This document shows, in pieces, positions 1 to 56,055 of a DNA stretch of 56,055 nucleotides. The first letter of the stretch is position 1; the number at the start of each line of letters is the position of its first letter. The translations under genes and the position numbers were made by a program. The notes beneath the pieces are model-generated. The model made no database searches, was not told the origin of the DNA, and saw only the letters and a list, made by a program, of their open reading frames with translations. This stretch comes from Coprococcus sp. (lineage in GTDB: Bacteria > Bacillota > Clostridia > Lachnospirales > Lachnospiraceae): NCBI GenBank assembly GCA_051877705.1, contig JBJEJD010000086.1, positions 1-56,055 on the forward strand, in the 5' to 3' direction.

Positions 1-2
1 AG

Positions 3-1076
3 GAACGCATGTGCGTTTCCGAGCAGGTGGCCCGTTACAAAATCGAATGCGGAAAGGAAGTCTATGATCCGGAACGTGAAAGAAATAAAATTGAAAGAGC
101 AAGAAACATGGCAACAACACCGTTCAATGCCAGAGGTGTAGAGACATTGTTTAATCAGCTGATGGCCATCAGCAGAGTCCGCCAGTATGAACTGGTGGCA
201 GAAAATCGCAGGGAAGATTTTGGATTTGAGGAAATAACAAAGAATAATGAAGGTGCACGGGTTGTATTCCAGGGAGTGGAAGGGGCCTATGGACATCAGG
301 CAACCCTTGGCTATTTTGGAGATCAGGTGGATTGTTATCATGTGGCGACTTTCGAAGATGTGATGAAGGAGGTTCAGGATGGGCATGCTGATTATGGTGT
401 GCTTCCAGTGGAAAATACATCGACGGGTATTATCACCGATGTCTATGATCTGATGCATTTATATGATAATTATATTGTGGGCGAATATGTAGTAAAAGTG
501 GAGCATGCACTTCTGGGGCTTCGTGGTGCTGATATCCGTCAGATCCGCACGGTTTATTCCCATCCTCAGGGACTGATGCAGTGCAGCCGTTTTCTGGACA
601 CGAAACCGGAATGGGAACAGGTGAGCCTTCAGAATACTGCAGTCAGTGCCAGGAAAGTGCTGCTGGAGCAGGATGTGACACAGGCAGCCATTGCCAGTCC
701 TGGAGCGGCAGCTTATTATCAATTGACCGTTCTGAAGGATCATATCAGTGATAATGAAAATAATTCTACGAGATTTATTATTATCCGGAACAAGAAGGAA
801 TATGTAAAAGGAGCCGATGGAATCAGTATATCCTTTGAACTGACCAATGCCCATGAAACAGGAAGTTTATATCATATTCTTGGATTTATTATTTTTAACA
901 GTCTGAATATGACAAAGATTGAGTCACGTCCGATTCAGGGTGAAAAATGGCGTTACAGGTTTTTCATTGACCTTGATGGCAATCTGGGTGAGGCTCATGT
1001 CAGAGATGCGCTAAAAGGCATTGAGCAGGAAACAATTAATTTTAAGATACTCGGCAATTATATTCAGGTTGAATAA
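3..1076 (+). CDS. pheA: Bifunctional chorismate mutase/prephenate dehydratase (5' truncated by the window edge)
   Basis: CM-like N-terminus (ERM...VYDPERE), PDT motifs FQGVEGAY, LPVENTS, YSHPQGLMQC and N.TRF, and C-terminal ACT domain (NMTKIESRP). The frame is open to the window start. Confidence 0.93.
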   Translation, partial: ERMCVSEQVARYKIECGKEVYDPERERNKIERARNMATTPFNARGVETLFNQLMAISRVRQYELVAENRREDFGFEEITKNNEGARVVFQGVEGAYGHQATLGYFGDQVDCYHVATFEDVMKEVQDGHADYGVLPVENTSTGIITDVYDLMHLYDNYIVGEYVVKVEHALLGLRGADIRQIRTVYSHPQGLMQCSRFLDTKPEWEQVSLQNTAVSARKVLLEQDVTQAAIASPGAAAYYQLTVLKDHISDNENNSTRFIIIRNKKEYVKGADGISISFELTNAHETGSLYHILGFIIFNSLNMTKIESRPIQGEKWRYRFFIDLDGNLGEAHVRDALKGIEQETINFKILGNYIQVE

Positions 1077-1079
1077 GGG

Positions 1080-2624
1080 GTGAGCATTATGGCTTACAAA
1101 ACATTTGCTGCTATTAATGTCGGATCCGGCGAGGTCAGTATGAAGATCTATGAAATCTCCAAAAAGGGTGGTATCCGGGAGATAGATTATGTCCGTTATT
1201 ATATTGAACTGGGCAGTGATACATATATAAAGGGCTATATTGAATATGACCTGGTCCGGGAACTCTGTGATGTGCTGGCGAACTTTGCTTTCAAGATGCA
1301 GGAATACAAAGTGGCCGGATATCTGGCCTATGGCAGCAGTGCTTTACGTGAAGCAAGTAATTGTGATCTGATTATTGATCAGATTAAAGTACGTACCGGA
1401 CTTGAGGTAAAGACCATAGACAATGCGCAGCAGCGTTTCCTGTTGTTGAAATCTGTAGCCAATGGTATGAAGAATTTTGAGAAACTGATACGGGAGGGAG
1501 CAGCGGTCATTGATATGGGCGCCGGCAGTCTGCAGATTACTGTATATGACAGTGGAAAGCTTATTTATACACAGAATCTGAAGCTGGGATCACTGCGTAT
1601 CAGAGAGATTCTGGCTGATCTGGAAGGACAGTCCACTAATTTTGTAACGGTTATGGATGATTATATCGGCAATTATATTGACACTTTTTCAAGGCTGTTC
1701 ATGCATGATCACAGGGTGCGGCATATTATTGCTGTCGGTGAGGAAATGGATTCTGTCATGAAGATTATGGGAAGCAGCGGCGATAAAGATTATGTGAAAC
1801 GGCAGAAATTTGAGGAAGTTTATGAAAATATTCTGGCTTCCGGGGTGGAAGAACTGTCCGTAAAATATAGTATTCCTTATGAACTGGCAACGCTGCTGAA
1901 ACCGGCAATTATTGTATACAGGAAGATTATAGATGTGTCCGGTGCAGAGAAAATATGGGCGGCAGGCTGTGATCTTTGTGATGGTATTGCTGTGGAATAT
2001 GGCGAAAAAGAGGAAAAGATCGAGCCGGCGCATTATTTTGCAGAGGATATTGTTTCCTATGCCAGAGCTGTTGCTGAAAGATATGATTCCAATGTGGATC
2101 ATACAGGTAATGTGGAGAAACTGGCATTGGATGTTTTTGACGGCATCAGGAAAGAGGCGGGCCTTGGACACAGGGACAGAATGCTGCTGCAGTTGGCCTG
2201 TATTCTCCATGATTGCGGCAAGTATGTTAATATGCTGGGTGGTACGGACTATAGCTGCAGTATTGTGATGGCAACGGAATTCGTGGGTCTGTCTGAGCAG
2301 GAGAAAGGTATTATTGCAGATACGATCAAATACAATTCATGGTCTTCGGTGCCTAAAATCACAGAGCTTGTGATCCCTCTTGACAGAAAGAATTATATTC
2401 GTATGCTGAAGCTGACAGCTATCCTGCGTATCGCCAACGGAATGGATAGAAGCCACAAGCAGAAAATCAAAAAAATCAGTGCTGCGTTTAAGGGAAAAGA
2501 ACTGATAATCAGAGCAGATACGATTTATGATATTACTCTGGAACAGAGCACAATGGAGCTTAAGAGTCATTTCTTTGAAGAAATATACGGATTCAGACCT
2601 GCACTCAGGCAGAAAAGGAGGTAG
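1080..2624 (+). CDS. ppx: Ppx/GppA family exopolyphosphatase-like protein with C-terminal HD domain
   Basis: ASKHA-type motifs (AAINVGS, SSALREASN, DMGAGS), LHDCGK HD motif, directly upstream of ppk1. The start could be ATG at 1089. Confidence 0.85.
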   Translation: MSIMAYKTFAAINVGSGEVSMKIYEISKKGGIREIDYVRYYIELGSDTYIKGYIEYDLVRELCDVLANFAFKMQEYKVAGYLAYGSSALREASNCDLIIDQIKVRTGLEVKTIDNAQQRFLLLKSVANGMKNFEKLIREGAAVIDMGAGSLQITVYDSGKLIYTQNLKLGSLRIREILADLEGQSTNFVTVMDDYIGNYIDTFSRLFMHDHRVRHIIAVGEEMDSVMKIMGSSGDKDYVKRQKFEEVYENILASGVEELSVKYSIPYELATLLKPAIIVYRKIIDVSGAEKIWAAGCDLCDGIAVEYGEKEEKIEPAHYFAEDIVSYARAVAERYDSNVDHTGNVEKLALDVFDGIRKEAGLGHRDRMLLQLACILHDCGKYVNMLGGTDYSCSIVMATEFVGLSEQEKGIIADTIKYNSWSSVPKITELVIPLDRKNYIRMLKLTAILRIANGMDRSHKQKIKKISAAFKGKELIIRADTIYDITLEQSTMELKSHFFEEIYGFRPALRQKRR

Positions 2625-2630
2625 TGGAAA

Positions 2631-4760
2631 ATGAGCAGTCAATTCAATCAGCCGGAGAACTTCAGAAATCGTGAGCTGAGCTGGCTGGAGTTCGATTACA
2701 GAGTATTAAGCGAAGCCAGGGACAAAAGCCTGCCCCTTTTTGAAAGATTAAAATTTTTAAGTATTACTTCGTCAAACCTGGATGAGTTTTTCATGATTCG
2801 AGTAGCTTCTCTGAAAGATATGGTTCATGCAGGTTATACCAAGCCTGATATTGCTGGAATGAAGCCTCAGGAACAGCTGGAACGTATCAGTGAGAAGACA
2901 CACGAACTGGTGGGCATTCAGTACAGTACCTATAATCGTTCATTTCTGCCGGCATTAAAACAGAATCATATGGTCATCATAGATCAGTATGAAGACCTGT
3001 CTCCGAAACAGGCAAAATTTGTGGATGACTATTTTATGAGGGATGTATATCCGGTGCTGACACCGATGGCTGTGGATTCTTCCAGGCCGTTTCCGCTGAT
3101 TCGTAATAAAACATTAAATATAGGTGCATTGATCAGAGATGAGAAGCAGGAGGGAGAATTTGATTTTGCCACTGTGCAGGTACCAAATGTGCTTCCGAGA
3201 CTTGTCATGATTCCTTCCGATGATGAGGAGGATACAACGCTGATTCTTCTTGAACAGATTATTGAGAAGAATATTCAGAAACTCTTCCTGAATTATGAGG
3301 TTATCTGTGCACATCCGTATCGTATTATGAGAAATGCTGATTTGTCCATTGATGAGGATGATGCGGCAGACTTGTTGAAGGAGATACAAAAGCAGCTGAA
3401 AATGCGCCAGTGGGGCGAGGTGATCCGTCTTGAGGTGGAGGAGAGTATGGATAAGCGGCTGCTGAAGATTCTCAGAAAAGAACTGGATGTACCGGAGGAA
3501 GCCATCTATCGTATCGGAGGGCCTCTTGATCTGACTTTTCTCATGAAGGTCAGCGGTTTCGAGGGATTTGATCATCTCCGCTATGAAAAATACAAACCGC
3601 AGCCTGTTAAGGGTATGAATATGGAAGAAGATATTTTCACTCAGATCAGACGGAAGGATATCCTTTTACATCACCCATATCAGACCTTTGATCCCGTTAT
3701 TGAGTTTGTAAGGCAGGCATCAAAAGATCCTGATGTCCTGGCTATTAAACAGACACTCTACCGTGTCAGCGGTAATTCACCGATTATCGCCTCTCTGGCG
3801 GCTGCAGCGGAGAATGGCAAACAGGTGACGGTCCTGGTGGAGCTGAAAGCCCGTTTTGACGAAGAAAATAATATTATTTGGGCAAAGATGCTTGAAAAGG
3901 CGGGATGTCATGTAATTTACGGTCTGAGAGGTTTAAAGACACACAGTAAGATTACGCTGGTCGTGAGAAGAGATGAGGATGGAATCCGCCGCTATGTACA
4001 CCTTGGAACGGGCAATTATAATGATCAGACGGCAAAACTCTACACAGATATGGGCCTTCTGACCTGTTCACGACCAATTGGTGAGGACGCTACAGCTGTC
4101 TTTAATATGCTTTCAGGGTATTCGGAGCCTCCTCACTGGAATAAACTGGTAGTGGCACCAATATGGCTCAGAGATAAATTCCTGAAACTCATTGAGCGGG
4201 AGACAATGCATGCCAGAGCAGGTAAAACAGCCAGAATCGTAGCTAAAATGAATTCGCTTTGCGATGCCAGAATCATTGAGGCTTTATATGAAGCCTCCTG
4301 TGCCGGTGTTCAGATCGACCTGATCATCCGTGGTATCTGCTGTTTGAAGGCAGGCATACCGGGTCTTAGTGAAAACATACATGTTCGTTCCATCGTAGGT
4401 AATTTCCTTGAACATAGCAGAATCTTCTATTGTTATAATGACGGGTGGGAAGATATCTATATGGGAAGTGCGGACTGGATGCCAAGAAATCTTGATAAAC
4501 GTGTGGAAATCATGTTCCCGGTGGAAGATGAGGAATGCAAAAAAGAGGTCAAACATATCCTCAGTGCACAGCTGGCAGATAATGTCAAAGCCCATATCCT
4601 CCAGCCCGATGGCAGTTACACAAAAATAGACAAAAGAGGTAAAGTCCTCCTCAATTCCCAGGAATACTTCTGCCAGAAAGCCATCAGCGAAGCAAAAAGC
4701 CCGGAAGAAGAACATCAGGAAGTACGCCGCGTCTTCGAACCACTCTATCATGTAGAATAA
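2631..4760 (+). CDS. ppk1: Polyphosphate kinase 1
   Basis: NRELSWLEF, SSNLDEFFMIRVA, AIKQTLYR, ELKARFDEENNI, KTHSK, FLEHSRI, GSADWMPRNL. Confidence 0.97.
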   Translation: MSSQFNQPENFRNRELSWLEFDYRVLSEARDKSLPLFERLKFLSITSSNLDEFFMIRVASLKDMVHAGYTKPDIAGMKPQEQLERISEKTHELVGIQYSTYNRSFLPALKQNHMVIIDQYEDLSPKQAKFVDDYFMRDVYPVLTPMAVDSSRPFPLIRNKTLNIGALIRDEKQEGEFDFATVQVPNVLPRLVMIPSDDEEDTTLILLEQIIEKNIQKLFLNYEVICAHPYRIMRNADLSIDEDDAADLLKEIQKQLKMRQWGEVIRLEVEESMDKRLLKILRKELDVPEEAIYRIGGPLDLTFLMKVSGFEGFDHLRYEKYKPQPVKGMNMEEDIFTQIRRKDILLHHPYQTFDPVIEFVRQASKDPDVLAIKQTLYRVSGNSPIIASLAAAAENGKQVTVLVELKARFDEENNIIWAKMLEKAGCHVIYGLRGLKTHSKITLVVRRDEDGIRRYVHLGTGNYNDQTAKLYTDMGLLTCSRPIGEDATAVFNMLSGYSEPPHWNKLVVAPIWLRDKFLKLIERETMHARAGKTARIVAKMNSLCDARIIEALYEASCAGVQIDLIIRGICCLKAGIPGLSENIHVRSIVGNFLEHSRIFYCYNDGWEDIYMGSADWMPRNLDKRVEIMFPVEDEECKKEVKHILSAQLADNVKAHILQPDGSYTKIDKRGKVLLNSQEYFCQKAISEAKSPEEEHQEVRRVFEPLYHVE

Positions 4761-4825
4761 CTGCCGCCGAAATGCAGGGGGTAAAAATAACAACTTCCCA
4801 TAAACGATTTGTATTCGGTATAAAA

Positions 4826-4925
4826 GCTGCTGAAGGGCAGTAAATAGATAAGAAGTCCCCATAAACGATTTGCGATGAGCATGTTTAGGGGGACTTCTTA
4901 TCTATGATATACTGCCTGAAGCAGC
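4826..4925. repeat. Long imperfect inverted repeat between convergent genes (probable bidirectional terminator; copy A of a dispersed hairpin element)
   Basis: Perfect 17-bp arms atagataagaagtcccc (4844-4860) / ggggacttcttatctat (4889-4905), plus outer arms ggcagta/tactgcc and gctgc/gcagc. Confidence 0.8.
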
Positions 4926-4932
4926 GTAAGGT

Positions 4933-6408
4933 TTATTCGCTGACAGACAGCATTCTTTCGATGAGTGTGCCGTATTTTTCGTTGAATCTGAGGATATCAT
5001 CCTTTTCATAAACGTTGCACAGCGGTGAGGTCTGAATTCCCTCAAAATACTGACTGATATCCTGGATGAGAATATTGTTCTGAACCGTATAAAAAGCAGG
5101 ATGATGGGGGCTTTTGTATTGTCCGGTGTTCTTGAGAAAAAGCTTCTTCTTATTATTATAAACTGACATCCGGAAAAGATCGGCTGAGTTTGGAACAAAT
5201 TCATCATCGATAATATAAAATCGTATGTTTGGATTTTTCTGGATCAGTTCGAGAACATGTTTTAAATGGTTTTTGCGTTCATCTTTTGACATGTGGTAAA
5301 TGATATCTGTAAAATGGATATTGCCATCTGTTATATATTGCATAAGGCGTGATTTAAGCAGATAGAAATCTATACAGCCTTTTTCGAAAATCTCCTCCCA
5401 GGTAATGCCCAGATGCGTAATCAGATGTACCATATTTTCGTTAAAACCCTGATTTCTGGCGGATTGAATCAATCTTGGGTTCAATTCGGGAGGAAGCAGA
5501 AATTCAAAGCCATGAGTCAGCATTATCTGAAAATTGTTATGAGCGTAAAATTCAGTTCTGTAGCCATTATAGAAAAGTTCTTCTGAATTGGCGGAGTGGA
5601 TCAGAAGGTTGTTAGGGGTGAATTCTGAGGCAATCTTCTGATATATTTCATTAACCTGATTGATATCCGTTATAATGGAAACCATACTGATGTGATGGTC
5701 TTTGTCCAGAGAACATTGAATGGCCATACAATCCCTGATGACAAGCATATTCATCAGGTTCATAAGATGATTATCATAAAAGTCAAAATTGATATAATGG
5801 TAATGATTGATCAGATGGTATAAATGAAAGATATAGCGCAGCTGTTCATCGCGCTGGTCAAGATTCATGCCTATTTGCACATGGATCGGATTTTCCGGTA
5901 TATCTGTACATGGATGTTCGAGGAGCAGATCAGGAAGAAAACTGCAAATATCCATCGTGCAGAGGATGTGGCAGCTCCCGCCGATATGTCTGACCAGATG
6001 AGGAAGTTCTGTTTTAAAAAAAGCTTTAATATCAGGTTCCCACAGCAACAGACGGTATTGTGTTGAGGTAACGGTACGTGTGTTATCTGGAGTGTTGTCG
6101 TAGGATTCTTTATAAGCTTCTTTTAATATATGAAAAATGAACGCTGCCAGCTGTTCTTTATCTTTGGGTTCTTCTATTTTAAAGTCTCGGGCAAAAAGTG
6201 CTTCTTCTCCCTGGGCAAAGACTTCTTCTGCGAAGACATCAGCAAGACATTTGTTGACAGAGGAGGAGGCTTTGGCTGCAGGAAGTTTGTCTTTGTTACA
6301 CCATTTACTGATATAGGAAGTATCATATCCTACAATTTCAGCCAGATTGGTCAATTTGATATTGGTAAAACGAATCAGTTTTTTTAACAAAAAGCCATAG
6401 GTATTCAT
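4933..6408 (-). CDS. Hypothetical 491-aa protein with N-terminal XRE-like HTH (putative regulator)
   Basis: N-terminus LTNLAEIVGYDTSYISKW resembles a Cro/C1-type HTH; GGGGGA SD upstream; remainder not recognised. Confidence 0.7.
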   Translation of the reverse strand: MNTYGFLLKKLIRFTNIKLTNLAEIVGYDTSYISKWCNKDKLPAAKASSSVNKCLADVFAEEVFAQGEEALFARDFKIEEPKDKEQLAAFIFHILKEAYKESYDNTPDNTRTVTSTQYRLLLWEPDIKAFFKTELPHLVRHIGGSCHILCTMDICSFLPDLLLEHPCTDIPENPIHVQIGMNLDQRDEQLRYIFHLYHLINHYHYINFDFYDNHLMNLMNMLVIRDCMAIQCSLDKDHHISMVSIITDINQVNEIYQKIASEFTPNNLLIHSANSEELFYNGYRTEFYAHNNFQIMLTHGFEFLLPPELNPRLIQSARNQGFNENMVHLITHLGITWEEIFEKGCIDFYLLKSRLMQYITDGNIHFTDIIYHMSKDERKNHLKHVLELIQKNPNIRFYIIDDEFVPNSADLFRMSVYNNKKKLFLKNTGQYKSPHHPAFYTVQNNILIQDISQYFEGIQTSPLCNVYEKDDILRFNEKYGTLIERMLSVSE

Positions 6409-6441
6409 TGAGTTCCCCCCTTATGATATCTTTCATTAATA

Positions 6442-6470
6442 AGTATAGCATTTGATATTTGACTTGACAA
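6442..6470 (-). promoter_or_regulatory. SigA-type promoter of the HTH gene
   Basis: Minus strand TTGTCA-17 bp-TATACT with extended -10 TG. Confidence 0.6.
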
Positions 6471-6807
6471 TAAAATTGAATAAAGTTGATTCAATTTTGA
6501 CTGTGAGTGACAAAAAAAGATGAAAGATATATCTAGTTGATTTCATTTTATATTGGAGATAAATTGGTTAAAATAACACAGTAATTTGGCAAAGAAATAG
6601 TTTGTTGGATTATGGCACAATAATGTGCGTCATACGGTCAAATAGAACGGAAACCGTATGGGGATTGAAACCGAATTTACCAGCGGAGAAGATTCCAAAG
6701 ATTGAATATAATTAGGAATGTGCGAGAAGCTTCTTCCTCCTTAACCCTACCACTTACAATGGATGAAGATAAAGTATCTTATAGGATTCTGATAATATTC
6801 ACAGAAG

Positions 6808-6859
6808 AAACATTTTGTTATTCTGCTTTATGGGCGCAGATTAATAAAGTGTTTTTTTT
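6808..6859 (+). terminator. Intrinsic terminator with no recognised + strand gene upstream
   Basis: 19-bp stem aaacattttgttattctgc / gcagattaataaagtgttt (2 G-U pairs, 1 mismatch) followed by a T run. Confidence 0.65.
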
Positions 6860-6943
6860 GTGTGTTTTTGATTATGGGAATTAAATTTTGCTAAAACATA
6901 TAAAAAGAAAAAATGAAAGATAATAAAGAAAACAGGCAGGCTG

Positions 6944-6971
6944 TTGACTTCCATCTTTGATGAATTATAAT
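6944..6971 (+). promoter_or_regulatory. SigA-type promoter of citrate synthase
   Basis: TTGACT-16 bp-TATAAT about 50 nt upstream of the ATG. Confidence 0.55.
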
Positions 6972-7020
6972 TATAAGAATATTATGTAAAACAATATTAA
7001 ATCTGGAAGGAGAGAAGCCT

Positions 7021-8442
7021 ATGAGTGATATGAAGCATTTGCTTTTTGATTTTCTGGATGAACATGCTGCATTATATAAGGAAAAAGATGCCATTGATCC
7101 GGAATTATATGATGAATACAATGTTAAGCGTGGCTTAAGAGATAAAAATGGTAATGGAGTTGTTGCGGGATTAACTACAATTTCTACGATAGAAGCATTT
7201 AATGTGGCAGACGGTAAGAAAGTGCCCTGTGATGGAAGGCTGTTTTACAGAGGATATGATGTCAGGGAACTGGTACTGGGAGCTGTCAGGGAGAAGAGAT
7301 TTGGCTTTGAAGAAGTGGCTTATCTGCTGCTTTTCGGATCCTTGCCGGAGAAACAGGAACTTCGGAATTTTAAGGAGATACTTGGTGGTATGAGAACTTT
7401 GCCAACAAATTTTGTGAGGGATGTTATCATGAAGGCTCCGAGCAAGGATATAATGAATTCATTGATGAAGAGTGTGCTGACACTGGCTTCCTATGACAGC
7501 CGCGTCAATGATCTGAGCTATTCGAATGTACTGAGACAATGTATGATGCTTATTAGTGAATTACCCATGATGGCTGTATATGGATATCATGCATACAATC
7601 ACTATGAAAGAGAAGAGAGTATGTATATCCACAGGCCTTCACCTGAATTGTCGACGGCGGAAAATATACTGATGATGCTTCGGCCGGATAAAAAATATAC
7701 GCAGCTGGAAGCAAGGGTGCTGGATGTGGCGTTAATACTGCATATGGAGCATGGCGGCGGTAATAACTCCAGTTTTACTACGCATGTGGTTACTTCCTCA
7801 GGATCAGATACGTATTCTGTTGTGGCAGCGGCTTTGGCTTCTCTTAAGGGACCAAAACATGGCGGTGCCAATATTAAGGTCATGGAGATGATGGATGACC
7901 TGAAGAAGAATGTTACGGATGTTACAGATGAAGATTCAGTCAGAGACTATCTGGATAAATTGGTCGATAAAAAAGCGTTTGATAAAAAAGGGCTTATTTA
8001 TGGCATGGGACATGCTGTGTATTCTTTGTCAGATCCAAGGGCCATGGTTTTCAAACATTTTGTGCAGAGTCTGGCAGAGGAGAAGGGACGCATGGATGAC
8101 TTTAAGCTCTATGCCATGATTGAACAGCTGGCACCGGAGGTCATTGCCCGGAAACGTAAAATTTATAAAGGTGTCAGTGCCAATGTGGACTTTTACAGTG
8201 GCTTTGTTTACAGTATGTTGGATATTCCTTTAGAACTGTATACACCGATTTTTGCAATGGCAAGGATCGTGGGATGGAGCGCCCATCGTATGGAAGAACT
8301 GGTGAATGTGGATAAGATCATTCGTCCTGCTTATAAAAGTGTCGCAGAAAAGAAGGTGTATCAGACACTTGAACAGAGAAGCAGTCACGAAATATGTGGC
8401 GGTAATCATCGAAGAATTGAGAAAAAGAAGGATTGTATTTAA
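7021..8442 (+). CDS. gltA: Citrate synthase (Si-type, citrate/2-methylcitrate synthase family)
   Basis: LFYRGY, LHMEHGGGNNSSF, GPKHGGAN, GMGHAVY, ANVDFYSG, ARIVGWSAH. Confidence 0.93.
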   Translation: MSDMKHLLFDFLDEHAALYKEKDAIDPELYDEYNVKRGLRDKNGNGVVAGLTTISTIEAFNVADGKKVPCDGRLFYRGYDVRELVLGAVREKRFGFEEVAYLLLFGSLPEKQELRNFKEILGGMRTLPTNFVRDVIMKAPSKDIMNSLMKSVLTLASYDSRVNDLSYSNVLRQCMMLISELPMMAVYGYHAYNHYEREESMYIHRPSPELSTAENILMMLRPDKKYTQLEARVLDVALILHMEHGGGNNSSFTTHVVTSSGSDTYSVVAAALASLKGPKHGGANIKVMEMMDDLKKNVTDVTDEDSVRDYLDKLVDKKAFDKKGLIYGMGHAVYSLSDPRAMVFKHFVQSLAEEKGRMDDFKLYAMIEQLAPEVIARKRKIYKGVSANVDFYSGFVYSMLDIPLELYTPIFAMARIVGWSAHRMEELVNVDKIIRPAYKSVAEKKVYQTLEQRSSHEICGGNHRRIEKKKDCI

Positions 8443-8547
8443 TTTTATACAAATTTTTTCTGAAAAGTTAAATGTAACAAAAAAAGGGTCCTTATTTTTA
8501 TAAACTCAACTATTTTAATAAGAAGAAACTGAAAAAATTATATGTTA

Positions 8548-8587
8548 AAAAAATGTCAGAATAAAATAGTATATTCTGGCATTTTTT
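8548..8587 (+). terminator. Probable terminator after citrate synthase
   Basis: aaaaaatgtcagaata / tattctggcatttttt inverted repeat. Confidence 0.55.
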
Positions 8588-8659
8588 GTTAATAGAGAAA
8601 AATTATCGCCGTGTTTCAAGGGTTAAATTTTGTAGAGTGAATAAAAACAAAGAAGTATA

Positions 8660-8677
8660 TTGTTAAGTATATAACAA
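8660..8677. promoter_or_regulatory. Rex-like operator upstream of the Mrp-like operon
   Basis: TTGTTAA-gtat-ATAACAA, one mismatch from the clostridial Rex palindrome TTGTTAA-N4-TTAACAA. Confidence 0.55.
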
Positions 8678-8730
8678 AAAAGAGGTAAATAATAGGAAAT
8701 GCAAATATGTTTTGTGAAATTTAATCTATA

Positions 8731-8760
8731 TAGACAATAAATTAATGTATATGTTATAAT
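8731..8760 (+). promoter_or_regulatory. SigA-type promoter of the Mrp-like operon
   Basis: TAGACA-18 bp-TATAAT with extended -10 TG. Confidence 0.6.
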
Positions 8761-8787
8761 TATTGCATAAAAAAGTACGGGAAGAGG

Positions 8788-9252
8788 TTGCCTATGTTTG
8801 TATTATTCTTTTTATTCTGGGTCATGTTGAATGGGCGCATCACAGTGGAAATTGCTGTGTTCGGTGTGGTCATTGCTGCAGCCATGTATGCTTTTGTATG
8901 CAGATTTATGGATTACAGCTTCAAAAAAGATATGATGATCCTCCGCAAGTTGCCGCTGATCATTGCCTATTGTTTTATTCTTGTCAATGAAATCATTAAG
9001 GCCAATCTGGTTATGATTCAGTACATTATGTCTCCGAGAATCATGCCTGAGCCGGCGTTGGTGCGTTTTCATGTGGATCTGAAAACTCATACGGCACAGG
9101 TGCTTTTGGCCAATTCCATTACATTGACGCCGGGAACCATCACAGTGGAGATGAAGAACGGAGATTATTGTGTGCATTGTTTTGACAAGACAATGGGAGA
9201 CGGTATAGAATCGTCCATATTTGTAACGATGCTGAAGAAATTGGAGGCTTGA
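8788..9252 (+). CDS. mrpE: Multisubunit Na+/H+ antiporter subunit E
   Basis: LLANSITLTPGTITV signature; hydrophobic N-terminus. Confidence 0.9.
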   Translation: MPMFVLFFLFWVMLNGRITVEIAVFGVVIAAAMYAFVCRFMDYSFKKDMMILRKLPLIIAYCFILVNEIIKANLVMIQYIMSPRIMPEPALVRFHVDLKTHTAQVLLANSITLTPGTITVEMKNGDYCVHCFDKTMGDGIESSIFVTMLKKLEA

Positions 9253-9253
9253 T

Positions 9254-9577
9254 ATGGATATTATAAAAACATTCTTTCTTATATGTATTATTATATTGAC
9301 CGTGCTTACTTTCTTCTGCCTCATCAGAACGATAAAGGGTCCAAGACTGGCGGACCGTATTGTTGGAACGAATATGATCGGGACGATGACGATTGCTATC
9401 ATTGCGCTTCTGGCAGTTTATCTGGGTGAGAGCAGTATTCTGGATATCTGCCTGATTTATGCTGTAATGAGTTTTGTGGCTGTCATCGTTTTGACAAAAA
9501 TCTATATTGGTATATATAACGGGAAAAAGGAAGAACAGAAAAAAGCAGGGAAGGAGGAGGAACAGAATGAATATTAG
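9254..9577 (+). CDS. mrpF: Multisubunit Na+/H+ antiporter subunit F
   Basis: R.IKGP..ADRIV motif, three hydrophobic segments, LDICLIYA. Confidence 0.88.
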   Translation: MDIIKTFFLICIIILTVLTFFCLIRTIKGPRLADRIVGTNMIGTMTIAIIALLAVYLGESSILDICLIYAVMSFVAVIVLTKIYIGIYNGKKEEQKKAGKEEEQNEY

Positions 9578-9893
9578 TCTGGCGCGTTTTTTTATTGCTG
9601 CCGTTCTGATTATGATCGGTATTCTGATTATGGCCATACAGACCTTTGGTATTTTTAAGCTGCGCTATGTGCTGAACCGTATGCATGCGGCTGCTATGGG
9701 TGATTCCCTTGGTATTTTTATGATTATTATCGGTTTGATCATTGTCTTCGGTATCTCTTATGCTTCATTGAAGTTGTTGACCGTACTTGTTCTTTTCTGG
9801 TTTGCTTCACCGGTCTGCAGCCATCTGCTTGCAAAGCTGGAAGTGTCAACCAATGAAAATCTGGAAGATGAATGTGAGGTGCCGAAGGAATGA
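9567..9893 (+). CDS. mrpG: Multisubunit Na+/H+ antiporter subunit G
   Basis: RMHAAAMGDSLG and SPVCSH motifs; start moved to ATG 9567 after GGAGG. Confidence 0.88.
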   Translation: MNISLARFFIAAVLIMIGILIMAIQTFGIFKLRYVLNRMHAAAMGDSLGIFMIIIGLIIVFGISYASLKLLTVLVLFWFASPVCSHLLAKLEVSTNENLEDECEVPKE

Positions 9894-10153
9894 CGAATCT
9901 TAGAATTATTTTACTTATATTCCTTGTAATCTGTGCGATTGCGGTCAGCTTTTCAAGAAATCTGCTGATTTCAGTTGTTATTTATATGGCCTTCAGCCTG
10001 ATTATGGCCATTGTCTGGCTGATTCTCGAATCCCCGGACCTTGCTATTACGGAAGCGGCTGTAGGCGCCGGTGTGACGAGTATTCTTTTCTTTGTCACTC
10101 TGAAAAAAATCAGGTCTATCCATACGACGGCAGAGGAGGATCAAGATGAGTAA
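9890..10153 (+). CDS. DUF4040/MrpB-related small membrane subunit
   Basis: SPDLAITEAAVGAG motif typical of the MrpA C-terminal/DUF4040/MbhD-like unit. Confidence 0.82.
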   Translation: MTNLRIILLIFLVICAIAVSFSRNLLISVVIYMAFSLIMAIVWLILESPDLAITEAAVGAGVTSILFFVTLKKIRSIHTTAEEDQDE

Positions 10154-11120
10154 ACTGAATCCGAATTATGAAAATAGCTTCTGGCAGCATTTCAGCCAAT
10201 GGGTGCGGGGGGAATATAACCCTATTGACGGCCAGCTGGAGATGAATGCCCCGGATAAAGAGGTGTTCGGTGATGAGAAGATTCACTATGTACATCTCCA
10301 TATTGCAAAAACGCAAAATTATAATGAGCGGATGTTTGAAGAAGGCCTGGCCAGGAATATTCGTCGTTTTACAGGACTTTACAGGCTGCTGGGCGTGCTT
10401 GTCGCGCTGTTCATGATCTGCCTGCTTTTATGGACAGTGAATTATCTTCCTCAGTTCGGTGATCCGAATGCGCCTGAGAATAATGAGGTGGCCGAACGTT
10501 ATATTGAAAAGGGATTGGAGGAGACGGGGGCCGTCAATATTGTTACAGGTATGATCCTTGATTATCGAGCTTTTGATACCTTTGGTGAGTCCTGTGTATT
10601 GTTTGTTGCTTCCTGTTGTGTGCTGGTTCTGCTAAGAGTAGACAAGGATGATGATCCCAATTCGAGAGCTCGTGAAGATATGGACGATCGGCATTATGAG
10701 CCGAAAAATGATACGATTCTTCAGCGGGTAGCGGATTTCCTTGTTCCATTGATCATCATATTTGGTATTTATGTTGTGCTGAATGGCCATATTTCACCGG
10801 GAGGAGGATTCTCCGGCGGAGCTATCATTGGTTCCGGTCTGATCCTATATCTGACGGCTTATGGCTTTGAAAAGACACAGCGTTTTATGAATGAGAAGGT
10901 TGTCAAAACGCTGACGGTATGTGCGTTGACTTTTTACTGCTTTGCGAAAAGTTATTCATTCTATACAGGCGCCAATCATCTTCACAGTGTCATCACACCG
11001 GGCACACCGGGGAATATTCTCAGTGCAGGTCTGATTGTCTATCTGAATATCTGCGTTGGTATCGTCGTTGCCTGTACGATGTATTCTTTCTATACTTTGT
11101 TCAGAAAGGGAGGTATTTAA
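10146..11120 (+). CDS. mrpB: MrpB/MnhB-domain subunit
   Basis: NIVTGMILDYRAFDTFGE and GHISPGGGFSGG motifs. Confidence 0.87.
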   Translation: MSKLNPNYENSFWQHFSQWVRGEYNPIDGQLEMNAPDKEVFGDEKIHYVHLHIAKTQNYNERMFEEGLARNIRRFTGLYRLLGVLVALFMICLLLWTVNYLPQFGDPNAPENNEVAERYIEKGLEETGAVNIVTGMILDYRAFDTFGESCVLFVASCCVLVLLRVDKDDDPNSRAREDMDDRHYEPKNDTILQRVADFLVPLIIIFGIYVVLNGHISPGGGFSGGAIIGSGLILYLTAYGFEKTQRFMNEKVVKTLTVCALTFYCFAKSYSFYTGANHLHSVITPGTPGNILSAGLIVYLNICVGIVVACTMYSFYTLFRKGGI

Positions 11121-11121
11121 T

Positions 11122-11493
11122 ATGGGTTCTTTTCTGACCAATTATGAGGAAGTGGCTGCGGTTATTCTGTTTGTGATCGGTATGGCTAATTTGCTGCTTC
11201 AGCCGAATCTGATCAAGAAGATCATTGGTCTGGATATCATGGATGCGGCTGTTTATCTGTTCCTTGCGGCAAAAGGGTATATTGAGGGAAGGACAGCACC
11301 GATCGTTGTTGACGGTATTCTGGATGCCGAACATTATATCAATCCGATACCGGCCGGTCTTGTCCTGACAGGTATCGTTGTATCTGTCAGTGTCAGTGCA
11401 CTGATGATGGCATTGACTATCAGCCTTTACAGGGAATATCATACGCTGAATCTGGACGAGATCATGATGAAACTCAGAAGGGAGGAAGAATAA
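11122..11493 (+). CDS. mrpC: Multisubunit Na+/H+ antiporter subunit C (NuoK-like)
   Basis: NLIKKIIGL and NPIPAGLVLTGIVV motifs; start at ATG 11122 after GGAGG. Confidence 0.88.
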   Translation: MGSFLTNYEEVAAVILFVIGMANLLLQPNLIKKIIGLDIMDAAVYLFLAAKGYIEGRTAPIVVDGILDAEHYINPIPAGLVLTGIVVSVSVSALMMALTISLYREYHTLNLDEIMMKLRREEE

Positions 11494-12987
11494 ATGGCTT
11501 TTGTTCAGAATTTTCCTTTTTTCTGTATTATCTTATCCATGTTCTCTGCCATTATCTCTTTCGTATTGAATGGCAGAGCTGCCAAATATGTCCATATCGC
11601 CATGGTGACAGCAGTATTAATTCTGTCATTGGCGACTCTTTCCTTTGTAGCGGGCACTGGTGAGAGTTATACATTTATGATGGGTCATTATCCTGCTCCG
11701 TGGGGCAATGAGATCCGTATCGGTGAACTGGAAGCACTGATGGCTGCTTTCTTCAGTCTGATTATGCTGTTGTCTGTATTCGGAGGAATGGCTCATATTG
11801 ACAGAGAGGTTCAGAATTCAAAGAAGAATCTGTTTTATATCCTTCTTGATCTCCTGATGGCTTCTCTGCTGGCTCTGATTTATACGAATGACCTTTTTAC
11901 GGCTTATGTATTTATTGAAATTAATACAATTTCAGCCTGCGGTCTGATCATGATCAAGAAACAGGGCCGTACCTATGTATCGGCCATAAGATATATGATC
12001 ATGAGTCTTGTTGGTTCCGGTTTGTTTTTGATCGGTCTGACGCTTTTGTATTGTATTACCGGTCATTTGCTCATGTCTCCGGCTAAGGAGGCTCTGGCTC
12101 AGATTGTGGCAGCTCACAGCTATCAGGTGCCGCTGATGGTAATCATTATACTGATTACTGTCGGTCTTGGGATTAAGAGCGGTCTTTATCCGTTCCATAC
12201 CTGGATCCCTGATGCTTATGGTTATACAACACCGGCTTCAAGTGCCATTTTATCGTCACTGGTTTCAAAGGGATATATATTTCTGCTGATCAAGATCTTT
12301 TACAGAGTGCTTGATTTTGATTCCATCATCAGCAGTCATATGGTCAATATTCTTTTTGTATTTGGTCTGGTGGGCATGATTATGGGCTCTGTTGCGGCTA
12401 TCAAGGAGAATAATATTCGAAGAATGACGGCCTACTCATCTGTTGCCCAGATCGGTTATATCTATATGGGTATTGGCCTTGGCACAACGGCGGGGATAGT
12501 AGCTGCTTTGTTCCATGTTATATCCCATGGAGCTATGAAATCACTGCTGTTTATCAGTATCTCCGGCCTGACGGAAGTATCCGACGGACATTCTGATTTT
12601 AAGTCTTTAAAGGGTGCCGGTTTCAGAAATAAGATTGCAGGTGCCGCCTATACGGTGGGCGCATTGTCCATGATCGGTATGCCTTTGTTAACGGGCTTTG
12701 TTTCAAAATATCTTTTTGCTTCTGCGGCAACAACGGCGGAGAACAAAATGCTGGCAGCATGGATCGTGTTGGCTGTCAGTACGATCCTGAATACGGTTTA
12801 TTTTATGAGAACCGTATTGACGATTTACACACCTGTATCGGCGGAGATGAGAAAACCGCACGGTATGATGCCGTCCAGAATTGAGACGGCGGCAACTTTT
12901 GGGATGATTTTGCTGAATGTGGGCCTTGGCGTTGCCTCACAGCCTGTGATTAAGGCTATAGAGGCAGGACTTGCAATGTTTGGCTGA
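11494..12987 (+). CDS. mrpD: MrpD-like antiporter subunit 1
   Basis: GHYPAPWGNEI, DLFTAYVFIE, KSGLYPFHTWIPDAY, AYSSVAQIGY. Confidence 0.85.
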   Translation: MAFVQNFPFFCIILSMFSAIISFVLNGRAAKYVHIAMVTAVLILSLATLSFVAGTGESYTFMMGHYPAPWGNEIRIGELEALMAAFFSLIMLLSVFGGMAHIDREVQNSKKNLFYILLDLLMASLLALIYTNDLFTAYVFIEINTISACGLIMIKKQGRTYVSAIRYMIMSLVGSGLFLIGLTLLYCITGHLLMSPAKEALAQIVAAHSYQVPLMVIIILITVGLGIKSGLYPFHTWIPDAYGYTTPASSAILSSLVSKGYIFLLIKIFYRVLDFDSIISSHMVNILFVFGLVGMIMGSVAAIKENNIRRMTAYSSVAQIGYIYMGIGLGTTAGIVAALFHVISHGAMKSLLFISISGLTEVSDGHSDFKSLKGAGFRNKIAGAAYTVGALSMIGMPLLTGFVSKYLFASAATTAENKMLAAWIVLAVSTILNTVYFMRTVLTIYTPVSAEMRKPHGMMPSRIETAATFGMILLNVGLGVASQPVIKAIEAGLAMFG

Positions 12988-14477
12988 TGGAGGGACAGAT
13001 CATGTATGTAAATAATTATTTTTTGCTGCTTCCTGTACTTCTGCCGATTATTGCAGGTGTACTGCTGGTATTTCTTAAATTTAAAAAGCGGGAGAGCATG
13101 CTGGCTTATGTTTTTATAGTACTGGCTATCGATCTGGCTTCGGTTATCTGGATTGCGTGTCAGCCTGAAAGCAGTCTGGAATTGAGTCTGTTTGTAATAT
13201 CAAAGGGACTGCATGTCTATTTCCATGTGGATATGCTCTCAAAGATATTTGCATTGCTGGTGGCTTTTGTATGGCTGATGGCGGCCATGGCGGCTTTTGA
13301 ATATATGGGCCATGAAAAGAATGAAGAATTCTTTTTCTGTTTCTATATGATCGTCGGAGGTGTCCTGTCGGCACTTTGCTTCTCAGGCAATCTTTTTACC
13401 ATGTATGTATTCTATGAGCTGATGACGCTGACTTCCATGCCTATGGTTATGCATAGCCTGAGTCATGAGGCTATTATGGCCGGATTGAAATATCTGTTCT
13501 ATTCTGTGGCAGGTGCTTTCATGGTGCTGTTTGGATTCTTCTATTTTGCTGCGGAGGGCAACGGACTTTATTTCGCACCGGGCGGTGTTCTGGATACGAC
13601 GAATCCTTCAGGTGTCATGCTGCTGGCAGTATTTCTGATGATTCTCGGTTTTGGCACGAAAGCGGGCATGTTCCCGATGCATGGATGGCTGCCTACGGCC
13701 CATCCGGTGGCTCCGGCTCCGGCCAGCGCTGTATTGTCCGGTATCATTACGAAAGCAGGTGTTCTTGGCATTATTCGTTCTGTTTATTATATTGCGGGAC
13801 CTGAGATGATCAGAGGAACATGGGTGCAGTATCTGTGGATCGCGCTGACTGTTCTGACCGTATTTATGGGATCCATGCTGGCATATAAGGAGAATGTTCT
13901 TAAAAAGCGTCTGGCCTATTCAACGGTCAGTCAGGTGTCTTATGTGCTGTTTGGGCTTTCTGTTCTGCATCCGGTGGCTTTTGTGGGAGCGATCATGCAT
14001 GTGATTTTCCATTCGCTGGTAAAGAATACTCTCTTTATTTCAGCGGGTGCCATCATTTATAAAACCGGAAGGACAAAGGTCAATGAACTTCTTGGTATCG
14101 GCAAAGAGATGCCGGTGACCATGTGGTGTTTTACGCTGGTGTCCCTTACCCTGGTGGGTATTCCGCCAACAAGTGCTTTTGTCAGCAAATGGTATCTGGC
14201 TACGGGTGCGCTTGCTTCAGAGATTCCGGTTGCTTCCTGGCTTGGTCCGGTGGTACTTCTGATCAGTGCTTTGCTGACAGCTGGCTATCTGCTTACCATA
14301 TCCATCAAAGGGTTTTTGCCGGGCGCAGATTATGATTATTCGAAACTTGTCAACAAAGAGCCGACATGGCTGATGCTTCTGCCGATGATCGTTATGACAG
14401 CACTGGCAGTGATTCTTGGTATCTGGCCGGGCGGACTTATGAATCTGATTACAGATATTGCATCTGCAGTACTTTAG
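12987..14477 (+). CDS. MrpD/NuoL-M-N-like proton-conducting membrane subunit 2
   Basis: KAGMFPMHGWLPTAHPVAPAPASA, RLAYSTVSQ, GIPP..AFVSKW. Confidence 0.85.
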   Translation: MEGQIMYVNNYFLLLPVLLPIIAGVLLVFLKFKKRESMLAYVFIVLAIDLASVIWIACQPESSLELSLFVISKGLHVYFHVDMLSKIFALLVAFVWLMAAMAAFEYMGHEKNEEFFFCFYMIVGGVLSALCFSGNLFTMYVFYELMTLTSMPMVMHSLSHEAIMAGLKYLFYSVAGAFMVLFGFFYFAAEGNGLYFAPGGVLDTTNPSGVMLLAVFLMILGFGTKAGMFPMHGWLPTAHPVAPAPASAVLSGIITKAGVLGIIRSVYYIAGPEMIRGTWVQYLWIALTVLTVFMGSMLAYKENVLKKRLAYSTVSQVSYVLFGLSVLHPVAFVGAIMHVIFHSLVKNTLFISAGAIIYKTGRTKVNELLGIGKEMPVTMWCFTLVSLTLVGIPPTSAFVSKWYLATGALASEIPVASWLGPVVLLISALLTAGYLLTISIKGFLPGADYDYSKLVNKEPTWLMLLPMIVMTALAVILGIWPGGLMNLITDIASAVL

Positions 14478-14491
14478 GAGGGAGGAAAAGT

Positions 14492-15967
14492 ATGTCACCT
14501 TATTTTATTCTTGTACCGATCCTGCTTCCTGTTCTGGCAGGCATTCTGCTGCTGATCTTTCCGATTGAGGATGTTAGAAAGCGGAATATCTGCATTGAGA
14601 CGGTTGTAATTATCAATACACTGCTGACACTCTGGCTGCTTACGCATCGCCCTGCAGAGCGTTTGTATCTGTTTTCTCTGGGAGAGAGTCTGCCGCTGAC
14701 ATTGAATATTGACGGTATGGCTATGTTCTTTGGCGGACTTGTATCCTGCCTGTGGCCTCTGGCTTCGCTGTATGCTTTTGAATATATGCGGCATGAGGAG
14801 AGAGTCAATACTTTTATGGCTTTCTACACTATTACTTATGGTGTAACTCTGGGTGTAGCATTCTCAGGCAATATTATTACCATGTACCTGTTTTATGAAA
14901 CGCTGACGATGGTAACATTGCCGCTGGTTATGCATACCATGACCCGTGAAGCGCGCCAGGCTACAAGAAAATATCTGTATTACATGATTGGCGGTACAGC
15001 CTTTGCCTTTATTGGTATTGTGTTCTACTCGCTGTTCTGCAATAATATCGAGTTTGTCCTGGGTGGTAATCTCGATCTGACCCGGTTGGCAGATCATATG
15101 AATATTGTCCTTCTGGTTTATGTACTGGCTTTCTTCGGATTTGGTGTAAAAGCAGCTGTATTTCCATTTCACGGATGGCTGCCGTCGGCTTCGGTGGCTC
15201 CGACACCGGTTACAGCATTGCTCCATGCAGTTGCAGTCGTTAAATCCGGTGTCTTCGCTATCATGCGTGTCACCTATTTCTGTTTTGGTGCAGATGTGCT
15301 GAAGGGTACATGGGCTCAGGTTCTGGTGGTTATTGCAGCCATGGTGACCATTACCTATGGTTCTACCATGGGTGTGAGAGAAACTCATTTTAAGAGGAGA
15401 CTGGCTTATTCTACCATTAGTAATCTGTCCTATATCCTCCTTGGTGTCACCATGATGTCTCCTTTGGGACTTGTGGCAGGACTCAGCCATATGCTCGTTC
15501 ATGCGATTATGAAGATCAGTGGATTCTTCTGTGCCGGTGCGGTTATGCATCAGACTGAAAAGAACTATGTATACGAACTGGACGGCCTTGGATTTGAAAT
15601 GCCGGTGACCTTTACGGCATTGTTTATATCCGGACTGTCTTTGACGGGTATTCCTCTGTTTGCGGGATTTGTCAGCAAATGGAATATCGTGGAGTCATTG
15701 CTTGAAGACGGCAATATCATTGGCTATGTCGGTGTAATTGTATTGCTGTATTCGGCACTTATGACGGGTATTTATATGATGACTATTATTGTCAGAGCAT
15801 GGTGGCCGCATGTGGGTTATCACAAGGATCAGGTGGAGCCGTTTGAGGATCCGAACTGGCTCATGAAGCTTCCGCTTGTGATCTTTTCAATTGTAACTAT
15901 AGTCATTGGTGTTTATGCACAGCCGATGCTTGATTTTATTCAGAAAATTGCCACAGGGGCACTTTAA
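14492..15967 (+). CDS. MrpD/NuoL-M-N-like proton-conducting membrane subunit 3
   Basis: KAAVFPFHGWLPSASVAPTPVTALLHAVAVVKSG, RLAYST; start ATG 14492 after GGAGG. Confidence 0.85.
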   Translation: MSPYFILVPILLPVLAGILLLIFPIEDVRKRNICIETVVIINTLLTLWLLTHRPAERLYLFSLGESLPLTLNIDGMAMFFGGLVSCLWPLASLYAFEYMRHEERVNTFMAFYTITYGVTLGVAFSGNIITMYLFYETLTMVTLPLVMHTMTREARQATRKYLYYMIGGTAFAFIGIVFYSLFCNNIEFVLGGNLDLTRLADHMNIVLLVYVLAFFGFGVKAAVFPFHGWLPSASVAPTPVTALLHAVAVVKSGVFAIMRVTYFCFGADVLKGTWAQVLVVIAAMVTITYGSTMGVRETHFKRRLAYSTISNLSYILLGVTMMSPLGLVAGLSHMLVHAIMKISGFFCAGAVMHQTEKNYVYELDGLGFEMPVTFTALFISGLSLTGIPLFAGFVSKWNIVESLLEDGNIIGYVGVIVLLYSALMTGIYMMTIIVRAWWPHVGYHKDQVEPFEDPNWLMKLPLVIFSIVTIVIGVYAQPMLDFIQKIATGAL

Positions 15968-15975
15968 GAGGGAGG

Positions 15976-18105
15976 ATGATCGATATGGTTGGTAATAGCT
16001 TACTCTTATTATTGGTTGTCGGCCCTATGGCAGCAGCTATCATCGGATATCTGATTGGCCGGAAAAATAAAACGGCCAGGGATTATTTTGCGGATGCAGT
16101 CACGATCCTTGAATTTATTATTATGGCAGGTTTTCTGTTCGGTTATACTGTTACACAGGATATTTCCCTGTCGCTGCCGGGTGTCTGTGGTATGGGCCTT
16201 TCCTTCCGTCTGGATGGGTTCAGGACCATATTTGCCACAGTGACTTCATTCATGTGGATGATGACCACGATTTTTTCAAAAGAGTATCTGGGACATTCAA
16301 GGAACAGAAATCGATATTACCTTTTTCTGATGATTACGCTTGGCGCGACAATGGGTGTGTTCCTGTCGGATGATCTGTTCACAACCTTCGTCTTCTTTGA
16401 GATGATGTCCATGGCCTCTTATGTATGTGTTGTCCATGATGAGAAGAAGGAAGCCATGTATGCCGGAGCTGTTTATCTGGCAGTGGCTGTCATTGGTGGT
16501 ATGGTAACACTGATGGGACTTTTCATGCTGTACCATATGACCGGTACCTTACAGCTTGATGCGCTGCTTCCGGCCTGTGAAGTCTTATTTGGAGAGCATA
16601 AGGTCTGGTTTTATATCTGCGGCGGCTGTATACTCTTTGGCTTTGGTGCCAAGGCCGGTATGTATCCGCTCCATGTATGGCTGCCGATGGCCCATCCGGT
16701 GGCTCCGGCTCCGGCCAGTGCTTTACTGTCCGGTATCATCACCAAGACAGGTATATTCGGTGTAATCGTTATTTCATCACGCATTTTCCTTCATGATGGT
16801 TACTGGGGATTTGTGATTCTCATGTTTGGTGTTGTGACTATGCTGCTGGGCGGTATTCTGGCCGTCTTCTCCATGGATCTGAAGCGGACGCTGGCATGTT
16901 CTTCCATGTCCCAGCTTGGATTCATCTTCGTGGGTATCGGTATGCAGGGACTGCTGGGCGAAGAGAATGCTCTGGCTGTCAGAGGAACGATGCTGCATAT
17001 GTTCAATCACTCGAATCTGAAGCTGGTACTTTTCATGGCTGCCGGTGTTGTGGTGATGAATCTTCATAAGCTGAATCTGAATGATATCCGTGGATTTGGA
17101 CGCAAAAAACCATTGCTGTTATATACATTCTTAATGGGATCCCTTGGTATCGGCGGTATTCCGTTGTTTAACGGTTATATCAGCAAGACATTGATCCATG
17201 AAAGTATCGTGGAGTATATTGAACTGCTGGAAGAAGGCCACGGCGCTGCTACATTTGCCTTTGCATCGGGCACAGATGCGGTGACAATGTTCAAGGTGAT
17301 TGAATGGCTGTTTATCATTACAGGTGCCATGACGGTAGCCTATATGACAAAGCTGTTTATTGTATTGTTTGTGGAGAAAAATAATGATCCGAAGGTCCAG
17401 GAGGCTTTTGATGCGAAGAAGAACTATTGCAATAAAGTAACGGCAGCGGTACTGGCTGTTACAGCAACCATTCTTCCGATTCTCGGTATGCTTCCGAATC
17501 TGACACTGGACAGGCTGGCTGATATGGGACAGGGCTTTATGTTCGGTGTGTCCCCGCACCATGCCGTTCATTATTTCTCCTGGGTGAATTTAAAAGGAGG
17601 ATTATATTCCATCCTTATTGGCGCATTGATCTATGTGGTTATCATTCGCGGCTGGATGCTGGTTAAGACAAAGGCAGGTGTTACTGTTTATGCAGATCGC
17701 TGGCCGAAGAAGCTGGATCTCCTTGAATTGGTATACAATCCGATCGTCATGGTCATTTTACCGGCCATTGCCGCATTTATCTGTCGATGCATGGACTTCC
17801 TGCTGGATGGTTTGATCCTGCTGGCAAGGAAGACGACTCACCGTCAGCTTCACGGCGGCAAGATGCCTCCGAAGGGTTACAGACTGTCCTTTGTCCTTGG
17901 AAGCATCTGCAATACTGTAGCATTGTGGCTGAACAAGACTGTACTGAAGAAACATCCTTTAAAGAGAGATTATATTCTTCGTTTTGCAGAAAGGGAGCGT
18001 ATCCTCAAAGATGCCAATAAGGTCATTGTAGCCAGTGTATCCTTCAGTTTGCTGATGTTCGGCATTGGTATGGTGATTACAGTATTGTATCTGTTCCTGT
18101 CATGA
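15976..18105 (+). CDS. Long MrpA/NuoL/HyfB-like proton-conducting membrane subunit 4
   Basis: KAGMYPLHVWLPMAHPVAPAPASALLSG, LKRTLACSSMSQ, GIPLFNGYISK; extended C-terminus. Confidence 0.85.
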   Translation: MIDMVGNSLLLLLVVGPMAAAIIGYLIGRKNKTARDYFADAVTILEFIIMAGFLFGYTVTQDISLSLPGVCGMGLSFRLDGFRTIFATVTSFMWMMTTIFSKEYLGHSRNRNRYYLFLMITLGATMGVFLSDDLFTTFVFFEMMSMASYVCVVHDEKKEAMYAGAVYLAVAVIGGMVTLMGLFMLYHMTGTLQLDALLPACEVLFGEHKVWFYICGGCILFGFGAKAGMYPLHVWLPMAHPVAPAPASALLSGIITKTGIFGVIVISSRIFLHDGYWGFVILMFGVVTMLLGGILAVFSMDLKRTLACSSMSQLGFIFVGIGMQGLLGEENALAVRGTMLHMFNHSNLKLVLFMAAGVVVMNLHKLNLNDIRGFGRKKPLLLYTFLMGSLGIGGIPLFNGYISKTLIHESIVEYIELLEEGHGAATFAFASGTDAVTMFKVIEWLFIITGAMTVAYMTKLFIVLFVEKNNDPKVQEAFDAKKNYCNKVTAAVLAVTATILPILGMLPNLTLDRLADMGQGFMFGVSPHHAVHYFSWVNLKGGLYSILIGALIYVVIIRGWMLVKTKAGVTVYADRWPKKLDLLELVYNPIVMVILPAIAAFICRCMDFLLDGLILLARKTTHRQLHGGKMPPKGYRLSFVLGSICNTVALWLNKTVLKKHPLKRDYILRFAERERILKDANKVIVASVSFSLLMFGIGMVITVLYLFLS

Positions 18106-18200
18106 TATGCGAATATTGGATAGGATTATGGAAGTGCGAAGCACGGAACAATCCGTAAGGCATCTTTATATTATTGTTCAGTGAATATTTAAACGAGAAT

Positions 18201-18253
18201 CCTGATTGCTGTTCTGTTTTTCGGAGAGAAACAGAGCAGTGATCAGGTTTTTT
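18201..18253 (+). terminator. Intrinsic terminator of the Mrp-like operon
   Basis: cctgattgctgttctgttt / aaacagagcagtgatcagg stem followed by T6. Confidence 0.75.
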
Positions 18254-18354
18254 AAATACCATGATAAAATTGAGGGAAATAAGGAAAAAGGGGATTTTTT
18301 CTAAAAAGGTATAAGCACATAAAAGAACTATGTGCTTAAAGAAGAGGAAGGTAT

Positions 18355-18429
18355 ATGAAAAAGATTGCTGTCAACGAGGCTTGGGATTGGTTCCTCATTG
18401 ACAGTTATGAGTATAAAATAGCAATGTAA
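18355..18429 (+). CDS. Candidate 24-aa small ORF (MKKIAVNEAWDWFLIDSYEYKIAM)
   Basis: Purine-rich SD gaagaggaagg before ATG; extended -10 TGaTAAAAT at 18262-18270. Confidence 0.3.
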   Translation: MKKIAVNEAWDWFLIDSYEYKIAM

Positions 18430-18598
18430 ATGTGACTATCATTAAAGTGTAAAAACTTTGTAAATTTTAGGTTCTTGTTCATTCGTTTGTTTTCCGTTTT
18501 GTTTCAGACGTATCAATCCGGTGCAAAACTCACAAAATCCTTCCTTTTTCCTATGGAATGCGGTATAATAAAAGCCAGTAAATTACGGAGGGATAAAT

Positions 18599-19828
18599 AT
18601 GTCAGATAAGGACTATTCCAATATGGGGGAGCGGATCCAGTCAATGGTCGAGGATGCCGTATCTTCCATGGATTTTGAACAGCTGAACAAAAATATAACA
18701 GGCTCGATCCAGTCTGTTTTCGAAGAATTAAATATTGATCCCGATGCCGTCAAGGAAAAAGTTAGCCGTGTACAGGAATCTGCCGGGGTCCGGTATCATT
18801 ATGGTCCGGACAGGCAGCAGGGGAAGGAAAAGGCGGCCAGGACAGCCCAGACAACGGCGGTGGCAAAGTATACTAAAAATCCTCCGGGAACTGTGTCGGG
18901 CGTTCTGTGCACAGCTTTAGGCGGTGCTTTTACGGGTATATTCGGTCTTGCTACGGTGATCGTTGGGATGCTTGGAATGGCTATCCCGGGGTTTGCATTT
19001 GCAGGCAATATAGCTTTGGCCAGTATTGTACCGTTTCTGATTCTGTCAGTAATCGTTTTATGGCAAGGATTATCCATCAGAGGAAGAGTTAAGAGATTCC
19101 GTTCTTATGTCAATACCATCGGAAAAAGATCCTATTGTCAGATCAAAGAACTGGCTGCGGCAGTGGGCAGGAGTGAAAAATATGTGGCAAAGGATGTCCA
19201 GAAGATGATTGAGAATAAGTCATTTCTGAATGGACATATGGATGTGCAGAAGACCTGCCTGATGCTGGATGATAAGACTTATCAGCAGTATCTGGATACG
19301 CAGGCTGCCTATCAGCAGCGCATGCTGGAAGAGAAGAAGGTGCAGCAGTCTGACAGAGAAGTTTTTTCTGCATCGGGTATCGACAATCCGGAGCTGGTGA
19401 AGGCCATTGAGGAAGGCAACAGTTATATTATCCAGATTCGTCGTGCCAATGATGCAATACCGGGGGAAGAGATATCTGCCAAGCTTTTCCGGCTTGAAGC
19501 CCTGATCAAAAAGATATTTGAAGTGCTGAAGCAGAAACCGGATCAGCTTCCGAAGCTTCGCAAGTTTATGAATTATTATATGCCGACGACTTTGAAGCTG
19601 GTGAGAACCTATCAGGAACTGGATGCCCAGCAGGTTGAAGGGGATAATATCCGAAAGTCCAAGGCAGAGATTGAGAAGACACTGGATACCATCAACCTGG
19701 CTTATGAGAAGCTGCTGGACAGCTTTTTTGAGGATGCAGCCATGGATATCAGTACGGATATCACGGTGCTGGAGACCATGTTTGCCCAGGAGGGACTGAC
19801 AAAGAAGCATTTTGACAATGTGAGATAG
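18599..19828 (+). CDS. 5-bromo-4-chloroindolyl phosphate hydrolysis (XpaC-like) family membrane protein
   Basis: KFMNYYMPTTLKLV..Y..LD and DISTDITVLETMFAQEGL C-terminus; two hydrophobic segments; paired with telA. Confidence 0.78.
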   Translation: MSDKDYSNMGERIQSMVEDAVSSMDFEQLNKNITGSIQSVFEELNIDPDAVKEKVSRVQESAGVRYHYGPDRQQGKEKAARTAQTTAVAKYTKNPPGTVSGVLCTALGGAFTGIFGLATVIVGMLGMAIPGFAFAGNIALASIVPFLILSVIVLWQGLSIRGRVKRFRSYVNTIGKRSYCQIKELAAAVGRSEKYVAKDVQKMIENKSFLNGHMDVQKTCLMLDDKTYQQYLDTQAAYQQRMLEEKKVQQSDREVFSASGIDNPELVKAIEEGNSYIIQIRRANDAIPGEEISAKLFRLEALIKKIFEVLKQKPDQLPKLRKFMNYYMPTTLKLVRTYQELDAQQVEGDNIRKSKAEIEKTLDTINLAYEKLLDSFFEDAAMDISTDITVLETMFAQEGLTKKHFDNVR

Positions 19829-19839
19829 GGAGGAAAGAC

Positions 19840-20994
19840 ATGAGTGAAATAAAACTCGGCGAAGCGCCGACATTAACATTTGAACCTTTTAAAGAAGAAC
19901 CGCTGATGCCGGCGGAGACAGAGAAGGCAGAGACTCCGGCAGCCATTCCGGAATATGATGACAGCATGCTGAATGAAGATGAAAAAAAGATGGTCAGAGA
20001 TTTTGCGGCTCAGATCGATATTGCCAATTCTGCACAGGTTCTGCAGTATGGTGCGGGTGCCCAGCAGAAAGTAGCTGCTTTCTCGGAGAAAGCGCTGGAG
20101 AATGTAAGGACCAAAGATCTCGGAGAAGTGGGAGATATGATTTCCGGTGTTGTAACAGAGCTGAAGAGCTTTGACGTTGAAGAAGAAGAGAAGGGCTTTC
20201 TCGGTCTTTTTAAGAAGAATGTGAATAAGCTGACGGCCATGAAGGCAAAATATCAGAAGGCAGAGGCTAACGTCAATCAGATTGTGGAGGCACTGGAACA
20301 GCATCAGATCACGCTGATGAAGGATGTTGCTACACTGGATCAGCTCTATGAACTGAATAAAACCTATTATAAGGAACTGACGATGTATATTCTGGCGGGC
20401 AAGCAGAAGCTTCACGAGGTGGAGACGGTTCAGATACCGGCTCTTGCTGCAAAGGCACAGGCTTCGGGACTTCCAGAAGATGCACAGGCAGTCAGTGATC
20501 TGACAGCTCTGGCCAATCGTTTTGAGAAGAAGCTTCATGATCTGGAGCTGACAAGAGTCATCGCCATTCAGATGGCACCTCAGATTCGTTTGGTGCAGAA
20601 TAATGACACAATGATGTCAGACAAGATTCAGTCTACTATTGTCAATACCATCCCGCTTTGGAAGAGCCAGATGGTGATTGCCCTTGGTATTGCTCATTCG
20701 GAGCAGGCAGCAAAGGTTCAGAGGGAGGTATCCGATCTGACCAATGAGATGCTGAAGAAGAATGCTGACAGACTGAAGACGGCCTCTATTAATGTGGCAA
20801 AGGAATCAGAGAGGGGTATTGTAGATATTGAGACGCTCCAGACGACGAATCAGCAGCTGATTACAACATTGGATGAGGTATTGAAGATTCAGACAGAAGG
20901 CAGAGAAAAACGTCGTGCGGCAGAAGTGGAACTTCAGAAGATTGAAGGCGATCTGAAGGCGAAGCTTTTGGGTATGCGTGCCTCTGTACAATAA
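19840..20994 (+). CDS. telA: Toxic anion resistance protein (TelA/YaaN family)
   Basis: LQYGAGAQ, QMAPQIRLVQ, NTIPLWKSQMVIALG, ERGIVDIETL. Confidence 0.9.
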   Translation: MSEIKLGEAPTLTFEPFKEEPLMPAETEKAETPAAIPEYDDSMLNEDEKKMVRDFAAQIDIANSAQVLQYGAGAQQKVAAFSEKALENVRTKDLGEVGDMISGVVTELKSFDVEEEEKGFLGLFKKNVNKLTAMKAKYQKAEANVNQIVEALEQHQITLMKDVATLDQLYELNKTYYKELTMYILAGKQKLHEVETVQIPALAAKAQASGLPEDAQAVSDLTALANRFEKKLHDLELTRVIAIQMAPQIRLVQNNDTMMSDKIQSTIVNTIPLWKSQMVIALGIAHSEQAAKVQREVSDLTNEMLKKNADRLKTASINVAKESERGIVDIETLQTTNQQLITTLDEVLKIQTEGREKRRAAEVELQKIEGDLKAKLLGMRASVQ

Positions 20995-21074
20995 CAGAGT
21001 ATCTATGGGCAGGGCAGTTCCGTGACAGCAGAGCTGTCCTGTTATGATAATAGAAGCGGGAGGATGAAGGCTGT

Positions 21075-22196
21075 ATGGCTACAGAACAGATCTTACAGGA
21101 GATGGCAGAGCTGGTGACAGCCTGGTACCGGCAGAATGGACGGGATCTACCGTGGCGACGGACAAGGAATCCTTATGATATATGGATCAGTGAAATTATG
21201 CTGCAGCAGACACAGGTGGATACGGTAAAACCCTATTATGAGAGATTTATTCGTACGCTTCCTACCGTGGGTGACCTTGCAGCAGCTGATCAGACGACAG
21301 TCTACAAGTTATGGGAAGGACTGGGTTATTACAGAAGAGCCAGCCACCTTCAGGAAGCGGCCAGGACTGTAATGGATGAATATCAGGGAATATTTCCCCG
21401 CACTTATGAGGAATTAATCGGACTGAAGGGGATTGGTATGTATACGGCCAGCGCCATAGCAAGTATTGCTTATGGCATTCCAAAGGGTGTTGTGGATGGC
21501 AATACGCTGAGAATCATTGCCCGTGTTTTTAACCGTGAGGATAATATTGCCCTGCAGAAGACAAAGAATGAATTCGGGAAGGTCATGGATGCCATCATCG
21601 CTTATGCAGATCCCTCGGCTTTCAATCAGGGGATGATGGATCTGGGAGCTATGGTCTGTACACCGCTCAGGCCGGAATGCAGTCACTGTCCGCTGAATTC
21701 TCTCTGTGAGGGATATAAAAAGCAAACAGCCGGACGTCTGCCGGTTAATATTAAAAAAATTAATAAATCGGTCATTGAGTATATGACAGTTGTCCTTCAG
21801 AATGAAAACCGGTATTTTATGATACAGAATGAGGGCAGTCTTCTGGAGAACCTGTACGGATTTGTACAGTATGAATGTGACACACCTTCAGAATTCGAAC
21901 AGCTCTTTTTCGAACAATTTGGAATCAGAATCCGTCTGACGGATTACATCCGGGATGTCAAACACGTATTCACCCACCGTGAATGGCGGATGCATATCTA
22001 CGTTGCTGAACTGACAACAGAGGGAATATCCGTATCGGAGCATGTGAATGTACCGGATGCTTCACGATCTGCGAAGGGAAGATTCTATTGTCCTGAAGAA
22101 ATCGAACAGCTTCCCGTATCCACAGCCCATTTAAAGGTATTAAAAGCCTACCTGAAAGCAGTAAATGACGGTCAGAGAAGGAGGTTTTGTGAATGA
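21075..22196 (+). CDS. mutY: A/G-specific adenine glycosylase
   Basis: RDLPWR, WISEIMLQQT, WEGLGYY, HhH LKGIGMYTA, VDGN, C-x6-C-x2-C-x5-C Fe-S motif, HVFTH. Confidence 0.95.
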   Translation: MATEQILQEMAELVTAWYRQNGRDLPWRRTRNPYDIWISEIMLQQTQVDTVKPYYERFIRTLPTVGDLAAADQTTVYKLWEGLGYYRRASHLQEAARTVMDEYQGIFPRTYEELIGLKGIGMYTASAIASIAYGIPKGVVDGNTLRIIARVFNREDNIALQKTKNEFGKVMDAIIAYADPSAFNQGMMDLGAMVCTPLRPECSHCPLNSLCEGYKKQTAGRLPVNIKKINKSVIEYMTVVLQNENRYFMIQNEGSLLENLYGFVQYECDTPSEFEQLFFEQFGIRIRLTDYIRDVKHVFTHREWRMHIYVAELTTEGISVSEHVNVPDASRSAKGRFYCPEEIEQLPVSTAHLKVLKAYLKAVNDGQRRRFCE

Positions 22197-23203
22197 GTAT
22201 CAGAGAAGAACAGGAAGCCTGGGAAAAGACTTATCTAAGTCCTTATGCGTCTTTGAGCAGTGAATCCCTGGGGAGGGACCGTGAAGAAGCTCCCTGTGAT
22301 ATAAGGCCTGTATATCAGAGAGACCGGGATCGGATACTGCATTCCAAATCCTTTCGGAGAATGAAACATAAGACCCAGGTTTTTCTTGCACCGAGGGGAG
22401 ATCATTACAGAACCAGACTTACACATACTCTGGAGGTATCACAGATTGCCAGGACTATTGCGCGGGCACTGCGGCTGAATGAGGATCTGACAGAGGCCAT
22501 TGCCCTTGGTCATGATCTTGGTCATGCGCCTTTCGGTCATGCGGGTGAAGCGGTTCTGAATGAGATCTGCCCGGAGGGGTTCAAACATTACATACAGAGT
22601 GTTCGTGTGGTGGAAGTCCTTGAGAAGGATGGGCGGGGACTGAATCTGACAAAAGAAGTACGTGATGGTATGATGAATCATTCCACGTCACGGATGCCCA
22701 TGACACTGGAGGGCAAAGTAGTTCGTTTGGCGGATAAGATCGCCTATATTAACCATGATATTGATGATGCCATCAGGGGAAAGATCATTACGGAATCAGA
22801 ACTGCCGGAGCATTATACAGATGTGTTGGGTAATGATTCAAAAACAAGGCTGAATACATTGATTCATGATGTCATTATGAACAGCATGGGTCAGCCGGAT
22901 ATTATGATGTCTGCCAATGTGGAGGAAGCAATGCTGGGCATGAGAAGTTATATGTTCAAACATGTCTATACGAATCCAAAGGCAAAGAATCAGGAAACAA
23001 AGGCTCAGGACCTGCTCCGACAGCTTTATGAACATTATATGAAATATCCTGATCAGATGCCGTCAGAATATCTGCGGCTGATGAGGGAAGGAAATTATAC
23101 AAAAGAGAGAGTTGTCTGCGATTATATAGCGGGGATGACTGACCAGTATACAATTGAGATTTATGAGGAACTTTATATTCCAAAGGCATGGAAGATTTAC
23201 TAG
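22193..23203 (+). CDS. dgt: Deoxyguanosinetriphosphate triphosphohydrolase-like protein
   Basis: RDRDRILHSKSFRR.KHKTQV, RTRLTH, GHDLGH.PFGH.GE, DYIAGMTD. Confidence 0.93.
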   Translation: MSIREEQEAWEKTYLSPYASLSSESLGRDREEAPCDIRPVYQRDRDRILHSKSFRRMKHKTQVFLAPRGDHYRTRLTHTLEVSQIARTIARALRLNEDLTEAIALGHDLGHAPFGHAGEAVLNEICPEGFKHYIQSVRVVEVLEKDGRGLNLTKEVRDGMMNHSTSRMPMTLEGKVVRLADKIAYINHDIDDAIRGKIITESELPEHYTDVLGNDSKTRLNTLIHDVIMNSMGQPDIMMSANVEEAMLGMRSYMFKHVYTNPKAKNQETKAQDLLRQLYEHYMKYPDQMPSEYLRLMREGNYTKERVVCDYIAGMTDQYTIEIYEELYIPKAWKIY

Positions 23204-23219
23204 AAGGACGTGACAAAAG

Positions 23220-25001
23220 ATGTATTATCCGGATGATGTGGTTGAGGAAGTACGAAGCCGCAATAATATAGTTGATGTGATCGGAGGTTATGTCCGTTTG
23301 CAGAAAAAGGGAAATTCCTATTTCGGACTTTGCCCGTTTCATAATGAAAAATCGCCTTCATTTTCTGTAAGCCCCAATAAACAGATGTATTACTGCTTCG
23401 GATGCGGGGCAGGGGGCAATGTGTTTACTTTTATTATGGAATATGAGAATGAGACTTTTCCGGAGGCCATGAAGACACTGGCGGAGAGGGCCGGTATGAC
23501 ATTGCCGGAGATGGAACTGACAGAGGAACAAAAGGCTGAGAAGAATAAACGTCAGATATTGCTTGAAATCAACAAGTTGGCTGCCCGATATTTTTATTAT
23601 CAGCTGAGCAGTGAGCAGGGACAGCAGGCGAGGGATTATCTGGATGGACGTGCCCTTTCCAAAGAGACTCAGGTTCGTTTTGGACTTGGTTATGCCAGCA
23701 AATACAGTAATGATCTGTATCTTTTTCTGAAAAAAAAGGGCTATTCAGATCAGTTGCTGAGAGAATCAGGATTGATCACCTTTGATGAAAAAAGGGGAGC
23801 CCATGATAAATTCTGGAATCGTGTCATGTTTCCGATTATGGATGTCAATAATAAAGTGATTGGTTTTGGTGGTCGGGTTATGGGAGACGGAACACCAAAA
23901 TATCTGAATTCGCCGGAGACCATACTTTTTGATAAGAGCAGGAATCTTTATGGACTGAATTATGCCAGAACTTCAAGAAAATCCTATATGATCATCTGTG
24001 AGGGGTACATGGATGTAATTGCCATGCATCAGGCCGGATTTACCAATGCAGTAGCTTCGCTGGGAACGGCATTTACGACACAGCACAGTGTCCTGCTGAA
24101 GAGGTATACTCAGGAAGTACGTCTGGCTTATGATAGTGACGGTGCGGGTCAGAAGGCAGCTTTAAGAGCCATTCCGATTTTGAAGTCCGCAGGAATCAAT
24201 GTGAGGATCATTCATATGGATCCTTACAAAGACCCTGATGAATTTATCAAAAATCTGGGTGTGGATGCATTTCAGGAGAGAATTGATGCGGCTGAAAGCA
24301 GTTTCATGTTTGAAATCTCCGTATTGGAGAAGAATTATAAACAGTCGGATCCCGAGGGGCGTGCGTCATTTATGAAAGCGGCAGCCAGAAAGCTGCTTGA
24401 ATTTCCCCAGGAGCTGGAACGCAATATTTATATTGATGCCATTGCCGGCAAGTATGGTATTGCTTCAGAGGCATTGCGTAAAATGGTCAACAGCTTTGGT
24501 GCGTCCATGAGCCGTGAACAGGTGGAATCAGCGATTTATCAGCAGCAGGAGAGGGAAACAGCACCGGTCAGAAAGCGGCAGGAAAAGGAAGATAGTGTGC
24601 TGACAGCTCAAAAGCTTCTGTTGACATGGCTTACCTCTGATCCGTCCCTTTTTGAGAAGATCGACGGTATTATAAGTGAAGAAGATTTTGTGGAACCTGT
24701 GTATCATAGGGCAGCTGAGCTTGTTTTTGATGAATACCGACAGACAGGGAATGTAACGCCGGCCAGAATATTGAATCAGTTTGAAGATATAGAAGAACAG
24801 AAGACAGTAGCATCTCTGTTTAATACAAAATTAAAGACAGATGATGATCCGGCCATCAGAGAAAAGGCCCTCAACGAAACGGTGCTGCGTATTCGCAGGA
24901 ACAGTCTGGATATGGCAAGCCGCAGTGTGAAAAATCCTGATGATCTGCAGCGGATCATTCGTGAAAAGGCGAAGCTTCAGAAACTGCATATTTCTCTTTA
25001 A
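23220..25001 (+). CDS. dnaG: DNA primase
   Basis: CPFH..CFGC zinc finger, KYLNSPET, EGYMDV, YDSDGAG, KDPDE. Confidence 0.97.
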   Translation: MYYPDDVVEEVRSRNNIVDVIGGYVRLQKKGNSYFGLCPFHNEKSPSFSVSPNKQMYYCFGCGAGGNVFTFIMEYENETFPEAMKTLAERAGMTLPEMELTEEQKAEKNKRQILLEINKLAARYFYYQLSSEQGQQARDYLDGRALSKETQVRFGLGYASKYSNDLYLFLKKKGYSDQLLRESGLITFDEKRGAHDKFWNRVMFPIMDVNNKVIGFGGRVMGDGTPKYLNSPETILFDKSRNLYGLNYARTSRKSYMIICEGYMDVIAMHQAGFTNAVASLGTAFTTQHSVLLKRYTQEVRLAYDSDGAGQKAALRAIPILKSAGINVRIIHMDPYKDPDEFIKNLGVDAFQERIDAAESSFMFEISVLEKNYKQSDPEGRASFMKAAARKLLEFPQELERNIYIDAIAGKYGIASEALRKMVNSFGASMSREQVESAIYQQQERETAPVRKRQEKEDSVLTAQKLLLTWLTSDPSLFEKIDGIISEEDFVEPVYHRAAELVFDEYRQTGNVTPARILNQFEDIEEQKTVASLFNTKLKTDDDPAIREKALNETVLRIRRNSLDMASRSVKNPDDLQRIIREKAKLQKLHISL

Positions 25002-25039
25002 AAACGGAAAACTACTAAAAACGACCCGGAGGAAAATAA

Positions 25040-26140
25040 ATGGACGAGAATTTGATTCTTTTTATGGATAAATTAAAACAGCTGCTTCCTTTTGCAAAAG
25101 AAAAGGAAAATGAGCTGACAGCGGAGATGATCAATGATTTTTTCACCGGTATCGAACTGACAGAAGATCAGATTGAGAAGGTTTATGATTATCTGGAATC
25201 GAATGGAATATTTGTGGAGCATCGCGGCAGTGAGCCGGATAGACGGATGCTGGAAGAAACAGAGGACGATGACATAGATCCCAACGATATTTCTGTGCCG
25301 GAAGGTGTCAGCATGGACGATCCGGTACGTATGTATCTGAAAGAAATCGGTAATATTCCTCTTTTGACGGCAGAAGAGGAGATTCAATTGTCAAAAGAGC
25401 TGGAGGAAGGCAGCAGGGAAGCCGGCCATAAATTGGCGGAGTCAAATCTGCGGTTGGTGGTCAGTATTGCCAAACGGTACATGGGCAGAGGCATGCAGTT
25501 CCTTGATCTGATACAGGAGGGGAATGTCGGCCTTATCAAAGCTGTTGAAAAATATGATTATACCAAAGGATATAAATTCAGTACCTATGCTACATGGTGG
25601 ATTCGTCAGGCAATCACCCGTGCCATTGCGGATCAGGCAAGGACGATCCGTATACCTGTGCATATGGTTGAGACTATGAATAAGATCACGAAAGCTCAGA
25701 AAACGCTGACCCAGGAGCTTGGACGGGATCCGTCCATTGAAGAACTGGCAAAGGATGTCAATATGACTGTGGACAGAGTAAGGGATGTCATGAGACTGGC
25801 ACAGGAGACGGTTTCTCTGGAAAAACCGGTGGGAGATGAGGATGAAAGCCATCTGGGTGATTTTATCGAAGATTCCAATGCGCCGGAGCCATCTGATGAG
25901 GCGGCTTTTACTCAGCTGAAGGATGATATCGGGACGATTCTGGGCAAATTGAATGAACGGGAGCAGAAGGTTTTGCGCATGCGTTTCGGTCTGGATGACG
26001 GCCACGAGCGGACCCTGGAGGAAGTAGGAAAGGAACTGAATGTAACCCGGGAACGGATTCGTCAGATTGAGGCAAAAGCATTGCGCAAGCTGCGTCAATC
26101 AGGAAAAATGGCAGGTCTGGAAGGCTATCTGAATCAGTGA
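25040..26140 (+). CDS. rpoD: RNA polymerase primary sigma factor
   Basis: [69 protein letters not shown]; follows dnaG. Confidence 0.95.
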
Positions 26141-26154
26141 GTGGGGTGAAAAAG

Positions 26155-26862
26155 ATGCAGTTATCAGGTAGAATGCAGGCAGTGGCAGAGATGGTAACTC
26201 CTGGAGGAGTTGTGGCGGATATCGGTACGGATCATGGCTATGTGCCGATTTATCTGGTTCAGCACGGAATTGCCACGGGAGCAATTGCCATGGATGTGCG
26301 TCCGGGACCTTTGTCCCATGCAAGGGCCAATATTGAAAAATATGGCCTTGGAGAACATATTGTTACAAGGATTTCCGACGGCCTTCACAGTCTGGAAGCT
26401 GACGAGGCAGACACAGTGGTGATTGCCGGCATGGGCGGGCTTTTAATGGTACGTATACTGGAAGAAGGGCTGGAGATACTTCAGACAGTCAGGGAATGTA
26501 TTCTGCAGCCTCAGTCCGATGTGGACAGTGTCAGGCTTTTTCTGCATGAACATGGTTTTTGTATTGTACAGGAAAATATGGTCATTGATGACGGCAAATA
26601 TTATGTGATGATGAAAGTTGTACATGGTACGGATCAGGAATATGATGCTGCTGATAATCTGTATGGAAAGATACTGATTGACAATGCCCACCCGGTGCTT
26701 AAGGCCTATCTTGAAAAGGAGGATGCTTTCATGGAGAAAATCATGGAGAGACTTGCGGAAAATGCCACTGATAAAAGCAGGCGCCGTCTGGAAGAACTGG
26801 AATGTTCGAGAAAGCTTGTCATGGAAGCACTTGAGAGAATGACACTTCATATAAATACATAA
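26155..26862 (+). CDS. trmK: tRNA (adenine22-N1)-methyltransferase
   Basis: VADIGTDHGYVPI, IAGMGG, ILQPQS; conserved position after sigA. Confidence 0.9.
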   Translation: MQLSGRMQAVAEMVTPGGVVADIGTDHGYVPIYLVQHGIATGAIAMDVRPGPLSHARANIEKYGLGEHIVTRISDGLHSLEADEADTVVIAGMGGLLMVRILEEGLEILQTVRECILQPQSDVDSVRLFLHEHGFCIVQENMVIDDGKYYVMMKVVHGTDQEYDAADNLYGKILIDNAHPVLKAYLEKEDAFMEKIMERLAENATDKSRRRLEELECSRKLVMEALERMTLHINT

Positions 26863-26891
26863 AGAGACGGTTTTAAAGATTGGAGAATAAA

Positions 26892-27674
26892 ATGAAAACA
26901 CATGAATTCATAAAGGTACTGGATGAGCTGGCACCGCCGGAGTATGCGGAAAGCTGGGATAATGTGGGACTGCTGGAGGGCAGTTTGGACAGAGAGGTTC
27001 ATAAAGTTTATATTGCTCTGGATGCTGATGGTACAGCTGTACAGAATGCTGTCAGAGAAGGGTGCGATATGATAGTGACGCATCACCCGCTGCTTTTTTC
27101 AGCTATAAAATCTATCCGTGAAGATGATTTTATCGGCCGGCGTCTCCTTATGATGATAGAGAATCGAATCAATTATTTTGCTATGCATACGAACTTTGAT
27201 GTGGCGGTCATGGCTGATCTTGCGGCTGATTATCTGAAATTGAAACATGTTGCGCCGCTGGCCATGTTGCGTGAAACTGCCGGAGGGCCAAAGGGGATCG
27301 GATGTGTGGGTGAGTTTGAGAACCATATAACGCTGTCTGACCTGGCAGCCTGTGTCAAAAATGTATTTGATCTTCCACAGGTACGTTATTATGGTGATCC
27401 TCATGGGGTTATTGAGAAAATAGCCATGTGTCCGGGCTCAGGAAAAGGGATGGATCAGGATGCACTGGCTTCAGGAGCGCAGGTATTGATTACAGGTGAT
27501 GTGGATCATCATTATGGTCTGGATTGTGTGGAGAAGGGATTATGGGTCATTGATGCGGGACATCATGGTCTGGAGCATATTTTTGTAGCGTTTATGAAAC
27601 AATGGCTGTCAGAAAGATTTCCTGAACTGGAGATTATTACTGATAGAAATGATTCTCCGTTTCGTGTAGTCTGA
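26892..27674 (+). CDS. Nif3-like dinuclear metal centre protein
   Basis: WDNVGL, THHPLLF, MHTNFD, CPGSG, IDAGHHGLE. Confidence 0.92.
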   Translation: MKTHEFIKVLDELAPPEYAESWDNVGLLEGSLDREVHKVYIALDADGTAVQNAVREGCDMIVTHHPLLFSAIKSIREDDFIGRRLLMMIENRINYFAMHTNFDVAVMADLAADYLKLKHVAPLAMLRETAGGPKGIGCVGEFENHITLSDLAACVKNVFDLPQVRYYGDPHGVIEKIAMCPGSGKGMDQDALASGAQVLITGDVDHHYGLDCVEKGLWVIDAGHHGLEHIFVAFMKQWLSERFPELEIITDRNDSPFRVV

Positions 27675-27762
27675 TAATTTACGGCAGTCTGCTGGAACAG
27701 GGATATGCTATATCCCTCAGTGGAACCGGTGGTTTTGAGTATAATGAGGAAAGGGGTATATA

Positions 27763-29427
27763 ATGGCGCAGAAGGTACATTTGACGATAGGAGGACAATG
27801 TTATGAATATTACCCGGGAGTTAGTCTCTACAATGTGAGCCGTGATTTCCGGAAGAATTATCCTTATGATATCATACTGGCACGTGTTAACGGTAAGCTG
27901 GCAGAACTGTCACAGTCTATGGAGCGGGATGCGTCTGTTGAATTTGTGACTACAGGAGATATTACAGGTAACGAAGCATACAGAAGGACAGCCACTTTGG
28001 TTATGTTGAAGGCATTTGAGGATGTGCTGGGTAAAGGTAATATCAGAAAGCTGACGGTTCAGTATTCGCTGGATAAGGGATACTATTGCGAATTGGATGC
28101 CAATATATCTCTGACGCAGGAGCTTCTGGAACAGATCAAGAGTCAGATGAAGGCTATCGTGGATGAGAAGATAGACATTATAAAAAAAGAAATCCCTAAA
28201 AGGGAGGCACTGGATATCTTCAGAGAATGCGGTATGTATGATAAGGTCAATCTTTTCCGTTTCAGACGGAGTTCTACAGTTAATATCTATATGCTGGATG
28301 ACACGGTTGATTATTTCTATGGGTTTATGGCACCGAATACTTCTTATATCCGATATTTTGATCTGTATTTGTATGATGAGGGATTTGTGCTGCAGCTGCC
28401 GGAACATGAAGCTCCGGAGATCGTAGATGATTTTGAGCCGCCGGCAAAATTATTCCAGGTGTTGAAGCAGTCTACCCGCTGGGGAGAACTGCTGGATGTG
28501 CGTACAGTGGCAGATATCAATCAGACGATTGCGGATGGAGGATTTTTCCAGCTGATGCTTGTGCAGGAGGCTTTACAGGAAAAGAAGATTGCCGAAATTG
28601 CAGAGGCGATTGTGGATACGGGAAAACGTATCGTGCTGATTGCGGGACCATCATCTTCCGGAAAAACAACATTTTCACATCGTTTGTCTATTCAGTTAAA
28701 AGCTCACGGGCTGCGGCCTCATCCAATTCCGGTAGATAATTATTTTGTGGACAGGGATAAAACGCCGTTAGATGAGGATGGCAAGCCGAATTTTGAGAGT
28801 CTTGGAGCATTGGATACGGAAGAACTGAATCGGGATATCCAGGAATTGCTGGAAGGAAAAGAAGTGGAGCTGCCGGTATTCAATTTTGTGACAGGGAAGA
28901 GGGAAGCCAGTGGACAGATGCTGCAGATTGGCAGCAGGGATGTCCTTGTGATTGAAGGTATTCATGCTTTAAATGATGCCATGACTTTTTCGATAGCAAA
29001 GGAAAATAAATTCAAGATTTATATCAGCGCTCTGACCCAGTTGAATATCGATGAGCATAACAGGATTCCTACAACAGAGGCCAGACTGATTCGCCGTCTG
29101 GTGCGTGATGCTGCCAGGAGAGGAACCAATGCAGCCCGGACTATTTCAATGTGGCAGTCTGTGCGTAAGGGAGAGGAAGAAAATATATTCCCATATCAGG
29201 AAGAATGTGATGTTATGTTCAATTCTGCCCTGATATATGAACTGGCTGTACTGAAACAATATGCAGAACCATTGCTGTTTTCTGTAAAACCGGATCAGCC
29301 GGAGTATGAGGAGGCAAGACATCTGTTGAAATTCCTGAACTATTTCCTGGGCGTCAGCAGCGAAAACATCCCGAATAACTCCATCATACGGGAATTCATC
29401 GGCGGCAGCTGTTTCAATGTCGGATAA
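27763..29427 (+). CDS. Uridine/nucleoside kinase fused to a ThrRS N-terminal-like (TGS/editing-like) region
   Basis: P-loop AGPSSSGKTT, IEGIHALN, LIRRLVRD; N-terminus similar to ThrRS N1/N2. Confidence 0.82.
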   Translation: MAQKVHLTIGGQCYEYYPGVSLYNVSRDFRKNYPYDIILARVNGKLAELSQSMERDASVEFVTTGDITGNEAYRRTATLVMLKAFEDVLGKGNIRKLTVQYSLDKGYYCELDANISLTQELLEQIKSQMKAIVDEKIDIIKKEIPKREALDIFRECGMYDKVNLFRFRRSSTVNIYMLDDTVDYFYGFMAPNTSYIRYFDLYLYDEGFVLQLPEHEAPEIVDDFEPPAKLFQVLKQSTRWGELLDVRTVADINQTIADGGFFQLMLVQEALQEKKIAEIAEAIVDTGKRIVLIAGPSSSGKTTFSHRLSIQLKAHGLRPHPIPVDNYFVDRDKTPLDEDGKPNFESLGALDTEELNRDIQELLEGKEVELPVFNFVTGKREASGQMLQIGSRDVLVIEGIHALNDAMTFSIAKENKFKIYISALTQLNIDEHNRIPTTEARLIRRLVRDAARRGTNAARTISMWQSVRKGEEENIFPYQEECDVMFNSALIYELAVLKQYAEPLLFSVKPDQPEYEEARHLLKFLNYFLGVSSENIPNNSIIREFIGGSCFNVG

Positions 29428-29436
29428 AATTTAAGG

Positions 29437-29465
29437 TTTACTTTTTGTTCGGAACATGGTATGAT
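29437..29465 (+). promoter_or_regulatory. Promoter of rnpB
   Basis: TTTACT-17 bp-TATGAT with extended -10 TG, 7 nt before the RNA. Confidence 0.65.
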
Positions 29466-29472
29466 ACGCATT

Positions 29473-29836
29473 GTAAGTCTGTTGGATAATCGCGGCTGCA
29501 AGTGTCGAAAGACCGCAGGTGAGGAAAGTCCGAGCTTCTCAGGGCAGAGTGCCGGATAACGTCCGGTGGAGGCGACTCCAAGGCCAGTGCAACAGAAATA
29601 AACCGCCTGTTTTGACAGGTAAGGGTGGAAAGGCGAGGTAAGAGCTCACCGCTTCTCTGGTAACAGAGAAGGCTCTGTAAACCCCACTCGGAAGCAAGAC
29701 CGCATATAAAACGATACGTCGGCCCGGCGTGTTTTAGGGTAGGTCGCTCGATCCTGCTGGCGACAGCAGGGCTAGATAGATGATTATCGTATCCGGAATT
29801 CCGGATTCACATAACTCGGCTTATAGACAGGCTTAC
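29473..29836 (+). ncRNA. rnpB: RNase P RNA (bacterial, type A-like)
   Basis: GAGGAAAGTCCGAG, AGTGCAACAGAAA, GGTAAGAGC, TAAACCCC, TAGATAGATG and AACTCGGCTTAT; P1 pairing gtaagtctgt/acaggcttac. Confidence 0.95.
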
Positions 29837-29950
29837 TGAATAAAATGACCAGGAACCGTATATCAGGGATCATATCAGATGCAGGAGTTTGAGATGGTTG
29901 GCTGTTTATCCGGTTCCTTTTATGTATCTGATAAATGAAGTAAAGGATGG

Positions 29951-30823
29951 ATGAAGAATATGTTGGAAAATCAAAAGATAGCGGTAATTACAGATTCGTG
30001 TGCGGATATTCCGAAAGAATGGGTCAGCCGTTATCATATTTTTGTGTTGCCGCTGATCATTCGGTGTGAGGACGGAGAACATCACGATGGTGTGGATATC
30101 ACGTCCCGGGATATTTACAGAAGGCTTGAAAACGAATTACCGAAGACCAGTACACCTTCTGGTGAAGATATTGAGAATCTTCTGGAGGAGATTAAAAAGC
30201 AGGGCTATACAAAGGCTATTGCAGTCATGCTTTCAGGCGGTCTTTCAGGAACGGTCAATCATCTGAGACTGGCTGCTGAAGAAGCAGATGATCTGGAAAT
30301 AGCAGTTTTTGATTCCCATTCAGGCAGTATCGGCATTGGTGCAACGGCCATTATGGCTGCTGAATACATTGAGAACGGTATGAGTTTTGAGGATGTACAG
30401 GAACGAGTGAAGAAACTGATCGGACAGACAAATATATTTTTCTCGGTTGATACTTTGGAACATTTGCAGAAAGGGGGACGGATCGGTAAGGTAACAGCCA
30501 TGGCAGGCAGTCTTCTGAACATTAAGCCGATCCTGTCTGTGGATAAAAATGATGGGGAAATCTATACGGCGGCTAAAGTTCGCGGACATAAAGCAGTTGC
30601 CAGAAAACTCCAGATGCTTGTCAAAGATGTCTATGAGAGCGGAAGACCGTATAATCTGATGATAGCAGATGGCGGTGTGCCGGAAGAGGGAGATGAGCTT
30701 GAGAAGGAGATCAAAGCCATGTTCCCGGATTACCATCATTTTATCAGGGTGGAAATAGGCGCCACACTGAGCGTTTATATTGGTTCAGGCGTTCTCGGTG
30801 CTGCCATTCAGTATATTGATTAG
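29951..30823 (+). CDS. DegV family fatty acid-binding protein
   Basis: ITDSCAD, PKTSTPS, LSGGLSGT, LQKGGRIG, LNIKPIL. Confidence 0.92.
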   Translation: MKNMLENQKIAVITDSCADIPKEWVSRYHIFVLPLIIRCEDGEHHDGVDITSRDIYRRLENELPKTSTPSGEDIENLLEEIKKQGYTKAIAVMLSGGLSGTVNHLRLAAEEADDLEIAVFDSHSGSIGIGATAIMAAEYIENGMSFEDVQERVKKLIGQTNIFFSVDTLEHLQKGGRIGKVTAMAGSLLNIKPILSVDKNDGEIYTAAKVRGHKAVARKLQMLVKDVYESGRPYNLMIADGGVPEEGDELEKEIKAMFPDYHHFIRVEIGATLSVYIGSGVLGAAIQYID

Positions 30824-30828
30824 TTAAG

Positions 30829-30891
30829 GGTTCTTTCTGATGTCTGGATGTTGTAAAATATCCAACATCTGAAAGAACCATTTATTTTTTT
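30829..30891 (+). terminator. Terminator after degV
   Basis: ggttctttc..gatgt..tggat / atcca..acatc..gaaagaacc stem followed by a T-rich tail. Confidence 0.65.
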
Positions 30892-30903
30892 GCCATGGGA
30901 TGT

Positions 30904-30946
30904 TAAGGAAATCGTAAGGACTTTTGCGGAAACGCTGTGTTAGAAT
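30904..30946 (+). promoter_or_regulatory. OmpR-type direct-repeat site plus extended -10
   Basis: TAAGGA-N5-TAAGGA (11-bp period) upstream of TGtTAGAAT. Confidence 0.5.
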
Positions 30947-30996
30947 GATAGCATCAGAGATGCATATTTTTAAATAAAGAACAGGAGAGATAGATA

Positions 30997-31695
30997 ATGG
31001 GGGAACAGATTGAGATATTGGTTGTAGATGACGATAAGGAAATTGCAAATCTTGTGGAAATCTATTTGTCCAGCACCGGGTACGTCATTCATAAAGCCTA
31101 TAACGCTTTGGATGGACTTGCCATGCTGCAGCAATATGATATTAAACTGGCCATTGTTGATGTGATGATGCCTAAAATTGATGGTATAGAGATGTGCAAA
31201 AGAATTCGTGCAGGCAGAAATATACCAATTATCATATTGAGCGCTAAATCAGCGGATGTGGACAAGATTCTGGGATTGAGTGTCGGGGCCGATGATTATA
31301 TGATCAAGCCTTTTAATCCCATGGAGCTGCTGGCAAGGGTCAAGTCTCAGCTCCGGCGTTATCTGGAACTGAATCCGGGAACACAGGTAGATCAGGACAG
31401 GATAGAAGTACAGGATGTGGTTATTGATACGAAGAAACATCAGGTGACGGTTGATGGCAGGAATGTCGTATTGACACCCATCGAGTTTAATATTCTGCAG
31501 CTGCTTGCCAGTCATCCGGGCAGGGTATACAGTACGGACGAAATATATGAAACTGTCTGGAATGAAAAGCTTTACGAAGCGAATAATACAGTAATGGTAC
31601 ATATGCGGAGACTGCGTGAAAAAGTTGAAAAAAATCCGAGATCTCCGCAGCTGATCAAGACGGTCTGGGGAGTTGGATATAAAATTGAAGGTTAA
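30997..31695 (+). CDS. OmpR-family response regulator
   Basis: VVDDD, DVMMP, GADDYMIKPF, winged helix IKTVWGVGYK. Confidence 0.95.
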   Translation: MGEQIEILVVDDDKEIANLVEIYLSSTGYVIHKAYNALDGLAMLQQYDIKLAIVDVMMPKIDGIEMCKRIRAGRNIPIIILSAKSADVDKILGLSVGADDYMIKPFNPMELLARVKSQLRRYLELNPGTQVDQDRIEVQDVVIDTKKHQVTVDGRNVVLTPIEFNILQLLASHPGRVYSTDEIYETVWNEKLYEANNTVMVHMRRLREKVEKNPRSPQLIKTVWGVGYKIEG

Positions 31696-32893
31696 ATTCA
31701 GTGAAAGTTTTAGAATACGTATAATGGTCTATACCTGTATCAGTCTTGGAACGGCGATTCTATGCGATCTGGCACTGCTTTTATTCTGTATCCGTTCACG
31801 GCTGCTGGTCAGTGATTATGATACGGGGAACTGGATGAATCATATGTATATGAACAACAACAGTTATCAGTATATGACGCCGGGACAGAGCATGCTTGGA
31901 GAGTCAGATATTTTTTATCGGATCTTTGGTGTAGGTATCAAAGTTCAGCTGATCGTTTTGATGATCATTGTTGCAGTTGTTGTTTTTTTGCTTGTGTTTT
32001 TTATGCTGACGCGTCAGATGACGGGATATATCGGGAATATTTTAAGTGGTGTACAACAGATGGCTGACGGAGATTTTGAGTATCGGATCGATGTCCTTTA
32101 TCAGGATGAATTCTCCTGTATTGCTGATGGCATCAACAGGATGGCGGATACAGTTCAGAGCATGCAGAGAAGAGAGCAGGAGGCGGAGCAGACGAAAAAT
32201 GAGCTCATTACCAATGTGGCTCATGATTTGCGTACACCGCTGACTTCTATCATTGGTTATATCGATATTGTCAATACAAGAGAGGACCTGACAGATGAAC
32301 AGAAGGAAGAATATCTGAAGATTGCATGGGAGAAGGCACGAAAACTGGATGGCCTGATCAATGAACTGTTCAGTTTTACCAAGATCAGTTATGGTGGGAT
32401 GCCTATGAAAAAGTCCTCCATTGACCTGATCAAGCTGCTGGAACAGGAGGTAGACGAGTTGTATCCTTCTTTTGAGGAGAATTCGCTGACCTGTATTTTT
32501 GAACCGGATGTGGACAGATGTATGATTATGGCGGATGGAGAGAGACTGGTCCGGGTTTTTGATAATCTTCTGGGCAATGCCATACGATATGGCAAAGACG
32601 GCAAGATTATAAAGGTAAAGACCAAAACCGGTAACGGGATCATTAAGGTGCAGACTATCAATTACGGAAGTGTTATTCCTCAGGAAAGTATTCCTTATCT
32701 TTTTGAGAAGTTTTATAAAGTAGATACGGCCCGCCAGTCTTCAATTGAAGGAACAGGACTGGGTCTGGCTATTGCCAAAAGTATTGTGGAGAGTCATGGC
32801 GGCTGGATTAATGTCAGCAGCTCTTTTGATGGAACTGTTTTTGAGGTTACGCTGCCGGTTGCCGGAGAGACAGCTGAAACTGTCACAGAATAG
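31673..32893 (+). CDS. HAMP-domain sensor histidine kinase
   Basis: Two TM segments, HAMP, H-box AHDLRTPLT, N-box NLLGNAIRY, GTGLGLAI. Confidence 0.93.
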   Translation: MDIKLKVKFSESFRIRIMVYTCISLGTAILCDLALLLFCIRSRLLVSDYDTGNWMNHMYMNNNSYQYMTPGQSMLGESDIFYRIFGVGIKVQLIVLMIIVAVVVFLLVFFMLTRQMTGYIGNILSGVQQMADGDFEYRIDVLYQDEFSCIADGINRMADTVQSMQRREQEAEQTKNELITNVAHDLRTPLTSIIGYIDIVNTREDLTDEQKEEYLKIAWEKARKLDGLINELFSFTKISYGGMPMKKSSIDLIKLLEQEVDELYPSFEENSLTCIFEPDVDRCMIMADGERLVRVFDNLLGNAIRYGKDGKIIKVKTKTGNGIIKVQTINYGSVIPQESIPYLFEKFYKVDTARQSSIEGTGLGLAIAKSIVESHGGWINVSSSFDGTVFEVTLPVAGETAETVTE

Positions 32894-32909
32894 ACAGAGA
32901 GGGGATAAA

Positions 32910-35126
32910 ATGAGAAAAAGAGTAAAAGAGCTTTTTTTGCGAATCATGGTGTTTTTTGTTTTGTCTGTCCTCTGGAGTGTAATGGTGACTCAGTCCGCTA
33001 TGGCTGATGAAAAAGCGGAACGATTTACAATTACATGCGATGCAGGAGATGGCTTTTATATTGCTGATAGTGTGCATCATTATCCTGTCCAGGTGTCAGT
33101 CAGTAATAATGGAGGAGATTTTAACGGTGTGATCAAGCTGATGATGTATACAGGCAGCAGTATGGAAGAAGTTCTTGCCTATGTACAGGCAGCGGTCATT
33201 CCGTCGGGCGAGACAGAAATCTTCAAATTTAATGTGCAGAATATTTATTTTGATCAGACACCTTATGCAATACCTGTTCGGATCGAACTTCTGGATGAAA
33301 ATGGCAATCAGCTCTGCTGTCAGATATTGGATTTTCAGGTTTCATCGGATGGAGGAGAGATGCTTCTGGGGGGAGTGGTCAGCCGGAATGATCAGATCTG
33401 TCAATTGATAAGTGCCTCTGCTTTTGATTATGAAGCGGAGTATTCCTATGGAAGAGTGACGATGCAGGGGATAGAACTTACTTCGGATGATATCCTTTCC
33501 ATGGATCTTTCAAGGCTGGACATACTGGTGCTGGATATGGATGTTTCGGATGAAGCATGGGAGAAGATATTGGACTGGCTTATGACAGGTGAGCATCTGA
33601 TAATAAACAGGAAGCTCTATGATGTCCGTATACAAAAAATACTGGATAATGACAATACAGCTACATGGGGAAACGGTCGTATTCTTGTATATGATGAAAA
33701 TGATCAATGGACCGGGACAGAAGTGATACGATACGTTAAAACACTTTTTGGAACGTCAGGGATGAACGAAATACTCAATGGCAGCAATGACAGCTATTGG
33801 ATCATCAGTAATCAACTCAGCTATGATATGTGGAGCAGGATGCCGGGAATTGGAGGATATCTGATAGTTCTCCTTGCTTATATTCTGCTGATGGGACCGG
33901 CAGCTTATATCCTTTTGTCCGGAAAAAAGGATCGCAGGGAATATCTGTGGGGAGTCATTCCATGTCTGGCCATAGTCTTTTCTCTTTTAATATATTGGCT
34001 GGGCGGCTCAACGCGCTATGCGGATACTTTTATAAGATATGGCAGTACAGTTCATCTGACGGAAGAAGGGAGTGTTGAGAATACCCGTATGATGGTAACA
34101 AGCCCTGATAAGGGACATACAATGGTTACACTGGAAGAAGGATGCGATCTTCAGCCGGTGTTGGAGGATTATTACTGGAACGGCGATCAGAATTTTGAAA
34201 ATTGTAAGGAAAAACTGTTGACAGAGGAATATGATCTGGCTGTCACAGCTTCTGAGGAGCGAACAGAATTATTGATCGACAGTAAAAGTGTGTTTGACAA
34301 ATCCTATTTTTCTGTTTCCCGTGTCTTTGAGAATGAGGGCCGGCTGGATGCAGAACTGCAGTTTTTCCGTGGATGCTTCAGTGGAACCATTACCAACTCA
34401 ACATCCTGGAATCTGGAAAATGTATTTATTGATTTTCAGGGAGTAGGCCTGATGATAGGTACAGTGCCGGCTGGACAGTCTGTTTCTCTGGATCATGCGG
34501 AAGCGGATACGCTGCTCTTGTATTCGGATAGCCTGAATCTGGATCTCTCTGTGTACGGAGAAGAAGAGAATCAGACGGCAGCGGGATGGATTATGAGAAA
34601 TCTGATTGATAACAGCAATCTGCTTCTTGATAAAGACAGTGCGCTTATAGCAGGGTTTACAGAGGACTATGATATTGGCATCGAGGAGGGCAGCCAGATA
34701 GAGTCTGTCAATGGAATGGCTCTGATCATACAGGATATTCCAATCATATCATCCGGTGAAGGATGGTCATCTCAGGCTGTTGTCTGGGGGACGGGTGCGA
34801 GTGATGAAGATAAGGAGAATTATGACAGTTATAATTACATGATTTACAGCACAGACCCAATCAACTTTGATTATCAGCTGGATGGTACGTTTCGGCCGGA
34901 TTATGTCAGATGGGTGAATTATGATCCGTATGTACATATTGAGTTTTATAATTATGAGACAGGAGACTATGATAGCGTATTTGGGGCTTCTCATGCTATT
35001 TCCGGTGAGAAGCTGGTGCCATACCTGGATGATCATTATCTGATAAAGGCAAAGGTGTGGGCTGATGATGAATACAGCAGGTATATTCCGGTCTTTACTG
35101 TGACGGGAGGTGGAGCAGATGATTGA
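32910..35126 (+). CDS. Large acidic membrane-anchored hypothetical protein (ABC-associated)
   Basis: Signal-peptide-like N-terminus from ATG 32910, two central TM helices, overlaps the ABC ATPase gene. Confidence 0.7.
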   Translation: MRKRVKELFLRIMVFFVLSVLWSVMVTQSAMADEKAERFTITCDAGDGFYIADSVHHYPVQVSVSNNGGDFNGVIKLMMYTGSSMEEVLAYVQAAVIPSGETEIFKFNVQNIYFDQTPYAIPVRIELLDENGNQLCCQILDFQVSSDGGEMLLGGVVSRNDQICQLISASAFDYEAEYSYGRVTMQGIELTSDDILSMDLSRLDILVLDMDVSDEAWEKILDWLMTGEHLIINRKLYDVRIQKILDNDNTATWGNGRILVYDENDQWTGTEVIRYVKTLFGTSGMNEILNGSNDSYWIISNQLSYDMWSRMPGIGGYLIVLLAYILLMGPAAYILLSGKKDRREYLWGVIPCLAIVFSLLIYWLGGSTRYADTFIRYGSTVHLTEEGSVENTRMMVTSPDKGHTMVTLEEGCDLQPVLEDYYWNGDQNFENCKEKLLTEEYDLAVTASEERTELLIDSKSVFDKSYFSVSRVFENEGRLDAELQFFRGCFSGTITNSTSWNLENVFIDFQGVGLMIGTVPAGQSVSLDHAEADTLLLYSDSLNLDLSVYGEEENQTAAGWIMRNLIDNSNLLLDKDSALIAGFTEDYDIGIEEGSQIESVNGMALIIQDIPIISSGEGWSSQAVVWGTGASDEDKENYDSYNYMIYSTDPINFDYQLDGTFRPDYVRWVNYDPYVHIEFYNYETGDYDSVFGASHAISGEKLVPYLDDHYLIKAKVWADDEYSRYIPVFTVTGGGADD

Positions 35127-36060
35127 GATCAGACATCTGTATAAAGCTTTTGACAGGCATATGGTTTTGCGTGATCTGAATATGAAGATTGAAGATGGTG
35201 CCATCTATGGATTTGTGGGACCAAATGGTGCTGGAAAAACGACTACCATGCGTATTATTGCAGGGCTCCTGAAGGCTGACAGCGGACAGATACTTTTTGA
35301 TGGGGTTGATATCGGAAACAGGAGGAAGGATGTCATTGGATATATGCCGGATTTTTTCGGCGTTTATGACAGACTGAAAGTTAAAGAATACATGAGTTTT
35401 TTTTCGTCCATTTATGGATTGGATCATGAAGAAACAGAAAAACGGACCAATGAACTGCTGGAACTTGTTCATTTGCAGGATAGAAAAGAAAGCTATGTGG
35501 ATACACTGTCCCGTGGTATGAAACAGCGGCTTTGCCTGGCAAGGTGTCTGATTCACGATCCGAAACTGCTGATTCTGGACGAACCGGCATCGGGGCTTGA
35601 TCCAAGGGCAAGATTTGAATTCAAGGAAATTATCCGGCATCTATGGCAGCAGGGCCATACGATTTTGATCAGTTCTCATATCCTTCCGGAATTGTCAGAG
35701 ATGTGTACAGATATATGCATTATTGATCATGGAAAATGTATAATGGATGGCAGTGTGGAAGAAATTGAGCATCATATGCTGACGGCTGCTCCGCTGGTAG
35801 TGAAAACAATGGAAAAAATGCAGGAAGCAATCGAATTGATCAGGGAGAATCCGCTGGTGGAGACACTTTCATATAGTGAAAGTGAGATACGTGCTGTTTT
35901 CAACGGCGGCAGAGAAGATGAGGTTATGCTGCTGAGGCGGCTGATGGCATCGGACATTCCGGTCTATACTTTTAAAAGAGATAATGGTAACCTGGAAACT
36001 TTATTTATGCAGATCACAGATCCGGAGGTGAAAAAAGATGCTTATAAATCCGGTATATAA
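35119..36060 (+). CDS. ABC transporter ATP-binding protein (ABC-2/export type)
   Basis: GPNGAGKTT, LSRGMKQR, LILDEP, SSH; start either ATG 35119 or GTG 35110. Confidence 0.93.
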   Translation: MIEIRHLYKAFDRHMVLRDLNMKIEDGAIYGFVGPNGAGKTTTMRIIAGLLKADSGQILFDGVDIGNRRKDVIGYMPDFFGVYDRLKVKEYMSFFSSIYGLDHEETEKRTNELLELVHLQDRKESYVDTLSRGMKQRLCLARCLIHDPKLLILDEPASGLDPRARFEFKEIIRHLWQQGHTILISSHILPELSEMCTDICIIDHGKCIMDGSVEEIEHHMLTAAPLVVKTMEKMQEAIELIRENPLVETLSYSESEIRAVFNGGREDEVMLLRRLMASDIPVYTFKRDNGNLETLFMQITDPEVKKDAYKSGI

Positions 36061-36976
36061 AAAAGAACTGAAAATGATGGCGCGTTCTATGCAGCTTCCT
36101 GCGCTGGCAGTCGTATTTAATGTTATTCTGTCTGCAGTTGCGATAATTGTTCTTTACTGCATCAGACAGATCGCAGTTAACAGCGGTACATCTCCTTATA
36201 ATAATATGATGCCGTTGTATATGGCTATACTGTCCATTGAAGTTTTTATGTTTTTTCTTTTTGTTCCTTCAGCAGCGGGTGGAAGCGTTGCGGGCGAAAG
36301 GGAGAGGCAGACACTGGATATATTACTGGCATCTAAAATGACTGTCCCAGGTATTATATTGGGGAAGCTGATGTCCTGCATCAGTCTGGCGCTTCTTCTG
36401 GGAATTTCCAGTCTGCCTGTACTGGCTATCACACTTATGTATGGCGGGATCGGTCTTGCGGATATCTATCAGTCAATAATATATGCGGGATTTCTTGTAC
36501 TGCTGATAGGCTGTGTGGGTGTTTTCTGCTCCTGTTGTTTTAAAAAGACAACCTTTGCGTCGGTGGCTTCTTATGGCATTCTTATATTTTTGACATTAGG
36601 TACAGTGCTGCTTGTTATATTACTGAATGCAGCTTATCAGTTGAGAACAGGTGGTTCGGTTGTAGACTATTATGTCTATGCAGCTGGATATGGTGGGAAT
36701 GCTGTCCGGGGGTTGGTTTACATATGGCTTTTTAATCCCGCAGTTACATATTTTATGGTTTTGTTTGGACAATTGGGAAATATCCGGAATATTGAGAATT
36801 TTCTTTTGTCTCTCGGAGCGGCACAGGAGGTGACGAATCACTGGATTTTACTGAGTATTCTGGCTCAGATAATACTTATGATAGTTCTGTTTATTTTATC
36901 CATTCAATACCTTGATCCTCAGAATGAACGTTTCCAGGCCGGCAGAAAAATATTAAAAAAACATAAAAGGCAATAA
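36038..36976 (+). CDS. ABC-2 type permease
   Basis: GERERQTLDILL...IILGKL motif; multiple TM segments. Confidence 0.87.
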   Translation: MLINPVYKKELKMMARSMQLPALAVVFNVILSAVAIIVLYCIRQIAVNSGTSPYNNMMPLYMAILSIEVFMFFLFVPSAAGGSVAGERERQTLDILLASKMTVPGIILGKLMSCISLALLLGISSLPVLAITLMYGGIGLADIYQSIIYAGFLVLLIGCVGVFCSCCFKKTTFASVASYGILIFLTLGTVLLVILLNAAYQLRTGGSVVDYYVYAAGYGGNAVRGLVYIWLFNPAVTYFMVLFGQLGNIRNIENFLLSLGAAQEVTNHWILLSILAQIILMIVLFILSIQYLDPQNERFQAGRKILKKHKRQ

Positions 36977-37068
36977 AATCAGTTGCAATGCCGGCCTGAA
37001 TCATGGATAATAAAGGAGATGTCTTAAAAAGACAGATCCTAATTACATACAAAGGAGATTGGATAAAG

Positions 37069-37923
37069 TTGGCACAGGAAAGCTGGTTTGAAAGAATATG
37101 GCGTCTTATGACGCCGGAACTGGTATATTTTGGGATATGTTATCTGGTGGATATAGTTGTCGGAATGTACTGGGGATATTCTATAATGGGAGACTATATA
37201 GCAGATGACCTGACGGTGGATGTGGAAGGTTTTACGGCGACGATGATGGAGATGCTGATGGAATATGCCATGCTGCTGCAGTCCATTGCGGCTCTGGTGG
37301 CCATATTCTTTCTGGCACGCATGTATTTAAATGATTACAAAAAACGCCGTTTTGTTTTTGATAAAAGGAGCGTGAAAACACCTTACTGGATACTGCTGAT
37401 ACCGGCGGGGGTATTTGCTTCCCTGGCAGGCAATATGCTGATGAATGTATCAGATCTGGCAGAGATGTCAGAAAGCTTCCAGGAATCTGAGCAGCTGCTG
37501 TTCTCCGGACCTTTTATTATCCAGATCGTTGGTATTGGTCTGATTATCCCGGTCTGCGAGGAGTTGATTTATCGTGGACTGATTTATATGAGAATGCGTC
37601 AGTATCTGAATGTCAATCTGGCTATTGTTGCATCGGCGCTGATTTTCGGTATTGTCCATGGCAATATTGTTCAGGGTATTTACGCATTTATGATTGGAAT
37701 TCTGTTTGCTTATGCCTATGAGAAATATGGTTCACTGAAAGCACCGGTCATACTGCATATTTCTGCCAATATTCTGTCACTGGCATTGACGGTGGTGGCT
37801 CCTTCCTTTGACAGCAGGAGTGTTCTGATGGGAGCTGGAATCGTATCAGTCCTGCTGTGCCTTGCAGTCGTATTTGTTATCGACAGGAATGTATCCGCAG
37901 AGCGAATTTATTTTACAAGTTGA
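37069..37923 (+). CDS. CPBP (CAAX/Abi) family intramembrane metalloprotease
   Basis: PVCEELIYRG, FGIVH, H..N motifs; likely TTG start after AAGGAG. Confidence 0.88.
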   Translation: MAQESWFERIWRLMTPELVYFGICYLVDIVVGMYWGYSIMGDYIADDLTVDVEGFTATMMEMLMEYAMLLQSIAALVAIFFLARMYLNDYKKRRFVFDKRSVKTPYWILLIPAGVFASLAGNMLMNVSDLAEMSESFQESEQLLFSGPFIIQIVGIGLIIPVCEELIYRGLIYMRMRQYLNVNLAIVASALIFGIVHGNIVQGIYAFMIGILFAYAYEKYGSLKAPVILHISANILSLALTVVAPSFDSRSVLMGAGIVSVLLCLAVVFVIDRNVSAERIYFTS

Positions 37924-37958
37924 TGCGGGTCAATGACGCAGTACATTACAGTCAGTGA

Positions 37959-38008
37959 AAGAACTCCTGAAAAACATGCTCATCGCAGATTGTTTTTCAG
38001 GAGTTTTT
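37959..38008 (+). terminator. Terminator-like hairpin (copy B of the dispersed hairpin element)
   Basis: aactcctgaaaaaca / tgtttttcaggagtt stem plus T run; loop shared with 4850-4899. Confidence 0.75.
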
Positions 38009-38172
38009 TATAGCCTTTTCGGACTGCTGCTGAAAAGGAAGAAAAAAGTAACGCCGTTATGAACAAAAAGGTTTTTTGACAGATAACTGGTGATTTTACT
38101 GTCGATGGATGATGATTGCCGAATGTTTTTAGATATGCTATACTTGGAATGTCAATTTGCAGGAAACAAGCA

Positions 38173-38228
38173 TTGACTTTTTTGGATGGATAGTGTAATA
38201 TAAACATAAGTTCGGAGAACGGATGTTC
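38173..38228 (+). promoter_or_regulatory. recA promoter with LexA (SOS) boxes
   Basis: TTGACT-17 bp-TAATAT; perfect GAAC-ggat-GTTC at 38217-38228 and AAAC-ataa-GTTC at 38202-38213. Confidence 0.8.
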
Positions 38229-38311
38229 ACGAATATATGGATAGGAATTCCGGCAGAATGACAGAGCTGAACAGCCGGTGATGTTTATAAATCAGTGGAG
38301 GAGACATAGGG

Positions 38312-39379
38312 ATGGATAAGAGTGAGAAGTTAAAGGCTTTGGATGCGGCGATTTCAAGGATTGAGAAGGATTATGGCAAGGGATCGATCATGAAGCTGGG
38401 AGACAAGGGAACGGCCATGGATGTGGAGACGATTCCTACAGGTTCTCTTAGTCTTGATCTGGCTCTTGGCCTGGGCGGCCTGCCGAAGGGACGTGTTATT
38501 GAGATATATGGTCCTGAATCTTCAGGTAAGACGACAGTAACTTTACATATGGTGGCAGAGGTGCAGAAGCGTGGCGGTATCGCAGGCTTTATAGATGCAG
38601 AGCATGCACTGGATCCTGCATATGCCAGAAATATTGGTGTAGATATTGACAATCTGTATATTTCACAGCCGGACAATGGTGAGCAGGCTCTGGAGATTAC
38701 GGAGACGATGGTACGTTCGGGTGCCATTGATATTATTGTTGTGGATTCGGTAGCAGCACTTGTACCGAAGGCGGAGATCGACGGTGATATGGGTGATTCT
38801 CATGTGGGTCTTCAGGCCAGACTGATGTCTCAGGCTCTCAGGAAGCTGACGGCAGTGATCAGCAAGTCTAACTGTATTGTAATTTTTATTAATCAGCTCC
38901 GTGAGAAGGTGGGGGTTATGTTCGGCAATCCTGAGACGACTACAGGCGGTCGTGCATTGAAGTTTTATTCGTCTATCCGTCTGGATATCCGGCGTATCGA
39001 ATCCATCAAACAGGGTGGTGAGATCGTAGGTAACCGTACCCGTGTAAAGGTTGTGAAGAACAAGGTGGCGCCTCCGTTTAAGGAAGCTGAGTTTGATATT
39101 ATGTTTGGTAAGGGTATTTCAAGAGAAGGAGATATTCTGGATCTTGCTGCCAACACAGGTATCGTCAATAAGAGCGGTGCATGGTATTCCTATAATGATG
39201 CAAAGATTGGTCAGGGACGTGAGAATACCAAGGCATATTTTCGTGAGAATCCGGCAATTATGGATGAGATAGAACATAAGGTGCGTGTACATTTCGGACT
39301 GGAGAAGGATGATGCAGCCGTTGGGGATGTATCATCTGTATCTGCAGATACTGCGGCAATTGATGAAGAGAATATATAA
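38312..39379 (+). CDS. recA: Recombinase A
   Basis: [38 protein letters not shown]. Confidence 0.99.
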
Positions 39380-39996
39380 TGAGAATTACGGCGATTGAAT
39401 ATGTGTCACGGCATAAGATGCGGGTTTCCCTTGACGGGGAACCTGCTTTTGTCTTGACGGATAAAAAATTAGAAGAATGGCAGCTGCATGTGGGAGACGA
39501 TCTGGATGATGAGCGTTCTGAAGCACTGATGACCTTTGTTGGACGGGAGGCTGCACGTGCAGCGATGGATCTGTTGATCCGAAGAGACTATTCGGAGGCG
39601 GAGCTGTACAGCAAACTGCGACAGAAGGGGTTTAATGACAGGATTGCGGCACAGGGAATAGCTTATGTACATTCTTATCATTATCTGGATGATGAGCGGT
39701 ATGCCAGTCAGCTTGTAGCTGGTAAAAGAGGAACAGTCAGTCGTAAGATGATGATCTGTCAGCTGCAGCAGAAGGGCGTGGATGATACTGTCATACAAAA
39801 GACTATGGCATGTGCAGAGTGGAACGATGAGGATGGTATTCGTTTTGAGATAAGGAAGAAATTTCATTCTTCTGAAGAATTGTTCGAACTTTCAGAAAAA
39901 GACAGACAAAAGATGTTTCAATCATTGATGAGAAAGGGATATAATTATTCTGATATTAGCCGTATAATGAGAAATTTTGTGGATGTTGACATATGA
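39379..39996 (+). CDS. recX: Regulatory protein RecX
   Basis: RRDYSEAEL..KL, YLDDERYA, LMRKGY; coupled to recA. Confidence 0.9.
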   Translation: MRITAIEYVSRHKMRVSLDGEPAFVLTDKKLEEWQLHVGDDLDDERSEALMTFVGREAARAAMDLLIRRDYSEAELYSKLRQKGFNDRIAAQGIAYVHSYHYLDDERYASQLVAGKRGTVSRKMMICQLQQKGVDDTVIQKTMACAEWNDEDGIRFEIRKKFHSSEELFELSEKDRQKMFQSLMRKGYNYSDISRIMRNFVDVDI

Positions 39997-40106
39997 GAGA
40001 GAATTTAAAATAAACGGGAGAGCATCTTAAAAGAAAAAATGTATAATTAACCCGATAAAATCGTCACAAAATTTTGACAATTCGGGTGGATTTAGGAATA
40101 GAATAC

Positions 40107-40135
40107 TTGACATAAATTGAAAAAAAGTATAAAAT
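40107..40135 (+). promoter_or_regulatory. SigA promoter of rny
   Basis: TTGACA-17 bp-TAAAAT. Confidence 0.75.
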
Positions 40136-40184
40136 TTAAGTGTTGTATTCCTATACAATGAAAATTAAATAGGGAGGTGCTCCT

Positions 40185-41735
40185 GTGCAACCTGGTACGA
40201 TTATCGCAGTCGTTATTGCTGTTATCGTAACTGCAGTTATTGTCTGGAATGTGGCAATTTCTTATAGAAAGAAAGTTGTAGAGGCTAAGATTGGCACCGC
40301 AGAAGAAAAAGCACGCACGATTATAGACGAAGCTTTGAAGACTGCGGAGACAAAGAAGCGCGAAGGTTTGTTGGAACTTAAAGAAGAAACTTTAAAGAAT
40401 AAAAACGAACTGGAGAGAGAGAGCAAGGAACGACGTACAGAGTTACAGAAGTTTGAGAAGCGCGTTCTCGCAAAGGAAGAAGCACTGGACCGTAAGGCTG
40501 ATTCTCTTGAGAAGAAGGAAAGTCAGCTTGCTTCAAGAGAAGACAGACTGAACAAGCGTCAGGCTGAGGTCGATGCTCTGAGTGAGAAACGGGTGCAGGA
40601 ACTTGAACGAATCTCAGGTTTAACCTCCGAACAGGCAAAAGATTATCTTCTGAAGACTGTGGAAGATGAAGTGAAACATGAAACAGCAATGTTAGTTAAG
40701 GAACTTGAAGTCCGTGCGAAGGAAGAAGCTGGCAAGAAAGCCAAAGAGTACGTGGTGACAGCTATTCAGAAATGTGCAGCTGACCATGTGGCAGAGACAA
40801 CGATCTCTGTTGTACCGCTTCCGAATGACGAGATGAAGGGACGTATTATTGGGCGTGAAGGCCGTAATATACGTACGTTGGAGACGATGACAGGTGTGGA
40901 TCTGATTATTGATGATACACCGGAAGCAGTTATTCTCTCCAGTTTTGACCCAATTCGACGTGAAGTTGCCCGTATTGCTCTTGAAAAATTGATTGTTGAT
41001 GGAAGAATCCATCCGGCAAGAATTGAAGAGATGGTGGAGAAGGCTCAGAAAGAGGTCGAGACAATGATTCGCGAGGAAGGTGAAGCTGCTACACTGGAAG
41101 TAGGTGTGCATGGTATTCATCCGGAGCTCGTTCGTCTTTTAGGCAAGATGAAGTTCAGAACAAGCTATGGTCAGAATGCGTTGAAGCATTCTATCGAGGT
41201 TGCCCAGTTATCAGGATTGCTGGCTGCTGAGATTGGTGTAGATATCCGTCTGGCAAAGCGAGCCGGTTTATTACATGATATCGGTAAATCTGTGGATCAT
41301 GAGATGGAAGGTTCACACATTCAGATTGGTGTTGAATTATGTAAAAAATATAAGGAATCACCGATTGTCATTAATGCTGTCGAATCTCATCACGGTGATG
41401 TAGAACCGACATCACTGATTGCATGTATTGTACAGGCGGCAGATACTATTTCTGCGGCAAGGCCAGGTGCAAGACGTGAAACATTAGAAACTTATACTAA
41501 CAGATTAAAACAGTTAGAGGACATTTCCAACGGCTTTAAAGGCGTTGACAAATCTTTTGCAATTCAGGCAGGTAGAGAGATTCGTGTTATGGTAGTTCCA
41601 GAGCAGGTAAGTGATTCTGACATGATCTTACTTGCAAGAGATATAGCGAAGCAGATTGAAGCAGAGCTTGAATATCCGGGTCAGATTAAAGTAAATGTAA
41701 TCAGAGAGTCGAGAGTTATGGAATATGCTAAATAG
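40185..41735 (+). CDS. rny: Ribonuclease Y
   Basis: N-terminal TM, coiled coil, KH ([13 protein letters not shown]), HD (LLHDIGK). Confidence 0.97.
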
Positions 41736-41800
41736 TAAGCATTATCCGCATATATAGCTGTAGATACTGTTTGTTTATAAACTTTGACGGAGGACAATTT

Positions 41801-41844
41801 AGAGGTAGAACAGATCGGTTATCGGTTTTTCTGCCTCTTTTTTT
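41801..41844 (+). terminator. Terminator after rny
   Basis: agaggtagaa / ttctgcctct stem plus T run. Confidence 0.65.
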
Positions 41845-41879
41845 CTCTGTTTGGAAAAACTGTTTACAGGGGGAATAAA

Positions 41880-43052
41880 ATGGTTAGGATGCATAATTTG
41901 GTTGATATATTTGATAGAGAACTGGAGATACTGGATGTAGATGAAGAAAAAATGATCTATGTGCTGGATCAGAAAAGCGACAGGGGGAATCTGTGCGGCA
42001 TCGGACAGTATGATTTTAACAGTGGTGAAATAAAGACATTGACATCATTGGAAGGAACAAGACTCTACGAAAGCTTTCGTACATATGGAGCCATGAATGA
42101 TTATTTTTATGCAGTAACAGTCGAATCGGATTACAGACTGCGCCTTCAGGAAATAGACAGTCATACCTGGCAGATCCGTCAGACCTGCTGGCTTATACCG
42201 GAAGGTGAGGTGCTGAATATTTATCCAATACATCCGGATTATCTTATTGTCACGGATGAAGTGGCAGCAACAGATGAGATTCTCATGAAGTTTGATGACG
42301 AGGATTATGCAGGCAAATATTATACGCTGACTTACCTGTACAATCTGAAAACAGGGCAAAAATGGTATCTGCATGATGTTTTTTATCATATGGAACTGAT
42401 TGATGTTCAGGCTGTTCCGGATAAGAATGGAGGCAGTCAGCTTTATTTTATGCTTCAGTGCCTGAATTCGTCGGGTGAGCAGGAGAATAAGCTGTGGTCT
42501 GTGTCTGTTTATTATTTTCTGGCATCTCTGGTGGAAGGTGTGAAGCCTTCCTTTAAGAAAATAGAGGATCTGGGTCCGGATATTACCATGGCGCGTATTC
42601 AGCTGCAGGGCGGAGAATATGGTTATCGATTGATGGATCATAGGGCCGGGAAGACAGATATCTGTGAACTTCAGGCAGAGGATGGAATAGTCAGGAAGAA
42701 TATACGAACATCGGTTTCATGGCCGGAGGGTGGAGATATTGTCTATGCGCCTGAAGGGAAAGGCATTTATCATGTTATGGAAACAGCGGGAGGGAATATT
42801 CGTGTTACGGATCTGCTGAAGCCGGAGAATTCATTTGAATATGACTCAAAATACGGCGATTTTTCCGGTATCTATATAGATGATATGGCAGTTACGGTCT
42901 TTTACCGGACACAGATGTTAAAAGAAGATATGGTTTTTAAAGAATGCGCCGCGGTTCATCATACTGATGAAGGAAATGCAGATGTCTATGAAGGCAATGT
43001 TCAGATAAAGAATAATCAGCTGATGCTGTTAAGAAGTTTTTTGTATCTGTAA
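41880..43052 (+). CDS. Hypothetical acidic protein
   Basis: Long ORF; GGGGG SD before ATG 41880; no recognisable motif. Confidence 0.65.
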   Translation: MVRMHNLVDIFDRELEILDVDEEKMIYVLDQKSDRGNLCGIGQYDFNSGEIKTLTSLEGTRLYESFRTYGAMNDYFYAVTVESDYRLRLQEIDSHTWQIRQTCWLIPEGEVLNIYPIHPDYLIVTDEVAATDEILMKFDDEDYAGKYYTLTYLYNLKTGQKWYLHDVFYHMELIDVQAVPDKNGGSQLYFMLQCLNSSGEQENKLWSVSVYYFLASLVEGVKPSFKKIEDLGPDITMARIQLQGGEYGYRLMDHRAGKTDICELQAEDGIVRKNIRTSVSWPEGGDIVYAPEGKGIYHVMETAGGNIRVTDLLKPENSFEYDSKYGDFSGIYIDDMAVTVFYRTQMLKEDMVFKECAAVHHTDEGNADVYEGNVQIKNNQLMLLRSFLYL

Positions 43053-43130
43053 AATACAGTTCAGTAAGTGAATATTTTATGGTACAATAAATAAAAACAA
43101 TAATAATAATTTGAAAGGATGATAAATAAA

Positions 43131-43958
43131 ATGAGTGAAGCATGCAATGAATCAAGCTGTAGTTCATGTTCTGTGGAGGGATGTTCTTCACGAAAGGCAG
43201 ATTTGAAAGAGCCTGCTAATAAATTCAGTCATATTAAACATGTTATTGGTGTTGTCAGCGGTAAAGGTGGTGTCGGCAAGTCTCTTGTGACTTCTGAACT
43301 GGCCGTTAAGCTGCACCGTCAGGGATACAAAGTGGGTGTACTGGATGCTGATATTACAGGACCTTCCATTCCGAAGGTTTTCGGTATTCATGAGCAGGCT
43401 GTAGGCAATGACAATGGCGTGTTCCCGGCTCAGACACCGGAAGGTATCAAGATTATTTCTGTTAATCTGATGCTCGAGAATGAGGATGATCCGGTTATCT
43501 GGAGAGGTCCGGTCATTGCCGGTGTTGTTAAGCAGTTCTGGAATGAAGTTATCTGGGGTGAGCTGGATTATCTTCTGGTTGATATGCCTCCGGGTACAGG
43601 AGATGTCCCACTGACAGTCTTCCAGTCACTGCCTGTGGATGGCGTTATTATTGTTACCTCTCCGCAGGAACTGGTGGAAATGATCGTCAAGAAGGCCTAT
43701 AATATGGCCAAGATGATGAATATCCCTGTCCTTGGTCTTGTTCAGAATATGAGTTATCTGATCTGCCCGGACTGCGGCAGACTGCTTTATATTTACGGTG
43801 AGGGCAAGGGTGAAGAGATGGCGAAGGAGCTGTCGATTCCATCCTACGCAAGCCTGCCGATCGATCCGGCTATTGCTTCATTATGTGATGCAGGCCGTAT
43901 TGAAGAATTTGACCATCCTTATCTTGATGCCATGGTCAAATATCTTGCAGCTTTATAA
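43131..43958 (+). CDS. Mrp/NBP35 (ApbC) Fe-S cluster carrier ATPase
   Basis: Cys-rich N-terminus, SGKGGVGKS, DADITGPS, DMPPGTGD, NMSYLICPDCG. Confidence 0.92.
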   Translation: MSEACNESSCSSCSVEGCSSRKADLKEPANKFSHIKHVIGVVSGKGGVGKSLVTSELAVKLHRQGYKVGVLDADITGPSIPKVFGIHEQAVGNDNGVFPAQTPEGIKIISVNLMLENEDDPVIWRGPVIAGVVKQFWNEVIWGELDYLLVDMPPGTGDVPLTVFQSLPVDGVIIVTSPQELVEMIVKKAYNMAKMMNIPVLGLVQNMSYLICPDCGRLLYIYGEGKGEEMAKELSIPSYASLPIDPAIASLCDAGRIEEFDHPYLDAMVKYLAAL

Positions 43959-43982
43959 TATTCAGATCCATACGGAGGAGAC

Positions 43983-44795
43983 ATGTTTACAATTAGAGAA
44001 TATGCCATGCCTGAATCACTGGAGGAAGCTTATACTATTCTGAAATCACGAAAGGGTAATCAGATACTCGGAGGATGTGCATGGTTACGATTGGGAAAAA
44101 AGAGGATTAATATTGCAGTGGACCTGTCCAGATGCGGTCTTGATTATATCAGAGAAGATGAAGAAAGGATTGAGATTGGTGCAATGACTTCTTATCGCAG
44201 CGTTGAGACCAGTGACATCCTTCATGGATACTTTAATGGCGTCATCGCCGATTCGGTATCATCGATTATCGGGACACAGTTCAGGAATACGGTGACTGTG
44301 GGTGGTTCTGTGTATGGAAGATTTGGATTTTCTGATTTTCTTACACCTCTTCTTGCACTGGATACAACAGTTGTTTTATACAAGAAGGGCAGCGTTCCAC
44401 TGGAAGATTTTATGAATATGCCTTACGAAAAGGATATCATTGAGAAAATTGTCATTGCAAAGGATGGAAGAAAAGCTTCCTATCAGATGTTCAGGAACTC
44501 AAGAGCTGATTTCCCGGTTCTGAATCTTGCAGTCAGCAAGGCTGCTGACGGAAGCTTCCGGGTGACAGTCGGGGCCAGGGGACCGAAGGCCGTCAGAGCA
44601 GAGAGAACAGCTGCCTATTTGACGGAGCAATTGGCATCGGAAAACGGCAATATGGATGAAATGATTAAAGAAGCCGGTCGTATTCTTGTGAATGAAGTGA
44701 AATTTACAGATAATATGCGTGCCAGTGCAGAATACAGGAAAATTTTAAGTGGTGTTCTTCTTGGAAAGGCAGTCAGGGAGGTGGAAGCATGCTGA
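43983..44795 (+). CDS. Molybdenum hydroxylase FAD-binding subunit
   Basis: IEIGAMT, QFRNTVTVGGS, D.RASAEYR. Confidence 0.88.
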   Translation: MFTIREYAMPESLEEAYTILKSRKGNQILGGCAWLRLGKKRINIAVDLSRCGLDYIREDEERIEIGAMTSYRSVETSDILHGYFNGVIADSVSSIIGTQFRNTVTVGGSVYGRFGFSDFLTPLLALDTTVVLYKKGSVPLEDFMNMPYEKDIIEKIVIAKDGRKASYQMFRNSRADFPVLNLAVSKAADGSFRVTVGARGPKAVRAERTAAYLTEQLASENGNMDEMIKEAGRILVNEVKFTDNMRASAEYRKILSGVLLGKAVREVEAC

Positions 44796-45241
44796 TTCAT
44801 ATCTATATTAATGGACAAAAGACAAAGATCCATTGTCAGCCTGATGCCATGCTTCTGGACGTTTTGAGAGATGCCGGCTGCAAGAGTGTAAAATGTGGAT
44901 GCGACACGACCAACTGTGGATTATGTACAGTTTGGCTTGACGGCAAACCGGTTCTGTCCTGTTCTGTTCCGGCAGCAAGAGTGAATGAGCGTCATGTGAC
45001 CACTCTTGAGGGCATTCAGGATGAAGCGGAGAAGTTTGGCTCATTTCTGGTGGCTGAGGGCGCAGAGCAGTGCGGTTTCTGTAGTCCGGGACTGATCATG
45101 AATGTGATTGCCATGAAAAAAGAACTGGATCATCCGACGGATGATGAGATTCGTCATTATCTTGAAGGCAATTTGTGCAGATGTACGGGATATATGGGAC
45201 AGATGCGCGCTATCAGGAATTATATGGAGGTGGAAGCATGA
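44789..45241 (+). CDS. Molybdenum hydroxylase 2x[2Fe-2S] subunit
   Basis: KCGC...CGLC...SC, QCGFCSPG, GNLCRCTGY. Confidence 0.92.
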   Translation: MLIHIYINGQKTKIHCQPDAMLLDVLRDAGCKSVKCGCDTTNCGLCTVWLDGKPVLSCSVPAARVNERHVTTLEGIQDEAEKFGSFLVAEGAEQCGFCSPGLIMNVIAMKKELDHPTDDEIRHYLEGNLCRCTGYMGQMRAIRNYMEVEA

Positions 45242-47568
45242 GATATGTCAGCCAACCGGTGAAAAAGCTGGACGGTATGCCGATCGTCAAAGGCAAACCG
45301 CTGTATACCAATGACCTTGCGCCGAACGACTGTCTGATCGTGCTGGCGCTGCGCAGTCCTTATGCCTATGCGCGTATTAAATCCATTGATACATCCAAAG
45401 CCATGCTGGTAAAGGGAGTAGAATGTGTCCTGACTTACAAGGATGTTCCTCATGTACGTTTTACCAATGCGGGCCAGACCTATCCGGAATGTTCGGCCTA
45501 TGACCGTTTGATTCTGGATGAGTATGTCAGATATATCGGTGATGAGGTTGCACTTGTGGCTGCTTCCAATGAGAAAGCAGCTCTGCAGGCGCTGAAGATG
45601 ATCAAGGTAGAATATGAAGTCCTGGAACCGTTGCTTGACTATAAGAAGGCAGCAGATAATCCGGTCATCGTTCATAATTATGATGATTATTTTACACATT
45701 ATCCGAGTTTTAATTCAGATAATAAACGTAATATCGTTGTAGATGGTGTGGAAGAGCATGGAGATGTGGACAAAGAGATGGCTGAGAGTGATGTCATTGC
45801 TGAAGGCGAGTACGAGATACAGGCTCAGGAGCAGTGTATGATGGAGACTTTCAGAACATACACTTATCTGGATCACATGAACCGTCTGGTTGTGGTGTCT
45901 TCCACGCAGGTACCGTTCCATGTCAGAAGATCTCTGGCCAGAGCACTGCAGATACCGCAGTCGAGGATCCGTGTAGTCAAGCCGCGTATTGGCGGTGGAT
46001 TTGGTGCCAAGCAGACCATTGTGTCGGAATATTATCCTGCTATTGTAACGCTCAAGACGGGCAAGGCCGCCAAGATGCTCTACACCAGGAAAGAAGCTTT
46101 CACCTGTTCCAACAGCCGTCATCAGATGACCATTAAAGTACGTGTCGGTGCAGATAAGGAAGGTCATATTAAGGCTATTGAGCTGGATACATTGTCCAAT
46201 CAGGGAGCTTATGGTGAACATGGAACGACCACCATTGGTTTAGCCGGTCATAAGGCTATACCGCTTTATAACCAGGCAAATGCCCATCGTTTTAAATATC
46301 GCGGTGTTTATACCAATACCATGCCTGCTGCAGCTTTCAGAGGCTATGGCGCTACACAGGGACAGTTTGCCCTCGAATCTACGGTGAACAAGCTGGCCCA
46401 TATGCTGAACATGGATCCAATAGACATCCGTGAGAAAAATATGCTGCAGATGGGCGAGATCATGCCGGCTTATTACAATGAACCACTCAACAGCAGTGCG
46501 TTGGACCGCTGTATCCAGAGGGGACGGGAGATGATCGGCTGGGATGAGAAATATCCTTGCCGTGAGATCAGTCCGACAAAGGTACGGTCTGTCGGCATGG
46601 CCATCTCTATGCAGGGGTCTGGTATTTCCCATGTGGATACGGCCGGTGCGGAGATCAAGCTGAATGATGATGGTTATTATACATTGAAAATAGGTGCAAC
46701 AGATATGGGTACGGGCTGTGATACATCCATGACTCAGATTGCGGCTGAAACGCTTCTGGCGGATATGGATCAGTTCATTGTGGCAGGTGTCGATACGGAT
46801 ATATCGCCGTTTGACCCGGGCTCCTATGCATCCAGTACCACCTATGTAACAGGCATGGCCGTTTACAATGCGGCCTGTGATCTGAAGAATAAGATCATTA
46901 CAGCCGGGGCAAAGATGCTTTATCCGGATCGCTTTTTGGATGATTCGGACAAAGTGAATCCGAAGAAATTCTATTTCGACGGTACCCGTGTCATGGAAGT
47001 GGCCACGGGCAAGTTCATATCCATACATGATATTGCCATTCATTGTGCCGGTTCCAGCGATGGTAATTATCTGAACGGCAGCGGCTTCTATTCCAGCCCG
47101 GTTTCACCGCCGCCATTAATGGCCGGTTTTGTGGAGATCGAACTGGACAAGGAGACAGGACAGTTTGACGTGGTAGATTATGTGGGTGTTGTTGACTGCG
47201 GAACTATCATCAACAGCAATATTACCCGGGGACAGACAGAGGGTGGTATCTGCCAGGGAATAGGCCTTGCCATGTATGAAGATGTGCAGTACGACAAGAA
47301 GGGCCGCATGATGACAGATTCTTTCATGCAGTATAAGATACCGAATCGTGTGGATGTGAAGAAAATCCGTGTTGAATTTGAATCCAGCTATGAGCCAACG
47401 GGACCTTACGGTGCAAAATCTATCGGAGAGATCGTTGTTAATACACCGGCACCGGCCATTGCAGATGCTGTTTATAATGCCTGCGGCGTTCGCTGTACAT
47501 CCCTTCCGATTACACCTGAGAAGGTCATGATGGGAATGCTGAAGAATAAAATGGAGCAGGAAAAATAA
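45238..47568 (+). CDS. Xanthine dehydrogenase-family molybdopterin-binding subunit
   Basis: LRSPYAYA, IGGGFGAKQ, AFRGYG, DMGTG, YASS, GAKSIGE; start ATG 45238. Confidence 0.92.
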   Translation: MRYVSQPVKKLDGMPIVKGKPLYTNDLAPNDCLIVLALRSPYAYARIKSIDTSKAMLVKGVECVLTYKDVPHVRFTNAGQTYPECSAYDRLILDEYVRYIGDEVALVAASNEKAALQALKMIKVEYEVLEPLLDYKKAADNPVIVHNYDDYFTHYPSFNSDNKRNIVVDGVEEHGDVDKEMAESDVIAEGEYEIQAQEQCMMETFRTYTYLDHMNRLVVVSSTQVPFHVRRSLARALQIPQSRIRVVKPRIGGGFGAKQTIVSEYYPAIVTLKTGKAAKMLYTRKEAFTCSNSRHQMTIKVRVGADKEGHIKAIELDTLSNQGAYGEHGTTTIGLAGHKAIPLYNQANAHRFKYRGVYTNTMPAAAFRGYGATQGQFALESTVNKLAHMLNMDPIDIREKNMLQMGEIMPAYYNEPLNSSALDRCIQRGREMIGWDEKYPCREISPTKVRSVGMAISMQGSGISHVDTAGAEIKLNDDGYYTLKIGATDMGTGCDTSMTQIAAETLLADMDQFIVAGVDTDISPFDPGSYASSTTYVTGMAVYNAACDLKNKIITAGAKMLYPDRFLDDSDKVNPKKFYFDGTRVMEVATGKFISIHDIAIHCAGSSDGNYLNGSGFYSSPVSPPPLMAGFVEIELDKETGQFDVVDYVGVVDCGTIINSNITRGQTEGGICQGIGLAMYEDVQYDKKGRMMTDSFMQYKIPNRVDVKKIRVEFESSYEPTGPYGAKSIGEIVVNTPAPAIADAVYNACGVRCTSLPITPEKVMMGMLKNKMEQEK

Positions 47569-47569
47569 T

Positions 47570-48307
47570 ATGAAAAATTATCGGATTCCCATTGAGAAGA
47601 TGATGGATCCGTTGCTGGTGCAGGGCTGCAGGGTGTTTTCCGTGGCGGGCTCAGGCGGTAAAACGACGCTGATCCGCAAGGCTGCCCTGCATTATGCCAA
47701 AATCTTGCACGTGGGGGTAGCCGCTTCTACAAAAATGTGTCTTCCTGACAGTCAATGGCAATACAGAGGGATGATACCGTCGGTTGTATCGCCGGATTGT
47801 CTGGAAGCAGCACAAGGAGCGGTGCCTCCTGTCTGTTTTTATACGGATCACATTTTAACTGAGGGCAAAATATGGGATATTAGCGGTAATATGATGACGA
47901 TGGCTCTCGAGAGAAGCGATATACTTATGGTGGAGGCTGACGGATCCAACCGAAAGCCATTGAAGGGCTGGAGAGCGGACGAGCCGGTCATAGTGCCGGA
48001 AACGGATGTGACGATCGGCGTTCTTCCGCTGCACTGTCTCGGTCAGAGAATCGATGAAGCTATGGTGCATCGTATAGAAGCCTTTACGGATATAACGGGC
48101 CTTGGCAGTGGTGACAGTATGACTGTTGAAGCTTATGTACAGCTGATCATCCATCCCAAGGGACTGTTTGGACACGGGAAAGGCAGAAAAATACTGCTGC
48201 TGAATCGTGTGAATAGTGATGATCTGAGGAAGGCAGCCGAGAGCATTGCTGCCCGATCTGAAAAATGTATCGATCAGTGGATTGCGGGGTGTCTGGAGGA
48301 TGAATGA
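47570..48307 (+). CDS. yqeC: Selenium-dependent hydroxylase accessory protein YqeC
   Basis: GSGGKTT, STKM, VEADGS.RKPLKG...EPVI. Confidence 0.85.
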   Translation: MKNYRIPIEKMMDPLLVQGCRVFSVAGSGGKTTLIRKAALHYAKILHVGVAASTKMCLPDSQWQYRGMIPSVVSPDCLEAAQGAVPPVCFYTDHILTEGKIWDISGNMMTMALERSDILMVEADGSNRKPLKGWRADEPVIVPETDVTIGVLPLHCLGQRIDEAMVHRIEAFTDITGLGSGDSMTVEAYVQLIIHPKGLFGHGKGRKILLLNRVNSDDLRKAAESIAARSEKCIDQWIAGCLEDE

Positions 48308-48908
48308 TATAACAGCCATAGTGCTTGCATCGGGAATGTCCCGAAGAATGGGCTGCAATAAGCTGCTTCTGAATTTCAATGGAATTCCGATGATATCCCA
48401 TGTACTGAAGCTTCTGAAAGATTTTGACTTCAGGGAAGTACTGGTGGTGACAGGATATTCCGAGATAGAGCAGATTGCGCGGATGTTTGACTATCGGTCA
48501 GTTTTGAATGATCATCCGGAAATCGGTCAGAGCCATTCTGTTGTTCTTGGTGTGACGGCGAGTCCTGATTCAGAAGGCTGGCTTTTTTTCAATGGGGATA
48601 TGCCCCAGTTGAAGGCTGGTACTGTCAGAAAGATTCTTGATACAGCAGAAGAAAATAAATCAGAAAGCAGAGAAAAAATTGTTGTCCCAAGATACGGGGG
48701 ATCCCCGGGACAACCGGTTTATTTTCCTTCAGCTTTTTATGGAGAGCTGACTGCGCTTACGGGAGATCAGGGCGGTCGTCAGGTGATACGCCGACACTAT
48801 TCAGATGTTTACTATGTGGATATAGAAGAGGCAGAGCAGGGAATGGATATTGATACACCTGAAGATCTAATGCGAATCAGTCCATTGAGACGATGGTCGG
48901 GACGTTAA
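48300..48908 (+). CDS. mocA: Molybdenum cofactor cytidylyltransferase (MocA/YgfJ-like)
   Basis: LASGMSRRMG.NKLLL, GDMP, GDQGGR, DIDTPED; context. Confidence 0.8.
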   Translation: MNDITAIVLASGMSRRMGCNKLLLNFNGIPMISHVLKLLKDFDFREVLVVTGYSEIEQIARMFDYRSVLNDHPEIGQSHSVVLGVTASPDSEGWLFFNGDMPQLKAGTVRKILDTAEENKSESREKIVVPRYGGSPGQPVYFPSAFYGELTALTGDQGGRQVIRRHYSDVYYVDIEEAEQGMDIDTPEDLMRISPLRRWSGR

Positions 48909-48922
48909 AAGGAGAAAAACTA

Positions 48923-49735
48923 ATGAACAAAAGAATTGTAGTCCGTGGCGGCGGAGATCTGGCTACAGGGACTATTTATTGTCTGCATCAGTGCGGTTAT
49001 CAGGTGCTGGTGCTCGAAATAGAAAAACCGACAGCCATCCGGCGCAGTGTTGCATTTTCTGAGGCCATGTATGATGGAGAGACTGTTGTGGAGGGTGTTC
49101 AGGCCAGAAGAATAGAAAATGCGAAAGAAGCTGAGCGGTGCTGGCAGGAGGGTGTGATTCCGATACTTAAAGATGAGAAAGCTGTCAGTGTCGGAATAAT
49201 AGAACCTTTTGCATTTATAGATGCGGCAATTGCCAAAAAGAATCTCGGTACAGTTATCGATATGGCTCCGCTGGTCATCGGCCTGGGGCCTGGTTTTACG
49301 GCAGGTATAGATGTGGATCTGGTTATTGAGACGAAGAGAGGACATCGGCTGGGACGTATTATCCGTGACGGGTCAGCCATTGCCAATACAGGTATTCCCG
49401 GTATTATTGGAGGTTATGGAAAAGAAAGAGTGATTCACTCGCCGGCAGCGGGGGTATTTACGGCATCAGCCCGGATCGGTGATATTGTCAGCAAAGGAGA
49501 TATCATTGCACATGTAGGCAATACACCGGTATATGCGTCTCTTGATGGTGTTCTGAGGGGAATTTTACGTGACGGACTGGAAGTACCGGAGCATTTTAAG
49601 ATTGCGGATATAGATCCGAGATTGTCGGAAAGGGAGAATTGTTTTACCATATCGGATAAGGCAAGAGCCATTGCCGGCGGCGTGCTGCAGGCAATATGTA
49701 TGTATGAATACGAGCAGGGAAAAGGAGAGGTTTAA
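48923..49735 (+). CDS. yqeB: Selenium-dependent molybdenum hydroxylase system protein YqeB
   Basis: VRGGGDLATG, IGLGPGF.AG, ETKRGH.LG, NTGIPG, KIADIDPR, ISDKARAIAGGVL. Confidence 0.9.
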   Translation: MNKRIVVRGGGDLATGTIYCLHQCGYQVLVLEIEKPTAIRRSVAFSEAMYDGETVVEGVQARRIENAKEAERCWQEGVIPILKDEKAVSVGIIEPFAFIDAAIAKKNLGTVIDMAPLVIGLGPGFTAGIDVDLVIETKRGHRLGRIIRDGSAIANTGIPGIIGGYGKERVIHSPAAGVFTASARIGDIVSKGDIIAHVGNTPVYASLDGVLRGILRDGLEVPEHFKIADIDPRLSERENCFTISDKARAIAGGVLQAICMYEYEQGKGEV

Positions 49736-49736
49736 A

Positions 49737-50759
49737 ATGAAATGTATTCCTGTAGAAGAAGCAGTGGGGACTATCTTATGCCATGACATTACCCAGATAC
49801 TTCCCGGAGAATTCAAGGGGAGAAGATTTAAAAAAGGAGATATCATTAAAGAAGAGGATATCCCTGTTCTTCTGTCTCTTGGAAAAGACAGAATCTACGT
49901 GTGGGAGAATGTGGAAGGCATGGTTCATGAAAATGATGCAGCCATGTTCCTGAAAGATATTACCATGGGAGAAGGGCTGACCTATGGAGAGATTAAAGAA
50001 GGTAAAATCACTTTTAGCGCTGCATATGACGGCCTGCTGAAGGTGGATGCGGACAGACTGCTGGAACTGAATATGCTTGGAGAGATTTCCTTTGCCAGTC
50101 TCCACAATAATCTGCCTGTGACAAAGGGACAGGCTGTAGCCGGTACCCGCGTGATACCGCTGGTTATTGACCAGAAGAAGCTGGATCAGGCAAAAGAGGT
50201 GCTGGACGGACATAAAATTATTGAGGTAAAGCCAATGCGCAGTATGACGATCGGTATCGTTACAACGGGCAATGAGGTCTACTATCATAGAATAGAAGAT
50301 AAATTCGGTCCGATCCTTCGGAGGAAGATGGCGCATTATCACTGTCAGGTGGCAGGACAGACTTTTGTGCCGGATGATAAAGAGAAGATTCAAAATGCCA
50401 TAAGAGAATGGCTCGAACAGGGTGTGGATATGGTATTCTGTACGGGCGGCATGTCTGTGGATCCTGATGATCTGACACCGGCAGCTATCAGAGATTCTGG
50501 ATGTGAGATCGTGACTTACGGCACGCCGGTGCTTCCAGGGGCCATGTTCCTTGTATCCTATGATCCGAAAGGGCGGCCGGTGCTTGGTCTTCCGGGATGT
50601 GTCATGCATGCAGGTGTGACTGTCTTTGATCTGGTATTTCCAAGAATACTGGCAGGAGAAAAGATTACAATGAGAGATATCGCTGCTTATGGCCATGGCG
50701 GTTTATGTACAAGCTGTCAGAACTGCACCTATCCAAACTGCCATTTCGGCAAAGTATAA
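49737..50759 (+). CDS. Molybdopterin-binding (MoeA/MogA-like) protein with C-terminal Cys cluster
   Basis: TTGNEV, TGGMSVDPDD.TP, GLPGC, C-terminal GGLCTSCQNCTYPNC. Confidence 0.82.
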   Translation: MKCIPVEEAVGTILCHDITQILPGEFKGRRFKKGDIIKEEDIPVLLSLGKDRIYVWENVEGMVHENDAAMFLKDITMGEGLTYGEIKEGKITFSAAYDGLLKVDADRLLELNMLGEISFASLHNNLPVTKGQAVAGTRVIPLVIDQKKLDQAKEVLDGHKIIEVKPMRSMTIGIVTTGNEVYYHRIEDKFGPILRRKMAHYHCQVAGQTFVPDDKEKIQNAIREWLEQGVDMVFCTGGMSVDPDDLTPAAIRDSGCEIVTYGTPVLPGAMFLVSYDPKGRPVLGLPGCVMHAGVTVFDLVFPRILAGEKITMRDIAAYGHGGLCTSCQNCTYPNCHFGKV

Positions 50760-50789
50760 AATGACCGGCATATATGCCGGTCATTTTAT
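50756..50789. terminator. Bidirectional terminator (perfect 34-bp palindrome)
   Basis: ataaaatgaccggcata|tatgccggtcattttat between convergent genes. Confidence 0.85.
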
Positions 50790-51371
50790 TTATAAATCTG
50801 CTTCTGTAAATTCAATGAGCCCACGTCCAAGTCTGGAGATCCTTGCAAGAGAACGTACTTCGTAACCGCTGTCCTCAAGGCGCTTGCGTCCACGCTGGAA
50901 TGCCTTTTCGATCAGAATAGCAATACCGCCGATCCGGGCTCCACCCATCTCAACAAGGCGTGTAGCACCGTTGGCAGCTTCGCCGTTGGCAAGAAAATCA
51001 TCGATGACAAGAATCACATCATCAGGCTGGATATAATTCCTGGATAATGTAAGTTCATAGCTGGTACCCTTCGTAAAAGATGTGATATTCGTCTGGAATA
51101 CAGCACCTGTCAGAACCTTCGATGTCTGCTTCTTCAGGATGACCATAGGAACACCAAGCTCCATGGCTGTGTAGACGGCAGGTGCAATACCGGAACTCTC
51201 AATCGTAAATACCTTCGTAATGCCTTTATCTTTATAATAGGCAGCAAATGTTTTGCCGATCTCACTCATTAATACAGGGTCCACCTGATGATTAATGAAA
51301 CTATCTACTTTCAGAACTGTTTCGCTGAGAGCTTGTCCATCGGTACGTATCTTATCTTCCAATCGTTTCAT
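50790..51371 (-). CDS. xpt: Xanthine phosphoribosyltransferase
   Basis: [39 protein letters not shown]; start at 51371 after GAGGT. Confidence 0.94.
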
Positions 51372-51570
51372 TTTACCTACCTCGCAAATCTTCTTTCTCA
51401 ATCTTTTTGACATTATAGCACATATTGTCGGTTAGATAAAGACAATTTGTTACTAAAAAAAATTTATTTCTCTGGAATTCGTTCACATATATATCATAAA
51501 TATCTGCTATACTGAAAATAAATAAAAAGGTCGATCTGACCTTATGATATTATATAAAGAGGTATTAACT

Positions 51571-52254
51571 ATGGAAAGTTTAAAAATACTGGTTGTAGAT
51601 GATGAGAGCAGAATGCGGAAACTGGTAAAAGATTTCCTGACTAAAAAAGGATATTCTGTTATAGAGGCTGCCGACGGTGAAGAGGCGGTAGATAGATTTT
51701 TTGAGACAAAGGATATTGCCCTTATTATTCTGGACGTGATGATGCCGAAAATGGATGGATGGCAGGTATGCCGTGAAATACGTCAATATTCCAGGGTTCC
51801 GATTATCATGCTGACAGCCAAGAGTGATGAAAAAGACGAACTCCAGGGATTTGATTTGGGGGTTGATGAGTACATTACGAAGCCTTTCAGTCCGAAGATT
51901 CTGGTGGCCCGGGTGGAAGCCATTCTTCGCAGGAGCAATGTTCTGGCATCGGAAGATGTACTGGAGGCAGGGGGGATTGTTCTGAATAAGGCGGCCCATG
52001 AAGTGACCATTGATGGTAAACCGGTGGAACTCAGTTATAAAGAATTTGAGTTGTTATCCTATTTCCTTTCCAATCAGGGTGTGGCTCTCTCAAGGGAGCG
52101 TATTCTGAATAATGTATGGAATTATGACTATTTTGGAGATGCGCGGACCATTGATACTCATGTAAAGAAGCTGCGCAGCAAATTGAAAGAGAAGGGCGAT
52201 TATATTGTTACCATCTGGGGCATGGGATATAAATTCGATGTCAATGGCAAATAA
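51571..52254 (+). CDS. OmpR-family response regulator
   Basis: VVDDE, LDVMMP, DEYITKPF, RTIDTHVKKLR, TIWGMGYKF. Confidence 0.95.
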   Translation: MESLKILVVDDESRMRKLVKDFLTKKGYSVIEAADGEEAVDRFFETKDIALIILDVMMPKMDGWQVCREIRQYSRVPIIMLTAKSDEKDELQGFDLGVDEYITKPFSPKILVARVEAILRRSNVLASEDVLEAGGIVLNKAAHEVTIDGKPVELSYKEFELLSYFLSNQGVALSRERILNNVWNYDYFGDARTIDTHVKKLRSKLKEKGDYIVTIWGMGYKFDVNGK

Positions 52255-52269
52255 TCGGCAGGTTTTATC

Positions 52270-53874
52270 ATGTTTCGCAAAAAATCTCTAAAGGTTAAAT
52301 TATCATTGATTTTAATTTGCATGGTGCTGCTCATATCGGCATCATCAGTGGGCCTCAGTAACATATTTCTTACCCGTTATTATTTATATGATAAGAATCA
52401 GACTCTGATTTCCGCATTTGAAAGTATCAGCGAGATGTATGCGGCGGAACTGGAAAATGAAAAAGCTGCTGATGGCAATGACAGTCAGATATACAAAATT
52501 CCCAGCAGCAGCATTTCCGATGCCTTATGTCTGAAACTGGATCAGTTCAGTCAGAATCGTAATCTGTCTATTATTATTTACAGAGATATGGGCAATCTGA
52601 TCTTTGATTACCTGCTGAGGAGCAGCAGTACAAAACTGCTTTTGTATTCTTCATTGGGAATGAATCAGGATAGTAAGGTAGAGAGCAGTAATATTTACAG
52701 CGACTATATTAATTCTGAAAAAAATGAAAGTGAAGTCAGTATCACGACTGATGAATATAAGATCAGAAAGGTAGATGTAAAGAGACTTGGAGCATCTTAT
52801 ATCTATCTGGAGGGCATTTTTAAAAACGGAGATCATATTCTTATAAGAGCCTCTGTCGCCGGCATTACCGAAAGTGTTAATATATCCAATCGCTTTTTCC
52901 TGTATATTTCTTTAATTGCAGCTGTTATTGGATTTATAGTCATGTACTTTGTGAGTAACAATTTCTTTGGACCGATTACGGTACTGACCAATATTGCAAA
53001 ACGTATGTCGCAGCTTGATTTCACAGCGAAATATGAAGTGAAGACGGAGGATGAGGTGGGCATTCTTGGAAACAGTATGAATGTGCTGTCTGAGACACTG
53101 GAGCAGGCACTGGCAGAACTGAAGGCGGCAAACACCGAATTGAAAAAGGATCTTGAAAAAAAGGAACAGATCGATGCCATGCGAAAGGATTTTCTCTCCA
53201 ATGTTTCTCATGAGCTGAAAACGCCGATTGCTCTGATTCAGGGCTATGCAGAGGGATTACTTGATAATATCAATGACGATGAGGAGAGCAGACAGTTCTA
53301 TTGTGAAGTCATTGTGGATGAGGCACAGAAAATGAATCAGATGGTGAAGAAGCTTATGGCTCTGAACCAGCTGGAATTCGGATATAATACCATTTCCATG
53401 GAGCACTTCGATATTATAGCTTTGATCCATGCTGTTATAGCAAAGTCTGATATTCTGTTGAAACAGAAGGAAATCCGCCTGATTTTTGACTGGAATGAAC
53501 CGGTTTATGTGTGGAGTGATGCTTACATGGCCGAGGAAGTCTTTACAAATTATCTGACCAATGCCATCAATCATGTGGACGGAGAGCGAAAGATAGAAAT
53601 AAGAATTGATAAGAAAGCAGATACAGTGAGGATTACTGTTTTTAATACAGGAGAACAGATTCCGGAGGCTGATATTGGCAGTATATGGGATAAGTTTTAC
53701 AAAGTTGATAAAGCCAGAACCAGAGAATATGGGGGCAGCGGAGTGGGGCTTTCCATTGTAAAAGCATCCATGGAACAGCTGGGACAGGCGTACGGCGTTC
53801 AGAACTGTGAAGATGGTGTTATGTTCTGGTTTGAACTGGATTGCCAGAATGGAGTGGATGTTATTCAGGAATAG
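52270..53874 (+). CDS. HAMP-domain sensor histidine kinase
   Basis: Two TM segments with extracellular domain, SHELKTPI, NYLTNAINH, GSGVGLSI. Confidence 0.93.
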   Translation: MFRKKSLKVKLSLILICMVLLISASSVGLSNIFLTRYYLYDKNQTLISAFESISEMYAAELENEKAADGNDSQIYKIPSSSISDALCLKLDQFSQNRNLSIIIYRDMGNLIFDYLLRSSSTKLLLYSSLGMNQDSKVESSNIYSDYINSEKNESEVSITTDEYKIRKVDVKRLGASYIYLEGIFKNGDHILIRASVAGITESVNISNRFFLYISLIAAVIGFIVMYFVSNNFFGPITVLTNIAKRMSQLDFTAKYEVKTEDEVGILGNSMNVLSETLEQALAELKAANTELKKDLEKKEQIDAMRKDFLSNVSHELKTPIALIQGYAEGLLDNINDDEESRQFYCEVIVDEAQKMNQMVKKLMALNQLEFGYNTISMEHFDIIALIHAVIAKSDILLKQKEIRLIFDWNEPVYVWSDAYMAEEVFTNYLTNAINHVDGERKIEIRIDKKADTVRITVFNTGEQIPEADIGSIWDKFYKVDKARTREYGGSGVGLSIVKASMEQLGQAYGVQNCEDGVMFWFELDCQNGVDVIQE

Positions 53875-53890
53875 AATACTTCATTGCATA

Positions 53891-53923
53891 AAAAAGGGAG
53901 TGCGAGAAATAGCACTCCCTGTT
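53891..53923. terminator. Terminator between convergent genes
   Basis: agggagtgc / gcactccct stem with A run on the left. Confidence 0.7.
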
Positions 53924-53979
53924 CTATGTTTTGCATGTAGAATTCATATATGCATATGTTGTTATGTAATATTTAATTA

Positions 53980-54183
53980 TTAGTCGAAAAGTTTGATTTT
54001 GCCTGAAACATCTTCGTTGATTGTGTAGTAGCATGCATCTTCTTCAGGCTTTACATAAAGGTTTAATTCTTTGATGTCTTTGATCTTGTTGCCGTCTGCA
54101 ACCCAGAGCTCTTTAATCTTCGCAATGAGGGTCTTTTCTTCAACCTGTCTGCCATAAGATTCTACGTAAAATGCTGTTTTCAT
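53980..54183 (-). CDS. Small conserved protein (DUF6465-like)
   Basis: LYVKPEE..CYY.IN motif; AAGGAGG SD upstream. Confidence 0.75.
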   Translation of the reverse strand: MKTAFYVESYGRQVEEKTLIAKIKELWVADGNKIKDIKELNLYVKPEEDACYYTINEDVSGKIKLFD

Positions 54184-54610
54184 AAATAGCCTCCTTACAA
54201 TACCTTATGAAATCTACGAAACATACTCTGTTATAATAGTATAAAATGAGATGAATTGCAATCAGAAATATTTAATATTTTAAATTTATGCAAAAATGTA
54301 TGGTAAAATAAACAACTTTTTGAAAAAATAAAATTGGAAAAAAGTAAGAAGGTCAAAGCTTTTTATGATATGATAAGAAAAACTTGGTGAATATGTACGT
54401 TTTCGACTGTTAAAAATTTGATAATTTTATAAAATAGGAGAAAAAACGCCATTATATAGGAATTATTGGAAAAGTTGAAACAAATTAACTAAAATCGTGT
54501 TAATTTTACAAAATATCTGGTATGCCCGGCAGTGATGTGATAGAATCGTAATAAGTGTAACTGTTATATGATAAAGTGAGAAAGTCGTTGGATAATAGAT
54601 GGAGGTTTCT

Positions 54611-55222
54611 ATGATAGCGATCATTGATTATGATGCCGGGAATATGAAGAGTGTTGAGAAGGCTTTCCAGTACCTGGGAGAGAATGTTGTGATTACAAGG
54701 AAAAGAGAAGAACTCTTTGGAGCTGACAAAGTGGTGCTGCCGGGTGTGGGTGCCTTTGGAGATGCCATGGGGAGGCTCCAGGCCTATGGTCTTGTGGATA
54801 CCATTAAAGATATTGTAGATGACGGGAAACCTTTCCTGGGAATCTGTCTCGGATTACAGCTTTTATTTGAACGAAGCGAAGAAAGCCCGGGTGTGGAAGG
54901 GCTTGGCCTGCTGAAGGGAGAGATTGTGCGTATACCTCCGGCAGAAGGTCTGAAGATACCACATATGGGCTGGAATTCCATTGATATCAAAGAGGGCAGC
55001 CGTCTGTTTAAAGGTATCAGCCGCCAGGCTTATATGTATTTTGTACATTCCTATTATCTGAAGGCAGAGGATCCGGAAGATGTGGCAGCCACTACCTGGT
55101 ACAGCACATTGATTCATGCGGCTGTTGAACATGACAATATATTTGCATGCCAGTTCCATCCTGAAAAGAGCAGTGAGATTGGTCTGAGAATATTAAAGAA
55201 TTTTGCTGACCTGCGTCTGTAA
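54611..55222 (+). CDS. hisH: Imidazole glycerol phosphate synthase glutaminase subunit
   Basis: [39 protein letters not shown]. Confidence 0.97.
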
Positions 55223-55238
55223 GGGAGAGGAGATATAT

Positions 55239-56003
55239 ATGTTTACGAAAAGAATTATTCCATGTCTGGATGTCAATAACGGAAGAGTTGTCAAAGGTGT
55301 GAATTTTGTGAATCTGCAGGATGCCGGTGATCCGGTGGCCATTGCGGCAGCCTACGATCAGGCGGGTGCGGATGAGCTGGTTTTCCTGGATATTACGGCT
55401 TCCAGCGACGGAAGAAATACGGTAGTGGAGCTTGTAAGAAGAGTGGCTGAGAAAGTATTCATTCCGTTTACCGTCGGCGGCGGTATCCGTACCGTCGATG
55501 ACTTCAGGGCAGTCCTGCGTGAAGGGGCGGATAAGGTATCTGTCAACTCAGCCGCCATTGATCGGCCTGAACTGATTGCAGAGGCTGCTGAAAAATTTGG
55601 CAGTCAATGTGTAGTGGTGGCAATTGATGCTAAAAGACGTGCCAGCGGTGACGGCTGGACGATCTACAAACATGGAGGAAGAATCGATACTGGTATCGAT
55701 GCCATTGAGTGGGCACGCAAAGTATGTGATCTTGGTGCAGGGGAGATACTTCTGACCAGTATGGATTGCGATGGTACAAAAGCAGGTTACGATATAGAGC
55801 TGACCCGGACAGTGGCTGAGAATGTGGAAGTTCCGGTCATTGCCTCCGGTGGTGCGGGGGAGATGTTACACTTTTATGATGCATTGACAGAGGGGAAAGC
55901 GGATGCCGCACTGGCTGCGTCATTGTTTCATTATAAAGAGCTGGAGATACGTGATCTGAAGGAATATCTCAATTCCAGATCAGTCAGTGTAAGGCTGAGA
56001 TAA
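55239..56003 (+). CDS. hisF: Imidazole glycerol phosphate synthase cyclase subunit
   Basis: [43 protein letters not shown]. Confidence 0.97.
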
Positions 56004-56026
56004 TACAAATTGAATGGGGGATAAAT

Positions 56027-56055
56027 ATGGGAGCAATTGCCAATGACTGGCTGGA
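56027..56055 (+). CDS. Start of the next gene (MGAIANDWL...), possibly uracil-DNA glycosylase
   Basis: GGGGGA SD and ATG; only 9 codons visible, so the product is a guess from the NDWL N-terminus. Confidence 0.35.

What the first reader, a model, noticed from the sequence alone, without database searches (positions are those of the whole stretch)
4850..4899. Dispersed 50-bp hairpin element with conserved loop and co-varying stem (copy A; copy B at 37959-38008)
Seen: the reverse complement of 4850-4899 (aagaagtccccctaaac-atgctcatcgcaaatc-gtttatggggacttctt) aligns without gaps to 37959-38008 (aagaactcctgaaaaac-atgctcatcgcagatt-gtttttcaggagttttt), 38/50 identical. A 16-nt core, aaacatgctcatcgca, is identical. 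Four stem pairs show compensatory double changes (G-C>C-G, C-G>T-A, C-G>G-C, T-A>A-T). Both copies begin about 33-35 nt after the stop codon of unrelated genes, in the same orientation relative to that gene. Ordinary terminators do not conserve a 16-nt loop. Inference: a REP-like or non-autonomous mobile family, or a 3'-UTR structure whose loop is recognised by a protein (e.g. a HUH/RAYT-type nuclease or an RNA-binding factor).
Basis: partly seen in the sequence, partly recalled or inferred. Interest (0 to 1): 0.75.

Follow-up and report, generated by a model that had tools for sequence, protein, structure and literature searches.

The report
Fixed-tip mobile hairpins of gut Lachnospiraceae
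The two hairpins are copies of an apparently undescribed family of gene-less repeats, about 50 in this gut bacterium, whose tip stays almost unchanged while the paired arms differ from copy to copy; they are likely mobile DNA cut at that tip by an enzyme not yet identified, and some copies ride inside miniature IS66-type transposons.

Summary
Real, and bigger than reported. The 16-nt tip recurs at 42-49 sites in this genome and in a few other Lachnospiraceae. Arms are only 35% alike between copies yet 94% Watson-Crick paired; the tip is 91% identical. The tip is the shrunken junction of a longer element: medium and long forms occur here and in 30 of 301 family genomes (up to 215 copies). Nine of 42 copies carry ISBst12/IS66-type ends, some with 8-bp duplications; copies A and B do not. 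Copies without such ends sit just behind stop codons in the gene's sense (21 of 23), unrelated to replication strand. Half-copies pile up only on the 3' side (15/62 vs 1/64), and one accessory gene is gained or lost at the tip. RAYT and IS91 enzymes do not track the family; no Rfam or paper hit. G-U wobbles are not enriched, which argues against an mRNA hairpin. Best reading: a non-autonomous mobile DNA hairpin broken at its tip; enzyme unknown. The scan already noted IS66 MITEs with folded interiors and a conserved-tip hairpin family on other DNA. New variant of a known kind.

The parts
4826..4925 (-). Copy A: full imperfect palindrome (inner arm about 22 bp, outer arm to about 42 nt), starting 7 nt after the stop of ORF 4933-6408; no IS66-type end detected
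   Evidence: also present at the orthologous site of G006, absent in G001, G002, G004, G005
4864..4885 (-). Conserved tip of copy A: AAC + 16-nt loop ATGCTCATCGCAAATC (4867-4882) + GTT
4786..4811 (-). Decayed half-copy 3' of copy A, beginning at CAAATC of the loop and followed by a worn right arm; missing in G006
   Evidence: one contig of run X2 shows a further duplication starting at the same loop position (joint 4872 to 4756)
37958..38009 (+). Copy B: 18-bp arms around loop 37976-37991 (two differences from consensus), ending in a T run
   Evidence: present with a decayed loop in G006, replaced by unrelated sequence in G001-G005
37935..38031 (+). Possible worn outer foot of copy B (GAC ... 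T-GCT), resembling the bulged foot of G102 copies; tentative
   Evidence: read by eye output and G006 orthologue; did not pass the strict foot test
4933..6408 (-). Context: 491-aa ORF with no Pfam hit whose stop precedes copy A
2631..4760 (+). Context: polyphosphate kinase gene converging on copy A
37003..37923 (+). Context: CAAX-protease-like gene whose stop precedes copy B (recA follows at 38312)

Best explanation
The element is a gene-less, dispersed DNA hairpin repeat of Lachnospiraceae that is likely mobile on its own account: its conserved tip is predicted to be the site that an unidentified strand-cutting enzyme recognises and opens, while the roughly 30-bp arms likely serve only as a paired spacer and are probably kept complementary by copying one arm from the other at the DNA level. 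SHOWN: copy-number bursts; arms variable but paired; the tip equals the two junction strands (AYGCTC and CAAATC) of medium and long forms minus their central hairpin; half-copies lie only on the 3' side and start within or just before the tip; one gene is present or absent with the tip as junction; a minority of copies lie inside ISBst12/IS66-type ends. INFERRED: a nick at the tip primes local strand-displacement copying (as modelled for BIME amplification) and occasional exchange between copies; IS66 ends are a secondary carrier; copies behind stop codons persist because they took over the terminator position. The enzyme is not identified.
For: Arms: 1557 Watson-Crick pairs vs 94 mismatches and 58 bulged bases in 54 elements; mean arm identity 35%, loop 91% in 49 elements. 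Pairs 4-12 are 0.90 paired vs 0.49 with shuffled partners, best shuffle 0.57. In G216, 12 copies have 98% identical cores but 45% identical mid-arms, 165 of 192 paired. No G.T excess: 19 vs 25, long form 39 vs 69, control 213 vs 115. The same tip occurs in another genus (G102) with a different foot, GAC...T-GT at 30-36 nt in 8 of 8 copies, and no IS66 end in 0 of 9. The medium form is in this genome at C120, C128, C2, C202. Half-copies: 15 of 62 at 3', 1 of 64 at 5', background 7 of 600. C144: a 1.25-kb ATPase gene between a half-copy and a second arm+loop is absent in G006, with the loop as junction; G102 has an abiEii-containing pair between two near-identical direct copies. Long form: only 6 of 131 sites have both IS66-type ends.
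Against: No enzyme was found. Y1 transposase is absent from G131 and G305. The RAYT-like gene overlaps 1 of 29 long-form genomes. IS91-type Y2 is in 5 of 22 element-bearing vs 8 of 22 comparison genomes. No recurring neighbour gene among 131 sites. Half-copy junctions are spread over core positions 1-14, not one bond, and several are orthologous pairs, so not independent. No clean empty site was found for a copy without IS66 ends: of 8 sites compared with G006, 4 look like deletions, 1 like an empty MITE site, 3 are unclear. Strict sense orientation behind stop codons, unlinked to replication, is what an RNA element would show. Palindromes can self-correct, duplicate and delete by host replication slippage with no dedicated enzyme (own knowledge). 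The X2 joint rests on one contig of depth about 4.
Confidence: 0.45

Rival explanations
1. All copies descend from ISBst12/IS66-type MITEs. The transposase spread them, most later lost their outer ends by palindrome deletion, and half-copies and arm correction come from host slippage and template switching. The tip is conserved cargo.
For: 9 of 42 copies have an IS66-type end at 59-74 nt from the loop against 1.6% background. Flanking repeats are 8/8, 8/8, 7/8, 7/8 and 7/7. Ends are identical to those of single-ORF IS66 elements in G216 and G102 and close to ISDge4's (PMC12898284). End-less copies share the inner arm with end-bearing ones. G006 shows deletion derivatives.
Against: 0 of 9 G102, 0 of 4 G430 and 1 of 16 G006 copies score for an end; 6 of 131 long-form sites have both ends. 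G102 copies have their own sharp fixed-distance foot. It does not explain why the tip stays fixed while arms are near-random between copies, nor the one-sided half-copies.
Confidence: 0.3
2. A 3'-UTR RNA element: the long stem ends or protects the transcript and a protein binds the loop, so selection at each locus keeps the loop.
For: 21 of 23 end-less copies and 16 of 16 G006 loci are in the sense of the upstream gene, with stops 28-82 nt from the loop centre in this genome; 0 of 42 lie between divergent genes against 202 of 1065 background gaps. Not tied to replication strand: 13 lagging, 10 leading. Two independent compensatory changes in the 3-bp mini-stem of the loop. At copies A and B the element stands where congeners mostly have ordinary hairpins.
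Against: No G.U enrichment on the sense strand. The long form shows the opposite strand bias (p=0.005) and no orientation bias (64 sense, 57 antisense, 20 between divergent genes). Loops do decay: 7 of 208 positions differ between orthologues. Distribution is patchy. No Rfam match.
Confidence: 0.17
3. A REP-type repeat mobilised by the genome's RAYT-like (subclass 2.1/TIRYT) tyrosine transposase.
For: G000, G006 and G431 have the gene. The G102 foot resembles the GGGGWSAS motif of TIRtrons (PMC3733652 section 16). Tandem arrays in G305 look BIME-like.
Against: The gene is flanked by a different doublet repeat with conserved arms and variable loops. No loop-like sequence near any of 15 Y1 loci. 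Overlap is 1 of 29. No GTAG/CGTC tag.
Confidence: 0.05

Closest known systems
REP/BIME and REPIN repeats with RAYT/TnpAREP (PMC3333891 passages, PMC6006769 passages and section 3 part 4, PMC3733652 passages and section 16)
   Same: Intergenic imperfect palindromes 3' of genes, lineage-specific bursts, local tandem amplification, a bulge near the foot in some lineages.
   Different: Conservation is inverted (fixed tip, variable arms); arms are about 30 bp; no GTAG/CGTC tag; no flanked Y1 gene.
ISBst12 group of the IS66 family and its MITEs (ISDge4: single ORF, 14-bp ends GTAACTGCTCAGCA-like, 8-bp repeat; PMC12898284 passages)
   Same: 9 of 42 copies here, and long-form copies in G023, G131 and G103, carry matching ends, some with 8-bp duplications.
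   Different: Copies A and B and most others lack the ends; the inner hairpin has its own conserved foot, tip and one-sided half-copies.
Clostridiales-1 RNA motif (Rfam RF01699; table row of PMC2864571 seen, its text description in an unreadable supplement)
   Same: Lachnospiraceae motif whose Rfam consensus has long stems; one sub-threshold match (40.9 bits, cut-off 48) sits inside the same IS66-type ends at L194.
   Different: Four-way structure with different loops; neither the short nor the long form matches the model.
Rolling-circle origins of circoviruses (melting-pot model; PMC2690592 passages and section 11)
   Same: Works-like analogy only: a nicked, conserved loop on a palindrome whose arms can be regenerated by template switching.
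   Different: No Rep gene, many chromosomal copies, no loop similarity.
Integron attC sites (recalled, no call)
   Same: Variable sequence with conserved pairing, extrahelical base, placed right after a stop codon, can bound accessory genes.
   Different: AAC/GTT close the tip rather than the base; mostly behind housekeeping genes; no integrase or cassette array seen.

Membership tests
REP/REPIN (RAYT-associated) | 5' GTAG/GGAG (or CGTC) tag at the foot of a short hairpin | tested here: not met
   column profile and feet
REP/REPIN (RAYT-associated) | A Y1 transposase gene flanked by the repeat and co-occurring with it | tested here: not met
REP/REPIN (RAYT-associated) | Extragenic, multi-copy, locally amplified palindrome | tested here: met
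IS66 (ISBst12-group) MITE | Terminal inverted repeats matching a single-ORF IS66 element | tested here: inconclusive
   met in 9 of 42 copies; not met in copies A and B, nor in 0 of 9 G102 copies
IS66 (ISBst12-group) MITE | 8-bp target duplication | tested here: inconclusive
   C88 7/8, C57 7/7, none at C81 or C160; 8/8 twice in G023 long form; not applicable to A and B
IS66 (ISBst12-group) MITE | Cognate transposase in the host | tested here: inconclusive
   no tblastn hit in the 86% complete G000, but an IS left end sits at the end of contig C20; Pfam hit in 8 of 19 genomes
Clostridiales-1 RNA or other Rfam family | Covariance-model match | tested here: not met
Intrinsic terminator | GC-rich stem, loop of 3-8 nt, U tract, RNA 3' end | tested here: inconclusive
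   scanner finds none because the loop is 16 nt; T-rich tails are visible; 3' ends not testable
IS91-type rolling-circle end | Association with a Y2 transposase | tested here: not met
   5 of 22 vs 8 of 22; ends of those elements were not compared with the tip
Integron attC | IntI integrase with attI and a cassette array | not tested
   no integrase search was run; site layout differs on inspection
HUH-nicked hairpin | Site-specific nick with a 5'-phosphotyrosine | not testable with these tools
   needs biochemistry

The most novel reading that the evidence does not exclude
The tip is the recombination site of an undescribed Lachnospiraceae strand-transfer system that inserts behind stop codons, rewrites its own arms at each move, and lets accessory genes (an AbiEii-type defence pair, an ATPase) enter or leave chromosomes as hairpin-bounded cassettes: an integron-like route without an integron, with IS66 ends merely hitch-hiking.
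Probability: 0.13. Interest if true: 0.82.

Novelty: new variant of a known kind. Interest (0 to 1): 0.52.

Why it matters
Bacterial dispersed palindromes usually conserve their arms. Here the reverse holds, in a family that reaches 215 copies in one genome and is confined to Lachnospiraceae in the samples searched. If an unknown enzyme cuts the tip, element-rich genomes (G216, G131, G148, G023) give a direct way to find a new mobilising protein. They would also test how a paired but hypervariable arm is maintained. The element breaks assemblies, occupies the 3' ends of core genes, and borders accessory defence genes.

Tried and rejected
Rfam: no match to the element at gathering level or at E-value level.

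Literature: no relevant paper for the loop string (one unrelated fungal paper), the long-core string (none), or topic searches (none; 91, 92, 103, 127: listings only, nothing describing it). The descriptive supplement of PMC2864571 (old .doc) could not be read and may bear on Clostridiales-1.

Collections: viral contigs 0 for three patterns; metagenome scan for the short loop 0; plasmid and phage BLAST nothing relevant.

The 13-mer scan (79 of 401 genomes) is mostly chance coding hits; G180, G242 and G302 were inspected and rejected.

Enzyme candidates rejected: RAYT/TIRYT, IS200/605 TnpA, IS91 Y2. Long-form copies upstream of three G216 tnpA genes share no common layout. No recurring neighbour gene.

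Arms as spacers or guides: matches elsewhere in the genome were other element remnants or at chance level. Replication-strand targeting: rejected.

No RNA holder listed: no evidence either way. The second read-laying showed only another allele at the ychF-type locus and other copies.

My first orientation tally had spurious ORFs and was redone with a codon model. One loop match without arms (C58) was dropped before all counts. Six half-copies were left out of arm statistics, and two irregular loops as well. The class 'with IS66 end' has 13 members: 9 scored and 4 assigned by eye.

Full report
OBSERVATION. The two stretches align 38/50, share the exact 16-mer and fold well. The host assembly G000 (2.83 Mb, 86% complete) has 21 exact copies of the 16-mer and 37 hits of a 22-nt pattern against 0 for the reversed control. 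It has 42 sites by loop-plus-arm scan (one arm-less match dropped) and 49 by a profile HMM. The constant part is AAC-ATGCTCATCGCAAATC-GTT. Copy A spans 4826-4925 and has a half-copy at 4786-4811; copy B spans 37958-38009.

DISTRIBUTION. Of 61 genomes searched, G006 has 16 hits, G001 one and the other 58 none. The species-wide scan returned 22 loci whose record titles are Lachnospiraceae, one labelled only to order. G102, another genus, has 9 copies; G430 has 5 real copies among 7 hits; G431 has 2. Copies A and B are present in G006. Copy B is absent in G001-G005; copy A is absent in the four congeners with an orthologous site. Mostly unrelated hairpins stand there instead.

ANATOMY. In 54 elements the arms hold 1557 Watson-Crick pairs, 19 G.T, 25 A.C, 50 other mismatches and 58 bulged bases. 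Between copies, arms are 35% and loops 91% identical (49 elements). Pairs 4-12 are 0.90 paired against 0.49 with shuffled partners (33 copies). Ordinary post-stop hairpins of the same genome have 213 G.T vs 115 A.C (310 hairpins; Fisher p=0.0075), so the element lacks the wobble bias expected of a sense-strand RNA stem. The loop holds a 3-bp mini-stem with two independent compensatory changes among 65 loops. All 8 G102 copies tested have a foot GAC...T-GT, with a bulged T, 30-36 nt from the loop; only 1 of 36 G000 copies passes that strict test.

A SUPERFAMILY. G000 also holds a medium form: the same arms and the same AAC-ATGCTC ... CAAATC-GTT junction around a central hairpin (C120, C128, C2, C202). 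It also holds a long form (C81, C183 and others). The short loop is therefore the junction left when the central hairpin is lost (inference from sequence). The long-form pattern is in 30 of 301 family genomes, with 215, 51, 37 and 20 copies in the richest, and in 0 of 195 genomes of other families of the class. Its arms are complementary in 84 of 87 sites, 30% alike between copies, with A.C 69 vs G.T 39. This points to the opposite strand as the folded one; there the conserved mini-hairpin reads GC-GARA-GC (read from the pattern; that such loops are unusually stable is recalled). In G216, 12 copies have 98% identical cores but 45% identical mid-arms, 165 of 192 positions paired. G305 has tandem arrays of about 338 bp.

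IS66 LAYER. Some full elements (140-157 nt short form, about 210 nt long form) end in GT(A/T)AC(A/T)RYTCA(G/C). Five have flanking repeats of 8/8, 8/8, 7/8, 7/8 and 7/7; others have none. These ends are those of single-ORF IS66-family elements found in G102, G216 and G103 (families confirmed). They match ISDge4 of the ISBst12 group: single ORF, 8-bp repeat (PMC12898284 passages). A weight matrix finds such an end 59-74 nt from the loop in 9 of 42 G000 copies (background 1.6%), but not in A or B. It finds one in 1 of 16 G006, 0 of 9 G102 and 0 of 4 G430 copies, and both ends in 6 of 131 long-form sites. In G216 only 50 nt upstream were scanned, and one copy there does carry an end. A sub-threshold Clostridiales-1 match lies inside the same ends at L194, so these ends carry more than one cargo.

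POSITION. With a codon model, 21 of 23 end-less copies follow a stop codon in the gene's sense, 28-82 nt to the loop centre. The 13 end-bearing copies (4 assigned by eye) are 7 sense, 5 antisense and 1 unknown. None of 42 lies between divergent genes (background 202 of 1065). G006 is 16 of 16 sense. Orientation does not follow GC skew: 13 lagging, 10 leading. The long form has no such bias (64 vs 57, with 20 divergent). The terminator scanner cannot score a 16-nt loop, so termination is not shown.

DYNAMICS. Half-copies (part of the tip plus a right arm) lie 58-160 nt downstream in 15 of 62 elements and upstream in 1 of 64; background is 7 of 600. They begin at core positions 1-14, and some are orthologous pairs. 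Orthologous loci carry different stacks. At one locus G006 has unit A, G000 has A then half of B, and G431 has B then part of A. One contig of run X2 (depth about 4) shows a new 117-nt duplication starting at CAAATC, where G000's own half-copy of copy A starts. At C144 a P-loop ATPase gene (Walker A read from the sequence; family not scanned) lies between a half-copy and a second arm+loop. It is absent in G006, and the junction is the loop. In G102 a gene pair including an AbiEii toxin lies between two near-identical direct copies. Of 8 G000 sites compared with G006, 4 are deletion derivatives, 1 fits an empty MITE site and 3 are unclear. Loops differ at 7 of 208 positions between orthologues.

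ENZYME SEARCH. G000's only Y1 gene (REP-associated type, below cut-off) is flanked by a separate doublet repeat family. Its homologues are in 54 of 300 family genomes but in 1 of the 29 with the long form (lists compared by hand). G131 (88% complete) and G305 (97%) have no Y1 hit. Y2 is in 5 of 22 element-bearing and 8 of 22 comparison genomes, one of which (G001) has a single copy. No neighbour family recurs. Incomplete assemblies drop repeated IS, so absence is weak for IS66 itself.

MECHANISM. The data fit a hairpin whose tip is both conserved and the point where duplications and exchanges begin, and whose arms need pairing but not sequence. A nick that primes local copying is the BIME amplification model (PMC3333891 passages). 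Template switching that maintains a palindrome around a nicked loop is described for circovirus origins (PMC2690592 passages and section 11). Both are analogies, not membership. Host slippage at palindromes could give part of the same pattern, and the strong sense bias could reflect RNA function or selection for terminator use. Hence 0.45 for this reading, 0.30 for eroded IS66 MITEs, 0.17 for an RNA element and 0.05 for RAYT.

NOVELTY. No Rfam family and no paper found (the library lacks most subscription journals). No look-alike sequence among the scan's earlier notes. Those notes do describe IS66 MITEs with folded interiors and a conserved-tip hairpin family on other DNA; they are unchecked AI notes. 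I reached the IS66 link before reading the IS66 notes. Verdict: a real, apparently undescribed variant of dispersed palindromic mobile repeats, interest 0.52.

Noticed in passing
G000, many contigs (e.g. C63:5550, C115:15132, C175:4700); L001: A second repeat family: inverted doublets of a 26-30-nt GGGACAG...GTCCC repeat with variable loops (about 20 in the listed part), flanking the RAYT-like gene at C175:3915-4661.
   Followed up: partly
window 29474-29839: RNase P RNA class A.
   Followed up: no
L280 (G000:C20:24408-24530): Left end of a single-ORF IS66-type element at a contig end; the transposase is not assembled.
   Followed up: partly
L194 1074-1244: Clostridiales-1-like RNA motif inside IS66-type ends.
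   Followed up: partly
L224-L226 (G305): Three tandem arrays of about 338-bp units built from long-form elements, each closed by an inverted variant.
   Followed up: partly
G000:C175:13120-14562; L025, L033: Genes after the element at the ftsH-like locus differ between G000, G006 and G431; L025 and L033, from differently titled records, are identical in the stretch printed, suggesting recent transfer.
   Followed up: partly
L156 (G000:C57:16108-16735): ParE-like toxin-antitoxin pair next to an element copy (label by eye); G006 differs there. A lysine riboswitch lies beside another copy.
   Followed up: no
window 4933-6408: 491-aa ORF with no Pfam hit, conserved next to ppk in congeners.
   Followed up: no
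L160 and L158 left arms; C2:20406, C61:10199: One subfamily's arm contains the complement of part of the loop; two copies have collapsed by deletion between these short repeats.
   Followed up: partly
L016 146-327: 6S RNA near a G006 copy with unusually long (about 95-nt) arms.
   Followed up: no
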